Source: Alphaproteobacteria bacterium (GTDB taxonomy: Bacteria; Pseudomonadota; Alphaproteobacteria; JABAAW01). Taken from it: 64,000 nucleotides of DNA. The notes under the pieces are model-generated. The model saw only the letters and a list, made by a program, of their open reading frames with translations. It searched no databases and was not told the origin of the DNA. Both the position numbers and the translations under genes were made by a program. Positions within the stretch are counted from its first letter, which is position 1. The number at the start of each line of letters is the position of its first letter. The stretch covers positions 911-64,910 of the forward strand of contig JABAAW010000001.1 of assembly GCA_014238535.1 (NCBI GenBank). The letters run 5' to 3'. Shown piece after piece: positions 1-64,000 of this stretch.

Positions 1-894
1 GAGGAACTTTATCGTATCTCTTGCCTATTCGTATCGCATGGTATCGAAACTATTCGTATCACTGGCGGCGAGCCTTTGGTGCGCAAAAACCTTATGGAAC
101 TGCTGCGTGCGCTAGGTGGTTTGCTGGATGCGAGTGCGCATTGCGCGTCGCTTAAAAGCCTTACCCTAACGAGCAATGGAACGCAGCTAGAGCGATATGC
201 AGAGGAGCTGTTTGATTGCGGTATCCGCCGAGTGAATGTTTCGCTGGATTCGCTCGATAGCGAGACATTTTCGCATCTGACGCGCGGAGGGTCCCTTGCT
301 ATCGTTCAGGCTGGTATCGACGCGGCGTTGAAGGCAGGGTTACAGGTTAAGATAAATTGCGTTGCCCTCGCTGGTACTAACGTTTGCGAACAAGAAGTCG
401 ATAGGCTGCTCTCGTGGTGCGGCGAAAAAGGTTGCGACTTGACCTTTATCGAGGTTATGCCGATGGGGGATATTGGCAACGAGAAACGCTTAGATCAATT
501 CTATCCGCTTACCGAACTACGTCGTTCGATCGCTCAACGCTGGACTTTGGAGCAAACTGCATATCGCAGTGGCGGACCAGCGCGCTATACGCGTTGCGCT
601 GAAATGGGGCAGAACATCGGCTTCATCTCGCCCTTGACAGAAAATTTTTGCGACGGCTGCACGCGCGTTCGCGTCACTTGCACTGGCATGCTGTACCCCT
701 GCTTGGGACAAGAGAGTGGTGGCGATTTGCGTGAGCTGTTGCGTGCTCCTCAACGCGATGGCATGCGTTCAGATAGCGCGCTATCGGATAGGATAGCCAG
801 CGTTATAACGAAGAAGACTCGCGGACACGATTTTGTAATCGATGGTAGCGAACGCGCTGGCGTGTCGCGCACGATGAACGCTACTGGTGGGTAA
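1..894 (+). CDS. moaA: GTP 3',8-cyclase MoaA (molybdenum cofactor biosynthesis), 5'-partial; the N-terminus lies upstream of the window
   Basis: Reading frame is open from base 1 (EELYRISCLFVSHGIETIRITGGEPLVRKN, the MoaA ITGGEPL motif). C-terminal MoaA-type Cys cluster and GG end. The track ORF 76..894 is the same frame. Confidence 0.85.
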   Translation, partial: EELYRISCLFVSHGIETIRITGGEPLVRKNLMELLRALGGLLDASAHCASLKSLTLTSNGTQLERYAEELFDCGIRRVNVSLDSLDSETFSHLTRGGSLAIVQAGIDAALKAGLQVKINCVALAGTNVCEQEVDRLLSWCGEKGCDLTFIEVMPMGDIGNEKRLDQFYPLTELRRSIAQRWTLEQTAYRSGGPARYTRCAEMGQNIGFISPLTENFCDGCTRVRVTCTGMLYPCLGQESGGDLRELLRAPQRDGMRSDSALSDRIASVITKKTRGHDFVIDGSERAGVSRTMNATGG

Positions 895-915
895 CGAGGT
901 GGGCTGGCGGTTTTT

Positions 916-1698
916 GTGTCGTCGTTACGCGTAGCGATTTTCGCAGCAGACACAGAGAAGGCGAAGCGTTGTCGCGCTTGTATCGAAAAAGTGATCTCGC
1001 CTGTCTCTTTAGAACTAGCTGATTATGTTTTGGCTTTGGGCGGAGATGGTCTGATGCTAGAGGTTTTACGCCGCTACGGCATGCGCGATAAGAAAATTTA
1101 CGGCATTAACTGCGGTAGTGTTGGTTTCTTGATGAACCTTTTTGCTAGCGAGGATTTTAGCTCGCTAGAAAACAAGCTACTTACCGCTGCTACCTATAGC
1201 ATTGCGCCGCTTGTGCTAGAGACAACACAAAAGGATGGTACGAAGCTGTGCCACATTGCCTTTAACGATGTTTCTTTATTTCGCCGCACAGCGCAGGTAG
1301 CGAAGTTGCGCGTTATCATTGATGGCGAGGTGCGTTTGCAGGGTATGCTGTGCGATGGCATCAACCTCTCGACTCCTGCTGGTAGCACTGCCTACAACCT
1401 CTCTTTGCACGGACCTATTTTACCTTTGAGTTCGAATCTCATGGCATTGATGCCGATAGCCCCTTTTCGCCCTCGACGTTGGCGCGGAGCTTTGTTGCCG
1501 CAAGAATCTGTTTTGCAGATAGACTCTTTGGAAAGTGAGAAGCGTCCGATTTCTGCGGTTGCAGACAACGCTGAGGTTATGGACGTTATTTGCGCTTGCA
1601 TCCGCCAAGATAGAGGTAGTGCTGTTTCGGTGCTGTTCGATTCTGAACGCGACCTGCAAGAGCGCGTCATCAAGGAGCAATTTACGGAAGATCATTGA
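916..1698 (+). CDS. nadK: NAD(+) kinase
   Basis: GGDGLML and NCGSVGFL motifs typical of the NAD kinase / PpnK family; 260 aa. Confidence 0.85.
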   Translation: MSSLRVAIFAADTEKAKRCRACIEKVISPVSLELADYVLALGGDGLMLEVLRRYGMRDKKIYGINCGSVGFLMNLFASEDFSSLENKLLTAATYSIAPLVLETTQKDGTKLCHIAFNDVSLFRRTAQVAKLRVIIDGEVRLQGMLCDGINLSTPAGSTAYNLSLHGPILPLSSNLMALMPIAPFRPRRWRGALLPQESVLQIDSLESEKRPISAVADNAEVMDVICACIRQDRGSAVSVLFDSERDLQERVIKEQFTEDH

Positions 1699-1730
1699 TG
1701 GATATCGATTAGGAAGCGGGTAGAATTGTA

Positions 1731-3170
1731 ATGGAAGTATGGGATTTTTGTGTTATCGGAGCGGGCTCTGGCGGCATTCGAGCTGCGCGGCGGGCTGCTT
1801 CCTATGGTGCGAAAACAGCTGTTATCGAGCACTCGGCGCTTGGAGGCACATGCGTTAATAGAGGTTGCATTCCGAAGAAGCTGTACGTTTATGCGGGCTC
1901 GCATAGCGGGCAGTTTGTCGAGGCTGGGCTTTTTGGTTGGCGCGGGTTAGAGGGGCATTCATTTTCTTTGGATTTGTTGCGCGCGCAGAAGGACGAGGAA
2001 TTGTCGCGCCTACAGGCTCTCTATGCTGCAGGCTGTGCTGCTGATGGTGTGAGTGTTTTTCGTGGTAGCGCGTGCATTACGGGTAGGCGCGAAGGTTGCT
2101 TTTCGATTGGCATTGCGGGTGGTAACGATTCTCAACAGGAGTTGCGTGCGCGGCGTATTTTGATTGCAACGGGTGGCGAGCCACTACCATTGGCGGAAGT
2201 TGGTGGTGAAGCCTTTACGGGTGGCGAGCTGGCTAGTGTTTCGGATATAGTTTTTGAGTTAGAGTCGCTACCAGCGCGAGTTGTTGTTTTGGGTGGTGGG
2301 TATATCGCGCTTGAGTGCGCGAGTATTTTCAACGCCTTGGGCTCGCGCACGACCTTGCTACATCGCAACGAGGTGCTTTTGCGCTCGTTTGACCGCGGGA
2401 TTGTGAAGCATTGTTTGGACGCTATGGTTGCGCGCGGCGTAGATTGTAGGCTTTCTAGCCGTTTGCTGGGTCTTTCAAGCAAGCGTGCGAAAGACGGAAG
2501 CGAGGAGATACAGCTGGACATAGAGGAGTGCGCTTCTTTGTCGTGTGATTTTGTTTTGGCGGCGATTGGTCGGCGCGCGTGCACGCGCGAGCTAGGTCTC
2601 GCTGCGGTTGGTGTTGCGTTGGACGAGCGCGGCAAGATTATAACGGACGAACATTTTGCGAGTTCGGTTGATGGTATCTATGCGATAGGGGATGTAACGG
2701 CTTCGCCTGAGTTGACGCCGATTGCTATCCGCCAGGCGGAGGTTTTGACGCGCTGTCTTTTTGCTGGTAGCGATGAGGTTTTCGACGCGCGAGTTTTACC
2801 TCGCGCGGTATTTGCGAGTCCTGCTATTGCGAGCGTCGGTTTGTCTGAAGAGGAGGCGCGCGAGCAAGGAAGCGTTCGTGTTTATGAGTCGCGTTTTGTT
2901 CCTTTGCGCGCTAGTTTTGCTGCGCGTTCAGGTACTAGGGTTAGTGCAGGCGATAGGTCTATGCTGAAGTTGATCGAGCGTGGCGGCGGCGCGGTTGGTA
3001 GCGGCGAGGTTTTGGGCTGCCACATGGTGGGTGCGGACGCGCCTGAGATTATTCAAGCTTTGGCTCCTGCTTTGCAGGTTAGGGCTAGGAAAAAAGACTT
3101 TGACGATGTCGTAGCTTTGCATCCGACGAATGCTGAGGAATTCATGACTATGCGTGATTTTCGCGAGTGA
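1731..3170 (+). CDS. gor: Glutathione-disulfide reductase (pyridine nucleotide-disulfide oxidoreductase class I)
   Basis: N-terminal FAD fold GAGSGG, redox-active GGTCVNRGCIPKK, and a C-terminal HPTNAEEF dimerisation motif characteristic of glutathione reductase. Confidence 0.8.
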   Translation: MEVWDFCVIGAGSGGIRAARRAASYGAKTAVIEHSALGGTCVNRGCIPKKLYVYAGSHSGQFVEAGLFGWRGLEGHSFSLDLLRAQKDEELSRLQALYAAGCAADGVSVFRGSACITGRREGCFSIGIAGGNDSQQELRARRILIATGGEPLPLAEVGGEAFTGGELASVSDIVFELESLPARVVVLGGGYIALECASIFNALGSRTTLLHRNEVLLRSFDRGIVKHCLDAMVARGVDCRLSSRLLGLSSKRAKDGSEEIQLDIEECASLSCDFVLAAIGRRACTRELGLAAVGVALDERGKIITDEHFASSVDGIYAIGDVTASPELTPIAIRQAEVLTRCLFAGSDEVFDARVLPRAVFASPAIASVGLSEEEAREQGSVRVYESRFVPLRASFAARSGTRVSAGDRSMLKLIERGGGAVGSGEVLGCHMVGADAPEIIQALAPALQVRARKKDFDDVVALHPTNAEEFMTMRDFRE

Positions 3171-3194
3171 TATACACCTAGCTTAATTTTTGTA

Positions 3195-3698
3195 TTGTTG
3201 AAGAGCATGCGTGGATATTTCGGGGTTGGCATTGAGAACTTGTCGAAGGCGCACAATGCAGGAGCACTATATCGCACGGCGCATGCGTTCGGAGCGGACT
3301 TCGTTTTTGCGTTTGGCGAGCGTCTGCCTACGCGCCTATTGCAGCAGGTAGATACATCGAAGGTTGGTCGTCATGTGCCTTTTTACTGCTATAGCGGGCT
3401 TGAGGAAATGGTTTTACCGAATGGCTGCGCGTTGGTAGGCGTTGAGTTATGCGCGCATGCACGCGAGCTTCCTGAGTTTGAACATCCCTCTCGTGCGGTA
3501 TATGTCTTTGGACCAGAGCGCGGCGATTTGTCATCGGATGTTTTAGACCATTGCCATAGCGTTATTAAAATTCCTACTCGTTTTTGTTTGAATGTAGGCA
3601 TTGCTTGCGCTGTCGTCATGTATGATAGAGGATTGAGCTTGGGAAGTTGGGGGGCTCGTAAGGGTTTTGGAGCGAGCAACAAAGGATATAAAACATAG
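3195..3698 (+). CDS. SpoU/TrmH-family RNA 2'-O-methyltransferase (small TrmL-like)
   Basis: 167 aa; the GIENLSKAHNAGALYRTAHAFGADFV pattern fits the SPOUT methyltransferase fold. Confidence 0.65.
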   Translation: MLKSMRGYFGVGIENLSKAHNAGALYRTAHAFGADFVFAFGERLPTRLLQQVDTSKVGRHVPFYCYSGLEEMVLPNGCALVGVELCAHARELPEFEHPSRAVYVFGPERGDLSSDVLDHCHSVIKIPTRFCLNVGIACAVVMYDRGLSLGSWGARKGFGASNKGYKT

Positions 3699-3739
3699 AG
3701 GCAACGGGCTAACTAGTTGTTAAGCTATTGCGCTACTAC

Positions 3740-4852
3740 TTATATTTTGCTCCGTCTATTATTAGCCTCTGCTCGCTTTGCAATTCCTAGCACATAGCGT
3801 TCTGCTAGCGTCCATTGTAATTTTGGTTTGCGTTTAATAAGTTTCTCGCAGTCTATGCCGTCGCCTAGCAACCGATATAGGTTGCGACTATTCCATCTTC
3901 TTACTTGCGAGCTTAGTCTTTCTCGCAAATGGAATAGGACAAATGGGCGCCAATGTGCGATGGCACTCCGCAGTTTAGCGCCATCGTCTCTGCCACGAGC
4001 TGCTAAACTTGTTAGACATTGTATATGGCGCATGACCGACCTGACGAGCACGATGCCATTAATTTGCGATACTTTTAACCTGCTTAGCGCGCGTGCGCAA
4101 TTCTCGCTATGACCGTCGAAGGCGTCGTATAAGATTTCGCCGATTCTCGTTTCTCGCCATTCGCTTAGTAGTTCCCATACTTGCTCGTCAATTTTACCAC
4201 CTGTGCCATAGTATAAAACGACTTTTTCTAACTCTTGCTTGGCAGCCATCCTATCTGCGCATAGGATTTCGCCCATCGCCTGTAGCAAGTGGTCTTTAAC
4301 TTCGATCTGCTCCTTATGCAGGACCGCCTTTATCATAGGAATAACATCGCTACTGCGTTCCTCATAGCATGCGAAGACCGTAGCCTTTTCTTCAAAGATT
4401 TTACGTAAAACAGCGTCTTTGCGCAAAGCCTGCCCCCGCACGATCAAGATGCTATCTCCGTTTTTGCTTTCTTCGTCCTTGGATAGCTCTTCTAGGCAAT
4501 CGGTAAATACTGCGCGCGCATCAAACTTATCGGCTCCACTAACTTCCAGCAGAACGATTTTTTTGCCACCAAACAAAGAAGGAGAACAAAGCATGTCGCG
4601 TAATTTTTCGCCGCCCTTGGTAAGTGCCTGTATACTTATCCGCACGACCCCTTCGTGGTTACTAGCAAGGCTACTTTTGCGACGTATGCCCCCTTCGCTG
4701 TCGTATCCTAATGCCGCTGCAAGCACGCGTTGTTCGTAGTAGCGCGCCAAGCCCTCGTTTGGTCCGTATAGCAACCAAGCGCGAGGCAAAGCCTTGTTGT
4801 TATTCTTTACTGCTGTTAGGCAAGCATCGACCTCGTTGCGCTTTAAGATCAC
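3740..4852 (-). CDS. holA: DNA polymerase III subunit delta
   Basis: 370 aa; N-terminal LLYGPNEGL clamp-loader delta pattern. Sits in the conserved leuS-lptE-holA arrangement. Confidence 0.7.
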   Translation of the reverse strand: MILKRNEVDACLTAVKNNNKALPRAWLLYGPNEGLARYYEQRVLAAALGYDSEGGIRRKSSLASNHEGVVRISIQALTKGGEKLRDMLCSPSLFGGKKIVLLEVSGADKFDARAVFTDCLEELSKDEESKNGDSILIVRGQALRKDAVLRKIFEEKATVFACYEERSSDVIPMIKAVLHKEQIEVKDHLLQAMGEILCADRMAAKQELEKVVLYYGTGGKIDEQVWELLSEWRETRIGEILYDAFDGHSENCARALSRLKVSQINGIVLVRSVMRHIQCLTSLAARGRDDGAKLRSAIAHWRPFVLFHLRERLSSQVRRWNSRNLYRLLGDGIDCEKLIKRKPKLQWTLAERYVLGIAKRAEANNRRSKI

Positions 4853-4860
4853 TTTTCAGA

Positions 4861-5448
4861 TTAATTTTTATGGGAATTAGGTTCGTTTTTGCTATCTGCA
4901 TTGTTTCTCTTTTTCCTTGTTGCTTCGGCGAAAAAGTATAAGCGTGCGCGCAGTGCTATCTCTCCTGCGATGCGCTCGATTACATGCCTTATGGCTTCTT
5001 CTTCGGCATCGCGTCTTGCTAAAAACTCTGATAGCACAGTGTAATCGCTACGCTCGCTAAAGCTACCTTCCAGCACTACTTCATCTGCTTTATTTTTTGT
5101 AAGTTTGAAAATAGTTTTAACTTTAACTTCACCGATTATTCGTTCGCGCGGGAAGTTGCGTTCTTTCTTTTTGACTTCCATCGCAATTTGCAATTTGTGA
5201 GTTTTGTTTTTCTTCCTGTTGCTTGTGTTGAAGCGTCTCTCTAATTCTGCTCGTAAGATTTGTCCCCTACGCTCTGCAATGGGCTCCACAAAAATGCGCG
5301 CTAGACTATCGCCCGCGCTTTGCAGGTCGCTTGCTTGATATGGAGCGACTGGCTTAAGGCAAGCACTCGGTGCAAGACAAAGTATGCTAACGCTTGCCAT
5401 AACGGTGCAAAGTTTTTGTAAATTAGCCAGTCGTAGAATTTCAATCAT
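4861..5448 (-). CDS. lptE: LPS-assembly lipoprotein LptE
   Basis: 195 aa with a signal and lipobox-like N-terminus (SILCLAPSAC). Position immediately downstream of leuS is the canonical lptE location. Confidence 0.6.
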   Translation of the reverse strand: MIEILRLANLQKLCTVMASVSILCLAPSACLKPVAPYQASDLQSAGDSLARIFVEPIAERRGQILRAELERRFNTSNRKKNKTHKLQIAMEVKKKERNFPRERIIGEVKVKTIFKLTKNKADEVVLEGSFSERSDYTVLSEFLARRDAEEEAIRHVIERIAGEIALRARLYFFAEATRKKRNNADSKNEPNSHKN

Positions 5449-5480
5449 TGTCTATGAACGCTACTAGGAAGGGAGGTTCA

Positions 5481-8237
5481 CTAGGATGCTTTTGCCGCTG
5501 TTTCAGAGGTTTTTTCTCTTTCGACGATTATGTTTACTATTTTATTCGGCACGAAAATAATTTTTTTGATGCTCGCCTCACCTAAGTTTCGTTGTACATT
5601 ATCTTGTTGCAAGGCTTTTTTTTCTGCAATCGTCTGCTCGCAATTTGCAGGCAAGCGCATCGCGGCGCGCATTTTCCCGTTTATCTGCACGGCGAGCACG
5701 ACCTCCTGCTCGCTAGCTTTTTCTTCATCGAAACTTGGCCAAGTAGTTTCCGCCAAAGTGTTTTCGCCGTCGATTTTCTGCCACAGTTCTTCGGTTATAT
5801 GCGGAATGAATGGATTGAAAAGACGTAGCAAGCAGGCGAATGCTACCTCGCGCTGTTTTTGCACCTCTGTGCTTGTCGCTATGCTTGTTTTTTGGCAATC
5901 CTCTATATCGTTGCTGAGACTACGCAGTTTAGCGATAGCGCGGTTAAAACGAAGTTGTTCTATGTCTATGGTAATATCGCGAATGGCTTGGTGTGTTGCG
6001 CGCTGCAGCTCATTTGGTGATAGAATTTTAGTCCTTTCGTCGTTTTCCTGAATGCCATCTTTAGACTTATTGCCCTGCGTTTTTTTTTCCTTATTGATAT
6101 CCTCAGCTATGCGCCATAGCCTATGCATAAATTTGGCGGCGCCCTTAATTCCATCCCCGCTCCATTCTAAATCACGCTCTGGTGGCGAGTCCGAAAGCAT
6201 GAACATGCGTGCCGTGTCTGCACCGTAGTTAGTGATGACGCTTTTTGGGTCGACGATATTTTTTTTCGACTTGCTCATTTTTTCACTCCGCCCGCGAATG
6301 ACTTTTGCGCCTGTTATTTTATCGGTGTAAGTATTTTTTTGTGCGCCCCTTCCATGTTTGACTTGGTGCGGGAATAGGAATTTTTTACTTTTTTCATCTT
6401 GGTATGTAGCGTGGCAAACCATACCTTGCGTAAATAACCCCTCGAAGGGTTCGACGATTTCTGTTAGATGCCCGCACTCGACGAGCGCGCGAGTAAAGAA
6501 GCGAGCGTAAAGTAGGTGCAGGATTGCATGCTCGACTCCTCCGATGTACTGGTCGACTGGTAGCCATCGTTGTGCTTGTTTTGCAATGGCTTGCTTTTCG
6601 TTGCGCGGGTCGCAAAAGCGTAGAAAGTACCACGAGGACTCGACGAAGGTATCGAATGTATCGGTGTCGCGTTCAGCCTCACTTTTGCAGCTGGGGCATT
6701 TTGTTTTGCGCCACTCTTTCGCTCTCTCCAGTGGGTTGCCTGGTTTATCAAACGAGACATCTTGTGGCAGTTTTATGGGTAGTGTCTCTCGAGGGGCTGG
6801 TACGACTCCGCATTTTTTGCAATGTATTACGGGTATTGGGCATCCCCAGTATCGCTGTCGCGAGACGCCCCAATCTCGCAAGCGCCATGTTGTTTTTTTC
6901 TCGCCCAGCCCGTTTTCTTGCAATTTTTGGATAGCGCGCGTGATGGCTTTTTCGGTTGTTAGTCCGTCGAGAAACTTTGAGTGTATCATAGTGCCGTCCC
7001 CGACCCACGCGGTGTCGGTTATGGCGAAGGTTGTGCTATCTTTACCTTTCGGTAGAACTACGGGTTTTACATCTAGCTTATACTTGCGTGCGAAATCTAA
7101 GTCGCGTTGGTCGTGTGCGGGGCAGGCGAAGATAGCACCCGTTCCGTATTCCATCAGCACATAGTCGCATACGAATAGAGGTAGGAGCGTGTTTTTATCG
7201 AGCGGATGCTCTAAGCGTATTTTGCTATCGACGCCACTTTTTTCTTTGTCTTCGGCGTTGTTTTGTGCGTTTGCTTTGCTATTTGCCTGTTTGACATATT
7301 CTGCGAGTTCTTCGTTAGTTTCGGCTAGTTTTTCGCATAACGGATGATTAGGCGACATAGCGCAGAAGGTTGCGCCGAAGATAGTGTCTGGTCTTGTCGA
7401 GAAGACCTCTAGAGTTTTTGGTAGCGTTTCTACTTTTTCACTCTGCTGTTTTTTGATATTGAAGCGTATCAGGCATCCTTGCGACTTTCCGATCCAGTTT
7501 CGTTGCATGGTTTTGACTTTTTCAGGCCATTTTTCTAATCCGTCGAGTGCGGCGAGTAGCTGCGGTGCGAATTGTGTAATTCTGAAGAACCACTGTGCGA
7601 GTTTTCTTTTTTCTACTATGGCTCCTGAGCGCCAGCCCTTGCCATCGATGACTTGTTCGTTTGCGAGCACGGAGTTTTCGCTAGGGTCCCAGTTGACCCA
7701 TGCTTTTTTTCGGTAAGCGAGTCCTTTTTCTAACAGATCGAGAAACATGTTTTGTTCGTGTTTGTAGTATTTTGGGTTGCATGTTGCTATCTCTCTTGTC
7801 CAATCGATGTCGAGTCCCATCGATTGCAGCTGCTTTCGCATTGCGTCTATATTATTTTTTGTCCAAGTTTTAGGATGTTCTTGGTGTTCGAGTGCTGCGT
7901 TTTCTGCGGGCAATCCGAAAGCGTCCCATCCCATCGGGTGTAGAACGTCGAAGTTATTTGCGCGATAGAATCGAGCTAGCACGTCGCCGAGGGTGTAATT
8001 TCGCACGTGCCCCATGTGGATGTTTCCGGACGGATATGGAAACATCTCTAGGATGTACTTCTTTTTTCGTTTAGGTTTTTGTTCGCTTTGTTCTACTTCT
8101 GAGGAATGTTTTTGTTGCGCTTGCTCTTTCAGCCATCGTTGCTGCCATTTTTTTTCGATAACTCGGTGTTCGTAGCGTGTGTTACATTCGCCAGCGTTGA
8201 GGTTTTCTTTTAGATTTTTGTTGTTATAGTTTTGCAT
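5481..8237 (-). CDS. leuS: Leucine--tRNA ligase
   Basis: 918 aa; [13 protein letters not shown] (HIGH) and KMSKSKKN (KMSKS) class I synthetase motifs, plus an editing domain. Confidence 0.95.
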
Positions 8238-8796
8238 CGGCGATCAAGTCGCGCGCGCGCGTCAGCATAGTATCTTCGATTTTTCTTACGGTGTCTTTGT
8301 CGGTATCTTCGTTGCGCCAAACGCTCCCGCGTAAGCGTTGCGAGAAGACGTTTACGGACAGTGCGTCGCTTCGGAAATCTGGTCCAATGATGCGCACGGT
8401 AATTTTATAGCGCTGTGCTGGTTTTTCGGGTGGCGAGTACCAGTCTGTGGCTATTACTCCGCCGTTGAAGTCGGACGATAGCAGTGGCATGAAATTGATG
8501 GTTTCTAGTGCTCCTTGCCATAGGTATACGTTAGTATTTTGCCTAGCGTTGACTATTGTATTTTGCGTATTCGGTGCTTTGTTTTTTTTCTTACCAAACG
8601 AGAACAGTTTTCGAGGTTTATCGTCGGGTTTGCCTTCTCTACCGATTTTACCACCTCTTCTATCGCGTTTGTCTTCGACGGTTAGGTTTTCTTCTTCTGT
8701 TGCGCGTCGCACATTAGGGCTATTGCATGCGTTGAGTAGCATTAGTGCTACGAGGCTTGCGAGTATGTGTCGGCGTGTGTTTTTGTAGTGGAGCAT
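8224..8796 (-). CDS. Lipoprotein of unknown function (DUF3576-like, conserved upstream of leuS in alphaproteobacteria)
   Basis: Signal peptide with lipobox LLNACNS. Overlaps the leuS start by 14 nt, suggesting translational coupling. Confidence 0.5.
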
Positions 8797-8925
8797 GCCT
8801 TTAGTATAGCAGAGTGAAGTTATCAGGCAAGGTTATGGCAAAGGGATATGCTAGGCATGAGTTATCACTCGCTATGAATTCTTGTTACGGGTTATAATAC
8901 TTTTTTGCAGGAGGTTTCACACAAT

Positions 8926-10398
8926 ATGGATAAGCAGGTAGGATTTGCAGCCCCTGACGGCTGCTATATTGATGGTGCTTGGGTTTCTTCGTCTTCGGGT
9001 TGTTGTTTTTCTAGCATTAACCCTGCGACGGGCGAGGTTTTGGGAGAAATTCCAAGCTTGGGCGCGTCAGAGACACACGCAGCGATAGAAGCTGCTTCGC
9101 GAGCGTTGGTTGATTGGCGTTCGCGCACGGCATCGGAGCGTGGGCAGTTTCTGCGTCTTTTTGGCGATAAGCTTGGCGAGCATTGTGAGGATTTGGCGCA
9201 TTTATTGACTATTGAGCAAGGCAAGCCGCTCTCGGAATCGCGCGGTGAAGTATCTTATGCGCAGTCTTTTCTCTATTGGTTTGCTGAGGAGGGTCTTCGT
9301 CTCTATGGCGATGTGATTCCCAGCCACACGAAAGATGCGCGTTTGCTTGCGCTGAAGCAAGGAGTTGGTGTTTGCGCGTTGATTACGCCTTGGAATTTTC
9401 CCTACGCGATGATAACACGCAAGCTTGGCGCGGCATTGGCGGCGGGTTGCACGGCGATAGTTAAGCCTGCGGAACAGACTCCACTATGCGCGCTTGCCTT
9501 GGCTCGTTTGGGAGAGGAGGCTGGTTTTCCACGCGGTGTTTTCAATGTAGTTACAGGAGACGCTGCTACTATCGGTGGAGCGTTTATGGCAAGCGATGTA
9601 GTAAGGAAGGTATCTTTCACTGGCTCGACGGAGGTGGGAAAGCTTTTGATAGCGCAGTCTGCCGCAACGGTTAAGAAATTATCGCTAGAGCTAGGCGGGC
9701 ACGCTCCTTTTATTGTTTGCGAGGACGCCGATGTTGACGCTGCGGTTGAAGGGGCGATGATCTCTAAATTTCGTAATAGCGGTCAAACATGCGTTTGCGC
9801 GAACCGCTTTTATATCCACGAGTCTCTGTATGATTCTTTTGCCGAGCGTTTTGGAGCGAAGATTGCGAAGTTAAAGGTCGGTAATGGTCTTTCATCGGAT
9901 ACGCAACTAGGACCATTGATCGACATGGCGGCGGTAGAGAAGTCTGCAAGGCATGTAAAGGATGCGAAGGAGAAAGGAGCGAAGATTCTTTTTGGCGGCG
10001 CGAGCGCTGATGCGGGCAAGCAATTTTTCCAGCCTACCCTTTTGGGAGAAGTTGATCCCTCGATGCGGATTTTGCAAGAAGAGACGTTTGGTCCCGTAGC
10101 CCCCCTGATACGCTTTAGCAGCTATGAGGATGTTATAAAGCAGGCGAACGATACCCCCTATGGTCTCGCTGCGTATTTCTACAGTCGCGATGTTGGTAGG
10201 ATTTTTAGCCTAGCCGATGGTTTGGACTATGGCATGGTTGTAGCTAATTCGGGTGTTTCGTCGACAGCTTGTGCTCCGTTTGGCGGGGTTAAGCATTCTG
10301 GCTACGGACGCGAAGGCTCGAAGTACGGCATTTTGGAATATGTCGACATAAAATACCTCATGATCGGTGGCTTGGCGTCTAACAAGGACGGGCAGTAG
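8926..10398 (+). CDS. gabD: NAD(P)-dependent succinate-semialdehyde dehydrogenase (aldehyde dehydrogenase family)
   Basis: Aldehyde dehydrogenase glutamate and cysteine active-site regions (LELGGHAPFIV, FRNSGQTCVCANR). The start at MDKQ is preferred because AGGAGG lies 9 nt upstream. Confidence 0.8.
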   Translation: MDKQVGFAAPDGCYIDGAWVSSSSGCCFSSINPATGEVLGEIPSLGASETHAAIEAASRALVDWRSRTASERGQFLRLFGDKLGEHCEDLAHLLTIEQGKPLSESRGEVSYAQSFLYWFAEEGLRLYGDVIPSHTKDARLLALKQGVGVCALITPWNFPYAMITRKLGAALAAGCTAIVKPAEQTPLCALALARLGEEAGFPRGVFNVVTGDAATIGGAFMASDVVRKVSFTGSTEVGKLLIAQSAATVKKLSLELGGHAPFIVCEDADVDAAVEGAMISKFRNSGQTCVCANRFYIHESLYDSFAERFGAKIAKLKVGNGLSSDTQLGPLIDMAAVEKSARHVKDAKEKGAKILFGGASADAGKQFFQPTLLGEVDPSMRILQEETFGPVAPLIRFSSYEDVIKQANDTPYGLAAYFYSRDVGRIFSLADGLDYGMVVANSGVSSTACAPFGGVKHSGYGREGSKYGILEYVDIKYLMIGGLASNKDGQ

Positions 10399-10419
10399 TA
10401 TTTACTATCCTTGAGTTCG

Positions 10420-11466
10420 CTAACGAGTGTTGGCGAATGAGCCCATGCTATGCGCTAGTTCGAGCATACGATTTGCGAATCCCCACTCGTTGTCGTACCA
10501 GGCGGTCGTTTGGTACGCATTCTTATCTAACTCTTTTGTCTCCATCGCATCGAAGATAGCACTTTCGCTACGGTGGAGAAAGTCTACGGATACGAGGGGT
10601 TCTTCGCAAACCGCTAGGATTCCTCGCATGGAGGTTTTTGCTTTTTCGCGCATCGCTTGGTTTATGCTTTCGATTGAGCACGACTTTTGTGTAATGCAAT
10701 TAAAGACTAGCGTAGACACGTTTGCGACGGGCACTCTGAGCGAGCTAGCGAGTATTTTTCCTTTCAGTTCAGGTATGGCGAGCGCGAGTGCGTTTGCAGC
10801 TCCGGTCGATGTGGGGATTATAGATAGTGCGGCTGCGCGTGCGCGTCGTGGGTCCTTGTGAAATTTGTCTAGCAGGTTTTGGTCGGGCGTGTAGGCATGG
10901 CATGTTGTTGCGAACCCGCGTTCTATGCCGCATAGCTGTTGTAATACTGAGGCTATAGGCGCGAGGCAGTTCGTCGTGCACGATAGGGCTGATACTATCT
11001 GATGTTGCTGTTCCAACATGCCATCATTGACACCGACGACTATTGATACATCGGGATTTTTTGCTGGCGCAGAAATAAGAACCTTTGCCGCTCCACGCTC
11101 TAGATGTAACTTTGCCCGCTCGCGTGTTTTATAAGCACCGCTACATTCTAAGACGATGTCTATGCCTAGTTTTCGCCAATCGAGTTCTTGCGCCTCGCGT
11201 ATGCGCATGCACGAGACTTCGTGCCCATTGCAAGCAAGGGTGTCCCTCCCAACTACTTCACATGGAGCCTGCATTACGCCGTGTAGAGAGTCGTAGCGTA
11301 ATAAGTGTAGCACCTCGCTTGCTGTTGTCGTTGGGTTAGAGCTGCCGTCGTTGATCGCGATGATCGAGATATTGTTTTTTATATCTAACCTTTCAGCCTC
11401 GATCCACGCGCGTAAGACCAAGCGTCCGATGCGTCCGAAGCCGTTTATGGCGATTTTTATAGGCAT
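10420..11466 (-). CDS. gap: Glyceraldehyde-3-phosphate / erythrose-4-phosphate dehydrogenase
   Basis: INGFGRIGR NAD-binding N-terminus and the SCTTNCLAP active-site cysteine motif. Confidence 0.8.
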   Translation of the reverse strand: MPIKIAINGFGRIGRLVLRAWIEAERLDIKNNISIIAINDGSSNPTTTASEVLHLLRYDSLHGVMQAPCEVVGRDTLACNGHEVSCMRIREAQELDWRKLGIDIVLECSGAYKTRERAKLHLERGAAKVLISAPAKNPDVSIVVGVNDGMLEQQHQIVSALSCTTNCLAPIASVLQQLCGIERGFATTCHAYTPDQNLLDKFHKDPRRARAAALSIIPTSTGAANALALAIPELKGKILASSLRVPVANVSTLVFNCITQKSCSIESINQAMREKAKTSMRGILAVCEEPLVSVDFLHRSESAIFDAMETKELDKNAYQTTAWYDNEWGFANRMLELAHSMGSFANTR

Positions 11467-11491
11467 AGTGTTTTCCTTGTTTTGTTTATAT

Positions 11492-12220
11492 TTATAGTAG
11501 TCCGCGTGATTTGAAGCTCGTATGCCCTTCGCGCGAGACGATTATGTGATCATGTAGGGTCATTCCTAGGTCTTCGGCAATTCGTTTTATCGCGCGTGTT
11601 AGCTCGATATCGTCGATGGAAGGAGTTATGTCTCCGCTAGGATGATTATGCGCTAGCACCATTCCGCTTGCGCCGTAGTTTAGTGCTCTTTTGATTATCT
11701 CTCTTGGATATACGGCAGTCGTATCGATAGTGCCTTGCTGAATAATTTCATCTTTAATTATACGGTTTCTCTTATCTAGGAATAGAACTCGAAATTGCTC
11801 TACTTGCATTCGCGCAGACCTAGCACGGCAAAGGTTTACTATCTGCTGCCACGACGAGACGACATCGGTTTGCACTTCTTCTGCGAGTAACCTCTCGGCT
11901 GCAGCTGTAATGAGTTTTATGATGGTTAGCGAGCTTTCTGCTATTCCCTCAACATTTTCCAGTTCTTGCTGTTCTGCGCTCACGACGTCTGCGAAGCTAC
12001 CGAACCTTGTTATTAATCTTTTAGCGAGAGGTTTTAGATTTTGCCTCGGCACGGCGAAAGTAAGCATCAACTCCAGTAGTTCGTAGTCGTGCATATTTTC
12101 GCCGCAGTCGCGTAAGAATCTTTGGCGCAGGCGTTTTCTGTGCCCTGCGCTGTCTAGCATCGAGGTGGAGTTTTTCTCCGCTGTAGATTTTTTAGCGACT
12201 GCCTCGTTCTTCGTTGCCAT
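11492..12220 (-). CDS. radC: RadC-family JAB/MPN domain protein (UPF0384)
   Basis: HNHPSGDITPSIDD JAMM motif and HhH N-terminal region. The start is trimmed to the internal MATKNE because the longer track ORF overlaps map. Confidence 0.8.
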   Translation of the reverse strand: MATKNEAVAKKSTAEKNSTSMLDSAGHRKRLRQRFLRDCGENMHDYELLELMLTFAVPRQNLKPLAKRLITRFGSFADVVSAEQQELENVEGIAESSLTIIKLITAAAERLLAEEVQTDVVSSWQQIVNLCRARSARMQVEQFRVLFLDKRNRIIKDEIIQQGTIDTTAVYPREIIKRALNYGASGMVLAHNHPSGDITPSIDDIELTRAIKRIAEDLGMTLHDHIIVSREGHTSFKSRGLL

Positions 12221-12230
12221 AGGCTTTTCG

Positions 12231-13028
12231 CTATTGTTGCGTGTATGGAGGGTGGTGCCAGCCCTTTGGCGAGGATGTAAATATTTCTGCACCTTGCTCG
12301 CCGATTCCAATAGTATGTTCGAATTGCGCCGATAATTTTCTATCACGAGTAACGGCTGTCCATCCGTCTTGTAATATTTTTACTTCTGCCCGCCCGTTGT
12401 TTATCATCGGCTCGATTGTGAATATCATTCCTTTTTGTACAGGCAAGCCTTCACCTTTTTTGCCGTAGTGTAGGACGTTTGGAGGTTCGTGGAACTTCCG
12501 CCCTATACCGTGTCCGCAGAAGTCTCGCACGACGCTCGTATGTTGAGTTTCGGCTTTGTTTTGTATAGCAGCCCCGATATCCCCGAGTGTATTTCCTGGT
12601 CGTGCTGCGTCTATCCCCGCCATCAGAGATTCGTAAGTTATCTTTGTCAAGCGCTGTGCGGCGATGGGTATTTTTTTTCCGACCCAAAACATTCTGCTTG
12701 CGTCTCCGTGCCAGCCATTGAGTATTACAGTAATATCGATGTTAGCGATGTCGCCCTCGTGTAGCACTTTTGTTTCACTTGGTATCCCGTGGCATACGAT
12801 ATGGTTTACGCTGATGCAGGTTGCTTTGGGGAAGCCGCGGTAGTTTAGCGGAGCAGGGATAGCGTTATGGCTTCGTATAAAGCTTTCGCATAGCTTATCG
12901 AGTTGCGCGGTATTGCAGCCGTGCATGACTTTTGGCGTTATGAAGTCGAGTGTTCGCGCTGCTAGGTTTCCTGCACGGCGCATAGCGGCGAAGTCTTCTT
13001 TGTTATAAATATTTACGTGCAGACGCAT
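12231..13028 (-). CDS. map: Type I methionine aminopeptidase
   Basis: 265 aa; metal-ligand pattern (D..D..H..E..E) and FCGHGIG motif. Confidence 0.9.
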   Translation of the reverse strand: MRLHVNIYNKEDFAAMRRAGNLAARTLDFITPKVMHGCNTAQLDKLCESFIRSHNAIPAPLNYRGFPKATCISVNHIVCHGIPSETKVLHEGDIANIDITVILNGWHGDASRMFWVGKKIPIAAQRLTKITYESLMAGIDAARPGNTLGDIGAAIQNKAETQHTSVVRDFCGHGIGRKFHEPPNVLHYGKKGEGLPVQKGMIFTIEPMINNGRAEVKILQDGWTAVTRDRKLSAQFEHTIGIGEQGAEIFTSSPKGWHHPPYTQQ

Positions 13029-13105
13029 GGATTTATGCGAGTTTTCTATATGTAAAGTGTTGAAGAAGGCATATTTTGCGAGGAATATCGGAGGAATATC
13101 GATTG

Positions 13106-13624
13106 TTATTCGCTTTTTTCATGCCAATCGGTTGCTCGTTGCAAGTCTTGTTCCGCGGTTGTCAGCCATTTTTTTTGCCCTGATGCTGCCATCTCGCATT
13201 TCCAAAAAGGAGGGCGTACTTTAACCATGTCGGTCATGTATCGGCAAGCCTCGAATGCGTTGTTTCGTTTTTTACTTAGGCTTGCGACTAGCACGATCGT
13301 CTCTCCGACGGGTATTTCTCCTACGCGATGTTGTATTGTTGCATCGATTAGCGCCCATCGTTTGTGCGCTTCGGCGATGATTTCTTGCATACAAAGTATA
13401 GCCATTGCGGGGTAGCAGTCTAGATGCAAAGACACTAGAGATACGGGCTCGTTGTTTTGTTTTTCACTACCATCACCCTGCTGTCTGCTTTCGCTGTTGC
13501 TTCTTGCGATTCCGCAAAAACTTGCGAGCGCGCCGTGTTGCGAGTTATTTGCGTTATGCCTATTTGCAAATGAACGCAGAGCCTCGTATGGGCAGAAATT
13601 ACTTTTGTGCAGTAGCGCGGTCAC
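13106..13624 (-). CDS. moaE: Molybdopterin synthase catalytic subunit MoaE
   Basis: HRVGEIPVGETIVLVA and RPPFWKCE MoaE motifs. Uses a GTG start 7 nt after the moaD stop. Confidence 0.8.
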   Translation of the reverse strand: MTALLHKSNFCPYEALRSFANRHNANNSQHGALASFCGIARSNSESRQQGDGSEKQNNEPVSLVSLHLDCYPAMAILCMQEIIAEAHKRWALIDATIQHRVGEIPVGETIVLVASLSKKRNNAFEACRYMTDMVKVRPPFWKCEMAASGQKKWLTTAEQDLQRATDWHEKSE

Positions 13625-13631
13625 GCTTGCA

Positions 13632-13895
13632 TCACCCCCCTGTTATGGGGGGGAAGAAGGCTACTTCGTCTTGTGGAGTGAGTGGGTTTTCGTGCTCGAC
13701 GATTTTTTTGTTGATGGCGACTTTCACGAGGCTAAGTTCGGCGAAGGTTTCTTCGTAAGCTTTGCCTTGTTTCCGTAAGAGATAGATCAGTTTATCGATG
13801 GTATCGACGCTACTATCCACTTCTATTTCTTCTTCTCTCTTGCCGATTTTTTCGGCAAACCATGCGAAATACAGAATTTTCATCATAACCCTCAT
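13632..13895 (-). CDS. moaD: Molybdopterin synthase sulfur-carrier subunit MoaD
   Basis: 87 aa ending in ...PPITGG (diglycine C-terminus); immediately upstream of moaE. Confidence 0.75.
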   Translation of the reverse strand: MRVMMKILYFAWFAEKIGKREEEIEVDSSVDTIDKLIYLLRKQGKAYEETFAELSLVKVAINKKIVEHENPLTPQDEVAFFPPITGG

Positions 13896-13967
13896 TACGC
13901 TACACTGTCTTTGGTTACTGCCTTTACTGCCTTTGCCTTTATGCGATTAGATTATCGCAGCTGGTGT

Positions 13968-15299
13968 TTATCGGCTAGGAATTATTTCGCGCATGGGTAG
14001 GAAATCTACGGTCTGCCCGACGTCGTATTGTGTTATTGCTGCGTCCAGTTGGGCGAATCCGTCGGCATCCATGACTGAGCTCAGCACTCCTGCGCCACTT
14101 TTGCCATTTTTTTTTAGGATAGGCAAGTCGAATTTATTTTCAGCCTTGTGTTTTGTCGTTACTATTTTAACGCGAATGAACTCTACCCTGCCTTTTTTTT
14201 TGACTCCCTTGAAGTTCAACCTTGCAGGGAATCTTTTAGGAGTTTCGGGGTTTTGTCCGCTTAGGCGGCGCAACAAGGGTTGGACTATAAGAGCGAAGGT
14301 AAGAAAGCTAGCGACCGGGTTGCCTGGCAAGCCTGCGAAGGGTAGGTTTTTTATACGCCCGATGCCGATGGGTCTTCCTGGTTTTGTTGCGACTCGCCAG
14401 AAGTCAAATTTTCCTTCGCTTTTGCAATAGTTAGCGATGCAGTCGAGACGGCTTTTGGACATGCCTCCGCTTGTGATGATGATATCGTAGCGGTGTTTTC
14501 TATCTAAGTTTTTGTCGTTATTTTCATCCTTGCTTGCCATGAGGATAGGTGCGAAAGCTTTGTCGATGCTTTCGTGATTGTCGTCGAGTATCCCGCCATC
14601 GAAGACTAGGCATCCTAGTTCGAGTAGCCATTGTTGTAGCATCGTTGCGTTGCTGTCGAAGATTTGAGCGTCTTTGATTTTTTGGTTGTTTCGTATAATC
14701 TCTGCGCCGCTAGAGAACAAAGCTACGCGCAATTGATTGAAGACTTTTATTTTTTTGATACCGAGCGATGCGAGAATTGCGCAATCGATGATGTTAAGTC
14801 GTTTCCCTTTGTTCATCAGGCGAGTATTTTTTTTAATATCGTCGCCTATTTGGCGACTATTTGCGCCTTTGCTCAAACCGAAAGGAACGGTTACGCAACT
14901 ATTTTTTATTACGGCGTCTTCTTCCATCACGACTGTATCTGCCCCACGCGGCATAGGTGCCCCAGTATATATCGGACAAGCTTGCCCAAGTGCGAGGTTT
15001 TTTGTAGATACCTGCCCGGTTATAATTTCCTCTGCAAGCGTTAATTTTGTCGCGCCATTTCTTTTCAGGCTCTTGAAAGCAAAGGCGAAACCGTCTACAG
15101 CAGAGTTTGCAAAATTCGGCACATTGCTAGCTGCTTGAATATCCTCTGCTATAATTCGTCCGCAACCTTGTGCGAGCGGTACCATTTCATTTCGTTTCTC
15201 GTGGTTCTTTGGCAAGGGAAAGCGCTTGATACGCGCAAGTGCGTGCGCGAGCGAGATCAAATTTCCATCAGGGTGATTGTTTTGATCTTTAATCTGCAT
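13968..15299 (-). CDS. moeA: Molybdopterin molybdotransferase MoeA
   Basis: 443 aa with the MoeA/gephyrin E-domain pattern (GGMSKSRLD, PGNPVAS). Confidence 0.85.
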   Translation of the reverse strand: MQIKDQNNHPDGNLISLAHALARIKRFPLPKNHEKRNEMVPLAQGCGRIIAEDIQAASNVPNFANSAVDGFAFAFKSLKRNGATKLTLAEEIITGQVSTKNLALGQACPIYTGAPMPRGADTVVMEEDAVIKNSCVTVPFGLSKGANSRQIGDDIKKNTRLMNKGKRLNIIDCAILASLGIKKIKVFNQLRVALFSSGAEIIRNNQKIKDAQIFDSNATMLQQWLLELGCLVFDGGILDDNHESIDKAFAPILMASKDENNDKNLDRKHRYDIIITSGGMSKSRLDCIANYCKSEGKFDFWRVATKPGRPIGIGRIKNLPFAGLPGNPVASFLTFALIVQPLLRRLSGQNPETPKRFPARLNFKGVKKKGRVEFIRVKIVTTKHKAENKFDLPILKKNGKSGAGVLSSVMDADGFAQLDAAITQYDVGQTVDFLPMREIIPSR

Positions 15300-15304
15300 A
15301 CTGC

Positions 15305-15853
15305 TTATGTTTCTTGAGAATGGGGCAAGCTAGTTTTACCTTTTGTTGGATAGGTAAAGAATGATTTGTCGAGTATAAAATCGGTAATTTCCACAATATT
15401 ATCAGCATCGAATGTTGGAATGGATACCCGTTCCGCTATGGCTGTATCGCTGATGATGGCTTTTATACGCGAGTCGTTGGGTGCCAGTAAGCTTTTTTGC
15501 AGGGATGTTCGATAAATTTCCAGCTTGTCGATAGGAAGTTTTTTGAAGCCCTCGACCAACAGCACATCGACCTTCTCGATTTTCGCGACAAGCGAGAATA
15601 ACGACAATGGATGCTCATCGCTACCATGCTCGTGCATCAACGCCCAACGCTTATCTGATGCGATGACGACTTCTTTCGCGCCCGCCAGCCGATGTCGGTA
15701 GGAATCTTTTTTTGGATGGTCTATATCGAAGCTATGGTGGGCATGCTTTATCGTTGATACGCTTAAGCCACGCGCCGAGATGTTTTTGATTAGCGCGCAG
15801 GCTAATCGAGTCTTACCGCTGTCGCTCCAGCCTGCAAGACCTACGAGCTTCAT
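15305..15853 (-). CDS. mobB: Molybdopterin-guanine dinucleotide biosynthesis adapter protein MobB
   Basis: N-terminal P-loop GWSDSGKT; 182 aa; lies in the Moco gene block. Confidence 0.75.
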   Translation of the reverse strand: MKLVGLAGWSDSGKTRLACALIKNISARGLSVSTIKHAHHSFDIDHPKKDSYRHRLAGAKEVVIASDKRWALMHEHGSDEHPLSLFSLVAKIEKVDVLLVEGFKKLPIDKLEIYRTSLQKSLLAPNDSRIKAIISDTAIAERVSIPTFDADNIVEITDFILDKSFFTYPTKGKTSLPHSQET

Positions 15854-16551
15854 AAGCTTTTATTGTTACTTTTTTGCAAGGTGGAGAATGCGGTTGTCGT
15901 GTACAGCCAGCCTGTATAAATTGTAACGACACACGCGGTTAGCAGAACTGCATCTGCGAGTAGCGAAAACCATAGCAGTCGTTGTCCGTCTAGAGCTGCG
16001 ACCGATAGGCTTTGTCCCCCTACTCCTAGCATCTGTAAAACCGTCTTGTATTTTGCAAGCCTTGTGACTGGTAAAGAACCGTGCGCTTTTTGTGCTAGGA
16101 ATTCTCGTAGGCCAGAGATGATTATCTCGCGAGTTATGATCAGGCTAGCGCATATAAAAGCTGCTGCGGACATCCCATTGCCTAATCGTTGTGGCACTAT
16201 GCCATCATCGATTCCATTGCGCGCTAGGACAGCAAGGAATAGAGCGAAGACGAGTATTTTATCGAGTATCGGGTCGAAGGCTTGTCCGAACAATGAAATA
16301 GCATCCCATCGCCTTGCGAGGTAACCATCCAGATGGTCTCCAACGCAAGCGATGAAGAACAGAAACCAGCCACAGAACGCTTGTATAGGTGAGCCTAGCA
16401 CTAGAATTATTATTGGGAAGACTAGCATCCCCCGCGCGAGCGTTATCATATTTGGCGTGCGTTTTTTCCATAGCTTAACCTTTGAGCCAGTATTGGGCTT
16501 AGCCTTGGGTTTGTTTTTGTATTTATGCGAGGTTTTTTTAGAGGAAGCCAT
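15850..16551 (-). CDS. pgsA: CDP-diacylglycerol--glycerol-3-phosphate 3-phosphatidyltransferase
   Basis: CDP-alcohol phosphatidyltransferase motif DHLDGYLARRW; multiple transmembrane segments. Confidence 0.8.
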   Translation of the reverse strand: MASSKKTSHKYKNKPKAKPNTGSKVKLWKKRTPNMITLARGMLVFPIIILVLGSPIQAFCGWFLFFIACVGDHLDGYLARRWDAISLFGQAFDPILDKILVFALFLAVLARNGIDDGIVPQRLGNGMSAAAFICASLIITREIIISGLREFLAQKAHGSLPVTRLAKYKTVLQMLGVGGQSLSVAALDGQRLLWFSLLADAVLLTACVVTIYTGWLYTTTAFSTLQKSNNKSL

Positions 16552-16594
16552 GTAGCTATTGTAACAAAATTTTTTTCTCTAAAGAAGTTTTTGT

Positions 16595-17239
16595 TTATGT
16601 CCTCGTTTGTGTTCTAGTTTCATAATCTTTCACCATACTGATGCGAATAGCGCACCGTCGATCTAGTTTTGGCAACAATGCACGCAACGCATTGGGATGC
16701 ACTGCGATACAACCCTCTGTTGTTGGGTAAGGGCTTTTATTTGTGCGCGCTGCGTGTAGAAAAATCGCGCTACCGCGTTTAGGACGGGCAGGGGCATCGT
16801 TGAAGCCGATGACTAGTAGCAGATCGTATAACCCATCTCTGCGATATAATGTTTCGTGTGATAGTCTGCTAGGTATTGCGAGTGGGCGGTTGTAACGATA
16901 AGGCTGGCGCGCATCATCGCACCAAGCACTGCGGGCGGTAGTCCGTAGTAATGCTATACGAGTGTTGGGGGCAGCTATGGAATGTAGGGACCTATTATAA
17001 TAGCGGTTAGCATTCATTAGTACAGCCCGTAAGGGGAATGTGCCAATTGGAGTAATGCCATCGCCTTCCTTTTTTTTAACGCCGAGCCCTGCTTTTCCGA
17101 ACGAGCAAGGTGCTCGCTGCGCTCCACATAAGAGCAAGCCGTGCGTAGCTCCAGACTTTGCTCGAACCCGCATAGCGATGCGGTAAGATCGGCGCAAAGG
17201 CTTGCAGTCTCGCAAAGGTTGCCCGAAGATGAAGCGCAT
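16595..17239 (-). CDS. L,D-transpeptidase (YkuD family)
   Basis: Catalytic His/Cys region FLHAAR...TEGCIAV typical of YkuD domains. Confidence 0.7.
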   Translation of the reverse strand: MRFIFGQPLRDCKPLRRSYRIAMRVRAKSGATHGLLLCGAQRAPCSFGKAGLGVKKKEGDGITPIGTFPLRAVLMNANRYYNRSLHSIAAPNTRIALLRTTARSAWCDDARQPYRYNRPLAIPSRLSHETLYRRDGLYDLLLVIGFNDAPARPKRGSAIFLHAARTNKSPYPTTEGCIAVHPNALRALLPKLDRRCAIRISMVKDYETRTQTRT

Positions 17240-17247
17240 CCGCCCCT

Positions 17248-19659
17248 TTACCCCTCGCGCATTCTGCAGCCTAATGCTTGTAGGGAAGATACAATTTCTT
17301 GTGATAATGCCTGTGCTTCCTCCTCGTTGAGCGCACGCTCGTTAGGCGGTAGCATCTCTACCTCGAATGCGAGTGATCGTTCATCCTTGCTATGGTATTC
17401 GTCGAAGAAGTTCAGCTTGGCGATTCGGTTTCGCGTCCGTCGTAGCACGGAGGTTTTTATGTCTGCTGCACTTATTGTATCAGGAATCCAGAACGCGAAA
17501 TCTCGATATAGCGATTGTTGCTTTTGACGCCGCCACGGCTTTGGGGCAATGCGTTGTTTTGGTGCGGGGAGACGATCTAGGAATGCTTCGAACGCCACGA
17601 CGCGCCCTCGTAAATCGAAGTGTTGGCATAGGTCGGGGTGCAGTTCGCCGAACTGTCCGATCAGCACTTTACCCAATCTGAATATGCCATATCGCAACGG
17701 GTGGTATCCTTCCGGGGCATCTTCATCCTGCACAACCTCAGACTCCAAGCGCGAGCTGTCCAATCCGCAAGCGTCGAACACAGCGCGTAGGTCGGCTTTC
17801 GCATCGAAGGGAGTAGCCTCGCGTGCGGGGTTTTGCCAGTGGCGAGCTTCGATAGGGCTAGTTCTTATCCCGACAGCAACCTGCTCTTGCTGAATTTTCT
17901 GTTCCGTCGCTATAAACTGCGGACCGACTTCAAACAACGCGGGCGAATGCCTAGCCGCTTGCAGCTTATCTTGCGAGATATTTTGTGCAGCACTTGCAAT
18001 TAAATTCGGCACTAACGAAGGGCGCAAAGAATCGAGGTATGCGCTGATGGGGTTAAGAATGCGTAGCTCTTCCTCGATGTTGAAAAATTTTTGTATGCGT
18101 GAATCTAGAAACGACCAAGTTATAACCTCATCGAGCCCAACTATGGCTAACCTGCGCCGCACTAGTGCATCGCGTTTTTGTTTTGTTGATATCGCACGTC
18201 GCGCGAGCGTCGTCTCGCGACGAAAGGGTGCATAAGGTACAGCATCGTAGCCGTGTACTCGTAAAACTTCTTCGACCAAGCATTCAGCACTCGTTACATC
18301 CTCGCGCCACGAAGGGGTATGGAATGTTGCGTTATCTTTTACGAATCCTAGCGCGTCTAGAATTTGTTCTACGCGTTTTTGTTCGATATCGATCCCGCCT
18401 AATTTTTTAATTTTTGCACTAGGTAGAGCGATTTGCCGCGATGCTTTTGGCATTGCGCCAGCTATAATGATTTCGCTTGCCTCCCCCCCGCACCATTCGA
18501 GTACCAGTGCGCTAGCGATGTCGCAGTAATTTTGTGCTGCCGCGCTATCTAGCCCTCGCTCGAAGCGGAAACGCGCGTCAGAGTTTAAGTTTAACGCTCG
18601 CCCCACCGTTGCGGTAGTGCGTGCGTCGAATAGGGCGCATTCTAGGAACATGTCGTTTGTATCGCTTCCGCATCCGCTTTCCAAGCCGCCAATAATGCCG
18701 GCAATTCCGACTAGTTCGTGCTTATCTGCAATCACGGTTGCGTCTTTTGTGAGGCGATAGGTTTTATTATCTAACGCGAGCAGAGATTCGTCTTTGCATG
18801 CCTTGCGTATGGTTAGCTCGCTACCTTGTAGTTTTTTTGCATCGAATACATGCAAGGGTCGCGCGAGGTCCATTGTCATATAGTTTGTCATGTCGACGAG
18901 CGCGGATATAGATTTTATACCGATTGCTTTTAGTCGTGCGCGCACATGCTGTGGTGCCTGCTTGTTTTTCAGGTTGCGGAAGTAGCGTCCGCATACGAAT
19001 GGGCAATGGTGTTTTTGCTCGTTTGGCAAATCTATGCGCCAAGCGATTGGCGATACGAAAGACTCTTTTAGATTCGGCTTAGATAGCGGCTTAAGTTTTC
19101 CTATTTCGCTAGCCGCGAGATCGCGTGCTATTCCTCTAACGCCTAGACAATCTGCTCGATTAGGAGTAATGGCGATTGTAAAGACGCTATCTTGCAGGTT
19201 GGCTGCCTGCGCGAAACTATCGCCAAGTCTGCAAGTATCCTCTAGCTCTAAGATGCCTTCGTGATCATCAGATATTCCAAGTTCGTATTCGGATAGTAGC
19301 ATTCCCTGCGAGTCCGCACCTTGTATTTTTGCTGCTTTCAAACGAATTCCTGTTTCTGGTATCACGCTGCCTACGGGAGCGAACACACCTAGAAAATTTT
19401 CACGCACATTATGCGCACCGCATACCACTTGTAGTGGCTCGGCTTTTTCATCAAAACGCACGCGACATAGACTAAGCCGCTCGGCACGCGGATGGGCTTT
19501 GCACTCGATTACTCGCGCAACTCGCAAGCCTGCAAACCTATCTGCTGGATTTTGGTATTCTTCGACTTCAAGCCCGATTGCTGTTAGGCGCTCGCACAGC
19601 TCTTTGTCGCTAGCTGAAAAGTCTAGATGCTCTGATAGCCAGCTACGGGTGAAGCGCAT
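17248..19659 (-). CDS. pheT: Phenylalanine--tRNA ligase beta subunit
   Basis: 803 aa; tRNA-binding, B3/B4, B5 and FDX-ACB domain patterns; adjacent to pheS. Confidence 0.95.
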   Translation of the reverse strand: MRFTRSWLSEHLDFSASDKELCERLTAIGLEVEEYQNPADRFAGLRVARVIECKAHPRAERLSLCRVRFDEKAEPLQVVCGAHNVRENFLGVFAPVGSVIPETGIRLKAAKIQGADSQGMLLSEYELGISDDHEGILELEDTCRLGDSFAQAANLQDSVFTIAITPNRADCLGVRGIARDLAASEIGKLKPLSKPNLKESFVSPIAWRIDLPNEQKHHCPFVCGRYFRNLKNKQAPQHVRARLKAIGIKSISALVDMTNYMTMDLARPLHVFDAKKLQGSELTIRKACKDESLLALDNKTYRLTKDATVIADKHELVGIAGIIGGLESGCGSDTNDMFLECALFDARTTATVGRALNLNSDARFRFERGLDSAAAQNYCDIASALVLEWCGGEASEIIIAGAMPKASRQIALPSAKIKKLGGIDIEQKRVEQILDALGFVKDNATFHTPSWREDVTSAECLVEEVLRVHGYDAVPYAPFRRETTLARRAISTKQKRDALVRRRLAIVGLDEVITWSFLDSRIQKFFNIEEELRILNPISAYLDSLRPSLVPNLIASAAQNISQDKLQAARHSPALFEVGPQFIATEQKIQQEQVAVGIRTSPIEARHWQNPAREATPFDAKADLRAVFDACGLDSSRLESEVVQDEDAPEGYHPLRYGIFRLGKVLIGQFGELHPDLCQHFDLRGRVVAFEAFLDRLPAPKQRIAPKPWRRQKQQSLYRDFAFWIPDTISAADIKTSVLRRTRNRIAKLNFFDEYHSKDERSLAFEVEMLPPNERALNEEEAQALSQEIVSSLQALGCRMREG

Positions 19660-19692
19660 TTCTACTACTTACGAATAGTTTAAAAGTTAGAG

Positions 19693-20871
19693 CTATAGAT
19701 TTTGTGGTCGCAAGCCGCGCACTAACGACGGAGCGTCTAGCGGCGAGAACCCATAGTGCTGTAGCCATGCGCTGTTGGAATCGAACATTGTTCGTAAGTC
19801 AGCGATTGAGTATTTTAGCATAGCCAACCTCTCTACGCCCATGCCGAAAGCGAAACCTTGATACTTGTCTGGGTCTAGCTTGCACGCTCGCAGAACATTG
19901 GGGTGGACCATGCCACAGCCGAGTATTTCCATCCACGCGAGGTTTGGCTCATCGAGGCTTTTAAGGATTTCGATTTTTCCATCTTCACGCTTGCACGCGA
20001 TGTCCATCTCCGCGCTAGGTTCTGTGAATGGGAAGTAGCTAGGTCGAAAGCGTACTGGCACACTTTCGTTTTCGAAGAAGGCTCGAACGAAATCGCTGAG
20101 GCATGTTTTCAAATGCCCGAAGTGAGTCTTTTCATCGACCACCAGCCCCTCGACTTGGTGGAACATAGGTGTATGCGTTTGATCGCTATCGCTTCGATAG
20201 CATCGCCCAGGTGCGATTACACGAATCGGTGGTTTGCCATCCAGCATCGTTCGCACTTGTACCGGCGAGGTGTGCGTTCGTAGCAACCAATGCTCTTGTA
20301 CTTGCTCTGCAGAAGTCCCATCTGGCGGTTTTTTCGCCTTTAGGTAGAATGTATCGTGCATTTGCCGTGCGGGATGATTTGGCGGAAAGTTTAGGGCTAC
20401 GAAGTTGTGGAAATCGTCCTCGACGTCGGGTCCTTCGGCGCACGCGAAGCCCATGTCGCCAAAAATAGCTATCACCTCCTCGATAACTTGTCCTATTGGA
20501 TGCAAGACACCGATTTTATGGGGACGCTCTGGCATGGAGGTGTCGATTTTTTCTGCCAGCATTTTTTGCTTCATCGCGTACTTTTCGACTTTTGCACGCG
20601 ATTTTTCAAAATCAAGAAGCATTTTTTGCTTCAGGTGATTTATGACGGCTCCCTGTTCGCTACGCGCGAGTGGTGCGAGTGTGCCAATGTTGTGCAAAGT
20701 CTTCTGCAATGCTGATTTTTTACCGAAGAATTTCGTGCGTATCCTCTCCAACGCAAGGTTTGCGAAAGAAGCATTTTCTGTTTCGCAATCTCGTATCGAT
20801 TGCACCAGCTCTTCGCTAAACGCCCTCTCGATGCGCTCCAGCTCTGCTGCTAAGTTCGCATCCATCGGCAC
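19693..20871 (-). CDS. pheS: Phenylalanine--tRNA ligase alpha subunit
   Basis: Class II synthetase core (FRPSYFPFTEPS, GCGMVHPNVL). Confidence 0.9.
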   Translation of the reverse strand: MPMDANLAAELERIERAFSEELVQSIRDCETENASFANLALERIRTKFFGKKSALQKTLHNIGTLAPLARSEQGAVINHLKQKMLLDFEKSRAKVEKYAMKQKMLAEKIDTSMPERPHKIGVLHPIGQVIEEVIAIFGDMGFACAEGPDVEDDFHNFVALNFPPNHPARQMHDTFYLKAKKPPDGTSAEQVQEHWLLRTHTSPVQVRTMLDGKPPIRVIAPGRCYRSDSDQTHTPMFHQVEGLVVDEKTHFGHLKTCLSDFVRAFFENESVPVRFRPSYFPFTEPSAEMDIACKREDGKIEILKSLDEPNLAWMEILGCGMVHPNVLRACKLDPDKYQGFAFGMGVERLAMLKYSIADLRTMFDSNSAWLQHYGFSPLDAPSLVRGLRPQNL

Positions 20872-20880
20872 GAATCTCTG

Positions 20881-21252
20881 CTAGGAGTCTTTGAGAGAAT
20901 CCAGCTTACTACGCGCTTTTGTCACTAGTTCTTCGAAACGTTTAGGTTCTTCGATTGCGAGTGTTGACAAGATTTTTCTATTTACGCGTACCCCTAGTAA
21001 TCCCAGCGCATATACGAATTGCGCATAGCGCAATCCACCCATGCGCACAGCGGCGTTCAGGCGTTGTATCCACAATCGACGAAAATCGCGCTTACGTCTG
21101 CGACGATCACGATACCTATACTGCTCTGCTCGCTCAACGGCTTGCCGCGCTACACGGATCGTATTTTTACGCCTGCCGAAATAGCCTTTTGCACGTTTTA
21201 GTATACGTTTGTGGCTTGCTTTCTTTGTTGTTCCGCGTTTGACCCTAGGCAT
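20881..21252 (-). CDS. rplT: 50S ribosomal protein L20
   Basis: [19 protein letters not shown]... is highly conserved L20 sequence. Confidence 0.95.
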
Positions 21253-21270
21253 TCGCTATCTGCGCCTCCA

Positions 21271-21471
21271 TCAGCGCATTGGTAAAAAATTTCGCAACAC
21301 GATCTTTGCATCGCTGCTCGTTAAAATCTGGCTACCGCGATTCGTGCGCTTCATATCTTGCGGTCTTTTCGAGGTATTATGGCGCAAGTATGCGCTGTTG
21401 AAACGAACCTTGCCCGTTGCACTCAGGCGGAAGCGTTTTTTTGCGGCACTTTTGTTTTTTAACTTCGGCAT
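21271..21471 (-). CDS. rpmI: 50S ribosomal protein L35
   Basis: The internal start MPKLKNKSAAKKRF... gives the canonical ~66-aa L35. The longer track ORF (to 21519) is an upstream extension. Confidence 0.85.
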   Translation of the reverse strand: MPKLKNKSAAKKRFRLSATGKVRFNSAYLRHNTSKRPQDMKRTNRGSQILTSSDAKIVLRNFLPMR

Positions 21472-21601
21472 GCTATCGATAATAATTTTATGCAGAACAC
21501 GAGGCAACGCACTTTGCAATAAGTAATTTATAAACTAATTTATAGGCGAGGCTTGCCTGCTTCGCAAGTTATTTTACAAGATTCGTTAGTAGCTGGTCTA
21601 G

Positions 21602-22000
21602 CTAGAAAGCGTTTTTGATATGCTCTATGGCGAATGGCGCGATAATTACAGCATCAAAGCGTAAACTATCGATGTTGAGCCAAATAGCGTGTTGCTGGAA
21701 CAGGGCTTCGCCGGCGCGTTGTAGACGTTGTTGCTGTCGCCTAGTTATCGCGTATGCGGCTGTTACTAGGTCTCGGCGCCACTTTACCTCTACGACGACA
21801 AGGGTTTTTCCTTTTTGAGCGAGTAAGTCTACTTCGCCAAGTGGCGAGCGCAAACGCCTGTATAGTATGCGATAGCCTTTGCACAGCAACAGAAGCGCGG
21901 CGATATTTTCACCTAGCTGCCCTTTGCGTGCGCGTTGTGTGCGTTCATTTTTATGCTTGTGTATCTGCATGCTTTCGTTTTTTATTTTTTGTCGGAGCAA
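21602..22000 (-). CDS. yraN: YraN-family (UPF0102) predicted endonuclease
   Basis: GEVDLLAQKGKTLVVVEVKWRR, the restriction-endonuclease-like core of UPF0102. Confidence 0.75.
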   Translation of the reverse strand: MLRQKIKNESMQIHKHKNERTQRARKGQLGENIAALLLLCKGYRILYRRLRSPLGEVDLLAQKGKTLVVVEVKWRRDLVTAAYAITRRQQQRLQRAGEALFQQHAIWLNIDSLRFDAVIIAPFAIEHIKNAF

Positions 22001-22826
22001 TTAGTATTGTGTACTCACCACGAGGTTTTTTTTGCGCTAGTTCAGCGGTTAGATTCTCGATGAGCCCAAAGTGATGGGTTTCAAATACTTTAGTCATTTC
22101 TCTGAGAATGCAAGCCTGTTGCTGCGCGAATAGTTGACTAAGTAAGGTTAGGGTTGGGTGTAGGCGGTGAGGCGTTTCAAAAAATACGAGCGTCGCATCG
22201 CTCCCGACAAGAGACTGTAACAAGCGTTGTTTATGCGTAGTTTTGTGTGGCAGAAACCCTAAGAATAACGCTCGGTCGCTTGGCAATCCGCAAACCGACA
22301 GCGCTGCTGTTAGCGCCGAGGGACCTGGCACGGCGAAGACTGGCAAGCTATTTTCTCTGCAAGTTCGGACGAGTTTCATGCCTGGGTCTGCGAGCGTTGG
22401 CGTGCCGCTATCTGATAGTAGTGCTACGCTTTGTCCATTTTCTATACGCTCGCATATTTTTGCACGCAGGTCAGAATTTGCGTGATCGTCGTAGCGGATC
22501 AATTTTCCTTGCTTATTGGTAATAGCGAAGTGCGATAGTAGGTTTCGAGTGCGCCTTGTATCTTCGCAACAAACTAAGTCGCAACAAGCCAGTAGGCTTA
22601 GCGTTCGTAGCGAGATATCCTGCAAGTTGCCGATCGGCGTTCCGATGACATAAAGACCAGCAATGGGTGATAGTGTTGGTAACTTGATTGAATCGATACC
22701 ATCTAGCCTTGAAGTATTTCTCGGTTTCTGTGGTTTAATTATTGGCATGAGGTATAGGCAATGAGTGTTAGAATGGGCTTTAGTTTGGGTATTTAATATA
22801 TTAGCGTGTTCTATCATCTTGGGCAT
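21951..22826 (-). CDS. rsmI: 16S rRNA (cytidine1402-2'-O)-methyltransferase RsmI
   Basis: LYVIGTPIGNLQDIS tetrapyrrole-methylase-like N-terminus typical of RsmI. Upstream of yraN, as in E. coli. Confidence 0.85.
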   Translation of the reverse strand: MPKMIEHANILNTQTKAHSNTHCLYLMPIIKPQKPRNTSRLDGIDSIKLPTLSPIAGLYVIGTPIGNLQDISLRTLSLLACCDLVCCEDTRRTRNLLSHFAITNKQGKLIRYDDHANSDLRAKICERIENGQSVALLSDSGTPTLADPGMKLVRTCRENSLPVFAVPGPSALTAALSVCGLPSDRALFLGFLPHKTTHKQRLLQSLVGSDATLVFFETPHRLHPTLTLLSQLFAQQQACILREMTKVFETHHFGLIENLTAELAQKKPRGEYTILIAPTKNKKRKHADTQA

Positions 22827-22863
22827 CTCTATCTATAAGAACTTGCAGCAGGGGTGCTAGAGT

Positions 22864-24477
22864 GTGTATGAATTAATGATGGTACAAGTAATACGACATA
22901 AAATAATGCGCGCTGGGTTTTGGTCGTTCTCGACTTTTTGGCTAGTGGTTTTTTTATACGGTTGCACGACGACCTCTGGCGACTTAACTGGCAGCAGTAA
23001 AGTCAAGCGGTTTGGCAGTAAACGCGAACCTGTACTAGTTATGCTCTCGCCAGAGTTAACCGCGCCAAGCGAGCCGCCTCTAAGCCAATTTTTTGTGAAA
23101 GAAGGCAAAGCGAGAGCAGGCAAGGATTCTAACACAGATGGTAAAGATTTTGCTCGTGGTTCAGCCGCCGCGCGCCGCAAGGCTGCGCTCTTGGCTGATA
23201 TTTTGCGGTCACGAAAATCAATTTCTTATGATCGCGATAAGCGATTGGTGATAGGACTTTTGTTACCGCAGAAACGCTTTTCTTCTTTGTCGAAGGTTAT
23301 GGAGCAAGCGGCACGCTTTGCCCTTACGCAAGAGCAACAATTTTCATCTGTTCGCTTGATCGTGCGTGCCTCTGGCGACAAGCCTGCGTTTGCCACTAGC
23401 GCGGCATCTCGACTTATTAGCGAGGGTGCGGATATCATCATCGGTCCGATTTTTGCGGATCAAAGCCGCCCTGTTGCTGAGATTGCAGCTAAGGCGCGTC
23501 GTCCAATGGTATCCTTTTCAAACAACGAAAGTGTCAGTGGTGGTTTTACCTACCGTTTTGGTCTCTCGGTACGCGAGCAGACGGCGAGTGCTTTGCTGGA
23601 TGCTCTCGCGCGTCCGTCGCGAGCTTTCAGGGACGCTTCGTCTAGTAACAATGCGAGGGTACGCGCAGGTGATTGGGGAAATAGAGTTGCTTTCCTTACT
23701 TCGCAGAATGCTTACGGTCGTACCGTTGTTGCGGCGGGTAGTGCCTACCTGCGCTCTCGCGACCTATTGCCTGAACGAGTAGACTTTATCGATACTGCTC
23801 TCGACTATAATAGACTTGACGGTCAGATACGCCACATCGCCGATTATGACTACCGCCAGCTAAGGCTTTCCAAGCAGCGTAAGGGATTGCGTCTAGCGCG
23901 CGCAGATGTTGCCGATGGCTCTGCATCGGCTGAAGAGATAGACTTAGCCCTAGGAGATTTGAAAGACCTAGATACATACGGAGTTCTTCCATTCGATATA
24001 TTGCTTCTAGCCGAGGCGCGTCAAGAAGCGTTACAGGTTGTCTCGTCCTACCTTGCGCTCTACGACATCGATGCCTATAGTGCCAACATCTACGGGTTGT
24101 CTACTTGGGGGCAGATGAGAAATCTATGGCGCGAACCACAACTACAAGGTAGTCGTTATGTTTTTCCTGCGCGTGCGCGCCTCGATGACTTCGCACGGCG
24201 TTTCCACACCTCTCTTAACGACAAGGCTAACGAGCAGGCTAGCGTGCATATTCTAACGGCTCTTGCCTACGATGCTACTCTTACCGCCGCAAGGCTAGGT
24301 GCGCAGAAAGGTTTCATAACGCGTGAAGACCTTGAGCGCGAACAGGGATTCGTAGGAGCAGCAGGTAAATTCAGGCTACGCCCCGATGGCGAGGTGCAGC
24401 GAATATACGAGGTTAGGGAGATAACGCGTAACGGCGACAAGAGTCTTGGGAATGTGCGTAAGACTTTCTTCCCCTAG
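22864..24477 (+). CDS. LpoA/LppC-like lipoprotein (penicillin-binding protein activator family, periplasmic-binding-protein type I fold)
   Basis: Lipobox LVVFLYGC at the N-terminus. Divergent from rsmI and upstream context as for the E. coli lpoA (yraM)-yraN-rsmI locus. 537 aa. Confidence 0.6.
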   Translation: MYELMMVQVIRHKIMRAGFWSFSTFWLVVFLYGCTTTSGDLTGSSKVKRFGSKREPVLVMLSPELTAPSEPPLSQFFVKEGKARAGKDSNTDGKDFARGSAAARRKAALLADILRSRKSISYDRDKRLVIGLLLPQKRFSSLSKVMEQAARFALTQEQQFSSVRLIVRASGDKPAFATSAASRLISEGADIIIGPIFADQSRPVAEIAAKARRPMVSFSNNESVSGGFTYRFGLSVREQTASALLDALARPSRAFRDASSSNNARVRAGDWGNRVAFLTSQNAYGRTVVAAGSAYLRSRDLLPERVDFIDTALDYNRLDGQIRHIADYDYRQLRLSKQRKGLRLARADVADGSASAEEIDLALGDLKDLDTYGVLPFDILLLAEARQEALQVVSSYLALYDIDAYSANIYGLSTWGQMRNLWREPQLQGSRYVFPARARLDDFARRFHTSLNDKANEQASVHILTALAYDATLTAARLGAQKGFITREDLEREQGFVGAAGKFRLRPDGEVQRIYEVREITRNGDKSLGNVRKTFFP

Positions 24478-24550
24478 TATAGGGTTGCTAGGAAACTTCT
24501 ATTGTAGCAAGTTGAGACTCGTAAACACGCTATGCGTTTTATTTTGTTTG

Positions 24551-24624
24551 CGGAGCGTGGCTCAGTTCGGTAGAGCACTCGGCTGGGGGCCGAGGGGTCG
24601 CAGGTTCAAATCCTGCCGCTCCGA
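24551..24624 (+). tRNA. tRNA-Pro (anticodon GGG); CCA not encoded
   Basis: Cloverleaf folded by hand: acceptor cggagcg/cgctccg, D-stem gctc/gagc, anticodon stem ctcgg/ccgag with loop cuGGGgg, T-stem gcagg/cctgc with loop ttcaaat, discriminator A. Confidence 0.8.
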
Positions 24625-24657
24625 TCATCGATCATTGCCTTTACTAGCCTCTCATAC

Positions 24658-25566
24658 ATGATGGGTGCGCCAGTAACCTTTGTAGCCGCCTGCGTTCAGA
24701 TGTCGAGCGGAGTTTCAGTCGCTAACAATCTTGCGCATATATCTAACGCGGTTGCAGCGGCTAAAGCTTTGGGTGCCGATTGGGTGTTTCTACCAGAAGG
24801 TAGCAACCTGATGCAGCGCGATGGCGATGCTGCTTGGCGTAGTGCACGCTATGCAGGGCGGGATGGGGGGGAAACTATAGGAATGGAAGCGCAAGATGGA
24901 ATTCCTTCAGACGAGATTTCTTTCCTTGCGCGCCTTGCCAAGCAACACCAGCTATGGTTACACGCTGGCTCGTTGATCTTACGCCATGAGAGTAAGCCGC
25001 AGAAATTAGTCAATCGTAGTCTATTGTTTTCCGCCGATGGCTTGCTTGTGGCAAGTTACGATAAAATTCACATGTTCGATGTCACTCTTCAGGGTGGTGA
25101 GTCGTACTGTGAATCGGCTAGCTATATCGCAGGTTCGCGTGCGGTGCTAGCCCCTTCTCCGTGGGGAGCCTTAGGAATGAGTATCTGCTACGACTTGCGG
25201 TTTCCTCGCCTTTATCGCCACTTGGCTGAGGTTGGCGCGGTGTTTTTTGCTGTCCCTTCAGCTTTCACAAAGACGACTGGCATGGCGCATTGGAGCAGTT
25301 TGTTGCGCGCGCGCGCTATTGAAAATGGTTGTTTCGTCTTCGCTGCTGCGCAAAGCGGTTTGCTAGAGGATGGAAGGTCTTGCTGGGGCAGGTCGATGAT
25401 CATCTCACCTTGGGGAGAGGTTCTTGCCGAAGCAGGCGATGAGTCCGCCACTATTGTTAGTGCTGAGATCGATGTTTCGCGTGTTGCCGAAACGCGCAAG
25501 CGCATCCCCGCGCTGGCACTAGAGCGTCCTTTCCTTCCCGCTTCTCCTTCGCATGCTTTAGCCTAA
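24658..25566 (+). CDS. Carbon-nitrogen hydrolase (nitrilase superfamily amidohydrolase)
   Basis: Glu-Lys-Cys catalytic triad context (FLPEG, the Cys in SICYDLRFP); 302 aa. Confidence 0.8.
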   Translation: MMGAPVTFVAACVQMSSGVSVANNLAHISNAVAAAKALGADWVFLPEGSNLMQRDGDAAWRSARYAGRDGGETIGMEAQDGIPSDEISFLARLAKQHQLWLHAGSLILRHESKPQKLVNRSLLFSADGLLVASYDKIHMFDVTLQGGESYCESASYIAGSRAVLAPSPWGALGMSICYDLRFPRLYRHLAEVGAVFFAVPSAFTKTTGMAHWSSLLRARAIENGCFVFAAAQSGLLEDGRSCWGRSMIISPWGEVLAEAGDESATIVSAEIDVSRVAETRKRIPALALERPFLPASPSHALA

Positions 25567-25584
25567 GTGTGCTAGGGCGAATAG

Positions 25585-26673
25585 TTAACTTATGCGTGTT
25601 TCGATTGTACCTACCCTAAAGCCGCGAAAATTTGTTAGCGGCTTGTCGGCGAAATCTATGGATGGTTTTGCGGACTGTTCGACGCTCGGTTCGCTTGGAA
25701 GTAACTCCAGACTTTGTAACAATTTTGCCATCGCGGCTTTGGCTGCGCGCGTCGCTCCGTCGACGCACTTGACAGCTATGCCTAGTTTTAACTTCGCAAG
25801 AGCTGCTGTATAGACACCCTCTGCGCCAGACTTGACGACGAATGCTCCGTTGGCTTGCTGCATCATTAGCGTGTCTGCTTGCTTGCTACCGGCGACAAAG
25901 AAAGGTTGCTTAACCATCGCTTGGAATAGTTCTTTTGCTACTTGCTGGCGTTTTTCACCTATTGGACCGCTCATTAGACTCGGTTCGCCGAAGCGCGCGA
26001 GTCCTCGCGCAAGCACATATAGCGGCAGAGCGAAGGCAGGAATAGAGCATCCGTCGCGTCCTCGGGGTGCTTGTTGCAGGTCGTATTTTAGGAAATGCGA
26101 GCAGACTTCGGTCACTCTCTGCTGTACGGGATGGTCGTATTCGCAATATCCTTCGACCTCCCAATTTTGTGCGCGCGCAAGGCTTAGCATAGAGCAGTGC
26201 TTTCCCGAACACATGTGGTGCGAGGGTTGGTTTTTTTCACCATTCGCGACGAGCATCTTCGCGCTTGCTTTATCTAGTGGCGAGTGCGTGCCGCAGGCGA
26301 GGTCGCTTTCGCTCAAACCAATTTTAGCGAGCCATTGTCGCACTTTCTCGACATGCTTTTTTTCACCGCTATGCGAGCCGCAAGCTATTGCAGAACATTC
26401 TTGGTCTAACGCGAAGCGCATCGAGGCGTCGCTTTCGCCGAAGGCGACGGCTTGGATCATTTTTAATGACGAGCGTGGGAAGGTGATGAATTCTTTTTCG
26501 CCGAAGCTAGCTATGATTTCGCTTGCGCTATTGCAGATGACAGCGTGGCAAATATGGCGTGATTCTACTTGTTGCTCTTCCTCGCCGCGCGTAATCAGCA
26601 CTTCTATCGGGGGGTGCTCTCCTTTTAGCATGGTAGTCGTAGCGTCAGCTATTTCCGCTAGAGCCGAAGCCAT
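25585..26673 (-). CDS. Asparaginase II family protein (PF06089-like)
   Basis: TFPRSSLKMIQA, ACGSHSGE and HMCSGKHCSML blocks match the Rhizobium-type L-asparaginase II family. Confidence 0.7.
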   Translation of the reverse strand: MASALAEIADATTTMLKGEHPPIEVLITRGEEEQQVESRHICHAVICNSASEIIASFGEKEFITFPRSSLKMIQAVAFGESDASMRFALDQECSAIACGSHSGEKKHVEKVRQWLAKIGLSESDLACGTHSPLDKASAKMLVANGEKNQPSHHMCSGKHCSMLSLARAQNWEVEGYCEYDHPVQQRVTEVCSHFLKYDLQQAPRGRDGCSIPAFALPLYVLARGLARFGEPSLMSGPIGEKRQQVAKELFQAMVKQPFFVAGSKQADTLMMQQANGAFVVKSGAEGVYTAALAKLKLGIAVKCVDGATRAAKAAMAKLLQSLELLPSEPSVEQSAKPSIDFADKPLTNFRGFRVGTIETRIS

Positions 26674-27142
26674 TTTCTTCGCGTGCAGTTTTGGATAGGG
26701 TTTCAGCGAGCGTGAAACTTACGCTCGCATAATGCGCGAAGACTAGCTGTGCTATCCGCATTCCGCGCCTGATCGTGAAAGATTCTTTACCGTGATTGAT
26801 AAGGATAACCTTTATCTCGCCGCGGTAGTCGTTATCGATCGTGCCTGGGGTATTTAGGCAGGTGATGGCGTGCTTCAAGGCTAGTCCAGAGCGAGGGCGG
26901 ATTTGTGCCTCCATCGCCATTGGTAGAGCGATGGCTATTCCACAAGGAACAGCTACTGGTGCGCTAGGTTTTAGTTGTAGACAATCACTGATAGCGGCGC
27001 GTAGATCGTAGCCTACCGCACCACCGCTCGCGCGTTGCGGCAAATCTAACCCCTCGCCGTGTGGCAGTATGCGGATCGCAACTCTCAATAGAGTTTCAAG
27101 TGCTTCTTCGCTTGTTCTTTTTGAGAGAATGTTTGCTGTCAT
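26645..27142 (-). CDS. dut: dUTP diphosphatase
   Basis: dUTPase motifs GAVGYDLRA, RSGLALKH and NTPGTIDNDYRGE. The start is trimmed to the internal MTANIL so that it abuts the coaBC stop at 27147. Confidence 0.85.
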   Translation of the reverse strand: MTANILSKRTSEEALETLLRVAIRILPHGEGLDLPQRASGGAVGYDLRAAISDCLQLKPSAPVAVPCGIAIALPMAMEAQIRPRSGLALKHAITCLNTPGTIDNDYRGEIKVILINHGKESFTIRRGMRIAQLVFAHYASVSFTLAETLSKTAREENGFGSSGNS

Positions 27143-27146
27143 TCTG

Positions 27147-28478
27147 CTAGCTTTTTTCCGTTTTCTGCGCGCGAGTATCTTTAGATAAGCTTCGAGCCAG
27201 CGAACCATCAAGATACGCAGCCACTTTTTCGGCGATACGATTAGCAACTGCCCGTTTTGTCATTTTTGGCAATGCTTCCACTTGCCCGTTTTTTTCTAGT
27301 ATTCGTACGCGGTTGAATTCAGAGTTGAATACGGAATCGCGCAATACATCGTTAGCGATTAGCCAATCGCAATTTTTGGTACAAATTTTGGCATGCTGTT
27401 TTTCTGCTAATCCTTTCTCTGTTATTTCGGTTTGCGCGGCGAAACCTATTACGAGCTGCGGACGCTTGCTCCGTGGTAGGTTTGCAACCTCTGCCAAGAT
27501 GTCTTTGTTTGCGACTAACTCAATTTTGCCCGACAATGCTTTTTTCGGTAGCTTATGCGAGTGGTTTTCTTTCGGATGAAAGTCCGATACGGCTGCTGCG
27601 AAGATTGCAACTTGTAGCGGTTTAGAGTTTTTCAAGCCGTTATTTAATTCATCGAGGCAGACTTGCGCCATTTCGGCTGCGCTCTCGACTCGGATTGCCC
27701 TTATGCGCGGCGAGGAAGGCGGTGGTAGTAGGCTTGCCCCAGCGACTAGCACCACTTGCGCTCCGCGCTCGGCGAACGCTTGAGCGAGCGCGTAACCTTG
27801 TCTCCCCGACGAGCGGTTAGAGATAAATCGCACGGGATCGATTGCCTCAAGCGTAGGTCCAGCAGTTATCAATATACGAACATTCTCAAGTAGGTTTATG
27901 TTAACGCGTGCGTGCTCGATAAGCGTTACGATTTCTTGTGGTTCGCTCATACGCCCTAAACCGACTTCCCCGCAGGCGGTCGGACCTAGGCAGGGGCCTA
28001 TAAACTTTACGCCGCGTGCTTGTAGCAAGGCTGTATTGTGCACGGTCGCGGGGTTTTGCCACATTTGCGGATTCATGGCGGGTGCGGCGAATATTGCTAC
28101 ATTTGGCTGCAATGCCAGCACGGTTGTAGAGCTTAGATCGTCGCACAATCCGTTGGCGATACGAGCCAAGCCATTTGCAGAAGCTGGTGCGATTAACACT
28201 ATGTGCGCCCAGCGAGCGAGCGAGATATGCAACATATTGGCGCTGTGGTCTGCATCGTCGAACATTTCAACGCATACGCTAGCCTCGCTAGCTTGCGCGA
28301 GTGATTCGCGAGCGACGAAGCGAGCAGCATTTTTTGTCATTATCACGCGCAAGTCAAACCCGCTACGACGCAAGAGTCGGCATAGTAGTGGCGTTTTGTA
28401 GGCAGCTATACCACCCATCACCACTAGCAGTATGTTTCTAGGTAATCTTTTTGGTGTCGTGTTAGCTAGTTGCGGCAT
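27147..28478 (-). CDS. coaBC: Bifunctional phosphopantothenoylcysteine decarboxylase / phosphopantothenate--cysteine ligase
   Basis: N-terminal flavoprotein (GGIAAYK) and C-terminal CoaB (DFHP, KK..GK) halves. Probable start is MPQLAN; the track ORF extends to 28517. Confidence 0.9.
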   Translation of the reverse strand: MPQLANTTPKRLPRNILLVVMGGIAAYKTPLLCRLLRRSGFDLRVIMTKNAARFVARESLAQASEASVCVEMFDDADHSANMLHISLARWAHIVLIAPASANGLARIANGLCDDLSSTTVLALQPNVAIFAAPAMNPQMWQNPATVHNTALLQARGVKFIGPCLGPTACGEVGLGRMSEPQEIVTLIEHARVNINLLENVRILITAGPTLEAIDPVRFISNRSSGRQGYALAQAFAERGAQVVLVAGASLLPPPSSPRIRAIRVESAAEMAQVCLDELNNGLKNSKPLQVAIFAAAVSDFHPKENHSHKLPKKALSGKIELVANKDILAEVANLPRSKRPQLVIGFAAQTEITEKGLAEKQHAKICTKNCDWLIANDVLRDSVFNSEFNRVRILEKNGQVEALPKMTKRAVANRIAEKVAAYLDGSLARSLSKDTRAQKTEKS

Positions 28479-28601
28479 AGTGGTATTATACACTTGCTGA
28501 GATGCTTTAAAATGCATTTTATAATAAATCGCTAGAGCGAGTCTTTTGCTCGAATCTATACAAGTTCTCTATTGTGCTATAGTGTTTGTAAATAAGACAG
28601 A

Positions 28602-30422
28602 ATGTTGCTTGATTGTAATAATTATAACTATTTAGGTGTGGCTACTACGCGCTCCGCTAAGGTCTGTTTTTCGCCTGAAGCATCGGTTAATCGCGAACTT
28701 GCTCGCCCGCTGGCACTTGTTGGTATGCCCGGTTGTGGTAAGAGCAGTCTGGCTGCCGCGCTTGCGCGCTCGTTGGGAATAGATTTTTTCGACAGCGACC
28801 AGCTGGTAGAGCAAAAGAGCGGTACTACGATTGCCGATATTTTTGCGAAAAATGGCGAGGCGCATTTCCGTAAGCTCGAGTGCGGGGTTATCAGCGAGCT
28901 GGCGCGAGATTGGGCTGAGAAGCGTATCAAACCATTCGTGCTGGCGAGCGGTGGTGGAGCGATGGCGAATCCCCATAGCCACAAGGTTCTGCAAAAGCAC
29001 TTTACGACTGTTTGGCTCGATTGTCCGTTGGATGTTTTGCAACAAAGACTCGTCAGACAACGAGACGATAAGAAATGCGAAGGACAACCCCGCCCGCTTC
29101 TGAAGGGCAAGGAAGCGGATGGCTTGAAGGCGCGTCTGCAGGCTTTGTTGGATGCTCGGCGTAGAAGCTACGCCGTAGCCGATCGGCGCCTTGCCATTTC
29201 TGAAGACGATTCGATCACGCGCCTTGTCTCGCGTTTGCGAAAATTGATGGTATCTCGCGCAACACCCCGCAGAGAGGCGAGTATCCGAGAATCTACCAAC
29301 CAAGAAAAAATTAGTCTATCATTGCCCACAGGAAGCTACGATATTCTGGTCGGTGCTGGTTTATTGGATAAAGCAAGCGATGTCTTACTTAAGCACGCAG
29401 GCGTAAGCGATATTATTATCGTAGTAGAGCGTAAACTAGTCCATCACGCCGAAGCCTTGCGTTCTAACCTGCAAGCACGGGCTCGTAAGGTGGTTATCGT
29501 TTCGATTCTAGTATCGGAATCGCGAAAAACTCTACGTACTGCGGAACGCTTGTGCCACCGATTGTCATCAATTGGTGCGGACCGCGATAGTCTGATCGTC
29601 GTTATTGGTGGCGGGGTGCTGTGCGACATTGCGGCGTTTGCAGCATCTATTTTCATGCGAGGGGTGTCTTTTGCCCTATTGCCCACTACCCTGCTAGCTC
29701 AGGTTGATGCAGCGATCGGTGGCAAGAACGGTGTCAATAGTGAGGCTGGTAAAAATATGCTTGGCGTATTTAGCCAACCCAAGGTCGTGTTATGCGATAC
29801 GGATTTTCTATCGACTCTTCCCGCGCGTCACATGCGCTGTGGCTATGCGGAAATATTGAAGTATGCATTGATTGTAGATGCTCCTTTTTTTGCATGGCTT
29901 GAAGAACATGGGGCTAAGTTATTTGTGCGTGATCCTAAAGCGTTGACTTACGCTATTGCCCACAGCGTGCGAATCAAATCTCGTCTTGTAGAGCAGGACG
30001 AGCGTGATCAATCGGGGCAACGAGCCCTTTTGAACTTGGGGCATACCTTTGGGCATGCCTTGGAGAAGTTGAGTTGCTATCGTGTTGCGCATGGCGAAGC
30101 GGTGGCATTCGGTTGCTTGTTGGCATTCCGCTTTGCGGTCGCTTTGGCTCGTTGTAAAAGTGAGGCGGCAGAGAGTCTAGCGCAACATTTGCGGGGTTGC
30201 GGTCTGCCGACTAGACTATTAGATTTGCAAATAGACGAATCACAGCATGTACAACTTCGTGATTCTACAAGCTGGGTTTCGGCAATGAGCGACGACAAGA
30301 AGCGTTTGGTTGGCGCTCTTCGTTTAGTTTTACCAAATGAAATAGGCGCGTGCGCCCTGCAAGAACCGATGGAGTTAAAAACTCTCTCGAAGATGCTTGC
30401 GCCTTTGTTGCAAGACATATAG
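28602..30422 (+). CDS. aroKB: Fused shikimate kinase / 3-dehydroquinate synthase (AroK-AroB in one 606-aa ORF)
   Basis: N-terminal P-loop GMPGCGKSS with a shikimate kinase fold (~200 aa). This is followed in-frame by dehydroquinate synthase motifs (GGGVLCDIAAFAA, the GGKNGVN Rossmann-like block, HTFGHALE). Confidence 0.8.
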   Translation: MLLDCNNYNYLGVATTRSAKVCFSPEASVNRELARPLALVGMPGCGKSSLAAALARSLGIDFFDSDQLVEQKSGTTIADIFAKNGEAHFRKLECGVISELARDWAEKRIKPFVLASGGGAMANPHSHKVLQKHFTTVWLDCPLDVLQQRLVRQRDDKKCEGQPRPLLKGKEADGLKARLQALLDARRRSYAVADRRLAISEDDSITRLVSRLRKLMVSRATPRREASIRESTNQEKISLSLPTGSYDILVGAGLLDKASDVLLKHAGVSDIIIVVERKLVHHAEALRSNLQARARKVVIVSILVSESRKTLRTAERLCHRLSSIGADRDSLIVVIGGGVLCDIAAFAASIFMRGVSFALLPTTLLAQVDAAIGGKNGVNSEAGKNMLGVFSQPKVVLCDTDFLSTLPARHMRCGYAEILKYALIVDAPFFAWLEEHGAKLFVRDPKALTYAIAHSVRIKSRLVEQDERDQSGQRALLNLGHTFGHALEKLSCYRVAHGEAVAFGCLLAFRFAVALARCKSEAAESLAQHLRGCGLPTRLLDLQIDESQHVQLRDSTSWVSAMSDDKKRLVGALRLVLPNEIGACALQEPMELKTLSKMLAPLLQDI

Positions 30423-30467
30423 CGAGGTTACACTTTTATTTTTCACACGATAACTATTAGCGAATGG

Positions 30468-31793
30468 TTGACCTCTATTGGGATCATCGTTGTTTTAATT
30501 TTTATATCTGGTTTTTTCTCTGGAGCTGAAACTGCATTAACGAGCGCTAGTTCGCGAATTCGCGAACTAGCTCGACAAGGAGACTGGCGAGCCCGCATTG
30601 TCGAGAAGTTACGCGAGCGCAAGGACTTATTGCTAGGAACTATCTTAATTGGCAACAACCTAGTAAATATTTTTGCAGCTGCGCTAGCTACTAGTTTTTC
30701 GTTGCGCCTATTGGGATATAGCGGCGTCTTTTGGGCGACATTAATAATGACTGTATCGACTGTTGTGTTTGCTGAGGTTTTGCCGACGAGTTTGGCAGTG
30801 TTACATACGGACAAGGTAGCCTTATGGGTTGCACCGTTGTTGCGTCCTCTAGTTTTTTTGCTCCAACCTGTGACGCGTCCACTACGAGCGTTGCTACGAC
30901 TTTTTGGTGCAACGGCGAAGCGAGGCTCGGATGTGTTGGCAAACACTAGGGAGCGTATCGAGACGATGCGTGGGGCTATCGATACGCACACACCAAGCTT
31001 GCACGATGGACGCAAGATGTTGCACTCGGTCCTTGACCTTGACGAGGCGTCTCTTGAAGACGTTATGACGCATCGCAAGGATGTGGCGATGGTTGATGCC
31101 AGCTGGGATTTTGCTACGGTTGCACGGTTTGTTGCCGAGAGCAATTGGACACGTTTTCCGGTCTTTGACAAGAAAGACGACAATATTATCGGTGTGCTAC
31201 ATGCCAAGGTTTTTTTCCGTCAATGGTATAAGGTAGGAGTGGGGGTAAGAAATTTTGACATCGGTGCTACGAATAATGATCTTACGGCGCGTGATTCTGC
31301 GAGTCGTGACTCTACGGGTCGTGATTCTTTGCCATCGCTCCGCTCTTTTTTGAGCAAGCCATGGTTTGTTCCAGAAAAGAGGCATTTGCGCGACCAATTG
31401 CGAGCATTTCAGCAGCGGCGCGAGCATGTAGCGTTAGTCGTAGACGAGTATGGTGCGTTTATGGGTATCGTTACCCTAGAGGATATTATCGAGCAGATAG
31501 TCGGCGATATAGACGACGAGCACGATGTAAGCACACCACAGGAGATAAGATTACTCAGCGACGGAAATCATGTTGTTGCGGGAGATGTGCCTTTGCGTAT
31601 TTTGCGCCGCGAGTTGAACTGGAACTTGCCAGAAGACAAGGCAGTAACGCTTGCAGGTTTGGTTATACAAGAAGCGCGTGATCTAACGGAGCAGGGGCAG
31701 GAATTTGTTTTTCATGGCTTTCGCTTTAAGATTTTACGAAAAGATGAAAACCGTATCGCCTCGATTCTAGTCAGCAATCTCGAAAAAAAATAA
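30468..31793 (+). CDS. CNNM/DUF21 transmembrane domain - CBS pair - CorC_HlyC transporter-associated protein (TlyC/hemolysin C-like)
   Basis: Four N-terminal transmembrane helices, a tandem CBS region and a C-terminal CorC/HlyC domain. Contains an in-frame repeat insertion (DLTARDSASRDSTGRDS). Confidence 0.8.
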   Translation: MTSIGIIVVLIFISGFFSGAETALTSASSRIRELARQGDWRARIVEKLRERKDLLLGTILIGNNLVNIFAAALATSFSLRLLGYSGVFWATLIMTVSTVVFAEVLPTSLAVLHTDKVALWVAPLLRPLVFLLQPVTRPLRALLRLFGATAKRGSDVLANTRERIETMRGAIDTHTPSLHDGRKMLHSVLDLDEASLEDVMTHRKDVAMVDASWDFATVARFVAESNWTRFPVFDKKDDNIIGVLHAKVFFRQWYKVGVGVRNFDIGATNNDLTARDSASRDSTGRDSLPSLRSFLSKPWFVPEKRHLRDQLRAFQQRREHVALVVDEYGAFMGIVTLEDIIEQIVGDIDDEHDVSTPQEIRLLSDGNHVVAGDVPLRILRRELNWNLPEDKAVTLAGLVIQEARDLTEQGQEFVFHGFRFKILRKDENRIASILVSNLEKK

Positions 31794-31833
31794 AGAGTTA
31801 TCTAAATACTTTTAGCGGCATGGTTTTGTTCGC

Positions 31834-32628
31834 TTAAAATTTTGCGCTAGCTTTTCCTTTGTCTATCTGCTCGAGAATTTTCTCGACTTGCGCTAATGGG
31901 TCTTTTGCTTGCGTTATCGGTCTGCCGACTACGATGTGATCGGCACCTGCGGCGATGGCTTGTGTCGGTGTTGCTGTGCGTTTATGGTCGTGTGTGCTCA
32001 TTCCTTCAGGGCGAATACCGGGTGCGATTAGAATAGCTTCGGGGTATTTTTTGCGTAAAGTTGCTATTTCTTTGCCAGATGCGACAAGACCATCTAGTTT
32101 TCCTTTTTGCATCGCCATATCGGCTAACGACATCACAACATCATTGGTGCCCCGTTTGATACCCATTGCTCTTAACTCTGTTTGCCCTACGCTGGTAAGA
32201 AGGGTTATGCCGATAAGTTTTGTGCTGCGAGGTATTTCTGCCAAAGATTTTAGCAAGGATATAGACATACTATGCACGGACATGAAGTCGGCTTTTATCT
32301 TGCGTAAGGAGTGAATGGCAGCCTCAACGGTACGCGGAATATCGAAGGCCTTTGCATCGAAGAAAACTCTATTCCCCTGTTCTTTTAGTTCTTTGGCAAA
32401 GGCTATTCCTTGGGGGTGAAAAAACGTCTGCATGCCAATTTTGAAAAACCTTACTTTACCCGCTAGGTGTTTAACCAATTTTTCTGCGTCGTCTAGATCA
32501 GGATAATCGAGCGCAACGATTAGCTCAGATGAATATGAGTTGTTGAAAAGCCTATTGTTATTCTTATCAGGTAGTATCGAACGATTGTGAAATTCGTCTT
32601 GCATAGGCTCAATAGCCATTATCGCCAC
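31834..32628 (-). CDS. pyrF: Orotidine 5'-phosphate decarboxylase
   Basis: LIVALDYPD ... FFDAKAFDIPRTV, the catalytic Asp-Lys-Asp region of OMP decarboxylase. Confidence 0.8.
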   Translation of the reverse strand: MAIMAIEPMQDEFHNRSILPDKNNNRLFNNSYSSELIVALDYPDLDDAEKLVKHLAGKVRFFKIGMQTFFHPQGIAFAKELKEQGNRVFFDAKAFDIPRTVEAAIHSLRKIKADFMSVHSMSISLLKSLAEIPRSTKLIGITLLTSVGQTELRAMGIKRGTNDVVMSLADMAMQKGKLDGLVASGKEIATLRKKYPEAILIAPGIRPEGMSTHDHKRTATPTQAIAAGADHIVVGRPITQAKDPLAQVEKILEQIDKGKASAKF

Positions 32629-32733
32629 TCTCTATATTTGTACCTGCCTATATCATGCAGTGTATGGTATAGGCTCTTCTTCTGGACCGCAAAGAGACGC
32701 GAACTTTTTTGCACATTTATATGCACTAAAAAA

Positions 32734-33840
32734 TTATAATTCTGCGATGATAGCATCGCCCATTGCCTCGCTGGAGATGGGTTTTTCGGATATTGCTATA
32801 TCGGCGGTTCGCAGTCCGCGCATCAGCGCAGTTTCGACGGCATTTTCGACACGGCTTGCCAAGTCTTCACGCTCGAATGATATTCGTAGCATCATCGCGA
32901 GGCTGAGAATAGTTGCAAGCGGGTTAGCGATACCCTTGCCCGCGATGTCTGGTGCGCTTCCGTGTACTGGTTCGTAGAGTGCGTTTTGTCGTCCACTTTT
33001 TTCATCGCGAGTCCCCAAACTCGCGGATGCGAGCATGCCCAACGAGCCCGTCAGCATCGCTGCGACATCGGATAGCAAATCGCCAAACAAGTTGTCGGTC
33101 AATATTATATCGAATTGTTTTGGTTCGCGTACTAGTTGCATCGCGCAGTTGTCGGCGAGTATATGGTTGAGCGTCACCTCGCTGAATTTTTTTTTGTGTC
33201 GCTCTGATACAATTTTGCGCCAGAAGTATCCTGTTTCCATGACATTGGCTTTATCTGCGGAATGCAAAACCGCTCGCCTCTGTCTAGCGAGTTCGAATGC
33301 CACATCAGTTATGCGCACTATTTCCGCTTCGGAGTATGCTTGCGTGTCGACCCATCGCGAGCTACCATCGGGCATTTTCTCCTCCCCGCGAGGCTTTCCG
33401 AAATAAACCCCTGCGCTTAACTCGCGTACGATAAGTAAATCGAGTCCCTGCACAAGTTCAGGCTTTAGACTCGATGCATCTACGAGTGCCTTGAAACACT
33501 TCGCAGGACGCAAGTTAGCGAATAGGTCGAGTTCTTTGCGTAAGCGCAAAAGAGCCACCTCGGGTCTTTTGTCCCTCGGTGCTTCAAGGTCGAAGCGTGG
33601 AGCTCCCACCGCGCCCAACAAGATTGCGTCGGCTTCTTTTGCCTGCGCCAAGACATGCTCTGGCAACGGGTCGCCTTCCTCTAGCCACGCTACCCCTCCC
33701 ACTTGTGCGTCAGAGATTGTCGCGACGAAGTCGCCTTGCTTGATGAAGGCTTCAAGTACGCGCCGTGCTTGCGTGACTATTTCTGGTCCTATTCCATCGC
33801 CAGCTAGCAACAGAATAGCTGGCTTATCATCAGAAGCCAA
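32734..33840 (-). CDS. leuB: 3-isopropylmalate dehydrogenase
   Basis: Isocitrate/isopropylmalate dehydrogenase signature (NLFGDLLSD); 368 aa; in the leuCDB block. Confidence 0.9.
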   Translation of the reverse strand: MASDDKPAILLLAGDGIGPEIVTQARRVLEAFIKQGDFVATISDAQVGGVAWLEEGDPLPEHVLAQAKEADAILLGAVGAPRFDLEAPRDKRPEVALLRLRKELDLFANLRPAKCFKALVDASSLKPELVQGLDLLIVRELSAGVYFGKPRGEEKMPDGSSRWVDTQAYSEAEIVRITDVAFELARQRRAVLHSADKANVMETGYFWRKIVSERHKKKFSEVTLNHILADNCAMQLVREPKQFDIILTDNLFGDLLSDVAAMLTGSLGMLASASLGTRDEKSGRQNALYEPVHGSAPDIAGKGIANPLATILSLAMMLRISFEREDLASRVENAVETALMRGLRTADIAISEKPISSEAMGDAIIAEL

Positions 33841-33870
33841 TTTGCTCTCCCTCGCTATGCGTATGAAAGA

Positions 33871-34509
33871 CTATGCGTGTCTTTCGAGAGTGTCTTGCGT
33901 AGATTTTTTCAACCATGGGTTGTTGCTGTAGTAGCTATGCTCGAACTCCCTGATGGCATCGATTTGCTCTAGCGTATGCGATATTGCATCCCTGCCATCT
34001 AATAGGGCTTGCTTGCGCTCACCATCGATTTCGAAGGTAACACTACCGTCAGATGTGGTTATTGTTTGCTTGGCAAGGTCTACGGAGAAAGTTGCCTTAT
34101 CGGCGTGCGTCGCTTGCTCCATCAGCTTTCGTACCCGTTGTTCTGGCAGGATAATGGGTAGCAATGCGTTTTGGAAGCAGTTGTTGTAGAAGATGTCGGC
34201 GAATCGAGAAGCAATGACGACTTGAATGCCAAATCCGCGTAGCGCCCAAGGGGCGTGCTCGCGCGACGAACCACAGCCGAAGTTTTCGCCGCTAATCAGT
34301 ATTTTTGCATTACTCCAAGGCTTACGGTTTAGAATGAAGTCTGGTTTTAGCTTGCCGTTAGGCTCGAAGCGCAGGTCGAAGAAAAGTGCCTCGCCTAATC
34401 CATCACGAACGACTGTTTTCAGGAATTGTTTGGGAATTATCATGTCTGTATCGACATTGCGCAAGTCGAGTGGAGCGGCGATTCCCGACACTTTTTGAAA
34501 TTTTTCCAT
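33871..34509 (-). CDS. leuD: 3-isopropylmalate dehydratase small subunit
   Basis: 212 aa aconitase swivel-domain protein immediately downstream of leuC. Confidence 0.9.
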   Translation of the reverse strand: MEKFQKVSGIAAPLDLRNVDTDMIIPKQFLKTVVRDGLGEALFFDLRFEPNGKLKPDFILNRKPWSNAKILISGENFGCGSSREHAPWALRGFGIQVVIASRFADIFYNNCFQNALLPIILPEQRVRKLMEQATHADKATFSVDLAKQTITTSDGSVTFEIDGERKQALLDGRDAISHTLEQIDAIREFEHSYYSNNPWLKKSTQDTLERHA

Positions 34510-35972
34510 CAGAGTATACTACGCACGTCGGTTAGTTTTCCGGCGATAGCCGCAGCAGCAGCCATCGCTGGGCTCATAAGATGGGTCCTTCCGCCGCGGC
34601 CCTGCCTACCTTCGAAGTTTCGGTTAGAGGTCGAAGCGCACCGTTGCTGCGGTGTTAGTTGGTCTTCGTTCATCCCTAGACACATAGAGCAGCCTGCATC
34701 GCGCCACTCGAAACCAGCCTCGATTAGTATTTGCTCGATGCCTTCTTGCGCAGCTTGAGCTTTGACGAGTCCTGAACCTGGCACAACCATAGCGTGCACG
34801 GATTTTGCGACACGCTTGTTTTTTACAATTTTCGCAACAGTTCGTAAATCTTCGATGCGTCCGTTGGTACAAGAGCCGATAAATACTTTGTCGATGCTAA
34901 TGTCCTGCATTCTTGTTCCGGCCTGCAACCCCATATAATCAAGCGCACGCCGTATGGTCGTTTTCTGCTGCTCGCTTCCCGTTGGAGCGGGGACGCTATC
35001 GGTTATTGGCACGACTTGTTCTGGGCTTGTCCCCCAAGTGACTTGCGGCGCGATATCGGCTGCCTTGATAGTTTCCTCGCGTTCGTAATGCGCGCCTTCA
35101 TCAGAAGAGAGTTGTCGCCATTCTTGGCAGGCTTTTTCCCACATATCGCCTTTTGGAGCGAGCGGTCTTCCTTTCAGATAATCGAATGTTTTTTGATCTG
35201 GTTCTATCAATCCTGCTCGTGCGCCTGCCTCGATGGACATATTGCATATTGTCATGCGCGCTTCCATGCTTAGGTTTTGTATCACCTCTCCTGCATACTC
35301 GATTACATGTCCTGTGCCGCCTGCGGTTCCGATTTTGCCAATGACAGCCAAGATGATGTCTTTCGCGCTCACGCCTAGCGGCATTTCCCCGACGATTTTT
35401 ATGCGCATATTCATCAGCCGCCCGACGCGCAGAGTTTGCGTTGCTAGCACATGCTCGACCTCGGAGGTTCCTATTCCGAAAGCGAGAGCACCGAATGCAC
35501 CGTGTGTTGCGGTATGCGAATCGCCGCATACGATTGTCATGCCAGGTTGCGTCAAGCCTTGCTCTGGTCCTATTACATGGACTATTCCCTGCCTTTTATC
35601 GTTTAGCGAAAAGAGGTTTAGATTGAAGTCACGGCAGTTTTTCTCCAATGTTTCGATCTGTATGCGGCTTTCTGTATCTTTGACTCCCTCGTTTCCCAGT
35701 TCGCGATTGCGTGTAGGTACATTGTGGTCTACAACAGCGAGCGTTGTTTCTGGTCTTAACACGCTCCGCCCCGCTTTTCGCAGTCCTTCGAATGCTTGCG
35801 GGGAGGTTACCTCGTGGATTAAGTGCCTATCGATGTATAGTAACGCTGTGCCATCGGCACTATGTTCGATGGCATGGCTTTCCCAAATTTTGTCAAAGAG
35901 GGTTTTTGCCGAAGAATTACTAACAGGAGAACCACTAAAGGAGAGTTCGGAGGAAGGCGTGTCGGTCGGCAT
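34509..35972 (-). CDS. leuC: 3-isopropylmalate dehydratase large subunit
   Basis: Aconitase family Fe-S ligands ([15 protein letters not shown]); 487 aa. Confidence 0.9.
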
Positions 35973-36034
35973 TTTTATATAGCGATTATCTCATTCTGGG
36001 ATGGCTTATGATGTTTTTGCGCTATTTTTGCGCT

Positions 36035-36568
36035 TTATTCGCTTGAACTGCCTTCTTTTGCTTGCATTGCTTTTTCTTGTTTTTTGTCTGCTAGTTGTGT
36101 TCGATCTTCGCGTGCGCGTGTTATGTCTTCAGCGATGCGCGCACGTTTTCCCTGTCGGTCGCGTAGGTAGTATAGTTTTGCACGGCGTACCTGCCCTCGC
36201 TGCACGATTTCTATCGTCGCTATGTTTGGGCTATGTAATGGGAATACCCGCTCGACTCCCTCCCCATAAGACCTTTTGCGCACAGTGAAACTACTGCCCA
36301 AACCCGCGTTATGCCTAGCGATGCATACCCCTTCGAACGCTTGTAGCCTTTCGGTTTCGCCTTCGCGAATGCGTACTTGCACGCGAAGAGAATCGCCGGC
36401 GCGGAATTGCGGTATTTCTGTAGCAGCGAAAGTTTTACTTTGCCTCTTGCCTTTGGCTTTTTTATCGCTTGCCTCGTCGGCTTTGCCATCTGTGGGCACT
36501 ATTAGTGCCTTGGTTATTTTTGCCAAGTGCGCCTGTTCAAAGGCTTCGATTTCTGCAGGGCGTGTCAT
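36035..36568 (-). CDS. rplS: 50S ribosomal protein L19 (with K/E-rich C-terminal extension)
   Basis: Conserved L19 core ([29 protein letters not shown]...); a ~55-aa charged tail follows. Confidence 0.9.
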
Positions 36569-36742
36569 TTTTATCGAGGATCGTTTTTCGCTTTAGTTTT
36601 ATATTTTTACATCTTCACTCTATCTTGGCACTCTAGCCTCGGCTACTCTAGCAAAAATAAGTTGCCCAAGCCATACTAAAATTAGCCATAAATTTTTACT
36701 TTGTGCACGCAGCTAGCATTTAACCAAGTGTTATTTAAGGCA

Positions 36743-37462
36743 CTATTTAACGGGTTGTTTAGAGTTTTCCTTTAGATACTCTTCCCATAAATCTGGTCTG
36801 CGCTCGCGGGTTATTTTTTCCGCCATCGTCTTCCGCCATTTTTGTATGCGAGCGTGATCACCGGATAGTAGTTCTGGTGGGGGTTTTTTCCCGCGCCACA
36901 CGGCGGGTCTAGTATAGTGGGGATATTCCAACAAGCCATTTTCGAAACTGTCATTTTTTGTAGCTTCGGCGTTTGCTATAACACCATCGATCAGTCGCAC
37001 GACTGCCTCGATGATCGCTATTGCGGCGACATCACCGCTTGCGAGCAGGAAGTCGCCGATCGAGATTTCTTGCAAGTTAAACTCTTCGAGCACCCTTTGA
37101 TCGACTGCCTCGTAGCGTCCGCATAGGAAGACTATTCCTGGAGCCTTAGCGAGTTTTCGTACAGTTTTTTGTGTTATCGGCCTACCGCGCGGAGTCGGAT
37201 ATATCGCAACAGCACCAACAGGTGCAATTGCTAGTGCTTTTTCCATTGCCTTAGCGCATGGCTCGGGGCGTATTACCATGCCGCTGCCGCCGCCGAATGT
37301 AGCATCGTCTAGCCTTTTGTCGCCTGCAAATTCGGTTAGCGAGACGGTTTCCAATCTCCATATTCCCCTAGCAAGTGCTTTTCCGCATAGCGATAAACCC
37401 AATGGACCTGGATAGGCATTTGGAAACAAGGTTGCTATGACGACAGAATATGGTGCAGGCAT
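36743..37462 (-). CDS. trmD: tRNA (guanine37-N1)-methyltransferase
   Basis: SPOUT TrmD motifs (GRYEAVDQRV, DVAAIAIIEAVVR). Confidence 0.9.
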   Translation of the reverse strand: MPAPYSVVIATLFPNAYPGPLGLSLCGKALARGIWRLETVSLTEFAGDKRLDDATFGGGSGMVIRPEPCAKAMEKALAIAPVGAVAIYPTPRGRPITQKTVRKLAKAPGIVFLCGRYEAVDQRVLEEFNLQEISIGDFLLASGDVAAIAIIEAVVRLIDGVIANAEATKNDSFENGLLEYPHYTRPAVWRGKKPPPELLSGDHARIQKWRKTMAEKITRERRPDLWEEYLKENSKQPVK

Positions 37463-37480
37463 AGTGCTTTTGCTTTATCG

Positions 37481-38098
37481 CTATCTAGCGGTGTCCTGTT
37501 TTTTTGCTAAAAGGTTAGCTAAATTATCGGCGTAGATTCCGCCCACCTCGATAGCATTTGCAGATACTTTTGGTACGCTCTCATGCGTGAATGGTATGAA
37601 GACTCTTTCTTTTGGTTTTTCTAGCTGCTTGTTTTTTGGTTGCACATCTAGCAAATCGCCTGCGCCGAAGTTATGTATGGCTATGACTTCGCCGAGCACT
37701 TCGCCGTTTTTATCTAGTACGGGTAGTCCGATCAATGTTCGGTGGTAGAATAGATTTTCCTCCAGCGGTTGTAAGTCTTGTTGTAAGACATATAGTTCTG
37801 CGCCTTGTAAGGCGACAGCTTGCTCGCGGTTTTCGCAACCAAGTATGCTGGCTAGTAGCCTTCTAGCGTTTTTGTATGGGCGCACATTTTTTAGTTTTAC
37901 GAAGCCTTGCCCTAGTTCGTCGCATCGTAATTTTTCGTATTGGGCTATGCTCTCAGGCGGTTCTGCGAAGCTTTCGATTTTCATAAGCCCGTTTGTTCCA
38001 TGTGCTGAGCACAAGCGCCCGAGCAAGACATGATCTTTGTGCGCTTTGTCGTATGTAGTTTTATTACGCTTTTGCGATTCTAAACCACTGTTAGCCAC
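37481..38098 (-). CDS. rimM: Ribosome maturation factor RimM
   Basis: Position in the rpsP-rimM-trmD-rplS operon; PRC-barrel-like C-terminus. Confidence 0.75.
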   Translation of the reverse strand: MANSGLESQKRNKTTYDKAHKDHVLLGRLCSAHGTNGLMKIESFAEPPESIAQYEKLRCDELGQGFVKLKNVRPYKNARRLLASILGCENREQAVALQGAELYVLQQDLQPLEENLFYHRTLIGLPVLDKNGEVLGEVIAIHNFGAGDLLDVQPKNKQLEKPKERVFIPFTHESVPKVSANAIEVGGIYADNLANLLAKKQDTAR

Positions 38099-38157
38099 GG
38101 TTTAAGTTCAGCGGTAGTAGGATGCAGAGAACAGATGAAGGCGTTAGGTTTTTTTGT

Positions 38158-38577
38158 TTATTTTTCGGAAGTTTTTTCTTCTTTGCTCTGTTCTTCTGTC
38201 GTAGCGACTATGGTTTCTTTGGCTGGTTTTTCTACAGGGGTTTCCTTATTTTTTAGTTCCTGTTCGCGTTTTGCGAGTTCTTTTTTCCTCGGCATGGATT
38301 TTTTTGTTTGTTGCGGTATGGGAGGTTTTTCACCGATGCCGATTTGGTGTAGGAATAATGCTACACGTCGCGATGGTTGCGCGCCTCGTGCAATCCAGTG
38401 TTGCGCTCGCTCGCCGTCGAGAGTTACTCGCTTTGTTTTTTCTTCGAGCAGTGGGTTATAGTGTCCGATTTTTTCGATAAACCTGCCGTCTCGCGGCATG
38501 CGTTTGTCGGCGATGACGACTCGATAGAATGGTCTTTTGCGCGCTCCTGCACGCGCTAGGCGAATTGACAAAGACAT
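38158..38577 (-). CDS. rpsP: 30S ribosomal protein S16 (with long basic/acidic C-terminal tail)
   Basis: [43 protein letters not shown] is canonical S16. Confidence 0.9.
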
Positions 38578-38734
38578 AATGCGGTTCTTACAGTGATTGC
38601 TTGGAAAGTGTTTCGAGATATTTTTCTTGCGTCTGACGCTATTGTAGCGTGCTTTACATATAGAGTCATAGACTTTTATAACAAAGACCTACAACAAACC
38701 TTGCATTGCGCTGTGCTATTCTCGCTTATTTTTC

Positions 38735-40150
38735 CTAGCGGAACAAGCTTGTAGCGTTTCGTTGTAGTGCTTTGTCATCCCACTTCGCCATAGTTTTCAT
38801 GGCTTTAGCGGTGCTAGCGTGATTTTTTAGCAAACGATTGACTTCGACGATCGTAGCACTCGCGCCGCTAGCGATTCGTTTTTTGCGCGATGCGTGGATA
38901 ATTTTTGGATTTTTTCTCTCATCGCGAGTCATGGCATTGATGATTACCTCTTGGCGTTTCAGTTTGTCGGCGTTGACCATTGATTTGGCGCGCGCGTTGT
39001 TGATTTTATCCTGCATGGCTTTCGGTAGGTGCTTTGCGAGTCCTTCTAATCCTCCAACATTGCGCATCTGTTGTATCTGTTTTTTGTGAGCGTTAAGGTT
39101 GAATTTTCCGTATGCAATGTCTTTTTTTTCTTGTTTTTCGCTGGTTTTTTCTACTTTTGGGGTACTTTTTTGCATTTTTTCGACCAACCCTTTCAAGTCG
39201 CCGCGCCCTAAAATTCTGCTCGCGATTGCGTTAGGGTCAAATTTTTCTAAGGCATCTATACTTTCTCCAGTCCCGGCGAAGCGAACGGGCTTTTTAGCGC
39301 TACTCATCATGGACAGGGCTGCCCCTGCACGCGCATCGCCATCTAACCTTGTCAGTATTATTCCACTTATTTGTAAGCGTTGTTTGAAGCTCTCGGCGAT
39401 ATTTGCCGCTTCTTGCCCGAGCATAGCGTCGGCTACGAGTAGCGTTTCGCGTGGTGTGAGTATTTTTGCGATGCTAGCAATTTCATCCATCGCTTGCTCG
39501 TCTACCTGCATGCGTCCGGCGGTATCGCAAATCAGTAGCGCGTTTTTTTTTGTAGCGATATTTTTTGCATGCTTTGCGAATGCTATGACTCTATTAGTTA
39601 TGGCGTTACCGGTTACTCCTTCGTTATTTTCAGGGTTTTCGCTTTGTAGGATGGTTGGGATTTTGGCGCGTTGCGCTAGTGTTAGCAGCTGCTGTTCTGC
39701 GGCGGGTCTGGAGAAGTCGAGTGATACGAGTAGCGGATTGTGCTTCTGTTTTTGAAGATGAAAGGCGAGTTTTACGGCGGTTGTAGTTTTTCCGCTCCCT
39801 TGTAGTCCTGCGAGCAAAATTGTTGGCGGGTTTGACAATTCTATCTCTGTTGAGGCTAATCGCATCGGTCGCTGTGCGCCTTCGCCTAGCAAACGAGCGA
39901 GCGCATTTTGCGCTCGTTTCAGTAGTTCATCGGCTGGGTTTATAGTTTGAGCCAGCTCTTGTGTTAGCAGATCGGTGCGCGGTGCGAAATTTTCGAAGAA
40001 TGCTTTGACCGCGTTTAACGCCACATCTGCCTCTAGCAGAGCACGACGTATTTCTTGGTTTGCGTTTTCTATGTCTTGTTCGCGCAAGGAAGCGCGCCTA
40101 CGCAATCCGCCGAACACGTTTTCTAGCGATTGACTCAGTTGATCGAACAT
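38735..40150 (-). CDS. ffh: Signal recognition particle protein Ffh
   Basis: N-domain, GTPase G-domain (GLQGSGKTTT, DTAGR) and Met-rich M-domain; 471 aa. Confidence 0.95.
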   Translation of the reverse strand: MFDQLSQSLENVFGGLRRRASLREQDIENANQEIRRALLEADVALNAVKAFFENFAPRTDLLTQELAQTINPADELLKRAQNALARLLGEGAQRPMRLASTEIELSNPPTILLAGLQGSGKTTTAVKLAFHLQKQKHNPLLVSLDFSRPAAEQQLLTLAQRAKIPTILQSENPENNEGVTGNAITNRVIAFAKHAKNIATKKNALLICDTAGRMQVDEQAMDEIASIAKILTPRETLLVADAMLGQEAANIAESFKQRLQISGIILTRLDGDARAGAALSMMSSAKKPVRFAGTGESIDALEKFDPNAIASRILGRGDLKGLVEKMQKSTPKVEKTSEKQEKKDIAYGKFNLNAHKKQIQQMRNVGGLEGLAKHLPKAMQDKINNARAKSMVNADKLKRQEVIINAMTRDERKNPKIIHASRKKRIASGASATIVEVNRLLKNHASTAKAMKTMAKWDDKALQRNATSLFR

Positions 40151-40298
40151 CTTTCCTACCTTTTCGTATTTATATTGAGGATTTTTGACAATAGTAGTTG
40201 TGAAGTCAATAGTGCAAGTGGCGGTTGTTACCTACTGCTGTTATGCGTGGCTTGCTTGTACTTTGGCTATTACGCTTTGTTTATTATACATTGAGTAT

Positions 40299-41270
40299 AT
40301 GGAAGAAGAAGTTATGGAGGCAGGTAATGAATTTGACTACTCTGAAGACAAGAATTTAGTTGATTGGTTTTTGGACGCTCGTTTTGCTGAGCGCAACATA
40401 GCGCAGAACACGATGTCTGCTTACCGCTCGGACTTGCGTGCTCTCGCCGATTTTTTGCACGCGCGCGGTAAATCGCTGAAGAGTGCTGAGCGCGATGATC
40501 TACAAGATTGGTATGGCTACCTGCACGATGTGCGCGAGCTAAAAGCAACGAGTTTGGCGCGTAACCTTGCTACGCTACGGCAGTTTTATCGCTTTGTGGT
40601 AGCTGAGCGGTTATGCCCGCAAGACCCGACTTTACACATGGAGTCGCCTCGATTTTCGCGTCTTCTCCCGCGAGTGCCTAGCGTACAGATGATGCGCTTG
40701 TTAATGGAAGGTATAGAGCATGATGGGAGATCGACGGCTACTAAAGCGAATTCGTTGCGCCTGCGGTTATTGGTTTCGCTATGCTACGGCTCTGGCCTGC
40801 GCGTCTCGGAGCTTGTTAGCCTCGAGCGAGGAGCACTTTCTAGGGAACCTCCTATTGCGAAGATAGTCGGCAAGGGAGACAAGATTCGTTTTGTTCCGTT
40901 GCTACCTAGCACATTTAGCGCATACGATTCTTACTTGAATGTGCGAGAAAAGTTCATTCCGAATTACCTTAAAGGAGTTTCACCGTATATTTTTCCCTCG
41001 ACTTCGCTCAAAGGTCACCTTACGCGTCAGCGTTTCGGTCAGCTGTTGAAGGATGCGGCAACGCGAGTCGGGCTTGATGCGAGCAAACTATCGCCGCACA
41101 AATTACGCCATGCCTTTGCGACACACTTGCTTGCGGGTGGTGCGGATTTACGTGCGATTCAAACGATGCTTGGGCATTCGGATATTTCTACGACCCAGAT
41201 TTACACGCACCTAGTAGACGAGCAGTTACAGAAGTTGGTGCATACGAAGCACCCGCTTGCAGATAAGTAG
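40299..41270 (+). CDS. xerD: Tyrosine recombinase XerD (chromosome dimer resolution)
   Basis: C-terminal HKLRHAFATHLLAGGADLRAIQTMLGHSDISTTQIYTH is near-identical in pattern to canonical XerD. The start is moved to MEEEVME; the track ORF starts at 40185 with an implausible hydrophobic leader. Confidence 0.85.
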   Translation: MEEEVMEAGNEFDYSEDKNLVDWFLDARFAERNIAQNTMSAYRSDLRALADFLHARGKSLKSAERDDLQDWYGYLHDVRELKATSLARNLATLRQFYRFVVAERLCPQDPTLHMESPRFSRLLPRVPSVQMMRLLMEGIEHDGRSTATKANSLRLRLLVSLCYGSGLRVSELVSLERGALSREPPIAKIVGKGDKIRFVPLLPSTFSAYDSYLNVREKFIPNYLKGVSPYIFPSTSLKGHLTRQRFGQLLKDAATRVGLDASKLSPHKLRHAFATHLLAGGADLRAIQTMLGHSDISTTQIYTHLVDEQLQKLVHTKHPLADK

Positions 41271-41291
41271 CAGTATACTCTCGTTTATTTC

Positions 41292-41780
41292 TTATGGTTT
41301 ATCTGCTGTCCTGTTTCTCAAGCAATCTTCTAGCGAACAGATAATCTTACCTGTCATTCTTCGCGAAATAGTGGAGTCAGATTGTGGTTCGCCTTTCATA
41401 GAATTTTTAAAAAAGTTTATTGTTTTTTGCACAATAGGTTGTGGCATTTCGCAAATCTCTTCTGCAGAAGAAACGTTATTTTTGTATAGGGTTTTTAGTT
41501 GAGAAAGATTGAGATAGCTTATGTGCTTTAACTTGTGGTGGCTTGAGGCATTATGGGGAACATAAGGATTTATCTCACCAGGAAGGATTTTTAACTGAGC
41601 TTCTGTAATATGCCATGGGTTACTATTGAAAAAGAAAATAGATTGTGGAACCGATAAAACCAAGAAACAAAATTTATATTTCTCATAAGTTCCACCTCCC
41701 TGTTCTTTAGGTTTTCTTAAATCGGTGTACTTTATTTTGCAAAAATACCCAACTTTTAGATTAAGTGAATCATCTTGCAT
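41292..41780 (-). CDS. Hypothetical 162-aa protein; candidate toxin partner of the upstream Panacea-domain gene (no family recognised with confidence; faint MazF/PemK-like residue pattern)
   Basis: ORF lies 23 bp downstream of the Panacea gene on the same strand, inside a ~33% GC islet. The N-terminal half is K-rich; the hydrophobic core is FCFLVLSVPQSIFFF...WHITEAQ. Confidence 0.45.
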   Translation of the reverse strand: MQDDSLNLKVGYFCKIKYTDLRKPKEQGGGTYEKYKFCFLVLSVPQSIFFFNSNPWHITEAQLKILPGEINPYVPHNASSHHKLKHISYLNLSQLKTLYKNNVSSAEEICEMPQPIVQKTINFFKNSMKGEPQSDSTISRRMTGKIICSLEDCLRNRTADKP

Positions 41781-41803
41781 TAAGATTTAAAAAAAATAAA
41801 ACA

Positions 41804-42370
41804 TCAGCAAACAAAAGCGAGAAACTTGGCGTTTTCTCTAATTTCTTCAAGAATTTCCTGCCTGTGAGGATTGTCATCCTTAACCATATCTTCGTAATTC
41901 ATTTTGTCATCTATATTATTTTTCCAAGCTTTATCATGCGAAATTCTAGATAATTCCGCAAAGCCTTTGCCTTTACAAAAATTTAAAGATTCTTTTAAAA
42001 AGTGGATATCGCTTCCCGACAAATAATCCAACTCTGGCTCTCGAAGAGCTATTATCTTTTTCCTTCTAGCATTAGGGGTAGAGATAGGATCAACTCTGAT
42101 GGACCGTTCTAAATCCTCATAAATATCAGGCTTGATAAAATTTGTTTCTTTCTTTATTAAATTGTAGACACACGAAGGAACAGGCCCATATTCCATAGCC
42201 CGATATTCGTCCCCTATTATAGGACGCCCATGTCTGTTCAGGTGCCATTTGTCAGCAAAATAGCAAATTTTACTTACGCTAAACTGATCAGCGTTTTTCT
42301 TCCTAGTAGCAATCCAAACAAGCACCTCAAGAGCTTTCTTTTGGTCAAAATGTTCGAATGCTTTAACCAT
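41804..42370 (-). CDS. Panacea domain (DUF4065; SocA/GepA-like) antitoxin-type protein
   Basis: N-terminal block SKICYFADKWHLNRHGRPIIGDEYRAMEYGPVPSCVYNLIKK matches the hallmark Panacea core (hydrophobic-K-L-x-K-L-L-Y-F-A-x-x-W, then G-x-P-hydrophobic, then W/A-x-x-G-P-V). 188 aa; first gene of a two-gene AT-rich operon. Confidence 0.6.
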   Translation of the reverse strand: MVKAFEHFDQKKALEVLVWIATRKKNADQFSVSKICYFADKWHLNRHGRPIIGDEYRAMEYGPVPSCVYNLIKKETNFIKPDIYEDLERSIRVDPISTPNARRKKIIALREPELDYLSGSDIHFLKESLNFCKGKGFAELSRISHDKAWKNNIDDKMNYEDMVKDDNPHRQEILEEIRENAKFLAFVC

Positions 42371-42479
42371 TTTGCATACCTATTTGATAATGAGCATTGG
42401 TTATTCTAATTAAAAGATGTAATTGTATCAGCATAGTTTATTTTTGCTTATAATATTTTGTATCTTATTGTATCTTTTT

Positions 42480-43142
42480 TCAGTGCGAAAAGATATCCTG
42501 CTCGCCCCAGCCCGCAAGGTCGAGGCGCACTCGTGTTAGTAGCGATTCGAAACATTCGTCAGCTAGCTTCGAGCGTCCTTCACGCGCGAGTATGGCGTCG
42601 AGCTTCGTTCTAATTTCGTGCAGGTATGCTACATCTAGTGCGGCATAGTGCTTTTGCGCTTCGCTGAGTTTTGCTCGTCCCCAATCGGAGCTCTGCTGCT
42701 TTTTCGACATATCGATGCTTAGGAATTCTCTGCATAAGTCCTTCAACCCGTGAGCACTTGAGTAGCTGCGTGCGATTTTTGATGCGATTTTTGTGCAATA
42801 GACAGGAGAGGTCTTTATCGCCAGAGCCTTTTCTAATACCGCCACATCGAAGCGAGCGTAGTGAAATATTTTTGTACGCGTTTTGTCTTCGAGCAATTTT
42901 TTCAAATGTGGGGCTTCACTCTGCTCGACATCGATTTGTACGAGATGACACTCGCTACCATTACCGTCGGTAAAACTTCGATTTTGCTCGCACAATTGCA
43001 CGAGGCATAATCGATCGCGCGTAAATATTTCTAACCCCGTCGTTTCGGTGTCGACGGCGATATCGCCATTCAGCACTAGGTCTGGCGGCAAATCTTTCTG
43101 GTGCAAGCGCACTCGCTTTACGGCAGGGTTATTGTTAGCCAT
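42480..43142 (-). CDS. rnd: Ribonuclease D-like 3'-5' exonuclease (DEDDy family, short form)
   Basis: Exo I motif DTETTGLE and the Y-x3-D exo III motif (HYAALDVAYL); 220 aa. Confidence 0.75.
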   Translation of the reverse strand: MANNNPAVKRVRLHQKDLPPDLVLNGDIAVDTETTGLEIFTRDRLCLVQLCEQNRSFTDGNGSECHLVQIDVEQSEAPHLKKLLEDKTRTKIFHYARFDVAVLEKALAIKTSPVYCTKIASKIARSYSSAHGLKDLCREFLSIDMSKKQQSSDWGRAKLSEAQKHYAALDVAYLHEIRTKLDAILAREGRSKLADECFESLLTRVRLDLAGWGEQDIFSH

Positions 43143-43164
43143 AGGTATTTTTGCAATATTTTTG

Positions 43165-44952
43165 TCAATGTTTATCGCTCGTGCCGCGATAGTCTAGCGC
43201 TTTAAAGAAGTCGTTTCCTTTGTCGTCGATCACGATGAAGGCGGGAAAATTTTCAACGATTATCATCCTTATCGCCTCCATGCCCAACTCTGGATACTCG
43301 ATGGTTTCGACGCTGCGTATGCAATCTTGTGCGAGTCTTGCCGCAGCCCCTCCTATCGAGCCTAGGTAGAATCCGCCATAGTTTCGGCAAGCGTCTCGTA
43401 CTTCTTTAGAACGGTTGCCTTTAGCGAGCATTACCATCGAGCCTCCCAAGTCTTGAAATTCTGCGACATACCCGTCCATGCGCCCGGCGGTCGTTGGTCC
43501 GAATGATCCAGACGAGTATCCTTTTGGCGTTTTTGCAGGACCAGCATAGTATATCGGGTGTTGTTTGAAGTAGTCTGGCAAGCCATCTCCCGCTGCTATG
43601 CGTGCGCGTAGTTTAGCGTGCGCGGCATCTCGCGCGACGATGATTGGTCCATTTAACGAAAGCCTTGTTTTTATCGGGTGTTTAGAAAGTTCGGCTCGTA
43701 TTTCGTCCATGGGGAGTTGCAGATTTATCGAGACAACAGGTCCTTTTGTGGGAGCAATCTGTGGCAGGAATTGAGCTGGTTCGTGCTCCAGTTCTTCTAA
43801 AAAAACCCCATCGCGAGTTATTTTCCCTAGTGCTTGGCGGTCGGCAGAACAAGATACGCTAAGTGCGATTGGTAGGCTTGCGCCGTGTCGTGGCAATCGT
43901 ATCACGCGCACATCGTGGCAGTAGTATTTGCCGCCGAATTGCGCGCCGATTCCCATTTTTTGCGTCATGTTTAGGATTGTTTTTTCCATTTTGTGGTCGC
44001 GGAAGGCTTGCCCCTTCTCTCCCCCTTCGCTTGGCAGTTGGTCTAGGTAGTGCGTTGATGCGAGTTTTGCAGTTTTTAGAGTAAACTCTGCGGAGGTGCC
44101 ACCGATAACGATTGCGAGATGGTATGGCGGGCAAGCGGCTGTACCGAGGGTGCGTATTTTTTCATCGAGGAATGCCAGCATGCGTTCTTCATCGAGTATC
44201 GATGGCGGCGGTTGAAAGAGGAAACTCTTGTTGGCGGAGCCTCCTCCTTTAGCGATGAACAAGAAGTGGTATTCGTCGATGCTTTTTTGCGCGTCTTGAG
44301 CGAATATTTCTATTTGCGCGGGTAGGTTGTCGCGAGTGTTTTTTTCTTCGAACATGCTTAGCGGAGATAGTTGACTGTATCGCAGATTTTTCTCGTTATA
44401 GGCTAAGAATATTCCGCGAGCGATTGCCTTTTCATCGCTATTATCTTCTGCTGTGTGGCACCATACGCGCTGTCCTTTTTTCGCCATTACCAACGCAGTG
44501 CCTGTATCTTGGCACATCGGCAAAGTTCCTGCTGATGCGATATTGGCGTTTTTCAAAAGGTCGTATGCGACGAAGCGATCATTATCTGACGCTTCTTTAT
44601 CCTCTAGTATTCGCGCGAGTTGTTTTAGGTGGCTGCTACGCAAGAAGTGGTTGATGTCTTGGAACGCGTGTGAGGAGAGTAGGGTGAGCGCACGGCGATC
44701 TACTTTTAAAATTGTTTCGTCCTCGAAACTACTTTCTTCGATGAACGAGCTAGGAGAATCTAGGCTACGGTATGAAGTATTAGACTCACCGAGAGAAAAT
44801 ATTGGCGCGTAGCTGAAACATTGCTGAGGGGATGCGTTCGCTTGCTCAAGTGCTACTGGTCGTTCGGTTCTTTGCATGTAGGGCTCTTTGATGGTTTTTT
44901 GTTGTTCGCTCGCTGTCGTTTCCATTCCGCCAAAAAGGCTATCCCAAGCCAT
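43165..44952 (-). CDS. Class I (Fe-S dependent) fumarate hydratase, fused alpha/beta type
   Basis: Fe-S hydro-lyase N-terminal catalytic domain plus C-terminal beta domain ([25 protein letters not shown]); 595 aa. Confidence 0.85.
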
Positions 44953-45016
44953 ATCATCCGTGGCGGATACATTTTCTACAGAACGACTTCTCTGTTATGC
45001 GAGGCATCAGCAGGTG

Positions 45017-45907
45017 TTACCTAGTTTCAGGTTCAGGGCTATTATCGTCTTGCTTGCGCTTATCTGCGTCGTGATTCTTCGCTTTAAATGTTAGCACCCT
45101 TGCTCCTTCTTCTGCGCCTATTCTCTCGTTTACCCCTGTATTTATAACGGTTTCTATCCTTGCGTTTGCAAATGTTTCTCTAGTAATTTTATCATTTGGT
45201 TTTTTACTGCTTTCAACAGATTTTAGCTTATTGGTGCGTTTCGGTTTGTGGGAAACCATGCTATATGAGATGCCTTTTATAAAAGGTGAGGTGCTATCCG
45301 AACTTTTGGAATCCCCCTTATTGCTCTCTTTATAGCCATCTTTATCGTCTGTTTTAAGCCACTCGCTGTTGCTAGTGCTACCACCTTTAGTAGCGTTTCC
45401 TTGCGGCTCTTCACGCCTTGTAGCATTACTCGGCGTAGGTTTTAGCAATTGTGTAGGCTCGTTTATTTCGTCTGTTTTGTTTGTAGCGCGTGGGTAGATC
45501 CTTCCAGGCTTATGATTGAGTCCAATTTCCTGTTCGTGCTCTGATCTATTGCCCTCGAAGTTTAGCACTAGCTCTGCTTCAGGGTCTGAGAACATTTCGA
45601 CTGCGCTGAACGGGATGTATAGGTTTTCGAACTTACCGCCGAAGCTCAGTGAGACGGAAAACCCCTTATCGCCTACGCGTAGGTTATGGAACTGATATTG
45701 CAAGACGATAGTCATGCTTTCGGGGTATTTCTGGCGTAGGTATAGTGGTAGCACTACTCGTTGAGCCATGGTCTTGAAGGTTATGTAGAAGTGATGATCG
45801 AGCGGCATCCCAAATTCTTGCGCTCGTTGTAGGGTTTTGCGCACGACCCCTCGTAGTGCCTCGTGTATCATTTCGGTGTATCCGAATGCGTCGTGCGTCG
45901 ATTTCAT
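45017..45907 (-). CDS. sspB: ClpXP specificity-enhancing adaptor SspB (alphaproteobacterial type) with long disordered K/S/T/E-rich C-terminal tail
   Basis: The N-terminal ~120 aa align by pattern to the SspB fold (IHEALRGVVRKTL..., VSLSFGGKFENLYIPFSAVEMFSD versus E. coli FNARFGGIPRQVSVPLAAVLAIY). A low-complexity tail follows. Confidence 0.75.
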   Translation of the reverse strand: MKSTHDAFGYTEMIHEALRGVVRKTLQRAQEFGMPLDHHFYITFKTMAQRVVLPLYLRQKYPESMTIVLQYQFHNLRVGDKGFSVSLSFGGKFENLYIPFSAVEMFSDPEAELVLNFEGNRSEHEQEIGLNHKPGRIYPRATNKTDEINEPTQLLKPTPSNATRREEPQGNATKGGSTSNSEWLKTDDKDGYKESNKGDSKSSDSTSPFIKGISYSMVSHKPKRTNKLKSVESSKKPNDKITRETFANARIETVINTGVNERIGAEEGARVLTFKAKNHDADKRKQDDNSPEPETR

Positions 45908-45934
45908 TGTGTGGCGGCTATATGCTAAGGTTGT

Positions 45935-46330
45935 TGGGGCTCAAGGGATGGTGCCGGTTTCTGTTGCCAGGCACCGGCGAGCCCCGCCTAGACCTGTGTA
46001 GGGGTCTAGGGCTTGCGAATTCGCGCCCCGTTAATTTTAAAACCAACAGGGTGCTAGTTCAGATGTTGCTTTTGCTGCGGTTAAGCGGCTTGGGCAACTA
46101 CACGCGCATTATCGTTTGCACGTTATGATTTAGCCCGATAACAGCGGGACTCCACCGAATGCCGAGCGCGCCTTTTATTACGCACGTCGAATCTATTTCG
46201 CCCCCATCGTTTTCTCTGCACGCTACCTGCTATCAAAGAAGGCACTTTCAGAGAAAATGGTGGAGGCGCCGGGTACCGCCCCCGGGTCCGCAACGTCTAT
46301 TATGACGCATCGTTTAGCACTATAGCCAAA
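45935..46330 (-). ncRNA. ssrA: Two-piece (circularly permuted) tmRNA gene ssrA: acceptor piece ~46330-46258, intervening hairpin 46257-46206, coding piece 46205 to ~45935 (3' boundary approximate)
   Basis: All on the minus strand. A T-arm ccggg-ggcggta-cccgg is followed by the 3' acceptor strand cgcctcc, discriminator a and CCA (ending at plus 46258). The coding piece begins gggggcgaaauagauucgacg (the GAUUCGACG tmRNA 5' motif) and pairs as G1-G2-G3:U... with the acceptor strand. The tag ORF gca aac gat aat gcg cgt gta gtt gcc caa gcc gct taa (46119..46081) gives ANDNARVVAQAA-stop. The 52-nt intervening segment forms a 9-bp hairpin (uuuucucug/cagagaaaa), as expected for precursor processing. 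Confidence 0.75.
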
Positions 46331-46340
46331 AGGCAGTTCA

Positions 46341-46369
46341 CTCTAGCACATTTAGCCCCCTCTAACAAC
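46341..46369 (-). promoter_or_regulatory. Putative sigma70-type promoter of ssrA (minus-strand TTGTTA - 17 bp - TAGAGT)
   Basis: Read on the minus strand about 15-40 nt upstream of the predicted acceptor-piece 5' region. This is sequence inspection only. Confidence 0.3.
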
Positions 46370-46477
46370 CGAGCATAGGTAGTAATTTTCTCGCTCATAA
46401 AAAAGGTTGTTTTTTTTATTAAAATATCTATTTTTATAAATTGACTATGAAAGCAACGCAAATTTGGAGGAATTATA

Positions 46478-47449
46478 ATGGCAGACTACAAAGGTACAAC
46501 GGGTAACGATAGACTTGTCGGTACCCATAATAACGATAGCATGTTCGGATACGCAGGCAGAGACAATATACGTGGCCGTAGAGGTGATGATCTGCTTAAT
46601 GGTGGTGAGGGAGACGATACTCTGTATGGAGATCAGGGGCAAGATGTAATCGTAGGCTGGCATGGCAACGATAGGTTATTCGGTGGTGATGGAGGTGATA
46701 GAATTTTCGGCAATGATGGCAACGATACAATGGCAGGCTCGAATGGTAAAGATACCATGTTGGGCGGTAAGGGTGATGACACTATAGAAGGAGGTGCGGA
46801 AGCAGACCATCTAGACGGTGGTCAGGGAAACGATATTCTATCGTACATAAAATCAACCATAGGGGTAGAAGTTGATTTGTCTAATGTCGATAGCGACGGT
46901 TTCGTCTTCACATCTGGAGGGCATGCTAGGGGAGATAGGGCGAGAAACTTCGAAAAAGTACAAGGTTCTAAATTTGATGACAAAATAGCAGGCGATGATG
47001 GTGATAATTCCATATCGGGCTACAAAGGCAACGATATCCTCCATGGTGGTGGTGGAAAAGATAATGTCAGTGGCGGTCCTGGTAACGACAGATTATTGGG
47101 TAGTAAAGGCTACGATAAATTAGAAGGTGGAGATGGTGATGATATCTACGAGTTACCTATTGCTACTTTTGACGGAGCTCTCGTAAGTGATATTAATGGC
47201 AGCAACGAGATATACTTAATATTTGACGATGTTGCTCCTTTTGATAAGGATAGTATTGCCTTTAATAGAAAAGGCGCGGACTTGGTAATTGCTGTTACGG
47301 CAAGGAGAAATGATGGAGGTGGTGATATCTTCAAGGAAGTTACTATATTTAGATATTACGACTTTCTAGAATCTGTTGATTTTTCTATCTACTACAATTC
47401 GCCACACGATGATAGGTTTTTTGAGTATAGCGGCGATTTACCCTCGTAA
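46478..47449 (+). CDS. RTX (hemolysin-type calcium-binding GGxGxD nonapeptide repeat) protein, 323 aa
   Basis: More than 12 tandem nonapeptide repeats (GGEGDDTLYGD, GGDGGDRIFGN, GGKGDDTIEG, GGGGKDNVSG, GGDGDDIYE ...). Preceded by an AT-rich promoter region with AGGA RBS. Gene GC (~43%) is below the flanking ~50%. Confidence 0.75.
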   Translation: MADYKGTTGNDRLVGTHNNDSMFGYAGRDNIRGRRGDDLLNGGEGDDTLYGDQGQDVIVGWHGNDRLFGGDGGDRIFGNDGNDTMAGSNGKDTMLGGKGDDTIEGGAEADHLDGGQGNDILSYIKSTIGVEVDLSNVDSDGFVFTSGGHARGDRARNFEKVQGSKFDDKIAGDDGDNSISGYKGNDILHGGGGKDNVSGGPGNDRLLGSKGYDKLEGGDGDDIYELPIATFDGALVSDINGSNEIYLIFDDVAPFDKDSIAFNRKGADLVIAVTARRNDGGGDIFKEVTIFRYYDFLESVDFSIYYNSPHDDRFFEYSGDLPS

Positions 47450-47580
47450 GGGCTAGCTCTCGCAAAGGGCTTAACTACTATAAGAGTCAAGGAGAGGGGA
47501 ATAGTAATCGCTAATCTATAAAGATTGGTATGGTGGCACAAAAGCCTCGTTTTTTGTAAAATTTAGTGTCATTTTATGGC

Positions 47581-48558
47581 ATGCTGTCAGCTACCCCCCT
47601 GCGCTCAGACTCTGTACGAGTAGCCTTTCAGATGGACCCGCCGCAAGGACTCGACCCGCAAGGCGACTCCAGCTACGCGCTTGCACGCGCTGCGCAAAGC
47701 GATGGCGCGCAGCTATTCTATTACCGCCCGCACGAGTTGACCATGAACGCTTGTGAAGTAACCGCTCCCTTGCGTCCGATGCGAATAGGCGATGATGGCT
47801 CCGTCCTGCTGGAAGCCGCTATGCGTAAGAACCTCAGGCGTGATGTCGATATTGTGCTGATGCGTCAAGACCCGCCCTTCCACATGGGCTATATCACCGC
47901 AACGCATATCCTAGAGCACCTCGCGGGCGATACTTTAGTCGTAAACGATCCGATATCCGTGCGCAACGCACCAGAGAAGTTGCTAGTAGCCTATTACCCC
48001 GACTTGATGCCACAAACCATAATCTCCATGGATAGACACGAGCTACGGGCGTTCAGAGACGAGGTCGGCGATTTGGTGTTGAAGCCTCTTTATGGTAATG
48101 GCGGTGCCGGTATCTTTCTATTCAGCAAGGACGATGTGAACTTCGCCTCGTATCTAGAGTCTTTTTGTCCCGATGTCGAAGGGAGCGAACGCACTCCGAT
48201 AATTGCACAAGCATACATAAAGAGCGTAAGCGAGGGTGACAAGCGCATCATCCTGCTCGATGGTGAACTGCTGGGGGCTATCAACCGTCGCCCGCCGCGG
48301 GGCGAGATTCGTGCTAACATGCATATCGGTGGCATCGCAGAAAAAACTACCTTGAGCACGCGCGATATAGAAATTTGCGAACGTCTGAAGCCGATGTTAC
48401 AACAGAAAGGTTTATTGTTTACTGGCATCGATGTGATAGACGGACTACTAACCGAAATAAATGTCACTTCGCCTACGGGCTTGCAAGAGCTTTCGCGTTT
48501 CGAGCACTTTGACGCGGCGATGAAGGTATGGCTCTGTATAAAGAGCAAAGCAAGCTGA
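47581..48558 (+). CDS. gshB: Glutathione synthetase
   Basis: N-terminal GshB domain (VAFQMDPPQGLDP...DSSYAL) and ATP-grasp C-terminus (KPLYGNGGAGIF, the Mg ligand region). Start chosen at MLSATP; the track ORF begins 15 nt earlier. Confidence 0.85.
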   Translation: MLSATPLRSDSVRVAFQMDPPQGLDPQGDSSYALARAAQSDGAQLFYYRPHELTMNACEVTAPLRPMRIGDDGSVLLEAAMRKNLRRDVDIVLMRQDPPFHMGYITATHILEHLAGDTLVVNDPISVRNAPEKLLVAYYPDLMPQTIISMDRHELRAFRDEVGDLVLKPLYGNGGAGIFLFSKDDVNFASYLESFCPDVEGSERTPIIAQAYIKSVSEGDKRIILLDGELLGAINRRPPRGEIRANMHIGGIAEKTTLSTRDIEICERLKPMLQQKGLLFTGIDVIDGLLTEINVTSPTGLQELSRFEHFDAAMKVWLCIKSKAS

Positions 48559-48665
48559 AGCGACTAAAAGGATTTTATGTATCTTAGTTAGTCTACATCG
48601 ATGCCTAAATTGTGCTACCATACCTTGATAGAGTTGGGTACTAGAAGACTAAGAGGTATAAGCGC

Positions 48666-48998
48666 ATGTGGATTTTGCCACGGGTTTTGACAACGATATT
48701 ATTTTTAACGCTAGCTTTCGCTTTTCCTAACCCTGAAAAGTCGAGTGCTGAGAGTACTAGTTCGATGTCGTTTGGTAGCATGAAAATAGAATTTCCATCC
48801 TTCGCTGAATGTGTGAAAAAAGCGCGTGAGTTTGGCAAAAAAAACGCAAGCCAAGCGATAGGCTTGGAGAAGATAGACAAGACGCAGGAGAAGTACTTCG
48901 TGCAACTAAAGCGTAGCAAGCCGACCGATAAAAGACCGGGTTCGTTGGAATGCGATGGTGGAAAGCTGATGATGCGCGGCATATCGATTGGCTTATAA
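48666..48998 (+). CDS. Hypothetical small secreted protein (110 aa)
   Basis: N-terminal signal-like segment (LTTILFLTLAFAFP); no family recognised. Coding status is uncertain. Confidence 0.35.
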   Translation: MWILPRVLTTILFLTLAFAFPNPEKSSAESTSSMSFGSMKIEFPSFAECVKKAREFGKKNASQAIGLEKIDKTQEKYFVQLKRSKPTDKRPGSLECDGGKLMMRGISIGL

Positions 48999-49037
48999 CG
49001 AGGCTAAACAAAACCACACCTGCATCTATCGTCGGTA

Positions 49038-49637
49038 ATGCCGCTTCTCATCGTTGGGCTTGGTAATCCGGGTGCGCGCTATGCGAATACGCGTCATAAT
49101 ATAGGCTTCATGCTAGTGGATCGGCTCGCCAAAGAGCGCGGGCTAGTTTGGCACAATCGGTTAAAAGGCAAGGCTACATACGCCGAAAAGCTGACGCAAG
49201 GGTTAACGCACGATGATAACATTCGTTTGCTGAAGCCTATGTCCTACATGAATTGCTCGGGCGCAGCGTTTGCGTCAAACCTCTTGCGTAATAAGGGCAT
49301 GCAAGAAATTCTAGTAGTCCACGACGACCTAGATTTAGCACTAGGGCGCGTTAAGATGAAGTGTGGCGGTTCGGATGGCGGACACAAAGGGTTGCGTAGC
49401 ATCGATGGCACTATCGGGCGCAACTACTGGCGTATGCGTATCGGTATCGGGCGACCATTAGCTACTACCGCGGTCGAAGATTATGTTTTGGCTCGCTTTA
49501 GCCCTATAGATAGAGACATCATCGATGGAGTTTTAGAGCGCGCTACAAAAAACATAAGCCTATTGTGCAACGACGGCGGTTTGCAACAAGATAGCGTTAC
49601 TAATTTCGTAGACGCTGTCTCCTATACTAATATGTGA
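49038..49637 (+). CDS. pth: Peptidyl-tRNA hydrolase
   Basis: LIVGLGNPGARYANTRHNIGF N-terminus and the catalytic His/Asp pattern (HDDLDL). Confidence 0.9.
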   Translation: MPLLIVGLGNPGARYANTRHNIGFMLVDRLAKERGLVWHNRLKGKATYAEKLTQGLTHDDNIRLLKPMSYMNCSGAAFASNLLRNKGMQEILVVHDDLDLALGRVKMKCGGSDGGHKGLRSIDGTIGRNYWRMRIGIGRPLATTAVEDYVLARFSPIDRDIIDGVLERATKNISLLCNDGGLQQDSVTNFVDAVSYTNM

Positions 49638-49736
49638 TGCTCGCGGATTTACGCTCGACTTTGTAAATAAAGAGGCAGAATACTCAGGTCTAGTGAGGTT
49701 TATTGTATTCACTTGAACTCACTTTTGTTAGTTCCG

Positions 49737-51476
49737 CTAGATAAGGTCGTAGCGATGCGTTTCGCTTTTTGCGCCTGGATGGGTTACAGCGCCCTTTTCG
49801 GCAGGTCCTACCGTTTGCGTGTAGCGCCACAGCGCACCTGACTGGTAGTCGTGCTTTGGAGCGACCCACTTCATCCGCCTGCTTTCGATCTCGGCGTCCG
49901 ACAAGTCGACGGAAATAGTTCCTTTCGCAGCATCCATTTTGATCATGTCGCCGTTTTCGAGCAATGCTATCATGCCACCCGTCGCTGCCTCTGGTCCCAC
50001 ATGCCCTACACAAAATCCGCGTGTTGCGCCCGAAAAGCGTCCGTCTGTAATTAGAGCGACCTTATCGCCTCGATTCTGTCCGTACAGCGCGGCGGTAGTT
50101 GCCAACATCTCTCGCATACCCGGTCCCCCCTTAGGTCCTTCGTAGCGAATAACCAATACCTCACCGTCTTCGAACTGTTGTTTACATACCGCGTCGTAAG
50201 CCTCTTCTTCGCTGTTGAATACTCGCGCTTTACCTGTGAACTGTAAATTATCCATACCTGCGATTTTGACGATCGCCCCCTCGCTCGCCAAATTGCCACG
50301 CAACTCGACTACGCCACCATTTTTTGATATTGGGTTCGCGCAAGGGCGCACGACATCTTGGTCGGTCGGGAATACCACAGATTCGAGATTTTCACCGATC
50401 GTTTTGCCAGTAACGGTCATGCAGTCGGGGTCGAGCAACCCAGCGTCTAGCAATGCTTTCATCAACACTGGCACGCCGCCGACTAAATGTAAATCTAGAG
50501 CAACGTATTTGCCAGATGGTTTCAAGTCGGCGATGTAGGGGGTATCGCGAAAAATACGGCATACCTCGTGTAGGTCGAAATCGATACCGCACTCGTGCGC
50601 TATCGCGGGTAGATGTAGGGCTGCGTTTGTAGAACCGCCGCTAGCAGATACAATTCGAGCAGCGTTTGTAAGCGCGGCGCGTGTTACTATGTCCCTAGGC
50701 TTGATACCTTTCTCGAGCAGCGTCATCACGGATGCGCCAGCGTGTCGCGCGTATGCATCGCGGCTTTCGTATGGTGCGGGAGTGCCCGCCGAGCCCGGTA
50801 GCGCCAAGCCGATCGCTTCAGAAACGCAAGCCATCGTATTGGCTGTAAACTGTCCTCCGCAAGAGCCAGCGGAAGGACAAGCAACGCACTCCAACTCGTG
50901 CAGAGCCTCCTCGTCAATTTTACCACCTGCGAACTCGCCAACGGCTTCGAAGACATCCTGTATTGTGACATCCTTGCCTTTGTGTTTGCCTGGTAGTATT
51001 GAGCCGCCATAGAGAAAAACCGAAGGTACATTCAAGCGCAACATCGCCATCATCATGCCTGGTAAAGATTTATCGCAACCCGCGATACCAACTAACGCAT
51101 CGTAGCAATGCCCGCGCATCGTAAGTTCTACCGAATCGGCTATAAGGTCGCGGCTGACTAAAGAGGACTTCATACCTTGGTGCCCCATCGCGATTCCATC
51201 CGTGACCGTAATGGTCGTAAACTCTCGCGGAGTTCCCATCGCAGACTTAACACCCAACTTCACAGCCGCTGCCTGCCGCCCAAGCGAGATGTTACAAGGT
51301 GCTGCCTCGTTCCAGCAAGTGGCGACACCAACGAATGGCTGCGCTATCTCTTCCTCTGTCATTCCCATAGCGTAGTAGTAAGACCTGTGTGGTGCGCTCG
51401 ATGCACCAACGCTAACATGCCTTGAGGGGAGGCGAGACTTGTCGCGCATAGATACTTCTTCTGCTGATCTAGACAT
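49737..51476 (-). CDS. ilvD: Dihydroxy-acid dehydratase
   Basis: IlvD/EDD family motifs ([22 protein letters not shown]); 579 aa. Confidence 0.95.
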
Positions 51477-51533
51477 AGATTTTCCTTATACGATGGGGTT
51501 GACGGTTATAGGGTTGATTATAGGTTACTCGCT

Positions 51534-52928
51534 TTATTTCTTCCATGCTGTAACGCTACACGCGCTGAGGCGATATTTCTTCCGCACTGCTAGACAAGCA
51601 TCTTCTGCAGCCTCGCTGTTGACATAAGGGTATACATACACTGCATAGAGAATACCTTTTGCTCCGTCATTACTGCGGGTTATATCGTATCTTCTGCCAG
51701 AAAATACCGATTTAAACTCGCCACTTAGTTTCTGCCACGCTTGTCTTGCTTGCGATAGCGAGGCGTACTCGCCTAGCCGCACCGCGCTAGTGGTATTTTG
51801 TTTTTCTGTTGAGGTATCCGCCTGTGCGTTCGCATCTTGCTGTGGCTGGGTGTCTAGTTTACTTGTGTTTTGTTGCGCTGGCTTTGCGTTAGATTCTTTC
51901 TCTTTTTCTGACTTATCTTCATTTTCTTGTTTCTGCTTTTCTTCCTGCTTTTCTTCCTGCTTTTCTTTATCCTCTTCCTCTTGTATTTTTTTCTCCTGCA
52001 CTTCTTTTTGTGGCGTAAACTGCGGTAGTAGCGGCGTTTTCTGCTGTTGGCGTAGTTTCAGCCTTTCCTCGAGGATGCGTTTTAGCGGATCGGCGATGGG
52101 TTTTTCTACGGGACCTTTCTCTGGTAGCGAATCGAGCTGCGGAGCGAAGAAGTCTGTTGGCGGTTGAGCGAATGGTAGAGGAGCTATTGGCGTTAGGTTT
52201 GGGCGAAATGGGGGTGCTACCTGCTCGTCTTCGCTCAGTGGTATGGGCGGTAGCCTATCTACTGGTTGCGAGCCACTGCTATGGACGATGCCGGCTATCG
52301 AATCGTATGAGATAAGCTGCCTTTGTATTACTGGCGCAAGCCCCAAGCCTGGCGTGCGAAACTCGACTATGCGTGCCAATGCTGGCGAGTATTTGTAGAT
52401 TAATGCATCTGCGTTTTTTCTTTGGCATAGGACATCGAATGTATCGAAGATTCCTGCAGGTGTTGGCGTCTGTTGTTTTTCACCCACTATGCAGTTCCAT
52501 GTAAGGCTACGCTTCTTACCACTAAAGGATGTATTGGCGACGAAACGCAAGCTATTGCCTTTCTTAATGGGGAACAGGCTGCCACTAATTTGCGTGATGC
52601 TACGTCTGCCGTTACCGTAGCGCAGGCTCTGCCAAGCGAATGCTGGCAGGAATGGGTCGGTGCTGGTTTCCATGCGTTCGCCACTGTCGCTCTCCCACAG
52701 TAGTCTGTTGCTGGTGATGCCGTTTATGCGCCAGGTTGTTTGCGGATTATCGTATGTGAAGGTGTCGCCGATGGCGAAGTTCTTCTCACTGGGCTGCTTT
52801 AGCAGTGCTTTTTTGAAACCATCGCCTTTTTTGTATTGCTGTATGCTGGCATCCCTCCCGTCACTAGTGCATGCGATGGTTAGAAGGCAGTAGGTTACTG
52901 CTATAACTAGTGCGCGTGGAAAGGTCAT
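51534..52928 (-). CDS. SPOR-domain periplasmic protein with signal peptide and E/K/Q-rich repetitive linker
   Basis: Signal peptide with a lipobox-like LTIACTS. The C-terminal ~80 aa follow the SPOR pattern (VRLGEYASLSQARQAWQKL ... ILYAVYVYPY). The central region is QEEEDKEKQEEKQEEKQKQENEDKSEKEKE. Confidence 0.55.
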   Translation of the reverse strand: MTFPRALVIAVTYCLLTIACTSDGRDASIQQYKKGDGFKKALLKQPSEKNFAIGDTFTYDNPQTTWRINGITSNRLLWESDSGERMETSTDPFLPAFAWQSLRYGNGRRSITQISGSLFPIKKGNSLRFVANTSFSGKKRSLTWNCIVGEKQQTPTPAGIFDTFDVLCQRKNADALIYKYSPALARIVEFRTPGLGLAPVIQRQLISYDSIAGIVHSSGSQPVDRLPPIPLSEDEQVAPPFRPNLTPIAPLPFAQPPTDFFAPQLDSLPEKGPVEKPIADPLKRILEERLKLRQQQKTPLLPQFTPQKEVQEKKIQEEEDKEKQEEKQEEKQKQENEDKSEKEKESNAKPAQQNTSKLDTQPQQDANAQADTSTEKQNTTSAVRLGEYASLSQARQAWQKLSGEFKSVFSGRRYDITRSNDGAKGILYAVYVYPYVNSEAAEDACLAVRKKYRLSACSVTAWKK

Positions 52929-53009
52929 ATTGTAGTTAGGTGCGATCAGCTTATGATTAGGACAATGCGATAATAGTTTATATTAGTATTATTCAGGTCA
53001 AGTATTAGT

Positions 53010-53666
53010 TTAGCATAAGTAGTTGCGTTTGCGCCGTAACAAGACATAACGAGCCCCCGAGCCTCCATCGCGAGCTTGTGCCAAGCAATGTCCTAGTACT
53101 ATATGCTTTAAAGTTTGCTCGCCCAACAGCATTGGCAGGTCGTTGCGTAACAGCCCCTTACCCTTACCTGTGATGATTAGCAAACAGCGCTTTCCTTGAG
53201 CGTGGTAGTTGGGAATCTGCGTACGCAACGCTGCTGCTGCTGCTGCGCGTGTCATGCCGTGCAGGTCCAGAGTAATCTCGATGGGAACGTTACCTCGCCG
53301 TAACTTTTGCGCTAATCGACGATCTAACCCGCTAGCCTTGCTTTGCTCTAAGTCACTCACGCTCGCTGCTGTAGTTACTTTTGTTGTATTTTTTTTCGCG
53401 AGGTTAGCAGCAGAACTACTAGCGATATTAGAAAGAGGGTTTTTCTTTTCGTTGGCGATGTTGTCGTCTTTACGGAATTCTCGATAGCTCTGCCCATGGT
53501 TTTTCCCATAGTTTTTACTATGGCTTTTCCTATGATTTGTTATAGGTTTGTTTATGATCTTGCGCGTGCTACGCATAATCGCACGCCACAAGTCGCTACC
53601 CTCCTCGCTTCCTTCTGCGCTGTGTTTTTGTTCGTCTATTTTTCTCCCCATTTTCACCGCCAGCAA
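53010..53666 (-). CDS. Smr-domain protein (MutS2-like small endonuclease domain)
   Basis: IEITLDLHGMTRAAAAAAL ... LLIITGKGKG, the Smr core with its LDLHG motif; 218 aa. Confidence 0.7.
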   Translation of the reverse strand: MLAVKMGRKIDEQKHSAEGSEEGSDLWRAIMRSTRKIINKPITNHRKSHSKNYGKNHGQSYREFRKDDNIANEKKNPLSNIASSSAANLAKKNTTKVTTAASVSDLEQSKASGLDRRLAQKLRRGNVPIEITLDLHGMTRAAAAAALRTQIPNYHAQGKRCLLIITGKGKGLLRNDLPMLLGEQTLKHIVLGHCLAQARDGGSGARYVLLRRKRNYLC

Positions 53667-53672
53667 GGGTTT

Positions 53673-54593
53673 TTACCCGCTCGATAATGGTAGTATGAAC
53701 TCGGCGCATACGGGCACATGGTCGGATGGTCGTTCCCACTGCCTAGTTTCTTTTAGAACCTCGACAGATTTGAGTAACGGAGCGAGCGTCGCATCCGCCC
53801 AGATATGGTCTAGCCTACGCCCATAGCCTTTAGCGTATGGCTGGCGATAGCTCCACCAACTGTAGAGTTTATCAGACGGTGGGTAGATAACGCGCATCAC
53901 ATCGCACCAACCGCCGCTTTCTTGCGCGTGGTTGAAGCGAGAAACCTCTTCTTCTGTATGCGAGACTACTCGTAGCATTTTTTCGTGTGCCCATACATCG
54001 TTTGGTAGCGGAGCGATGTTCAAGTCTCCCAATAGCAGGCAAGGATTATTAGCGGCATTTTTCTGTTGTGCGTTCGTGTTTGCAAAATGGTTTGCTATCT
54101 CCTCGACGAAGTTTAGTTTATGCTGAAACTTTTCATTTAGTATAGGGTCGGCGACATACCCACCCGCTGGCACATAAAGGTTATGCACGGTTAGGATTTT
54201 ACCATCCGAATGATTTTTACTAGTAGAGTTTTTGCTGTGTATATCGATGTTTACGGCTAAATGCCGACAATCTTTTTTTCCGCAAAAGTTTATATGCGAA
54301 GATTCGATGATCGGTAGGCGCGATAGAGTCGCGACTCCATTATAGGATTTTTCGCCACGCACGGCGATATGGTCAAAGCCCCACGCATTGAATTCTTTAT
54401 AGGGAAATAGTTTGTCTTCTACTTTTGTTTCCTGCAGGCATAGTATGTCTGGTTTTAGTAGTTCGACTATGCGAGCGAGTGCGTTGATGCGCAAGCGAAC
54501 GGAGTTCACATTCCATGTGACGACACGAATATATTTAGTCGCGTTAGGCATAAGCCCAGCATCATAGCATGCGTTTTTATACATTATTGGCAT
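53673..54593 (-). CDS. xthA: Exodeoxyribonuclease III (AP endonuclease)
   Basis: EEP-family motifs (WNVNSVR, LCLQETK, GDLNIAP, SDHVPV). Confidence 0.9.
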   Translation of the reverse strand: MPIMYKNACYDAGLMPNATKYIRVVTWNVNSVRLRINALARIVELLKPDILCLQETKVEDKLFPYKEFNAWGFDHIAVRGEKSYNGVATLSRLPIIESSHINFCGKKDCRHLAVNIDIHSKNSTSKNHSDGKILTVHNLYVPAGGYVADPILNEKFQHKLNFVEEIANHFANTNAQQKNAANNPCLLLGDLNIAPLPNDVWAHEKMLRVVSHTEEEVSRFNHAQESGGWCDVMRVIYPPSDKLYSWWSYRQPYAKGYGRRLDHIWADATLAPLLKSVEVLKETRQWERPSDHVPVCAEFILPLSSG

Positions 54594-54707
54594 GCTTTTT
54601 GCTGTTTGCTTACTAGAATTTGTTTTTCGAAAAGGTAAGCAATCGTTAGCCAGCTGCTGTTGCGTCCTTTGCTCGTTATTTACAACTATTTACGGATGGA
54701 TTGCACC

Positions 54708-55439
54708 ATGCCTTTAACGAAGCCCATAATGGCGCCTCTAACAAAGATTTTGACAAAAAAGTTAACGAAACCATTTCGTATAGCGATATTCGCTGTTTTC
54801 AGCTTGCTTCTTGTGCTTGCGCCTATACGTACTGCGCGCGCTTGGTATGTGGGTTTCGATGGTTACTACGGAGTAGTCGGTATCGATAGCGTGATCGACG
54901 AACTAGTGATAGTCGTTGATTCTGGTGATAGGCTACAACACGGAGGCGGTGCTAAGTTCAATTTTGGACTAGGTCGTAAATGGGTCACCGAATTTTCGGT
55001 TGGTATTTTTCAAGGGTATCGCTATTCGATCGATCTCCGAGCTGGCACCCAAGCGATATTACAAGAGCTTGTAAATGATGCTGTCCACAATAGGGCATTC
55101 GATGTTCCTATCTCGACGTTAGTAGGGTCTCGCTACCAGACGCCGCAACTCTATGCGACGATTGGACTAGAGGGGCGTTATTATATTTTGGGTGATTTTG
55201 CCTATGACCCCGATGTTCCTAACGATATTTTCTTTGGGTTTGGTGGCGATTGGTCTGTACCTAGTTTTTGGCAGGGCTCTGATTTTCTATCGATAATGCC
55301 ATCGATGAAGTTAGTTGGCGGCTATACGCGACGGTTGACGCGTTCGTTGTTTATGGAAATTGGAACGGAAGTCAATATCGTGCCGACTCCACCTGCAAAC
55401 ATCTTTAACCTGCGATTAGGCTTGAAGTACGCCTTCTAG
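54708..55439 (+). CDS. Outer-membrane beta-barrel protein (Omp25/Omp31-like, PF13505-type), paralog 1 of 3
   Basis: Signal peptide ending ...RTARAW; alternating amphipathic beta strands; C-terminal ...LGLKYAF with terminal Phe. Confidence 0.6.
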   Translation: MPLTKPIMAPLTKILTKKLTKPFRIAIFAVFSLLLVLAPIRTARAWYVGFDGYYGVVGIDSVIDELVIVVDSGDRLQHGGGAKFNFGLGRKWVTEFSVGIFQGYRYSIDLRAGTQAILQELVNDAVHNRAFDVPISTLVGSRYQTPQLYATIGLEGRYYILGDFAYDPDVPNDIFFGFGGDWSVPSFWQGSDFLSIMPSMKLVGGYTRRLTRSLFMEIGTEVNIVPTPPANIFNLRLGLKYAF

Positions 55440-55528
55440 GTGTTTGCTAGGGTTGTTACTCTTTGCGTGCTTTCTATGTTACTATTGCGCCTAGTGCGGG
55501 TCGATATTGCTTTCTTTGTGGGTATGAA

Positions 55529-56107
55529 ATGATTACAAAATTTTTATCGAGAAACGGCTACTTGGGGCGTTTTGTAGCCCTCGCGTTGCTTTTAGTCTGC
55601 GGAATGACTACATCGATACCCTCTGCAGGCGGGGTAGAGTTATCGGCTGCATTCGGCTATGGCTTGCAAGGTGCTACGGGTGGCGGAGCCCCGTACCTCA
55701 AGGGCTCGGTGTCTTTCGGTAGAAGATTTGTCGTAGACTTTAATGGCGGTGTGATCTTCGCTGCCCCTGAACTACGTTTTTCCAACTTCAACAACACTGT
55801 CCCGATTAAAGAAAAGATTAGCGATGCTAAATCACTAGGAGGTAGCGAGCTGTATCTAGTTGGTATGGACGTTCGTGTCATGATGCGCAAAGGCTCTAAA
55901 AGGCATAATGTCTATATCGGAGGAGGTGTCGATTGGCTACCGCAACTTGCGACCTACTACCCTGGTGTAAAGTTGTCGGCTGGCTACCAGCTATCTTTGC
56001 TAAAAAAGCGCAGCCTAGTCTTGCGTTTTGGTTCGGAGTATTACCTATACGGAGTAATTCCAGTAAACACATTCTCACTTAACTCGGCGATTGGCTATCG
56101 CTTCTAA
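55529..56107 (+). CDS. Outer-membrane beta-barrel protein (Omp25/Omp31-like), paralog 2 of 3
   Basis: Signal peptide; C-terminal ...SAIGYRF. Shares the GGY...R...L.E.G.EYY..G pattern with its neighbours. Confidence 0.6.
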   Translation: MITKFLSRNGYLGRFVALALLLVCGMTTSIPSAGGVELSAAFGYGLQGATGGGAPYLKGSVSFGRRFVVDFNGGVIFAAPELRFSNFNNTVPIKEKISDAKSLGGSELYLVGMDVRVMMRKGSKRHNVYIGGGVDWLPQLATYYPGVKLSAGYQLSLLKKRSLVLRFGSEYYLYGVIPVNTFSLNSAIGYRF

Positions 56108-56132
56108 CTTCGATTCGGATGGATTTTTTGTA

Positions 56133-56660
56133 ATGCGCCTTACTTCTTCTTTTTTCTCCTACATGGTCAGATTACTGTCGCTATTGTTTGTCTTTTCGCT
56201 TTTTTCTTCACCTGCACAAGCGGGCTTTATTTCGATCGATGGGCAGGTTGCGCCGCTCATGAATCCGCTCAGCGGAAGGTTCAAGGTAGGCGGAGGAGAT
56301 GCGCTACGGCATTTTTTATTTGAGGCAAATATATCGAACATACCAGTGGAGAATGTTGTTATCTATAAAGGTCTTTCTCGTGAAACTAGGGTAGACTATC
56401 CGGTATTTATAGGTTTTGATTCGCGTTACTATTTTTTATCGCCGCTTGCCCTAACAGCCAAGCGCAACGACATATACCTTTCTTTAGGCTTGGAGTTCCC
56501 TGTCTCGGCGCAGAATTTTTTACCTGGTTTTAAGATAGGTGGTGGTTATTCCTTGCGCCTGCACCGCCGTATTTTTCTAGAGTTGGGGCTCGATTATTAC
56601 TTCTACGGCACATTTAACAACGAGTTGTTTGTAGGTCCTGGTTTGAAGGTTGTCTTCTAG
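56133..56660 (+). CDS. Outer-membrane beta-barrel protein (Omp25/Omp31-like), paralog 3 of 3
   Basis: Signal peptide ...SSPAQAGF; C-terminal ...GPGLKVVF. Confidence 0.6.
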   Translation: MRLTSSFFSYMVRLLSLLFVFSLFSSPAQAGFISIDGQVAPLMNPLSGRFKVGGGDALRHFLFEANISNIPVENVVIYKGLSRETRVDYPVFIGFDSRYYFLSPLALTAKRNDIYLSLGLEFPVSAQNFLPGFKIGGGYSLRLHRRIFLELGLDYYFYGTFNNELFVGPGLKVVF

Positions 56661-56731
56661 GCACTGTATTTTTATCCGAGTTCTACTAAAAAGCGAATAA
56701 CTGTCACTAGCTCTCGTGCTATAAGAGGTGT

Positions 56732-58291
56732 ATGGTATCCTATGTCCATACGCTGATGTTTCAGGGTGTTGATGCGCGGCGAGTTGAGGTTCAAGTGGGG
56801 CTTAGCGGTGGGTTGCCTAGCTTTAACATAGTTGGTCTAGCGGATAAGACGGTCGGTGAATCGCGCGAGCGCATTCGCTCGGCGCTTGCACATTCGGGAT
56901 TGGCTTTACCGCCGAAACGCATCACGGTTAACCTTTCGCCTGCAGATTTGAGCAAGGAAGGAAGCCATTTCGACCTACCGATTGCGCTTGCGCTACTAGT
57001 TGCCTTGGGGGTACTAGAGCAGGAGAGCATAGAGCCATACATCGCGCTAGGCGAGTTAGGCTTGGATGGTCGTCTGCTCCCCGTTGCTGGTATCTTGTCT
57101 GGCGCGATAGCAGCGCATAGTTATGAGAAAGCCCTTCTATGCCCGACGCCGAACGGTAGCGAGGCTGCGTGGGTCGGTGGCTTATCTATCCTCTGTGTAG
57201 ATTCTTTAGCGCAGGCGTTGCAACAACTACAAGAGCCGCTACCGCCCTCGCGCCCTTGCCGTAGTCAAGGCTATGTGGCGCCCTCTCCTTACGATTTCTC
57301 TGACTTAAAGGGGCAAGAGAGCGCGCGTCGAGGTATCGAGATAGCGGCGGCGGGTGGGCATAATTTGCTGATGACTGGCACGCCTGGTGCGGGCAAGTCC
57401 ATGCTTGCCGAACGCCTTCCGACGATTCTACCGCCGATGACTGCGATGGAAATTCTAGAAACGGCTCGTATCCAATCGATTGCTGGTGATTTCCTTAACG
57501 ATACGGAATCTGGAGGTAAGGGACCTAGCGCCCAGCGTCCATTTCGTTCGCCGCATCACTCGGCATCACTACCAGCGTTAGTGGGAGGTGGACGCAATGC
57601 TCTACCGGGCGAAATTTCTCTTGCCCACAACGGCGTTTTATTCCTCGATGAGCTTCCAGAGTTTTCGCGCCAAGCACTCGAAGCATTGCGCCAACCGTTA
57701 GAAAGTGGAAGCATATCGGTTGCGCGTGCGCACGCGCATGTGACCTACCCTGCGCGTTTTCAACTTATAGCCGCTATGAATCCGTGTCGATGCGGCTATT
57801 TGGACGATCCTAAACGCAGCTGTCGCAGGGCACCGCTTTGTGCCGAAGATTACCAGAAAAAGCTATCGGGACCGCTGCTTGATCGTATCGATATATTCCT
57901 AGCGGTAGAGCCTGTCGAGCCCTATCAGTTATCGCCTGGCGAGTGTGGGGAAAGTTCGGCGGACATCGCTGAAAGGGTTCTACGCGCGCGTCAAGTGCAA
58001 ATAACTCGCTACACTTCCTGTGCGAACGCTAATGCAAGGGCTATGGTATTGTGCAACGCACACCTACCAGCGGGTGATATCGAGAGGCTAATCGACGTCG
58101 AGGAGGACGGTTTGGCGATACTGCGTAATGCTACCGAGAAATTTTCACTTTCTGCTCGTGCTTACTATAAAACTCTGAGGGTTGCTCGCACGATTGCAGA
58201 TTTGGCAGGACACGAAAAGGTCGCCCGTTCTGCCGTGTCGGAAGCCTTGTCGTTTCGTAGGCTATCGCTTAAAGACATCCACCACACTTGA
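56732..58291 (+). CDS. YifB/ComM-family Mg-chelatase-like AAA+ ATPase
   Basis: Lon-like N-terminal domain, Walker A GTPGAGKS, a ChlI-like domain and a C-terminal Mg_chelatase_C domain; 519 aa. Confidence 0.85.
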   Translation: MVSYVHTLMFQGVDARRVEVQVGLSGGLPSFNIVGLADKTVGESRERIRSALAHSGLALPPKRITVNLSPADLSKEGSHFDLPIALALLVALGVLEQESIEPYIALGELGLDGRLLPVAGILSGAIAAHSYEKALLCPTPNGSEAAWVGGLSILCVDSLAQALQQLQEPLPPSRPCRSQGYVAPSPYDFSDLKGQESARRGIEIAAAGGHNLLMTGTPGAGKSMLAERLPTILPPMTAMEILETARIQSIAGDFLNDTESGGKGPSAQRPFRSPHHSASLPALVGGGRNALPGEISLAHNGVLFLDELPEFSRQALEALRQPLESGSISVARAHAHVTYPARFQLIAAMNPCRCGYLDDPKRSCRRAPLCAEDYQKKLSGPLLDRIDIFLAVEPVEPYQLSPGECGESSADIAERVLRARQVQITRYTSCANANARAMVLCNAHLPAGDIERLIDVEEDGLAILRNATEKFSLSARAYYKTLRVARTIADLAGHEKVARSAVSEALSFRRLSLKDIHHT

Positions 58292-58460
58292 CTAAGTTAT
58301 TTCCAAGATAATTATTAAGGGATTTACTACCGATTTTCATCCGATAATAAAGCCTTGCTTGAGATAACAAAAGTGTCTACCTATTAGCATGCGTTGATTA
58401 GTAAGCGCGTTTTGTTGGCTAGGTGTTAGACCAAGGGTAGGTTTAGTCGGAGGCACATAA

Positions 58461-58856
58461 ATGATAGCAAATAACGATACTACGAACGAAGCGCAAGCTC
58501 GCCCCATGTCGCCCCACTTGCAGATCTATCGTTGGCAATGGACGATGGTTTTCTCGATCGCCCATCGTCTTACGGGCTTGTATATTTCTGCTGGTATAGT
58601 TTTCTTGAGTGCCAAGTTAATCGCCCTTGCTTTCGCTGGTGCGGACAACTTCGCAAGGTTCACCATGGTTGCGCAGCACCCGTTCTTTCTTGTGCTGAAG
58701 ATTATTTTCACCTGGTGCTTACTCTATCACATGCTGAACGGCGTGCGTCATTTGCTATGGGATACGGGGGTGCTGCTAGGGCTTGGAGGCGCGCGCGCTT
58801 CTGGCTATCTAGTGTTCCTATTGTCGCTCATTTTTAACACACTCTACTGGATTTAG
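58461..58856 (+). CDS. sdhC: Succinate dehydrogenase cytochrome b556 subunit
   Basis: SPHLQIYRWQWTMVFSIAHRLTG with the heme-ligand His; three transmembrane segments. Confidence 0.85.
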   Translation: MIANNDTTNEAQARPMSPHLQIYRWQWTMVFSIAHRLTGLYISAGIVFLSAKLIALAFAGADNFARFTMVAQHPFFLVLKIIFTWCLLYHMLNGVRHLLWDTGVLLGLGGARASGYLVFLLSLIFNTLYWI

Positions 58857-58876
58857 AGCGGTCTTGGGATACAGGA

Positions 58877-59266
58877 ATGCTGCGTTTTTTGTTTCATGTG
58901 TTTTTCCCCCGTAACGACAAGAGCGGGCGTGCGCATTGGGTTGCACAGCGTGTGAGCGCGTGTGCGTTATTGCCTCTATACGGATGGTTGCTCTTGTCAG
59001 CGCTGCCAATGGCTGGAAAGCTGCACTACAACGAGCTTTTAGCGTGGATGGGCGAGCCATTTAATGCAGTCATGATTGTATTGCTGATATACTTCTCGAT
59101 GCGCCATATGGCATTAGGTATGGAGGTTATCATCGATGACTACATTGCGCATCCAACTTTAAATCGTATCGCGTTGCTAGTAATGCGCTGGAGTACCTTG
59201 CTATTGGCACTCTCGGTTCTTACGGCGAGCGCGAAAATTATCTTTTTCCCTTCGTTTTCCCTGTGA
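58877..59266 (+). CDS. sdhD: Succinate dehydrogenase hydrophobic membrane anchor subunit
   Basis: 129-aa transmembrane protein between sdhC and sdhA. Confidence 0.8.
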   Translation: MLRFLFHVFFPRNDKSGRAHWVAQRVSACALLPLYGWLLLSALPMAGKLHYNELLAWMGEPFNAVMIVLLIYFSMRHMALGMEVIIDDYIAHPTLNRIALLVMRWSTLLLALSVLTASAKIIFFPSFSL

Positions 59267-59285
59267 GTGCGCTATCGCGTAAGCC

Positions 59286-61112
59286 ATGATGGGAGCTGCC
59301 TACGATATAGTCGATCATTCGCACGATGTTTTGGTGGTCGGTGCTGGCGGTAGCGGTTTACGGGCAACGCTAGGCGTTCTTGAGGGTGGCTTCAGCACTG
59401 CTTGCATCAGTAAGCTGTTTCCCACTCGCAGTCATACGGTTGCAGCGCAGGGAGGCATTTCTGCCTCGCTTGGCAATATGGGCGAGGATCATTGGTCGTG
59501 GCACATGTATGATACGGTTAAGGGTGCGGATTGGCTTGGCGATCAAGATGCCATTGAATATATGGTCAGGGCGGCGGTCGATTCGATTGTCGAGCTAGAG
59601 CACTACGGCATGCCTTTTAGTCGTACGGAGGCTGGGAAGATTTACCAACGCCCCTTTGGAGGAATGACTACTCGCTTTGGCAAGGGACCTGCTGCTGAAC
59701 GCACTTGCGCTGCTGCTGATCGCACAGGGCATGCGATGCTACACACGCTCTACCAACAATGCCTGAAAAGGAAAGCGGACTTTTATATCGAGTATTTTGT
59801 GCTCGATTTGCTGATGGACGATAGCGGTCGATGTTGCGGGGTTTTAGCATGGAATTTAGCAGATGGTAGTTTGCATCGATTTCGTGCGCGCGAGACAATT
59901 TTGGCGACAGGAGGTTATGGTCGCGTTTATTTTTCTTGCACGTCGGCGCATAGCTGTACTGGTGATGGAGGTGGTATGGCGTTGCGTGCTGGTTTGCCTC
60001 TACAGGACCCTGAGTTTGTGCAATTTCACCCGACGGGTATTTACGGAGCTGGTTGCCTAATCACTGAGGGGGCTCGTGGCGAGGGCGGATATTTAACGAA
60101 CAGCACTGGCGAGCGTTTTATGGAACGCTATGCGCCATCTGCTAAGGACTTGGCTTCGCGTGATGTTGTCAGTCGTGCTATGACGCTAGAAATACGCGAA
60201 GGTCGAGGCGTGTGTGCAAAAGGCAAAGCTAAGGGAGATCATATTCTCCTACACTTGGAGCATCTTTCGCCGAAAGTCTTACACGAACGCCTTCCGGGTA
60301 TTTCGGAAACTGCGCGTATCTTTGCCGATATTGATGTGACCAGACAACCGATTCCAGTGTTGCCGACATGCCACTATAATATGGGAGGTATTCCAACTTT
60401 GCACTCTAGCGATGTTGTGAATCCGAAAGGCAACGATAACGACCGCATTGTCGAGGGTCTGCTTGCTATAGGTGAGGCGGGTTGCGTCTCTGTGCATGGG
60501 GCTAACCGCTTGGGATCAAACTCGCTGTTGGATTTGGTCGTCTTTGGTAGAGCTGCTGCTCAGACTTGTGTCAATCGTTTGCAGGGTGGCAATGGAGCGG
60601 CACCGAACCCTTCTTCTACATCCGAACAGCAGTCGCTGGCGCGTTTCGATGCCTATCGTTATGCTAAGGGTAAGTATTCTACCGCTAGTTTGCGTGATGC
60701 ACTGCAACATTTAATGCAGGAGGATTGTTCAGTTTTTCGCACGGAGAAAATATTAGCGGCTGGTTTGCAACGGATCATTAAATTATGGTCGCAGCTTCCT
60801 TCCATTTCTATATCCGACCGTACGTTAATATGGAATTCGGATCTGATGGAGACCTTGGAGTTTGAAAATCTTTTGTTGTGCGCGACGGCGACTCTTTCCT
60901 GCGCGCACCAGCGCAAAGAGAGTCGTGGTGCGCATGCGCGCGAAGACTTTCCCAAGCGCGACGATGACAAGTGGATGCAGCATTCTTTGATATGGCTTGA
61001 CAAGGGCGAGGGCAAGGATAAGGGTAAGTTTAGCTCGCGTTTTGCTACGCGTCCTGTGCATGCGAAACCATTAACCGCAGAGCCGATTCCTCCGCAAGAA
61101 AGAGTATATTGA
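59286..61112 (+). CDS. sdhA: Succinate dehydrogenase flavoprotein subunit
   Basis: FAD-binding [11 protein letters not shown], the covalent-FAD His region (SHTVAAQGG) and the HPTG active-site loop. Confidence 0.95.
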
Positions 61113-61209
61113 CTAGTATGTTGCATGAATGCGTAATTGGTGGAATGGGCGCGCATAGTATTGGTTTTACTTTCTGCTAACCTACATTCGACAGGAGTGA
61201 AAATACCAC

Positions 61210-62052
61210 ATGGCACAGTTATTTCTTCCCGCTAACTCGCGTATTAAGCGCGGTAAGCACTGGGCTTTACCAACCACTAGTAGCGCGAAACGCGTGCGTG
61301 TAAAGGACTTTAAGGTTTATCGGTGGAATGGCGTCAAGGGCGAGCGTCCGCGTTTAGATCGCTACAAGCTCGACTTGAACTCCTGTGGTCCTATGGTTTT
61401 GGATGGTTTGATCGCTATCAAAAACAAGATTGACTCTACGCTAACCTTTCGTCGTTCTTGTCGCGAGGGCGTGTGTGGTTCGTGTGCGATGAACATCGAT
61501 GGAACGAACACATTGGCGTGCACCAAGCCGATGGCATCGGTGCGCGGGTCGATCAAAGTCTATCCTCTGCCGCACTGCTCTGTTATCAAGGACTTGGTAG
61601 CGAATTTGGATGGTTCTTATCGCCAGCTTGCGACTATCGAGCCGTGGTTGCAGGCTGCCACTGAAGTAGGCAAGGGCAAGGGCAAGGATAAGAGTAAGGG
61701 TATGCGCGAGCGAAAGCAAACGCCTCAGGCGCGCGCTGCCCTCGATGGCTCGTATGAGTGCATCCTCTGCTTTTGTTGCTCGACTAGTTGTCCTAGCTAT
61801 TGGTGGAATCCGGACAAGTATTTGGGACCTGCTGTGCTATTGCAAGCATATCGATGGTTGATGGATTCGCGAGACGGCGCCGAGCAGAAACGTTTGCGTG
61901 CGCTTGCCGACCCTTTCAAGTTATACCGTTGCCACACGATAATGAACTGTACGAATGCTTGTCCGAAGGGATTGAATCCTGCTAAAGCGATTGCTGAGAT
62001 AAAGAAGATGGTAGCAAAGAAGCCAAAGGACACTCTACAGGGGTATTTGTAG
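61210..62052 (+). CDS. sdhB: Succinate dehydrogenase iron-sulfur subunit
   Basis: 2Fe-2S ([11 protein letters not shown]), 4Fe-4S ([12 protein letters not shown]) and 3Fe-4S ([12 protein letters not shown]) cysteine clusters. Confidence 0.95.
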
Positions 62053-63540
62053 GTTTGCGCGTAAGCCGCCTTGTGGCGAGTCGTCCAAAGTTAGTTCGCC
62101 GCCGTGGATTCTTGCGATGTCGCGGGCGATGGAAAGCCCTAAGCCTGAGCCTCCTGTTTCTTGGTTGCGTGAACTTTCTAGTCTAAAAAACGGTTTAAAC
62201 ACTTCTTTGCGATATGGTTCTGGGATGCCTGGTCCGTCGTCGTCGATCAGAATTTCGATGTTCTCGCGCCTTTTGCCGACGATGATCGAGACGTTTTTTC
62301 CGTAGCGATGGGCGTTTGCCAGCAAGTTATCGAGGCATCTACGCAATGCGTTCTTGCGTGCGGCGATGATGAAGTTTCCTTCGATGTGGCAATATAGTGC
62401 GTTGCCGGCTCGTTGGTACCCTTGAACCAAGGCATCGACAAGCAACGATAGGTCTACGCTAGCGACTTTCTCTGTGCCTTCGCTGCGTGCGAAGGCTAGG
62501 TATCCATCGATCATCGCCTCCATTTCTTTCAGGTCGTCCTCTATGTCTTGTACCCTTGGGTCGCGCGCTAATGCTAGCTGCAATTTTATCCTGGTTAGCG
62601 GAGTTCTTAGGTCGTGGCTGACGCAAGAAAGCATATCGGTGCGTTGGCGCATTTGGCGGAAAATTCTTCTTCGCATGCGGTTGAATGCTTGGATAGCGTT
62701 TCGTACTTCTCTTGCACCACGAATGTCCACTCTTTCTGTGGTGTCCTGCCCTTTGCCGAACCTTTCGGCGACGCGCTCTAGATGGCGTAGAGGTTTGACT
62801 TGGTTGCGCATAAATAGCGCGGCGATAGAAAACAGTAGTATCGAAGAGCCTACCATCCACATAACGAATATATATGTTGTCGAACTAAATAACCTATCGC
62901 GCGGTATTACGGTCTGCAACACGCCTTGTGCCAGCTGTAGTTGCACGACGACTTGGTTGTCGAAGGGATTGCTATCGATGACGAATGGGCGCTTGACCTT
63001 TTCTTCGAGCATCGCTCCTAGATGTTTTGTGAAGAAGCTGGAACTGCGTGCGTTGCTCGCTTCTGTGTCGATTATCTGCCCGCGAAACAGGCTTACGGTT
63101 AACCCCAGATTTCTCTTGTAGTTTGCAACTATGCTAGGAAGAGCTTCTGGTTTTTCACGCATCATTTCGATGGCTAGGTTCACCTCTGCTGCTATCGAGC
63201 TTGCCATATTTTGCGCGATGATATTCCAGTGGCGATTGAAGAAAGCATACGCGGCGGTTATCTGAACAGCGATTAGCGGAATGACGATGATAAGCAAGGC
63301 GCGCGCAAATAGCGTCTTAGGAGGGAACGATTGCGTTGCGTTTGCAATGATCGCTACGATGCGTTTGAAGGGAGAAGGCGCACGGTTTTTTTTCTTTAGT
63401 TTGAGTGGCTGTGATTTTGTTAGCACTTGTGGCAGAGAATCTGCGCAGGACTTGACTATCGATTTGCAGATGGACTTTAGTGCTACATTCACCGTATGCA
63501 ACACTATAGGTAGCGTCGATTTTGTTTTTTTACTCGACAT
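62035..63540 (-). CDS. Sensor histidine kinase (EnvZ-like: two transmembrane segments, HAMP, HisKA, HATPase_c)
   Basis: H-box [11 protein letters not shown], an N-box and the G-boxes DDGPGIP / GGSGLGLSI. Its stop overlaps the convergent sdhB end by 18 nt. Confidence 0.8.
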
Positions 63541-64000
63541 GCAGGCTGTACCCTTTACTACGATGCGTCAGTATATGCCTTGGTATTTTGGGGTTGATTT
63601 CGATTTTGCTACGCAGGCGCGCGATCGCGATGTCGATAGCTCGTGGCGAGTTAGTTATATCGGCGAAGTGCGCTAGCGCGGTGCGATTCACGATAGCACC
63701 TTGCTGTGTTGCGAGTGCGCACAGTAGGTTAGCTTCGCTTGCTGGTAGCCTTGTATTTTTTTCAGCAGATGTCAGCACGCCGCGTTTAGTTTCGAATGTC
63801 CACCTGCCGATTTTTATTTTATCAGGTAGTTTTGTTTTTGTTTGCTTGTGCGCGAGTATTTTTCTAATGCGCAATAGCAATTCGCGTGGCTCGAATGGTT
63901 TAGGCATGTAGTCTGCAACCCCGGTCTCAAGCCCCTGAAGGCGATCAGCGGGCTCGCCCAGAGCGGACAAGATCATTATTGGTGCGTGTTCTCTTTCGTG
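63530..64000 (-). CDS. OmpR-family response regulator, 3'-portion only; the N-terminus lies beyond the window end
   Basis: Receiver alpha4-beta5 DYMPKPF followed by a winged-helix DNA-binding domain (RLRSKIE ... HILTHRSKGYSL). The frame is open to position 64000. Overlaps the kinase start by 11 nt. Confidence 0.8.
   Translation of the reverse strand, partial: HEREHAPIMILSALGEPADRLQGLETGVADYMPKPFEPRELLLRIRKILAHKQTKTKLPDKIKIGRWTFETKRGVLTSAEKNTRLPASEANLLCALATQQGAIVNRTALAHFADITNSPRAIDIAIARLRSKIEINPKIPRHILTHRSKGYSLHVE

Follow-up and report, generated by a model that had tools for sequence, protein, structure and literature searches.

The window analysed here is a stretch of 64,000 nucleotides of alphaproteobacterial DNA in which two minus-strand genes lie between a xerD-like tyrosine recombinase gene (40185..41270, plus strand) and a gene for a 220-aa rnd-like DEDD 3'-5' exonuclease (42480..43142, minus strand). 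Both neighbours are conserved flanks outside the module; the rnd-like gene lies directly upstream on the same strand, and the xerD-like gene is convergent with the pair. Read along the minus strand, an AT-rich spacer (42371..42479) leads from the rnd-like stop to the start of panA (41804..42370), which encodes a 188-aa stand-alone Panacea-domain protein, the putative antitoxin. A second AT-rich spacer of 23 bp (41781..41803) is followed by a panT-like gene (41292..41780) for a putative toxin of 162 aa, and a 21-bp gap (41271..41291) between the toxin stop and the convergent xerD-like stop marks the sharp edge of the variable segment. An earlier note on this DNA had placed the xerD-like and rnd-like stops at 41270 and 42480 and the two minus-strand ORFs 23 bp apart, as found here. 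Its gene labels hold at the level of domains, a DEDD exonuclease and a tyrosine recombinase, but not at that of equivalogs: the rnd-like product scores 78 bits against an RNase D cutoff of 299, and the xerD-like product scores above the cutoff of the generic tyrosine-recombinase model NF001399 (302 versus 279 bits) and falls below the XerD cutoff (277 versus 329.6 bits). In every lineage the toxin gene adjoins the xerD-like gene; further neighbours are the RNA/translation genes ffh, rpsP, rimM and trmD.

The AT-richness described in the earlier note is pronounced. Positions 41271-42479 have a GC content of 0.339 (33.9%; z = -6.1), compared with a mean of 0.489 (s.d. 0.025, minimum 0.416) for the remaining 1.2-kb windows of the 64 kb, and the GC3 values of the two genes (0.30 and 0.34) are the lowest among the genes of the window (median 0.49). 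Within the rnd–panA spacer, a promoter-like site runs from 42431 to 42403 on the minus strand (CTGATA-17-TAGAAT, 9/12 match). The equivalent spacers at the related loci L090 and L092 carry TTGACA-17-TATAAT (12/12) and TTGACA-16-TAGAAT (11/12), and TTGATA-17-TAGAAT was read off the alignment for L131; all four sites are matches to consensus only. Both genes may be transcribed from a sigma-70-type promoter of their own in this spacer. No obvious Shine-Dalgarno sequence precedes the toxin ATG in the 23-bp spacer. The distance between panA and the toxin gene is 22-38 bp throughout the lineages of the clade and 0 bp in L132, a distant homologous pair that a GC-rich alphaproteobacterium carries at a different locus (hhalign probability 96%, E 3.7e-9).

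A hidden Markov model check of 41804..42370 bore out the Panacea assignment made earlier: residues 34-150 match PF13274 (SocA_Panacea) with 74.9 bits (cutoff 25.7), and the match is present in all clade orthologs. A YGPVPS sequence containing the GPV motif, which is reported to be critical for neutralisation (PMC8832971), is invariant in 7 clade orthologs and also occurs in L130, L132 and the nearest PanA relatives. The acidic C-terminal tail of PanA (approximately residues 151-188) is conserved as well, and the motif [MI]DYE[DL][MF][IV]..DNP.R..I[IL]E within it is common to the nearest relatives. A PADLOC 'Tin' match to the tail (14 bits, E 0.005) was not significant and was dropped. Stand-alone Panacea proteins neutralise either directly or via appended elements (PMC10440598). 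PanA would bind the toxin directly and so hold it inactive, possibly through its acidic tail, by analogy with the short appended elements of other PanAs.

The partner protein and its predicted fold

The 162-aa partner gave no significant match in Pfam, NCBIfam, PADLOC, PHROGs or PDB sequences, in agreement with the earlier view that it stands outside any described sequence family. None of 16 members of its family matched any NCBIfam model, and none of the 7 scanned against PF02452 matched it, even at E<=10. A profile search of the PDB with the toxin family did not find MazF, and hhalign comparison with a validated MazF/EndoA/Kid alignment returned a probability of only 0.75-1.3%. The PDB sequence and profile searches gave nothing but designed helical-repeat proteins, whose matches lie in the C-terminal helices and were judged compositional; the profile match to P0007 (632 aa, 11 repeats) is likewise restricted to the helical part and was set aside as spurious. 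The family is very rare: among 5.8 billion proteins it forms 15 clusters. Some copies of the gene have been missed by annotation pipelines. When 1.29 Mb of retrieved DNA was searched with a family HMM, the partner was found solely beside Panacea genes, and a Panacea gene precedes it wherever a contig continues upstream of the toxin. Together with an adjacency of 0-38 bp at every locus, this sustains the description of a Panacea-first, tightly spaced module of toxin–antitoxin (TA) type. Both panA and the toxin gene are real genes, as judged by dN/dS values of 0.13-0.26 and 0.26-0.46, respectively.

AlphaFold2 gave a usable model of the partner only from an alignment of 14 sequences; a 3-sequence alignment produced a pLDDT of 42 and its model was discarded. 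The confident model has the MazF/Kid/CcdB fold, an SH3-like beta-barrel with a C-terminal helix as in the CcdB/MazF superfamily, and Foldseek matches to it have modest E-values (8e-3 at best). The predicted barrel spans approximately residues 10-129, and an extra C-terminal helix follows at 140-156. The earlier note had proposed a toxin of undescribed kind; the predicted fold speaks against this, and pairs of PanA with MazF-like toxins have already been catalogued (PMC8832971). In MazF, the catalytic Arg starts beta-2 and the Thr follows beta-3 (Arg25 and Thr48 in Bacillus), and active MazFs exist with Lys for Arg and Ser for Thr (PMC7354611). Within the partner family, beta-2 carries an invariant Lys36 and beta-3 is followed by a conserved Ser/Thr53; by strand order (topology) only, these residues would correspond to the MazF Arg and Thr positions, and a forced global hhalign alignment placed the catalytic residues in another register with low confidence. 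Position 57, an Arg in nearly all relatives, is a Trp in the toxin of the window. The sequence QLKILP was considered as a SocB-like beta-clamp-binding motif, a reading that we dropped because this stretch forms a barrel strand in the model.

A fixed site with exchanged alleles

Nine distinct related contigs include an adjacent gene, and in every one of them the pair occupies the same rnd/xerD junction; an empty site was not encountered among them. The flanking proteins of lineages that share the junction are merely 58-82% identical, and at the deepest level divergence of the module follows that of the hosts. In this clade of uncultured alphaproteobacteria, the pair permanently occupies a single chromosomal position, and the module goes back to the origin of the clade. 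A GTDB scan with the rnd-like protein returned at least 80 loci at 51-59% identity; none of those listed shares the fumarase/xerD/ffh neighbourhood, and no close outgroup with this synteny was found among them. In a JGI metagenome scan with xerD, no match longer than 170 residues exceeded 40% identity. Direct repeats flanking the module are short and at chance level, the sole tRNA lies 17 kb away, and no dedicated integrase was found at the module. Neither the toxin alignment nor the PanA alignment matched any viral contig, and tblastn of the toxin against plasmids and phages gave no matches either.

The GC content of the module is about 15 points below that of the genome in every lineage and 10-15 points below that of host intergenic DNA, and it scales with host GC. 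Neutral drift to mutational equilibrium was dropped as an explanation for the AT-richness because the module lies 10-15 points under even the intergenic DNA of its host, and a single AT-rich donor pool was dropped because module GC follows that of the host. The earlier note had held that conservation at this locus across the clade, combined with housekeeping-like composition, would speak against its interpretation. The conservation is what we find, but not the composition, since this is strongly non-housekeeping in every lineage.

Identity matrices resolve three allelic types at the locus, between which the toxins are 24-35% identical. In sliding-identity comparisons, L092 and L131, which carry different types, have flanks of 98-100% nucleotide identity and a module of 42-76%, and in both the L090/L093 and L092/L131 pairs identity regains the flank level at the 41271..41291 boundary. 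Divergence of the module is 3-10 times the flank rate, at synonymous and non-synonymous sites alike. Whole alleles have been exchanged between strains with near-identical backgrounds. Recombination within or close to the conserved genes on either side may bring about the exchange. Such fast diversification combined with allele exchange fits a function in conflict or immunity, or a selfish addiction module.

Interpretation and comparison with known systems

The locus is probably a chromosomal PanA–PanT module of type II, with a stand-alone Panacea antitoxin first and a toxin with a MazF/Kid/CcdB barrel and extra C-terminal helices second. This reading builds on what was observed: the Panacea domain, the fold of the model, the constant pairing of the genes, purifying selection on both, the fixed site and the replacement of alleles; toxicity, neutralisation, RNase activity, the trigger and the biological role are what we infer. 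On loss or triggering of PanA, as might follow phage infection or proteolysis, the toxin would arrest growth, and its likeliest route would be MazF-type endoribonuclease action on RNA, because of the predicted fold and the placement of Lys36 and Ser/Thr53 at the topological positions of the MazF Arg and Thr. Against this reading stands the lack of any sequence-level link to MazF/PemK. Fixation at one site throughout a clade would also be atypical of an accessory TA module. PanA proteins paired with MazF/PemK-like toxins (clusters T5 and T6) include some whose toxins are toxic, neutralised and translation-inhibiting, and eight tested PanTs were non-toxic in E. coli (PMC8832971).

The same architecture might serve a toxin that is not an RNase but hits another target such as DNA gyrase, as CcdB does, or whose C-terminal helices act on another partner, an alternative that we consider unlikely. 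The MazF/CcdB fold is also used for non-RNase activities, of which gyrase poisoning by CcdB is an example. Somewhat less likely again is that the pair is non-toxic and has been domesticated for housekeeping or regulation, for instance as an RNA-processing factor and its regulator, kept as useful rather than as addictive or defensive. The identical site in every clade member seen, the absence of empty sites among them, the deep divergence, the purifying selection on both genes and the RNA/translation neighbours (rnd-like, ffh, rpsP, rimM, trmD) would suit such a pair. Housekeeping genes, however, do not diverge at 3-10 times the flank rate at synonymous and non-synonymous sites, and alleles of 24-35% identity within 98-100% identical backgrounds, a GC content some 15 points below the genome and the homologous pair at an unrelated locus in another lineage all argue against domestication.

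A recently acquired mobile islet with a toxin of an entirely undescribed kind is highly improbable on the present evidence; the earlier note had spoken of an islet with an undescribed toxin and had suggested a search for presence/absence polymorphism, of which the contigs compared here show no sign. The strong AT-richness, the partner without a sequence family and the rarity of that family would be expected of an islet, but the site is fixed across the clade, the deepest divergence of the module follows the hosts, and module GC scales with the host rather than with one donor. Nor is there a nearby tRNA, a dedicated integrase or any above-chance flanking repeat, and the family was not found in viral contigs, plasmids or phages; the MazF-like fold of the model counters the undescribed toxin itself. 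We attach equally slight weight to a SocAB-like (type VI) arrangement, in which the Panacea protein would be a ClpXP adaptor delivering for degradation a toxin that blocks replication, like SocB of Caulobacter. The host is alphaproteobacterial (alpha tmRNA), all seven clade PanAs have a weak NCBIfam SocA match, and among Alphaproteobacteria the SocB cluster T10 is widely distributed, with the antitoxin gene ahead of the toxin gene (PMC8832971 Dataset S1). The SocA match, however, reaches only 30.6 bits where the cutoff is 190, and it is limited to residues 23-76, the 16 toxin-family members have no NCBIfam match, other tested PanAs neutralise without ClpXP or Lon (PMC8832971), and the predicted fold indicates MazF.

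Beyond the PanA–PanT module itself, a more far-reaching proposal, which we put forward tentatively, is that of an 'idiomorphic' immunity locus, clade-wide and chromosomally fixed. At least three mutually orthogonal PanA/MazF-fold allele classes would be kept there under balancing or negative frequency-dependent selection and shuffled between clonal strains by homologous recombination; the AT-richness would itself be selected, and the Lys/Ser site and C-terminal helices would give a distinct target or regulation. Different phage triggers and strain-versus-strain incompatibility are candidate selective agents. If this proposal is true, the locus would be a natural system for the in-place diversification of a toxin–antitoxin pair and would contain a new MazF-fold toxin family with Lys/Ser instead of an Arg/Thr active site. 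Functional orthogonality of the alleles would make it a compact natural experiment in TA co-diversification, possibly under phage-driven balancing selection, set in small-genome uncultured alphaproteobacteria. The PanAT repertoire gains a sequence-orphan family of putative toxins. Panacea partners called "unknown" can be old folds in disguise, and claims of novel toxins therefore need structure-level checks. The module is also a counter-example to the equation of low GC with recent horizontal acquisition, being as old as its clade and yet about 15 GC points below the genome.

Core-genome defence hotspots of Pseudomonas aeruginosa (PMC10250203) and E. coli (PMC10121019) resemble this locus in that a low-GC variable segment, differing in close strains, lies between conserved core genes. 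Those hotspots hold unrelated systems and mobile elements and are often empty, whereas here the site, never seen empty, is always occupied by one two-gene family of which the allele varies. Compared with MazEF, Kid-Kis and PemIK, the antitoxin is a Panacea domain and not a MazE of AbrB/SpoVT type, and the toxin lacks a PF02452 match and has an extra helical extension; their Arg/Thr pair is not demonstrably conserved here, with Lys36 and Ser/Thr53 as its counterparts at best. SocAB of Caulobacter crescentus (type VI) shares the alphaproteobacterial host and the order of a Panacea gene followed by a toxin gene. PanA nevertheless scores about 30 bits where the SocA threshold is 190, no similarity to SocB is detectable with NCBIfam models, and the predicted fold is that of an RNase-type toxin and not of a clamp-binding replication inhibitor.

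The closest known systems are the PanATs with MazF/PemK-like toxins (T5 and T6, including the PanTs of Pseudomonas moraviensis and Bifidobacterium ruminantium; Kurata et al. 2022, PMC8832971). Unlike these, the toxin described here is unlinked to MazF even in profile–profile comparison of small alignments and is extended at its C terminus by one or two further helices (162 aa versus approximately 110), and the C-terminal tail of its PanA is acidic and conserved. Those PanATs are patchily distributed, whereas the present module is fixed at one chromosomal site clade-wide. In common with them, it has a Panacea antitoxin first, a GPV motif in that antitoxin and a small toxin of MazF fold (predicted here) second, and their toxins too are often invisible to domain databases and come to light through remote-homology or structure methods.

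Gene content and predicted control of the module

Between the stop codons of an xerD-like gene (41270, plus strand) and an rnd-like gene (42480, minus strand) lie two minus-strand ORFs 23 bp apart, panA (188 aa; 41804-42370) and a panT-like, putative toxin gene (162 aa; 41292-41780), an arrangement described in the earlier note and borne out by the ORF coordinates. The AT-richness reported there is equally real: GC content is 33.9% in 41271-42479 (z = -6.1), compared with a mean of 48.9% (sd 2.5, minimum 41.6) for other 1.2-kb windows of the 64 kb, and third-position GC is lower in the two module genes than in any other gene of the window. The flank labels rnd and xerD hold in a looser sense: the rnd-like gene encodes a 220-aa protein with a DEDD exonuclease domain, scoring far under the RNase D equivalog cutoff, and the xerD-like product passes the generic tyrosine-recombinase model but fails the XerD equivalog cutoff. 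An alpha-type, two-piece (permuted) tmRNA at 45950-46372 on the minus strand (RF01849, 175.5 bits; RF04321, 126.4 bits), absent from the ARAGORN output, fixes the host as an alphaproteobacterium. Adjoining the tmRNA gene is a 323-aa ORF (46478-47449, plus strand) that gives no match in Pfam, is called as a gene in the related contig L003 (332-1303) and has a GC3 of 0.355, third lowest in the window behind both module genes.

The Panacea domain proposed for the 188-aa protein is confirmed by PF13274 (74.9 bits, cutoff 25.7; residues 34-150). Conservation among PanA orthologs is high (mean column identity 70%), and their YGPVPS motif is invariant; GPV is reportedly the Panacea signature and critical for neutralisation (PMC8832971). 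No HTH or further added domain was found in PanA. Outside the Pfam domain, a conserved acidic tail, [MI]DYE[DL][MF][IV]..DNP.R..I[IL]E, is common to the nearest PanA relatives and missing in more distant ones. NetFlax work describes two ways in which PanA can act (PMC10440598): a stand-alone Panacea protein may itself neutralise the toxin, or a short appended element, such as Phd-C, may be what actually neutralises; by analogy with the latter, the acidic tail is a candidate neutralising element. PanA C-termini are hydrophobic and ssrA-like (alignment A4), ending in LAFVC in the window, LAFSC in L001 and L002, and LLFAA, LLFAS or LLFAT in allelic type B (types are defined below); that they serve as a protease degron making the antitoxin labile is speculation. 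The SocAB system of Caulobacter, which also has a Panacea-domain first gene, was considered as an ortholog and rejected by the available tests, since PanA scores only ~30 bits with the NCBIfam SocA model (cutoff 190) and no toxin-family member matches any NCBIfam model.

A sigma-70-like promoter is predicted by consensus match in the rnd-panA spacer of several lineages: TTGACA-17-TATAAT in L090 (12/12), TTGACA-16-TAGAAT in L092 (11/12), TTGATA-17-TAGAAT in L131 (alignment A7) and CTGATA-17-TAGAAT in the window (9/12). An AAGAGG-like ribosome-binding site precedes panA in types B and C, and the toxin gene starts 22-38 bp past panA without a clear one, a difference that would favour an excess of antitoxin. 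No intrinsic terminator was predicted for the module. In most lineages 2-21 bp separate the toxin stop from that of the convergent xerD gene. The distance is 73 bp in L001, whose gap (4563-4635) contains roughly four copies of a GAACATATCT-like unit in tandem; neither the window, with its 21-bp gap, nor types B and C, with gaps of 2-18 bp, have this repeat.

A rare toxin family with a predicted MazF-type fold

As the earlier note had it, the 162-aa partner falls outside any family, with no significant match in Pfam, NCBIfam, PADLOC, PHROGs or PDB sequences. Its relatives are very few. Three clusters came from a word-indexed search across 5.8 billion proteins, and scanning 1.84 billion representatives exhaustively with HMMER contributed another three genuine relatives, along with a spurious repeat protein; after profile search the family comprises 15 clusters, all 15 lacking a Pfam domain or name. 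The 632-aa database protein P0007 is probably spurious as a relative: built of 11 near-identical repeats of ~50 aa and resembling a translated tandem DNA repeat, it matches only the C-terminal helices of the toxin profile (E 1.2e-7).

The family does reach beyond the clade. The nearest PanA outside it, P0034 (44% identity), is encoded in a GC-rich alphaproteobacterium, where its gene is flanked by an EamA transporter gene and the his operon (contigs L132-L134, from an alphaproteobacterial MAG; GCA_027432895.1, GCA_027432595.1). Abutting the stop of this Panacea gene, with no spacer, is an uncalled 119-aa ORF (5547-5906, plus strand, in each of the three contigs) that scores 91 bits with the toxin-family HMM and aligns to the family with an hhalign probability of 96% (E 3.7e-9; 32% identity over 95 columns). 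By sequence this is a clear toxin-family homolog, indicating that the pair travels as a unit, and because gene callers missed it, protein databases under-count the family.

AF2 produced an unusable model from a three-sequence toxin alignment (pLDDT 42), but with 14 aligned sequences its model was confident (pLDDT 85.6, pTM 0.79; 82.7-85.6 across five models). It has six main beta strands (residues 12-22, 31-43, 46-52, 62-65, 88-91 and 107-111), followed by a helix (114-129) and an additional one (140-156). In Foldseek searches of the PDB the best-ranked structures were MoxT, MazF from S. aureus and B. cereus, Mtb MazF-mt1, E. coli MazF and MazF-mt9, with probabilities up to 0.99, target TM-scores of 0.55-0.66 and a modest best E-value of 8e-3; in a search of predicted viral structures the top ranks went to PemK-like proteins and an endoribonuclease. 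The structure searches thus agree on a MazF-type fold for the model. At the sequence level, PF02452 matched none of the seven members scanned, a PDB profile search with the family did not find MazF, and an hhalign comparison with aligned E. coli MazF, B. subtilis EndoA and Kid (references that match their own PDB entries at 165-169 bits) gave probabilities of 0.75-1.3%, the sole aligned stretch being the beta-5/C-helix segment, as the fold predicts. Since the predicted structure matches MazF and the sequence-level link is absent, we assign the toxin to a new sequence family inside the MazF/CcdB fold, with a C-terminal helical extension. What is new is the toxin sequence family; the fold and the Panacea antitoxin domain are known.

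MazF activity depends on two residues, Arg where beta-2 begins and Thr following beta-3, and active variants with Lys (Mtb MazF4) or Ser (Mtb MazF7) are documented (PMC7354611). In all 16 toxin-family members K36 (in beta-2), F49 and S88 are invariant, and position 53, directly past beta-3, is Ser or Thr. By strand order only, K36 and Ser/Thr53 would fall at the positions of the MazF catalytic pair; a forced global profile alignment gives another register, at low confidence. Residue 57, three positions past a conserved [NS][ST] pair, is Arg in nearly all relatives (…NSKPR…) but Trp in the window's toxin (FFNSNPWH), whose putative active site may be altered or weakened.

A fixed site with exchanged alleles

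The earlier note took the locus for an islet; the distribution of the pair does not bear out a recent one. Of the distinct related contigs that include a neighbouring gene, 9 of 9 have the pair at the same rnd/xerD junction. L001, L090, L092, L093, L094 and L131 show the full context, (gshB-sspB-)fumarase-rnd-[panA-toxin]-xerD(convergent)-ffh-rpsP-..., and the order is the same in L003-L007, the window's own contig and strain variants. The remaining contigs show part of it: L091 has partial panA, the toxin gene and complete xerD, L130 the complete pair and then the xerD tail, and L002 (complete pair) and L089 (toxin gene) end in the last 16 xerD codons. With flanking proteins in related lineages only 58-82% identical to those of the window, this arrangement is older than a deep split. 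Among the related contigs no clade member without the pair was seen. Beyond the clade, none of the best 80 GTDB loci listed (rnd 51-59% identity) shares the flanking gene neighbourhood, and the JGI metagenome collection yielded no close xerD. Marks of integration are missing: flanking repeats do not exceed chance, and neither a nearby tRNA nor a dedicated integrase is present. The toxin family was not found in viral contigs, PLSDB plasmids or GenBank phages.

At this fixed site the module varies strongly. Three allelic types can be distinguished, A (window, L001, L002), B (L090-L094, L091 included) and C (L089, L130, L131 and the database proteins P0013 and P0014), between which toxins are 23-35% and PanAs 48-60% identical. 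Values of dN/dS (panA 0.13-0.26, toxin 0.26-0.46, flanks 0.02-0.21) indicate purifying selection on both module genes. Between close genomes, synonymous and non-synonymous divergence are both much higher in the module than in its flanks. For L090 and L093, flanking proteins are 93-98% identical (dS 0.19-0.27), compared with 76% for PanA (dS 0.65) and 63% for the toxin (dS 0.69); in a sliding comparison, nucleotide identity drops from 92-100% over fumarase and rnd to 75-90% over panA and 54-76% over the toxin gene, returning to 91-97% from the first xerD bases.

The sharpest case is contig ctg28101_38x_l (1,936,763 bp), which carries a ~14-kb region twice in the same orientation, at 73,680-88,150 (L092, type B module) and 1,902,516-1,917,094 (L131, type C module and an extra 234-aa gene), 1,828,836 bp apart. 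Most likely these are overlapping ends of a ~1.83-Mb circular chromosome representing two strain haplotypes, the contig being over-extended by about 108 kb with ends from different strains. Nucleotide identity between the two copies is 98-100% for fumarase, rnd, ffh, rpsP, rplS and aconitase, and across the gene pair it falls from 0.76 to 0.42 before returning to 0.96 at xerD. Type B and type C modules between core genes so similar amount to allelic replacement in a near-identical background. The xerD interior (L092 7739-8211) is 82-83% identical and its ends 96-100%, a second mosaic patch beside the variable module, suggesting that recombination tracts extend into xerD.

The low GC of the module is also a constant feature, ~15 points under the host in every lineage measured (module 0.34 and host 0.49 in the window, 0.38 and 0.54 in L090, 0.40 and 0.55 in L092, 0.39 and 0.55 in L131, 0.52 and 0.67 in L132). 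Because module GC scales with host GC, a single AT-rich donor is ruled out; because the module also lies 10-15 points under host intergenic DNA, so is simple neutral drift to equilibrium. Neither recent acquisition nor neutral drift, then, accounts for the constant deficit. Selection for low GC, through silencing or low expression, is one possible cause, and import from relatives of somewhat lower GC is another. A locus that is ancient yet AT-rich and hypervariable is a worthwhile and testable side result.

Relation to known systems

On balance, we favour a PanAT-type type II toxin-antitoxin module with a putative MazF-fold toxin, probably an RNase, resident at the rnd/xerD junction in a clade of uncultured alphaproteobacteria and diversifying by rapid evolution and allele exchange. 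The observation behind the earlier note stands, and its interpretation is supported in part. The idea of an undescribed toxin drops out: the partner has a predicted MazF-type fold, and pairs of PanA with MazF-like toxins are already catalogued. Kurata et al. listed 88 clusters of PanA partners, including PemK matches and two clusters, T5 and T6, with HHpred probabilities of at least 99% to MazF/EndoA/PemK, and for MazF-like PanTs demonstrated toxicity, neutralisation, complex formation and translation inhibition (PMC8832971). The present module resembles these in architecture and fold. It differs in that its toxin is undetectable as MazF by sequence and carries a helical extension, in the acidic tail of its PanA, and in its fixed site, with no empty site seen and three idiomorph-like alleles. 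The nearest population-level analogue is the core-genome defence hotspot, although such hotspots, unlike this site, hold unrelated cargos and are often empty (PMC10250203, PMC10121019).

Follow-up and report, generated by a model that had tools for sequence, protein, structure and literature searches.

The window, by which we mean the whole 64-kb stretch of DNA that was analysed, carries two adjacent genes, panA and panT, on its reverse strand and within an island of low GC content:

41292..41780, reverse strand: panT, encoding a 162-aa toxin candidate (ATG start; from the ORF listing of the window)
41781..41803, reverse strand: panA-panT spacer of 23 nt, T-rich and without a Shine-Dalgarno motif
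41804..42370, reverse strand: panA, encoding a 188-aa stand-alone Panacea antitoxin candidate (DUF4065/SocA-like; PF13274)
42403..42431, reverse strand: sigma-70-like promoter candidate upstream of panA, CTGATA-17-TAGAAT (consensus match only)
41290..42470, no strand: low-GC island that holds panA and panT only (sliding-window GC)

According to the ORF listing, panA is located directly upstream of panT on the same strand, with 23 nt between the two genes. In sliding windows the GC content drops from about 48% in the flanks to 31-40% in the island, and the GC3 of panA and panT in the window is 30-34%. A gene for an RNase D-like 3'-5' exonuclease borders the island on one side and a convergent xerD on the other, the order being fumarase, exonuclease, panA, panT, xerD (convergent), ffh and rpsP. 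The same slot is occupied in every panT relative with enough context, and the pair is kept in at least seven distinct syntenic genomes. We took the defining features of PanAT modules from Kurata et al. 2022 (PMC8832971). On either side of the pair are housekeeping genes that have intergenic regions of their own, and the pair has the conservation and spacing that these authors describe. No second copy of panA or panT was found within the 64-kb window. The original prediction, made from the sequence alone, had pointed to a 162-aa ORF at 41292-41780 as a toxin candidate; this ORF exists, and the three stretches quoted from it are all present in the translation.

A word-indexed search of 5.8 billion proteins returned two relatives of panT (58-60% identity). 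Three more remote relatives (E 1e-16 to 5e-12) came from searching 1.84 billion cluster representatives exhaustively with an HMM, which also turned up P0007, a 632-aa repeat protein that was discarded as a low-complexity artefact. By profile search the panT family comprises 15 sequences, including one fragment of 80 aa. The 14 full-length relatives share 23-61% identity, all belong to uncultured Alphaproteobacteria, and the ORF is intact in each of them. Gene callers also called panT in independent assemblies. The Nei-Gojobori dN/dS ratio of panT is 0.32-0.48, which is 2-5 times that of its neighbours; PanA has 0.18-0.23, and the flanking genes have 0.05-0.20. By this comparison panT is protein-coding, and the purifying selection that acts on it is relaxed. 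The panT ORF is a genuine conserved gene.

PanA matched PF13274 (SocA_Panacea) with an E-value of 1.3e-20 and 74.9 bits (cut-off 25.7), and phrog_1281 with an E-value of 4e-23. It has the Panacea domain together with the GPV signature of Kurata et al. 2022 (G62, P63 and V64), a motif that is critical (PMC8832971), and the string Y-G62-P63-V64-P-S is invariant in eight orthologues. The protein has no extra N-terminal domain. Its acidic C-terminal tail (residues 150-188, pI 4.6) is conserved, with Y159, M162, V163, P168 and F186 invariant, and PanT is basic (pI 9.2). PanA is always encoded upstream of the panT family members, with GPV motif and tail intact.

The promoter-like site is found upstream of panA only, and its position is conserved: in L009, L011 and L012, three loci of the panT family, a stronger site (TTGACA-17-TATAAT/TAGAAT; consensus matches only) is present at the matching position. 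No Shine-Dalgarno motif was found before panT in any genome examined, and the length of the panA-panT spacer is conserved in the relatives (22-23 or 38 nt). The missing Shine-Dalgarno motif and the T-rich spacer of conserved length fit low or coupled translation of the toxin. Taken together, the arrangement of panA and panT is consistent with a bicistronic, antitoxin-first operon.

Searches with the 162-aa protein in Pfam, NCBIfam, PHROGs and PADLOC gave no credible match, with hits at chance level only (E 0.16-0.2). The Pfam model PemK_toxin (PF02452; gathering score 23.1 bits) matched neither the PanT of the window nor six members of its family, even at E<=10, and by the gathering score PanT lies outside this Pfam family. 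The profile built from the 14 sequences of the panT family (alignment A3) found nothing below E 0.7 among PDB sequences, and no MazF. A profile of three sequences (A1) found designed helical repeats only, which we rejected as a compositional match to the C-terminal helices. Using tblastn with PanT and two members of the wider toxin family described below, we found no match in plasmid and phage collections. Direct comparison by hhalign of the panT family with a profile of five MazF reference sequences (validated against Pfam, E 6e-24 to 3e-38) gave a probability of at most 1% and an E-value of 0.054, in local and global modes.

Structure prediction gave a clear result. With the 14-sequence alignment A3, AlphaFold2 produced a model with a pLDDT of 85.7 and a pTM of 0.79, whereas a model built with three sequences only (pLDDT 42) was discarded. 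The secondary structure elements of PanT predicted by AlphaFold2 are:

Residues 12-22, 31-43, 46-52, 62-65, 88-91, 96-97 and 107-111: seven strands
Residues 67-73 and 100-105: short helices
Residues 114-129 and 140-156: long helices

The model has the SH3-like beta-barrel of the CcdB/MazF type. Foldseek against the PDB returned MazF-mt1 of M. tuberculosis as the top match (probability 0.99), followed by MazF of E. coli, and the top three matches in BFVD are phage proteins of the PemK-like or endoribonuclease type. MazF structures rank above CcdB in all three structure libraries searched. The model supports the assignment of PanT as a predicted MazF/PemK beta-barrel of the CcdB/MazF superfamily.

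The sequence link between PanT and MazF was found by way of the antitoxin. We collected PanA relatives (30-43% identity) and 88 loci from metagenomes and viral contigs, and almost all of these loci have a short ORF just downstream of the PanA relative. These downstream ORFs comprise 72 unique sequences, and 64 of them group into a single family of about 120 aa (hereafter the wide family), with the consensus GDVIwI.D…PP.PKmvVCi.P..GfFfRIN[ST]…HPFL.HDSy.EC (alignment A6, 52 sequences). Its profile matches all 14 members of the panT family (per-sequence E 1.6e-9 to 3.6e-4) and also MazF of S. aureus (4e-8) and of B. subtilis (8e-6). By hhalign, the wide family aligns with the panT family over 108-120 columns (96.5-96.6%, E 6e-10 to 1e-9) and with the five-sequence MazF profile over the full MazF length (62-68%, E 5e-5 to 7.5e-5). 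The scores of these real pairs were 60 and 31, against 7-21 for reversed and 20 column-shuffled controls, and an unrelated control profile (PanA) reached a probability of 0.15%. Searched with hmmsearch against all 177,635 distinct PDB sequences, the wide-family profile matched three S. aureus MazF entries (E 0.005-0.017), its sole PDB matches below E 0.1. Pfam PemK_toxin matched three of eight wide-family members near full length but below threshold (13.6-14.5 bits); NCBIfam matched none of the eight, and phmmer with one member against the PDB found nothing. Profile-level homology of PanT to bona fide MazF is therefore seen through the transitive link, whereas the direct comparison fails.

On these profile alignments, PanT is a divergent and enlarged branch of a large, widespread group of Panacea-associated, MazF-like toxins of approximately 120 aa. 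Relative to the wide family, three insertions bring it to 162 aa:

Insertion 1: a longer beta1-beta2 hairpin
Insertion 2: a loop with a helix after beta4, which carries the invariant P67, I70 and N71
Insertion 3: a loop before the last helix

The original prediction had called the protein an orphan, which holds for the curated domain libraries but not otherwise, since PanT belongs to a large family. Its resemblance to MazF, noted by eye, failed the direct profile test (probability 1%) and was borne out by the fold and by the transitive profile link. Of the checks proposed at that time, structure prediction returned a confident CcdB/MazF-like barrel (pLDDT 85.7), and profile-profile comparison succeeded via the wide family (96.5%, then E 5e-5 to MazF) but not by hhalign against MazF directly. 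A very divergent MazF-like protein with a Panacea partner, as was then suggested, is supported by the fold, the profile chain and the neighbouring PF13274 protein.

Residue equivalences between PanT and MazF were derived from the profile alignments, for which the HMMER and hhalign registers agree. Three sites stand out:

Codon 41673..41675, reverse strand: K36, aligned with the catalytic Arg of MazF (R25 in B. subtilis and S. aureus, R29 in E. coli)
Codons 41622..41627, reverse strand: N52-S53, with N52 aligned with the catalytic Thr of MazF (T48/T52)
Codon 41517..41519, reverse strand: S88, aligned with the serine of the D-S-V motif in MazF of B. subtilis and S. aureus

By profile alignment, the catalytic Arg site of MazF at the start of beta2 is Lys in PanT, and the catalytic Thr site at the end of beta3 is Asn (Asn or Ser across its family). 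K36 is conserved in all 14 panT family sequences, and the wide family has K in 47 and R in 3 of 52. The panT family has N or S at position 52 (seven of seven), and the wide family has N there in 49 of 52 sequences. Position 53, the residue after the catalytic Thr site, is always S or T, as it is in 51 of 52 sequences of the wide family. S88 is found in 14/14 panT family members and, within the motif H-D-S, in 48/52 of the wide family. All 14 full-length panT members retain K36, S/T53 and S88 together. The Arg and Thr residues are essential by mutagenesis in several MazFs (PMC10893535; PMC7354611). Both sites vary among active enzymes of M. tuberculosis: Lys (K19) occupies the Arg site in MazF4, and Ser (S51) occupies the Thr site in MazF7 (PMC7354611). 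No precedent came to light for Asn in the latter position. As far as can be read from these alignments, K36, N52/S53 and S88 are candidate catalytic residues.

The same alignments bear on the three stretches in which the original prediction saw MazF motifs. In the first, the strand assignment of GYFCKIKY was right; the likening of KEQGG to E-x-x-G (SEQxG) was not, and KEQGG lies within the lineage-specific insertion of the hairpin loop. Because this insertion is lacking from the wide family, the resemblance is probably a coincidence. The second (YKFCFLVLS, likened to RPAVVLS) and the third (HISYLNLSQLKTL… likened to DSVILLEQIRTID…, followed by the C-terminal helix) were placed in exactly the register of the profile alignments.

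The usual antitoxin of MazF and PemK is MazE or PemI. At this locus the gene upstream of panT encodes no MazE/PemI-type antitoxin but a Panacea-domain protein. Compared with MazF, PemK, Kid and EndoA (PF02452; e.g., PDB 4MZM, 4MDX, 5CO7 and 6KYT), PanT also differs in having no significant direct sequence similarity, in the replacement of Arg by Lys and of Thr by Asn or Ser, and in an extra C-terminal helix and insertions. CcdB belongs to the same superfamily but scores below every MazF match to the PanT model and has no sequence link to PanT.

Closer counterparts are found among PanAT modules. Kurata et al. 2022 (PNAS, PMC8832971) defined these modules and listed PemK among their toxin domains. 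Their toxin clusters T5 and T6 are annotated as "hypothetical protein", come with a stand-alone PanA in antitoxin-first order, occur in many phyla and were recognised as EndoA/PemK/MazF by HHpred only, with up to 99.5% (PMC8832971). WP_116809181.1 is a member of T5, and examples of such MazF-like PanTs are those of Pseudomonas moraviensis (WP_083201923.1, cluster T6) and Bifidobacterium ruminantium. Both are toxic, PanA neutralises them, and the process that they specifically inhibit is translation; a complex with the cognate PanA was demonstrated for several PanAT pairs (PMC8832971). Ernits et al. 2023 found MazF/PemK among the recurrent toxin folds and reported that stand-alone Panacea can neutralise directly (PMC10440598). 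The pair of the window resembles T5/T6 in its antitoxin-first order, its stand-alone ('noNTD') Panacea and the short or overlapping spacer, and its PanT likewise is "hypothetical", lacks a CDD or Pfam match and shows its MazF kinship by profile and structure only. It differs from them in the length of PanT (162 aa against about 120, owing to the three insertions) and in being confined to one clade of uncultured Alphaproteobacteria and to one chromosomal site. Compared by their described properties, the wide family and the T5/T6 clusters are likely the same. The pairing of PanT with Panacea is thus of a type already described in the literature, and the new part is an enlarged, lineage-restricted member; since a MazF-like toxin with Panacea was published and validated in 2022, the finding is incremental. 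What it adds is that an unannotated "hypothetical protein" becomes open to testing as a MazF-fold toxin, with specific residues proposed as catalytic.

We consider it likely that PanT is a MazF-fold toxin, most probably RNA-cleaving, that is restrained by direct binding of PanA. In this proposal panA-panT would be a two-gene, antitoxin-first Panacea toxin-antitoxin module (PanAT), and free PanT would, like MazF, cut RNA (mRNA, rRNA or tRNA) in a metal-independent manner, with K36 taking the place of the catalytic Arg and N52/S53 that of the Thr that stabilises the transition state. Cleavage of RNA by PanT would bring translation to a halt. PanA would be made first, probably in excess, and would bind and neutralise PanT directly (type II), possibly through its acidic C-terminal tail. 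We infer the RNase chemistry, the toxicity and the neutralisation mode of PanAT, as well as its biological role, which may be addiction or phage defence.

PanT might instead be an attenuated or domesticated remnant of a toxin-antitoxin module, non-toxic and with a host function or none, which we regard as unlikely. Across six genomes the identity of PanA and PanT tracks that of host genes (r about 0.9) but drops faster: where Ffh is at about 60% identity, PanA is at about 52% and PanT at about 30%. The retention of one chromosomal site while Ffh diverged to this extent, and the co-divergence with host genes, would fit such a remnant, as would a dN/dS of 2-5 times that of the neighbours, the three lineage-specific insertions and the eight tested PanTs that were non-toxic in E. 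coli (Kurata 2022, PMC8832971). Against this, the 14 full-length members are all intact and keep K36, S/T53 and S88, their dN/dS falls well short of 1, an upstream PanA complete with GPV motif and tail is kept throughout, and the antitoxin-first operon layout is preserved.

CcdB, a gyrase poison, binds gyrase through its C-terminal Trp-Gly-Ile. That PanT has the MazF/CcdB fold but binds a target without cleaving RNA, for example as a CcdB-like gyrase poison, strikes us as improbable. The wide family is linked by sequence to MazF and not to CcdB, MazF ranks above CcdB in the three structure libraries, and the residues conserved in both families appear to fall exactly on the catalytic and RNA-contact positions of MazF. 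CcdB is not the closest relative of PanT, and the C-terminus of PanT (…RNRTADKP) is unlike Trp-Gly-Ile and lacks these gyrase-binding residues. Moreover, the MazF-like PanTs that have been tested inhibit translation (PMC8832971).

One further reading departs from the RNA-cleaving, PanA-restrained toxin that we prefer, and we hold it to be rather doubtful: the site K…(I)N[ST]…(H)DS of PanT and the wide family may define a distinct class of the MazF fold, with another chemistry or target, and the module may have been domesticated in this clade, for example as a standing antiphage sensor-effector. A domesticated, host-beneficial role would be suggested by vertical inheritance at one site beside xerD and ffh, yet with a foreign, AT-rich composition and fast evolution.

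It is very improbable that the pair is a type VI system like SocAB of Caulobacter crescentus, with PanA acting as the adaptor that hands the toxin to ClpXP for degradation, and with a toxin that stops replication by binding the sliding clamp. The alphaproteobacterial host and a Panacea antitoxin that precedes the toxin are common to both systems, SocA bears a Panacea domain (PMC8832971), and PanA weakly matches the NCBIfam model SocA_antitoxin (E 2.4e-7). This match, however, is far below the equivalog cut-off (30.6 vs 190 bits, NF047745) and covers residues 23-76 only, which places PanA outside the SocA equivalog; the comparison was made via SocA only. PanT furthermore has the MazF fold and the motifs of the MazF site, and neutralisation by PanA generally does not need ClpXP or Lon (PMC8832971). 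QLKIL (residues 62-66), the sole Q-L-x-h-L-like string in PanT, was considered as a clamp-binding motif and rejected: it forms a beta-strand, and its last position is variable.

Finally, a chance or decaying frame in an AT-rich insertion with no functional pair, for which the absence of a credible curated-family match, the missing Shine-Dalgarno motif and the low GC of the region could be cited, is least probable of all. Conservation and selection refute it: intact orthologues with conserved motifs number 14 and reach down to 23% identity, dN/dS is 0.3-0.5, the fold prediction is confident and gene callers found panT in independent assemblies.

The module, which we take as a PanAT with a MazF-fold toxin, is a rare case of a toxin-antitoxin pair held at one chromosomal position across a clade of small-genome Alphaproteobacteria, and thanks to this fixed position the co-evolution of toxin and antitoxin can be followed in a useful natural series. 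PanAT has a GC content of 34-42% and a GC3 of 30-43% in L001, L009, L011, L012, L013 and L010, against a host GC3 of about 45-72%, so the module is still off host composition despite an apparent long vertical inheritance. Related PanAT in 37 unrelated loci are on average 7 points of GC below their flanks. Between L009:3384-4468 and L012:3384-4468, PanA is 76% and PanT 63% identical, whereas the flanking genes are 93-98% identical, and the module has a dS of 0.65-0.68, roughly threefold the 0.19-0.27 of the flanks. This excess suggests either that recombination replaced the allele in place or that substitutions accumulate faster locally.

The large Panacea-associated toxin family (L020-L107) has no Pfam or NCBIfam model, and alignment A6 could seed one. 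Related pairs of PanA and MazF-like PanT are also located within phage genomes (L018:3001-4010 and L019:2013-3022), where they are flanked by capsid genes (PF19821 and PF05396), and eight further related loci (L100-L107) are IMG/VR viral contigs. In several of the related loci PanA is intact and the toxin ORF behind it is truncated to 50-78 aa:

L015:3527-3763
L016 and L021, about 3585-3773
L039:660-875
L045:977-1129
L052:1955-2146
L105:2989-3183

In L015 the toxin reading frame is shifted when compared with L014, a near-identical locus whose toxin has 121 aa. Truncations of this kind would be expected where inactivation of the toxin is tolerated, and assembly errors may also account for them.

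Two observations concern the surroundings of the module in the window:

45950-46372, reverse strand: two-piece (permuted) alphaproteobacterial tmRNA gene (RF01849, 175.5 bits), in keeping with an uncultured alphaproteobacterium as host
40185-41270, forward strand: xerD ORF of 361 aa with a TTG start and a hydrophobic N-terminal extension

Since xerD homologues and other assemblies have 316-356 aa, the true start of this gene is probably an internal ATG near 40296-40314.

Follow-up and report, generated by a model that had tools for sequence, protein, structure and literature searches.

The question raised by positions 45908-46477 of the window (the whole stretch of 64 kb of DNA analysed here) is what an apparently empty interval of the minus strand encodes. 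That no open reading frame (ORF) explains this interval, as had been claimed, holds in substance: only two ORFs of at least 60 aa touch it, one of 90 aa with a GTG start codon (45856-46128, plus strand), antisense to the RNA described below, and one of 72 aa (46445-46663). The interval almost certainly holds an ssrA gene, from an uncultured member of the Alphaproteobacteria, that is circularly permuted so as to give a two-piece tmRNA, the RNA which rescues stalled ribosomes and marks their unfinished proteins for destruction. Its membership of the family rests on sequence, structure, covariation of helices and conservation of the tag peptide. The gene is a routine member, already known in kind, and its form is standard in Alphaproteobacteria.

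The covariance-model check proposed in the preliminary description was run with Rfam release 15 and was positive. The alpha_tmRNA model (RF01849) matches 46372-45950 on the minus strand over its full length (model positions 1-355) with 175.5 bits (E 6.4e-49), which is 3.5 times its gathering score of 50, and the tmRNA_permuted model (RF04321; gathering score 47) matches 46321-46081 on the same strand, also at full length, with 126.4 bits (E 2.6e-24). The order of the elements is the permuted one, with ACCA (46261-46258) followed by G1 (46205) and the tag (46119-46081), all on the minus strand, and together with the two scores it bears out the earlier reading of a permuted, two-piece tmRNA gene. 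No match to the one-piece tmRNA (RF00023) and no second ssrA were found by Rfam scan anywhere in the 64-kb window, in which the only other match to an RNA family is a tRNA-Pro. Four close relatives have a like tmRNA architecture (L003, L005, L008 and L009), all of them uncultured alphaproteobacterial metagenome-assembled genomes (MAGs) or metagenome contigs: L003 comes from a 1.73-Mb contig, L008 from the MAG bin19p, L009 from a 1.9-Mb MAG chromosome, and L005 is a metagenome scaffold whose sample yielded a sponge MAG as well. Rfam scores at the equivalent site in relatives are 184.9 bits (L003), 177.4 bits (L005) and 275.2 bits (L006), and the window gene scores about 100 bits less than is typical of tmRNAs in the class, L006 for example, owing to its insertions and divergent 3' domain.

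The acceptor piece (46258-46334, minus strand, about 77 nt) was delimited by the alignments to RF01849 and RF04321, the pair map and the covariation in 67 sequences. It consists, in order, of a small 5' hairpin, cut down to 3 bp compared with the Rfam models, the P2 5' strands (46321-46289), the T-arm (46285-46269), the 3' acceptor strand and ACCA. The T-arm has 5 bp (46285-46281 with 46273-46269) and the loop GGCGGUA, the 3' acceptor strand reads CGCCUCC (46268-46262), and ACCA is encoded in the genome; the 26-nt string of T-arm and acceptor strand is present in one copy in the window against zero expected. The acceptor stem of 7 bp is formed by 46205-46199 with 46262-46268, and within it G3 (46203) pairs with U (46264), so that the predicted G3:U pair, the alanine identity pair, is confirmed. 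Between the two pieces lies an intervening segment of 52 nt (46206-46257, minus strand), identified by its fold and by the retention of its hairpin in relatives, where the sequence differs and the length is 25-52 nt. Its 9-bp stem (UUUUCUCUG/CAGAGAAAA) has a dG of -17 kcal/mol compared with -10.1 +/- 2.5 for shuffled sequences (z -2.8), and the hairpin juxtaposes the 3' end after ACCA with the 5' end before G1. T-arm, acceptor strand with ACCA, 52-nt hairpin spacer, 5' strand GGGGGCG and the motif GAUUCGACG were thus every one located at the positions given in the preliminary description.

Several further features of this part of the gene were noted. The acceptor 3' end is encoded as ACCC, not ACCA, in L003 (about 3572-3575) and L005 (about 1144-1147), so the terminal A would need to be added post-transcriptionally there, and the terminal A is likewise not encoded in L018, L047, L050, L073 and L083. 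The intervening segment of L033 measures 174 nt compared with 10-80 nt elsewhere. The T-arm/T-loop of the window gene (within 46262-46283, minus strand) contains the same string, GGGGGCG, as the 5' acceptor strand. While the RNA is being made, this copy can hence base-pair with the 3' acceptor strand, and the terminator-like hairpin so formed is followed by ACCAUUUUCU; the U-run after this hairpin is not conserved among the other loci. The sole "terminator" returned by a consensus scan is the T-arm/acceptor region itself and was set aside as an artefact.

The coding piece (45950-46205, minus strand) has at least 256 nt, as delimited by the Rfam alignment to model position 355 and the pair map. 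It opens with the 5' acceptor strand GGGGGCG (46205-46199) and GAUUCGACG (46193-46185), both found by direct reading and Rfam mapping, and continues with the P2 3' strands (46186-46158, minus strand, from the pair map), the putative pseudoknot-1 region (46157-46120, minus strand, from the Rfam alignment), the tag and a conserved 3' hairpin GCCGGU.../...ACCGGC (45978-45953, minus strand). The P2 helix joins 46321-46289 with 46186-46158 by 18 pairs, all standard or G-U, and when the Rfam structure is mapped on to the window all 31 modelled pairs form, each of them standard or G-U (as listed, 18 in P2, 5 in the T-arm, 7 in the acceptor stem and 3 in the 5' hairpin). The RF04321 model places a single short stem in the pseudoknot region (about 46155-46140), where a CCCG/CGGG pairing is possible by eye, and members of the clade show no variation in this stretch before the resume codon.

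Covariation was assessed in relatives gathered through the protein encoded downstream, with the tRNA-like domain and P2 aligned for 67 distinct alphaproteobacterial loci and the 30 pairs of the window's own structure counted on this alignment. Paired cells make up 93.2 % compared with 82.8 % in shuffles and 35-52 % with slid partners, and this percentage, unlike the counts of two-sided changes, is inflated by the structure having come from one of the aligned sequences. Both sides change in 16 of the 30 pairs, and in 14 of the 18 pairs of P2, and the covariation score of 0.334 compares with 0.145 for shuffles (0 of 500 reach 0.334) and at most 0.106 for slid partners. A G:U pair stands at acceptor position 3 in all 67 loci. 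Compensatory changes are found inside the clade as well, from C-G to U-A in P2 and from U-A to C-G in the 3'-terminal hairpin.

A probable promoter for ssrA lies at 46340-46368 (minus strand), located from the aligned columns in relatives, with a -35 element TTGTTA (46368-46363), a 17-nt spacer and a TGn-extended -10 element TAGAGT (46345-46340; TGC-TAGAGT). The relatives L003, L005 and L009 hold TTGACA, 17 nt and TACGAT in the matching alignment columns; the hexamers of the window are weaker than theirs, and a consensus promoter scan detected no promoter at ssrA. This -35/-10 pair would put the start of the transcript at about 46334, and the RF01849 match accordingly begins with some 35 positions that precede the RNA. 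The 3' end is less certain and falls between 45950, where the Rfam match and the conserved hairpin end, and 45936. A possible but uncertain 3' extension (45936-45949, minus strand) is suggested by GAGCCCC (45942-45936), which can pair with GGGGCUC (45985-45979) and does so in the minimum-energy fold; this helix is not conserved in L003, L005, L008 and L009. These boundaries predict one mature piece of about 77 nt and another of about 256-270 nt, which agrees with the sizes estimated in the preliminary description, and the limits first proposed for the gene (45935-46330) come close to the revised ones.

The low Rfam score, the weaker promoter hexamers and an ARAGORN score under the default threshold would also suit a decaying or silent ssrA pseudogene in a genome that encodes its working tmRNA elsewhere, and the view taken here is limited to 64 kb of that genome. 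Such a pseudogene would not be expected to keep all its modelled pairs intact and a tag frame that differs from those of relatives only by synonymous changes, and the gene stands in the ancestral ssrA-sspB-fumarase context that is common across the class. Relatives of equal architecture, moreover, score similarly. A pseudogene is accordingly considered very unlikely.

The tag reading frame (46119-46081, minus strand) was identified by direct reading, by both Rfam models and by comparison with relatives. It runs GCA AAC GAT AAT GCG CGT GTA GTT GCC CAA GCC GCT TAA, from the resume codon GCA (46119-46117) to the stop codon TAA (46083-46081), and encodes ANDNARVVAQAA, so the tag frame and UAA stop noted earlier are present, and both Rfam models align them to the resume site. 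The same peptide is encoded in L005, L008 and L009, where all differences are synonymous and in third positions; between the window and L009 there are 6 such differences in 36 nt and no non-synonymous ones, which points to selection on the peptide. The tag of L003, ANDNARVAAQAA, has a single V-to-A change.

The tag had been called unusual, and this stands for the exact string, which was seen only in the window's clade (L001, L005, L008 and L009). It does not stand for the parts, since the ARV core and the VAQAA end each occur in tags from other loci and the middle of alphaproteobacterial tags is hypervariable. All 70 tags of other alphaproteobacterial tmRNAs start with ANDN and nearly all end in two alanines, the third-last residue is L, V, A or I in most of the 70, and the residues between ANDN and the last 3-4 positions vary freely. 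The ARV core is held in common with the Bosea tag (L045), ANDNNARVAVAA, and the ANDN start and ...VAQAA end with the ANDNYAPVAQAA-type tags, ending in ...PVAQAA, of three loci, L018 (Beijerinckiaceae), L020 (Xanthobacteraceae) and L083. Within Hyphomicrobiales the ...VAQAA end is met repeatedly. Among the tags compared, ANDNARVVAQAA would thus count as only mildly unusual. Internally duplicated tags were also met in this set, namely ANDNVSTVAANDNVFVEAGEKIAA (L021), ANDNFVVANDNNQAVAIAA (L028, labelled Micavibrio) and ANDNQVVANDNFAVREAIAA (L067).

ARAGORN, the second program proposed for checking the gene, did not support it in the same way. With version 1.2.41 at its default threshold no tmRNA was called on the whole window or on a sub-window, including runs with -m, -l and -c, and at the lowered threshold of -ps a permuted tmRNA was reported at 46352-45946 with a wrong tag, the frame AAKATSELAPCWF starting at about 46078. 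If this frame were the tag, the tmRNA would be real and its peptide would differ from the one given above, and ARAGORN does likewise place the tags of L003, L005 and L009 downstream of the ANDN tag, in frames that end in VRAA (ADNKRVVVRAA, ADGKSIVVRAA and AESNGGGVRAA). Both Rfam models, however, put GCAAACGAUAA at the resume site of the family, where 70 of 70 other alphaproteobacterial tags start with ANDN. The AAKATSELAPCWF stretch is not conserved in relatives, whose downstream frames gather non-synonymous changes and are not conserved as a peptide in L003, L005 and L009, and it has no alanine-rich C-terminus. It was rejected as the tag on these grounds and is regarded as extremely unlikely; the synonymous-only change in relatives decides for ANDNARVVAQAA. 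A post-tag insertion is present at about 3760-3800 in L003, 1330-1370 in L005 and 2790-2830 in L009, and not in the window or L008; it holds the hairpin AGCUGC CUA GCAGCU and a second tag-like frame that ends in VRAA and a stop codon, the one that ARAGORN takes for the tag in these three relatives.

Over the gathered tmRNA loci ARAGORN found 63 of 73 and missed the window, L008 and several Caulobacterales. A miss at default settings would explain why the gene may lack an annotation. Public hypothetical ORFs lie over the tmRNA gene at 2780-2986 in L001 (an identical metagenome contig), 3486-3800 in L003 and 1080-1373 in L005; the hypothetical ORFs in this position, including 45856-46128 (plus strand) of the window, encode 68-104 aa and have no Pfam match. 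Hypothetical ORFs over ssrA are probably spurious proteins that now stand in protein databases.

The gene next to ssrA, at 45017-45907 on the minus strand and 42 nt downstream of it, matches PF04386 with 125.5 bits, and its product matches the Caulobacter SspB structures 2QAS/2QAZ (E 4e-26, residues 5-119). It is sspB, the gene for the ClpXP adaptor that is the functional partner of the tag, and lies outside the RNA gene. In E. coli, SspB recognises the residues at the start of the ssrA tag and uses the tip of its disordered tail to hold the substrate at ClpX (PMC9963277). Synteny was surveyed in 80 alphaproteobacterial genome loci collected by means of an SspB alignment, 78 of which had enough upstream sequence. 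A tmRNA lies directly upstream of sspB on the same strand in 62 of the 78 (61 without L053, whose match is a weak and partial nhmmer match not confirmed by Rfam) and within 3 kb upstream in 6 further loci; in 10 of the 78 no tmRNA is present upstream, as confirmed by Rfam. The loci with the ssrA-sspB order carry labels such as Magnetospirillum, Inquilinus, Nisaea, Bosea, Xanthobacter, Brevundimonas, Phenylobacterium and Micavibrio, among others. A class I fumarase gene often follows sspB, and in the close relatives, as in one distant alphaproteobacterial MAG, ssrA is followed by sspB and then by this fumarase gene. No statement of ssrA-sspB adjacency was found in full-text searches of a literature that did not include the primary SspB-alpha paper, and the adjacency may well be known to others already.

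The SspB of the clade (window, P0001 and P0003-P0005) has 231-296 aa compared with the usual 160 or so and carries a long tail of low complexity. In other alphaproteobacterial SspBs the ClpX-binding motif, VVSLDxFRKK, forms the C-terminus of the protein, whereas in the clade it is shortened to VLTF(K/R)xK and is no longer C-terminal: the window protein reads ...RVLTFKAK and then has 20 more residues, and its clade relatives read ...KVLTFRPK followed by 16. The DNA between the two genes differs as well. L003 (3890-4000) and L005 (1460-1563) have a GC-rich hairpin and a T7 run, after which TGnTAGAAT stands at a distance of 9 nt from the sspB ATG. This arrangement resembles a terminator and, beyond it, an extended -10 element that would serve a near-leaderless mRNA. 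In the window (45907-45950) about 70 nt are lost compared with these relatives, and with them the terminator hairpin and T7 run, whereas TATAGC is kept 9 nt before the ATG; no Shine-Dalgarno sequence was found before the window sspB. With sspB starting 42 nt after the tmRNA and the relatives' terminator gone, partial read-through from the ssrA promoter would be possible. That the tag, its adaptor SspB and their expression, read-through into sspB included, were remodelled together in this sponge-associated lineage is a speculative idea that we think rather improbable. If it were true, sspB would be made partly by read-through from ssrA and freed by tmRNA processing, and a long-tailed SspB with a displaced and shortened ClpX-binding motif would go with the ...VAQAA tag.

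The wider surroundings bear on whether the gene belongs to the chromosome at all. A tmRNA copy borne on a phage or genomic island, in place of the chromosomal housekeeping gene, has some appeal because islands often integrate at tmRNA genes and tmRNAs are known from some phages (PMC11915505), and because a tyrosine recombinase gene (40185-41270) and a SocA/Panacea-domain antitoxin-like gene (41804-42370, minus strand; PF13274, 74.9 bits) lie about 5 kb and 3.5 kb away. The recombinase, however, carries the domain pair of the XerC/D type, an att-like duplication of any tmRNA fragment is absent from the window, and the flanks consist of housekeeping genes (sspB, class I fumarase, an RNase D-like exonuclease, glutathione synthetase and Pth) that are syntenic in relatives, including the 1.73-Mb contig. 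A copy borne on an island or phage is therefore held to be most improbable. The Panacea-domain gene is syntenic in L002 and L003, and an ORF of 162 aa without a Pfam match, 23 nt downstream of it (41292-41780, minus strand), could be its toxin partner. On the other side, and divergent from ssrA, a gene with a strong Shine-Dalgarno sequence (46478-47449, plus strand) encodes a 323-aa protein with RTX calcium-binding repeats (PF00353, 7 stretches); the ORFs at this position in L003 and L005, of 201-217 aa, are unrelated to it and match no Pfam family.

The window has a G+C content of about 48 %. Its exact SspB protein was found in just two assemblies, one of a metagenome and one from Logan, and a 76 % identical relative (P0001) is in GCA_014238935.1. 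This assembly is described as an alphaproteobacterial MAG obtained from Vazella pourtalesii, a glass sponge of the deep sea, and is placed in the same order as the o_JABSOH01 symbiont (GTDB order JABSOH01; PMC10947273).

The function expected of the gene follows that of its family. A single precursor would be transcribed from about 46334, and tRNA-processing enzymes would cut it after ACCA and, with RNase P, before G1, so that the 52-nt spacer would be excised. The acceptor piece (about 77 nt) and the coding piece (about 256-270 nt) would stay joined through the acceptor stem of 7 bp and through P2, a long helix, and the G3:U pair would direct charging with alanine. With SmpB, the tmRNA would enter stalled ribosomes, and translation would resume at the GCA at 46119 and append ANDNARVVAQAA to the nascent chain. 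The tagged protein would be degraded by ClpXP, probably aided by SspB, which would bind the tag in its N-terminal part. All these steps, from the processing of the precursor and its charging to the tagging and breakdown of proteins, are extrapolated here from the family. No smpB was found in the 64-kb window by tblastn with an approximate E. coli SmpB sequence as query, which is a weak test.

The result matters chiefly for annotation, in that the interval is not empty and an Infernal/Rfam pass detects an ssrA that default ARAGORN misses. It also supplies the predicted degradation tag, ANDNARVVAQAA, of a sponge-associated lineage of uncultured Alphaproteobacteria, and raises no fresh question on trans-translation. 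The blind spot of ARAGORN, the widespread pairing of ssrA with sspB and the altered tail of SspB are modest leads and not discoveries.

Among known systems the nearest comparison is with the two-piece tmRNA of Caulobacter crescentus, which was reportedly described by Keiler, Shapiro and Williams in 2000 in PNAS 97:7778. The window gene shares with it the permuted order of acceptor piece, intervening segment and coding piece, a tRNA-like domain with a GGCGGUA-type T-loop and the G3:U pair, and a tag that starts with (A)ANDN and ends in two alanines; the sampled Caulobacterales loci L059, L061, L066, L080 and L081 also have sspB downstream of ssrA. The window gene differs from that of Caulobacter in its longer spacer, in the insertions in its 3' domain and in the body of its tag, which is ARVVAQ in the window and FAEEFAV in Caulobacter, whose whole tag is AANDNFAEEFAVAA (PMC9393093). 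It also carries GAUUCGACG where the majority has GGAUCGACG. The one-piece tmRNA of the E. coli type (RF00023) has like modules, a tRNA-Ala-like domain and a tag frame, and the same function, whereas the window gene is circularly permuted and its mature RNA would be in two pieces. In this it joins a large company, as the tmRNA database of 2025 holds 11,946 unique permuted tmRNAs (PMC11915505).
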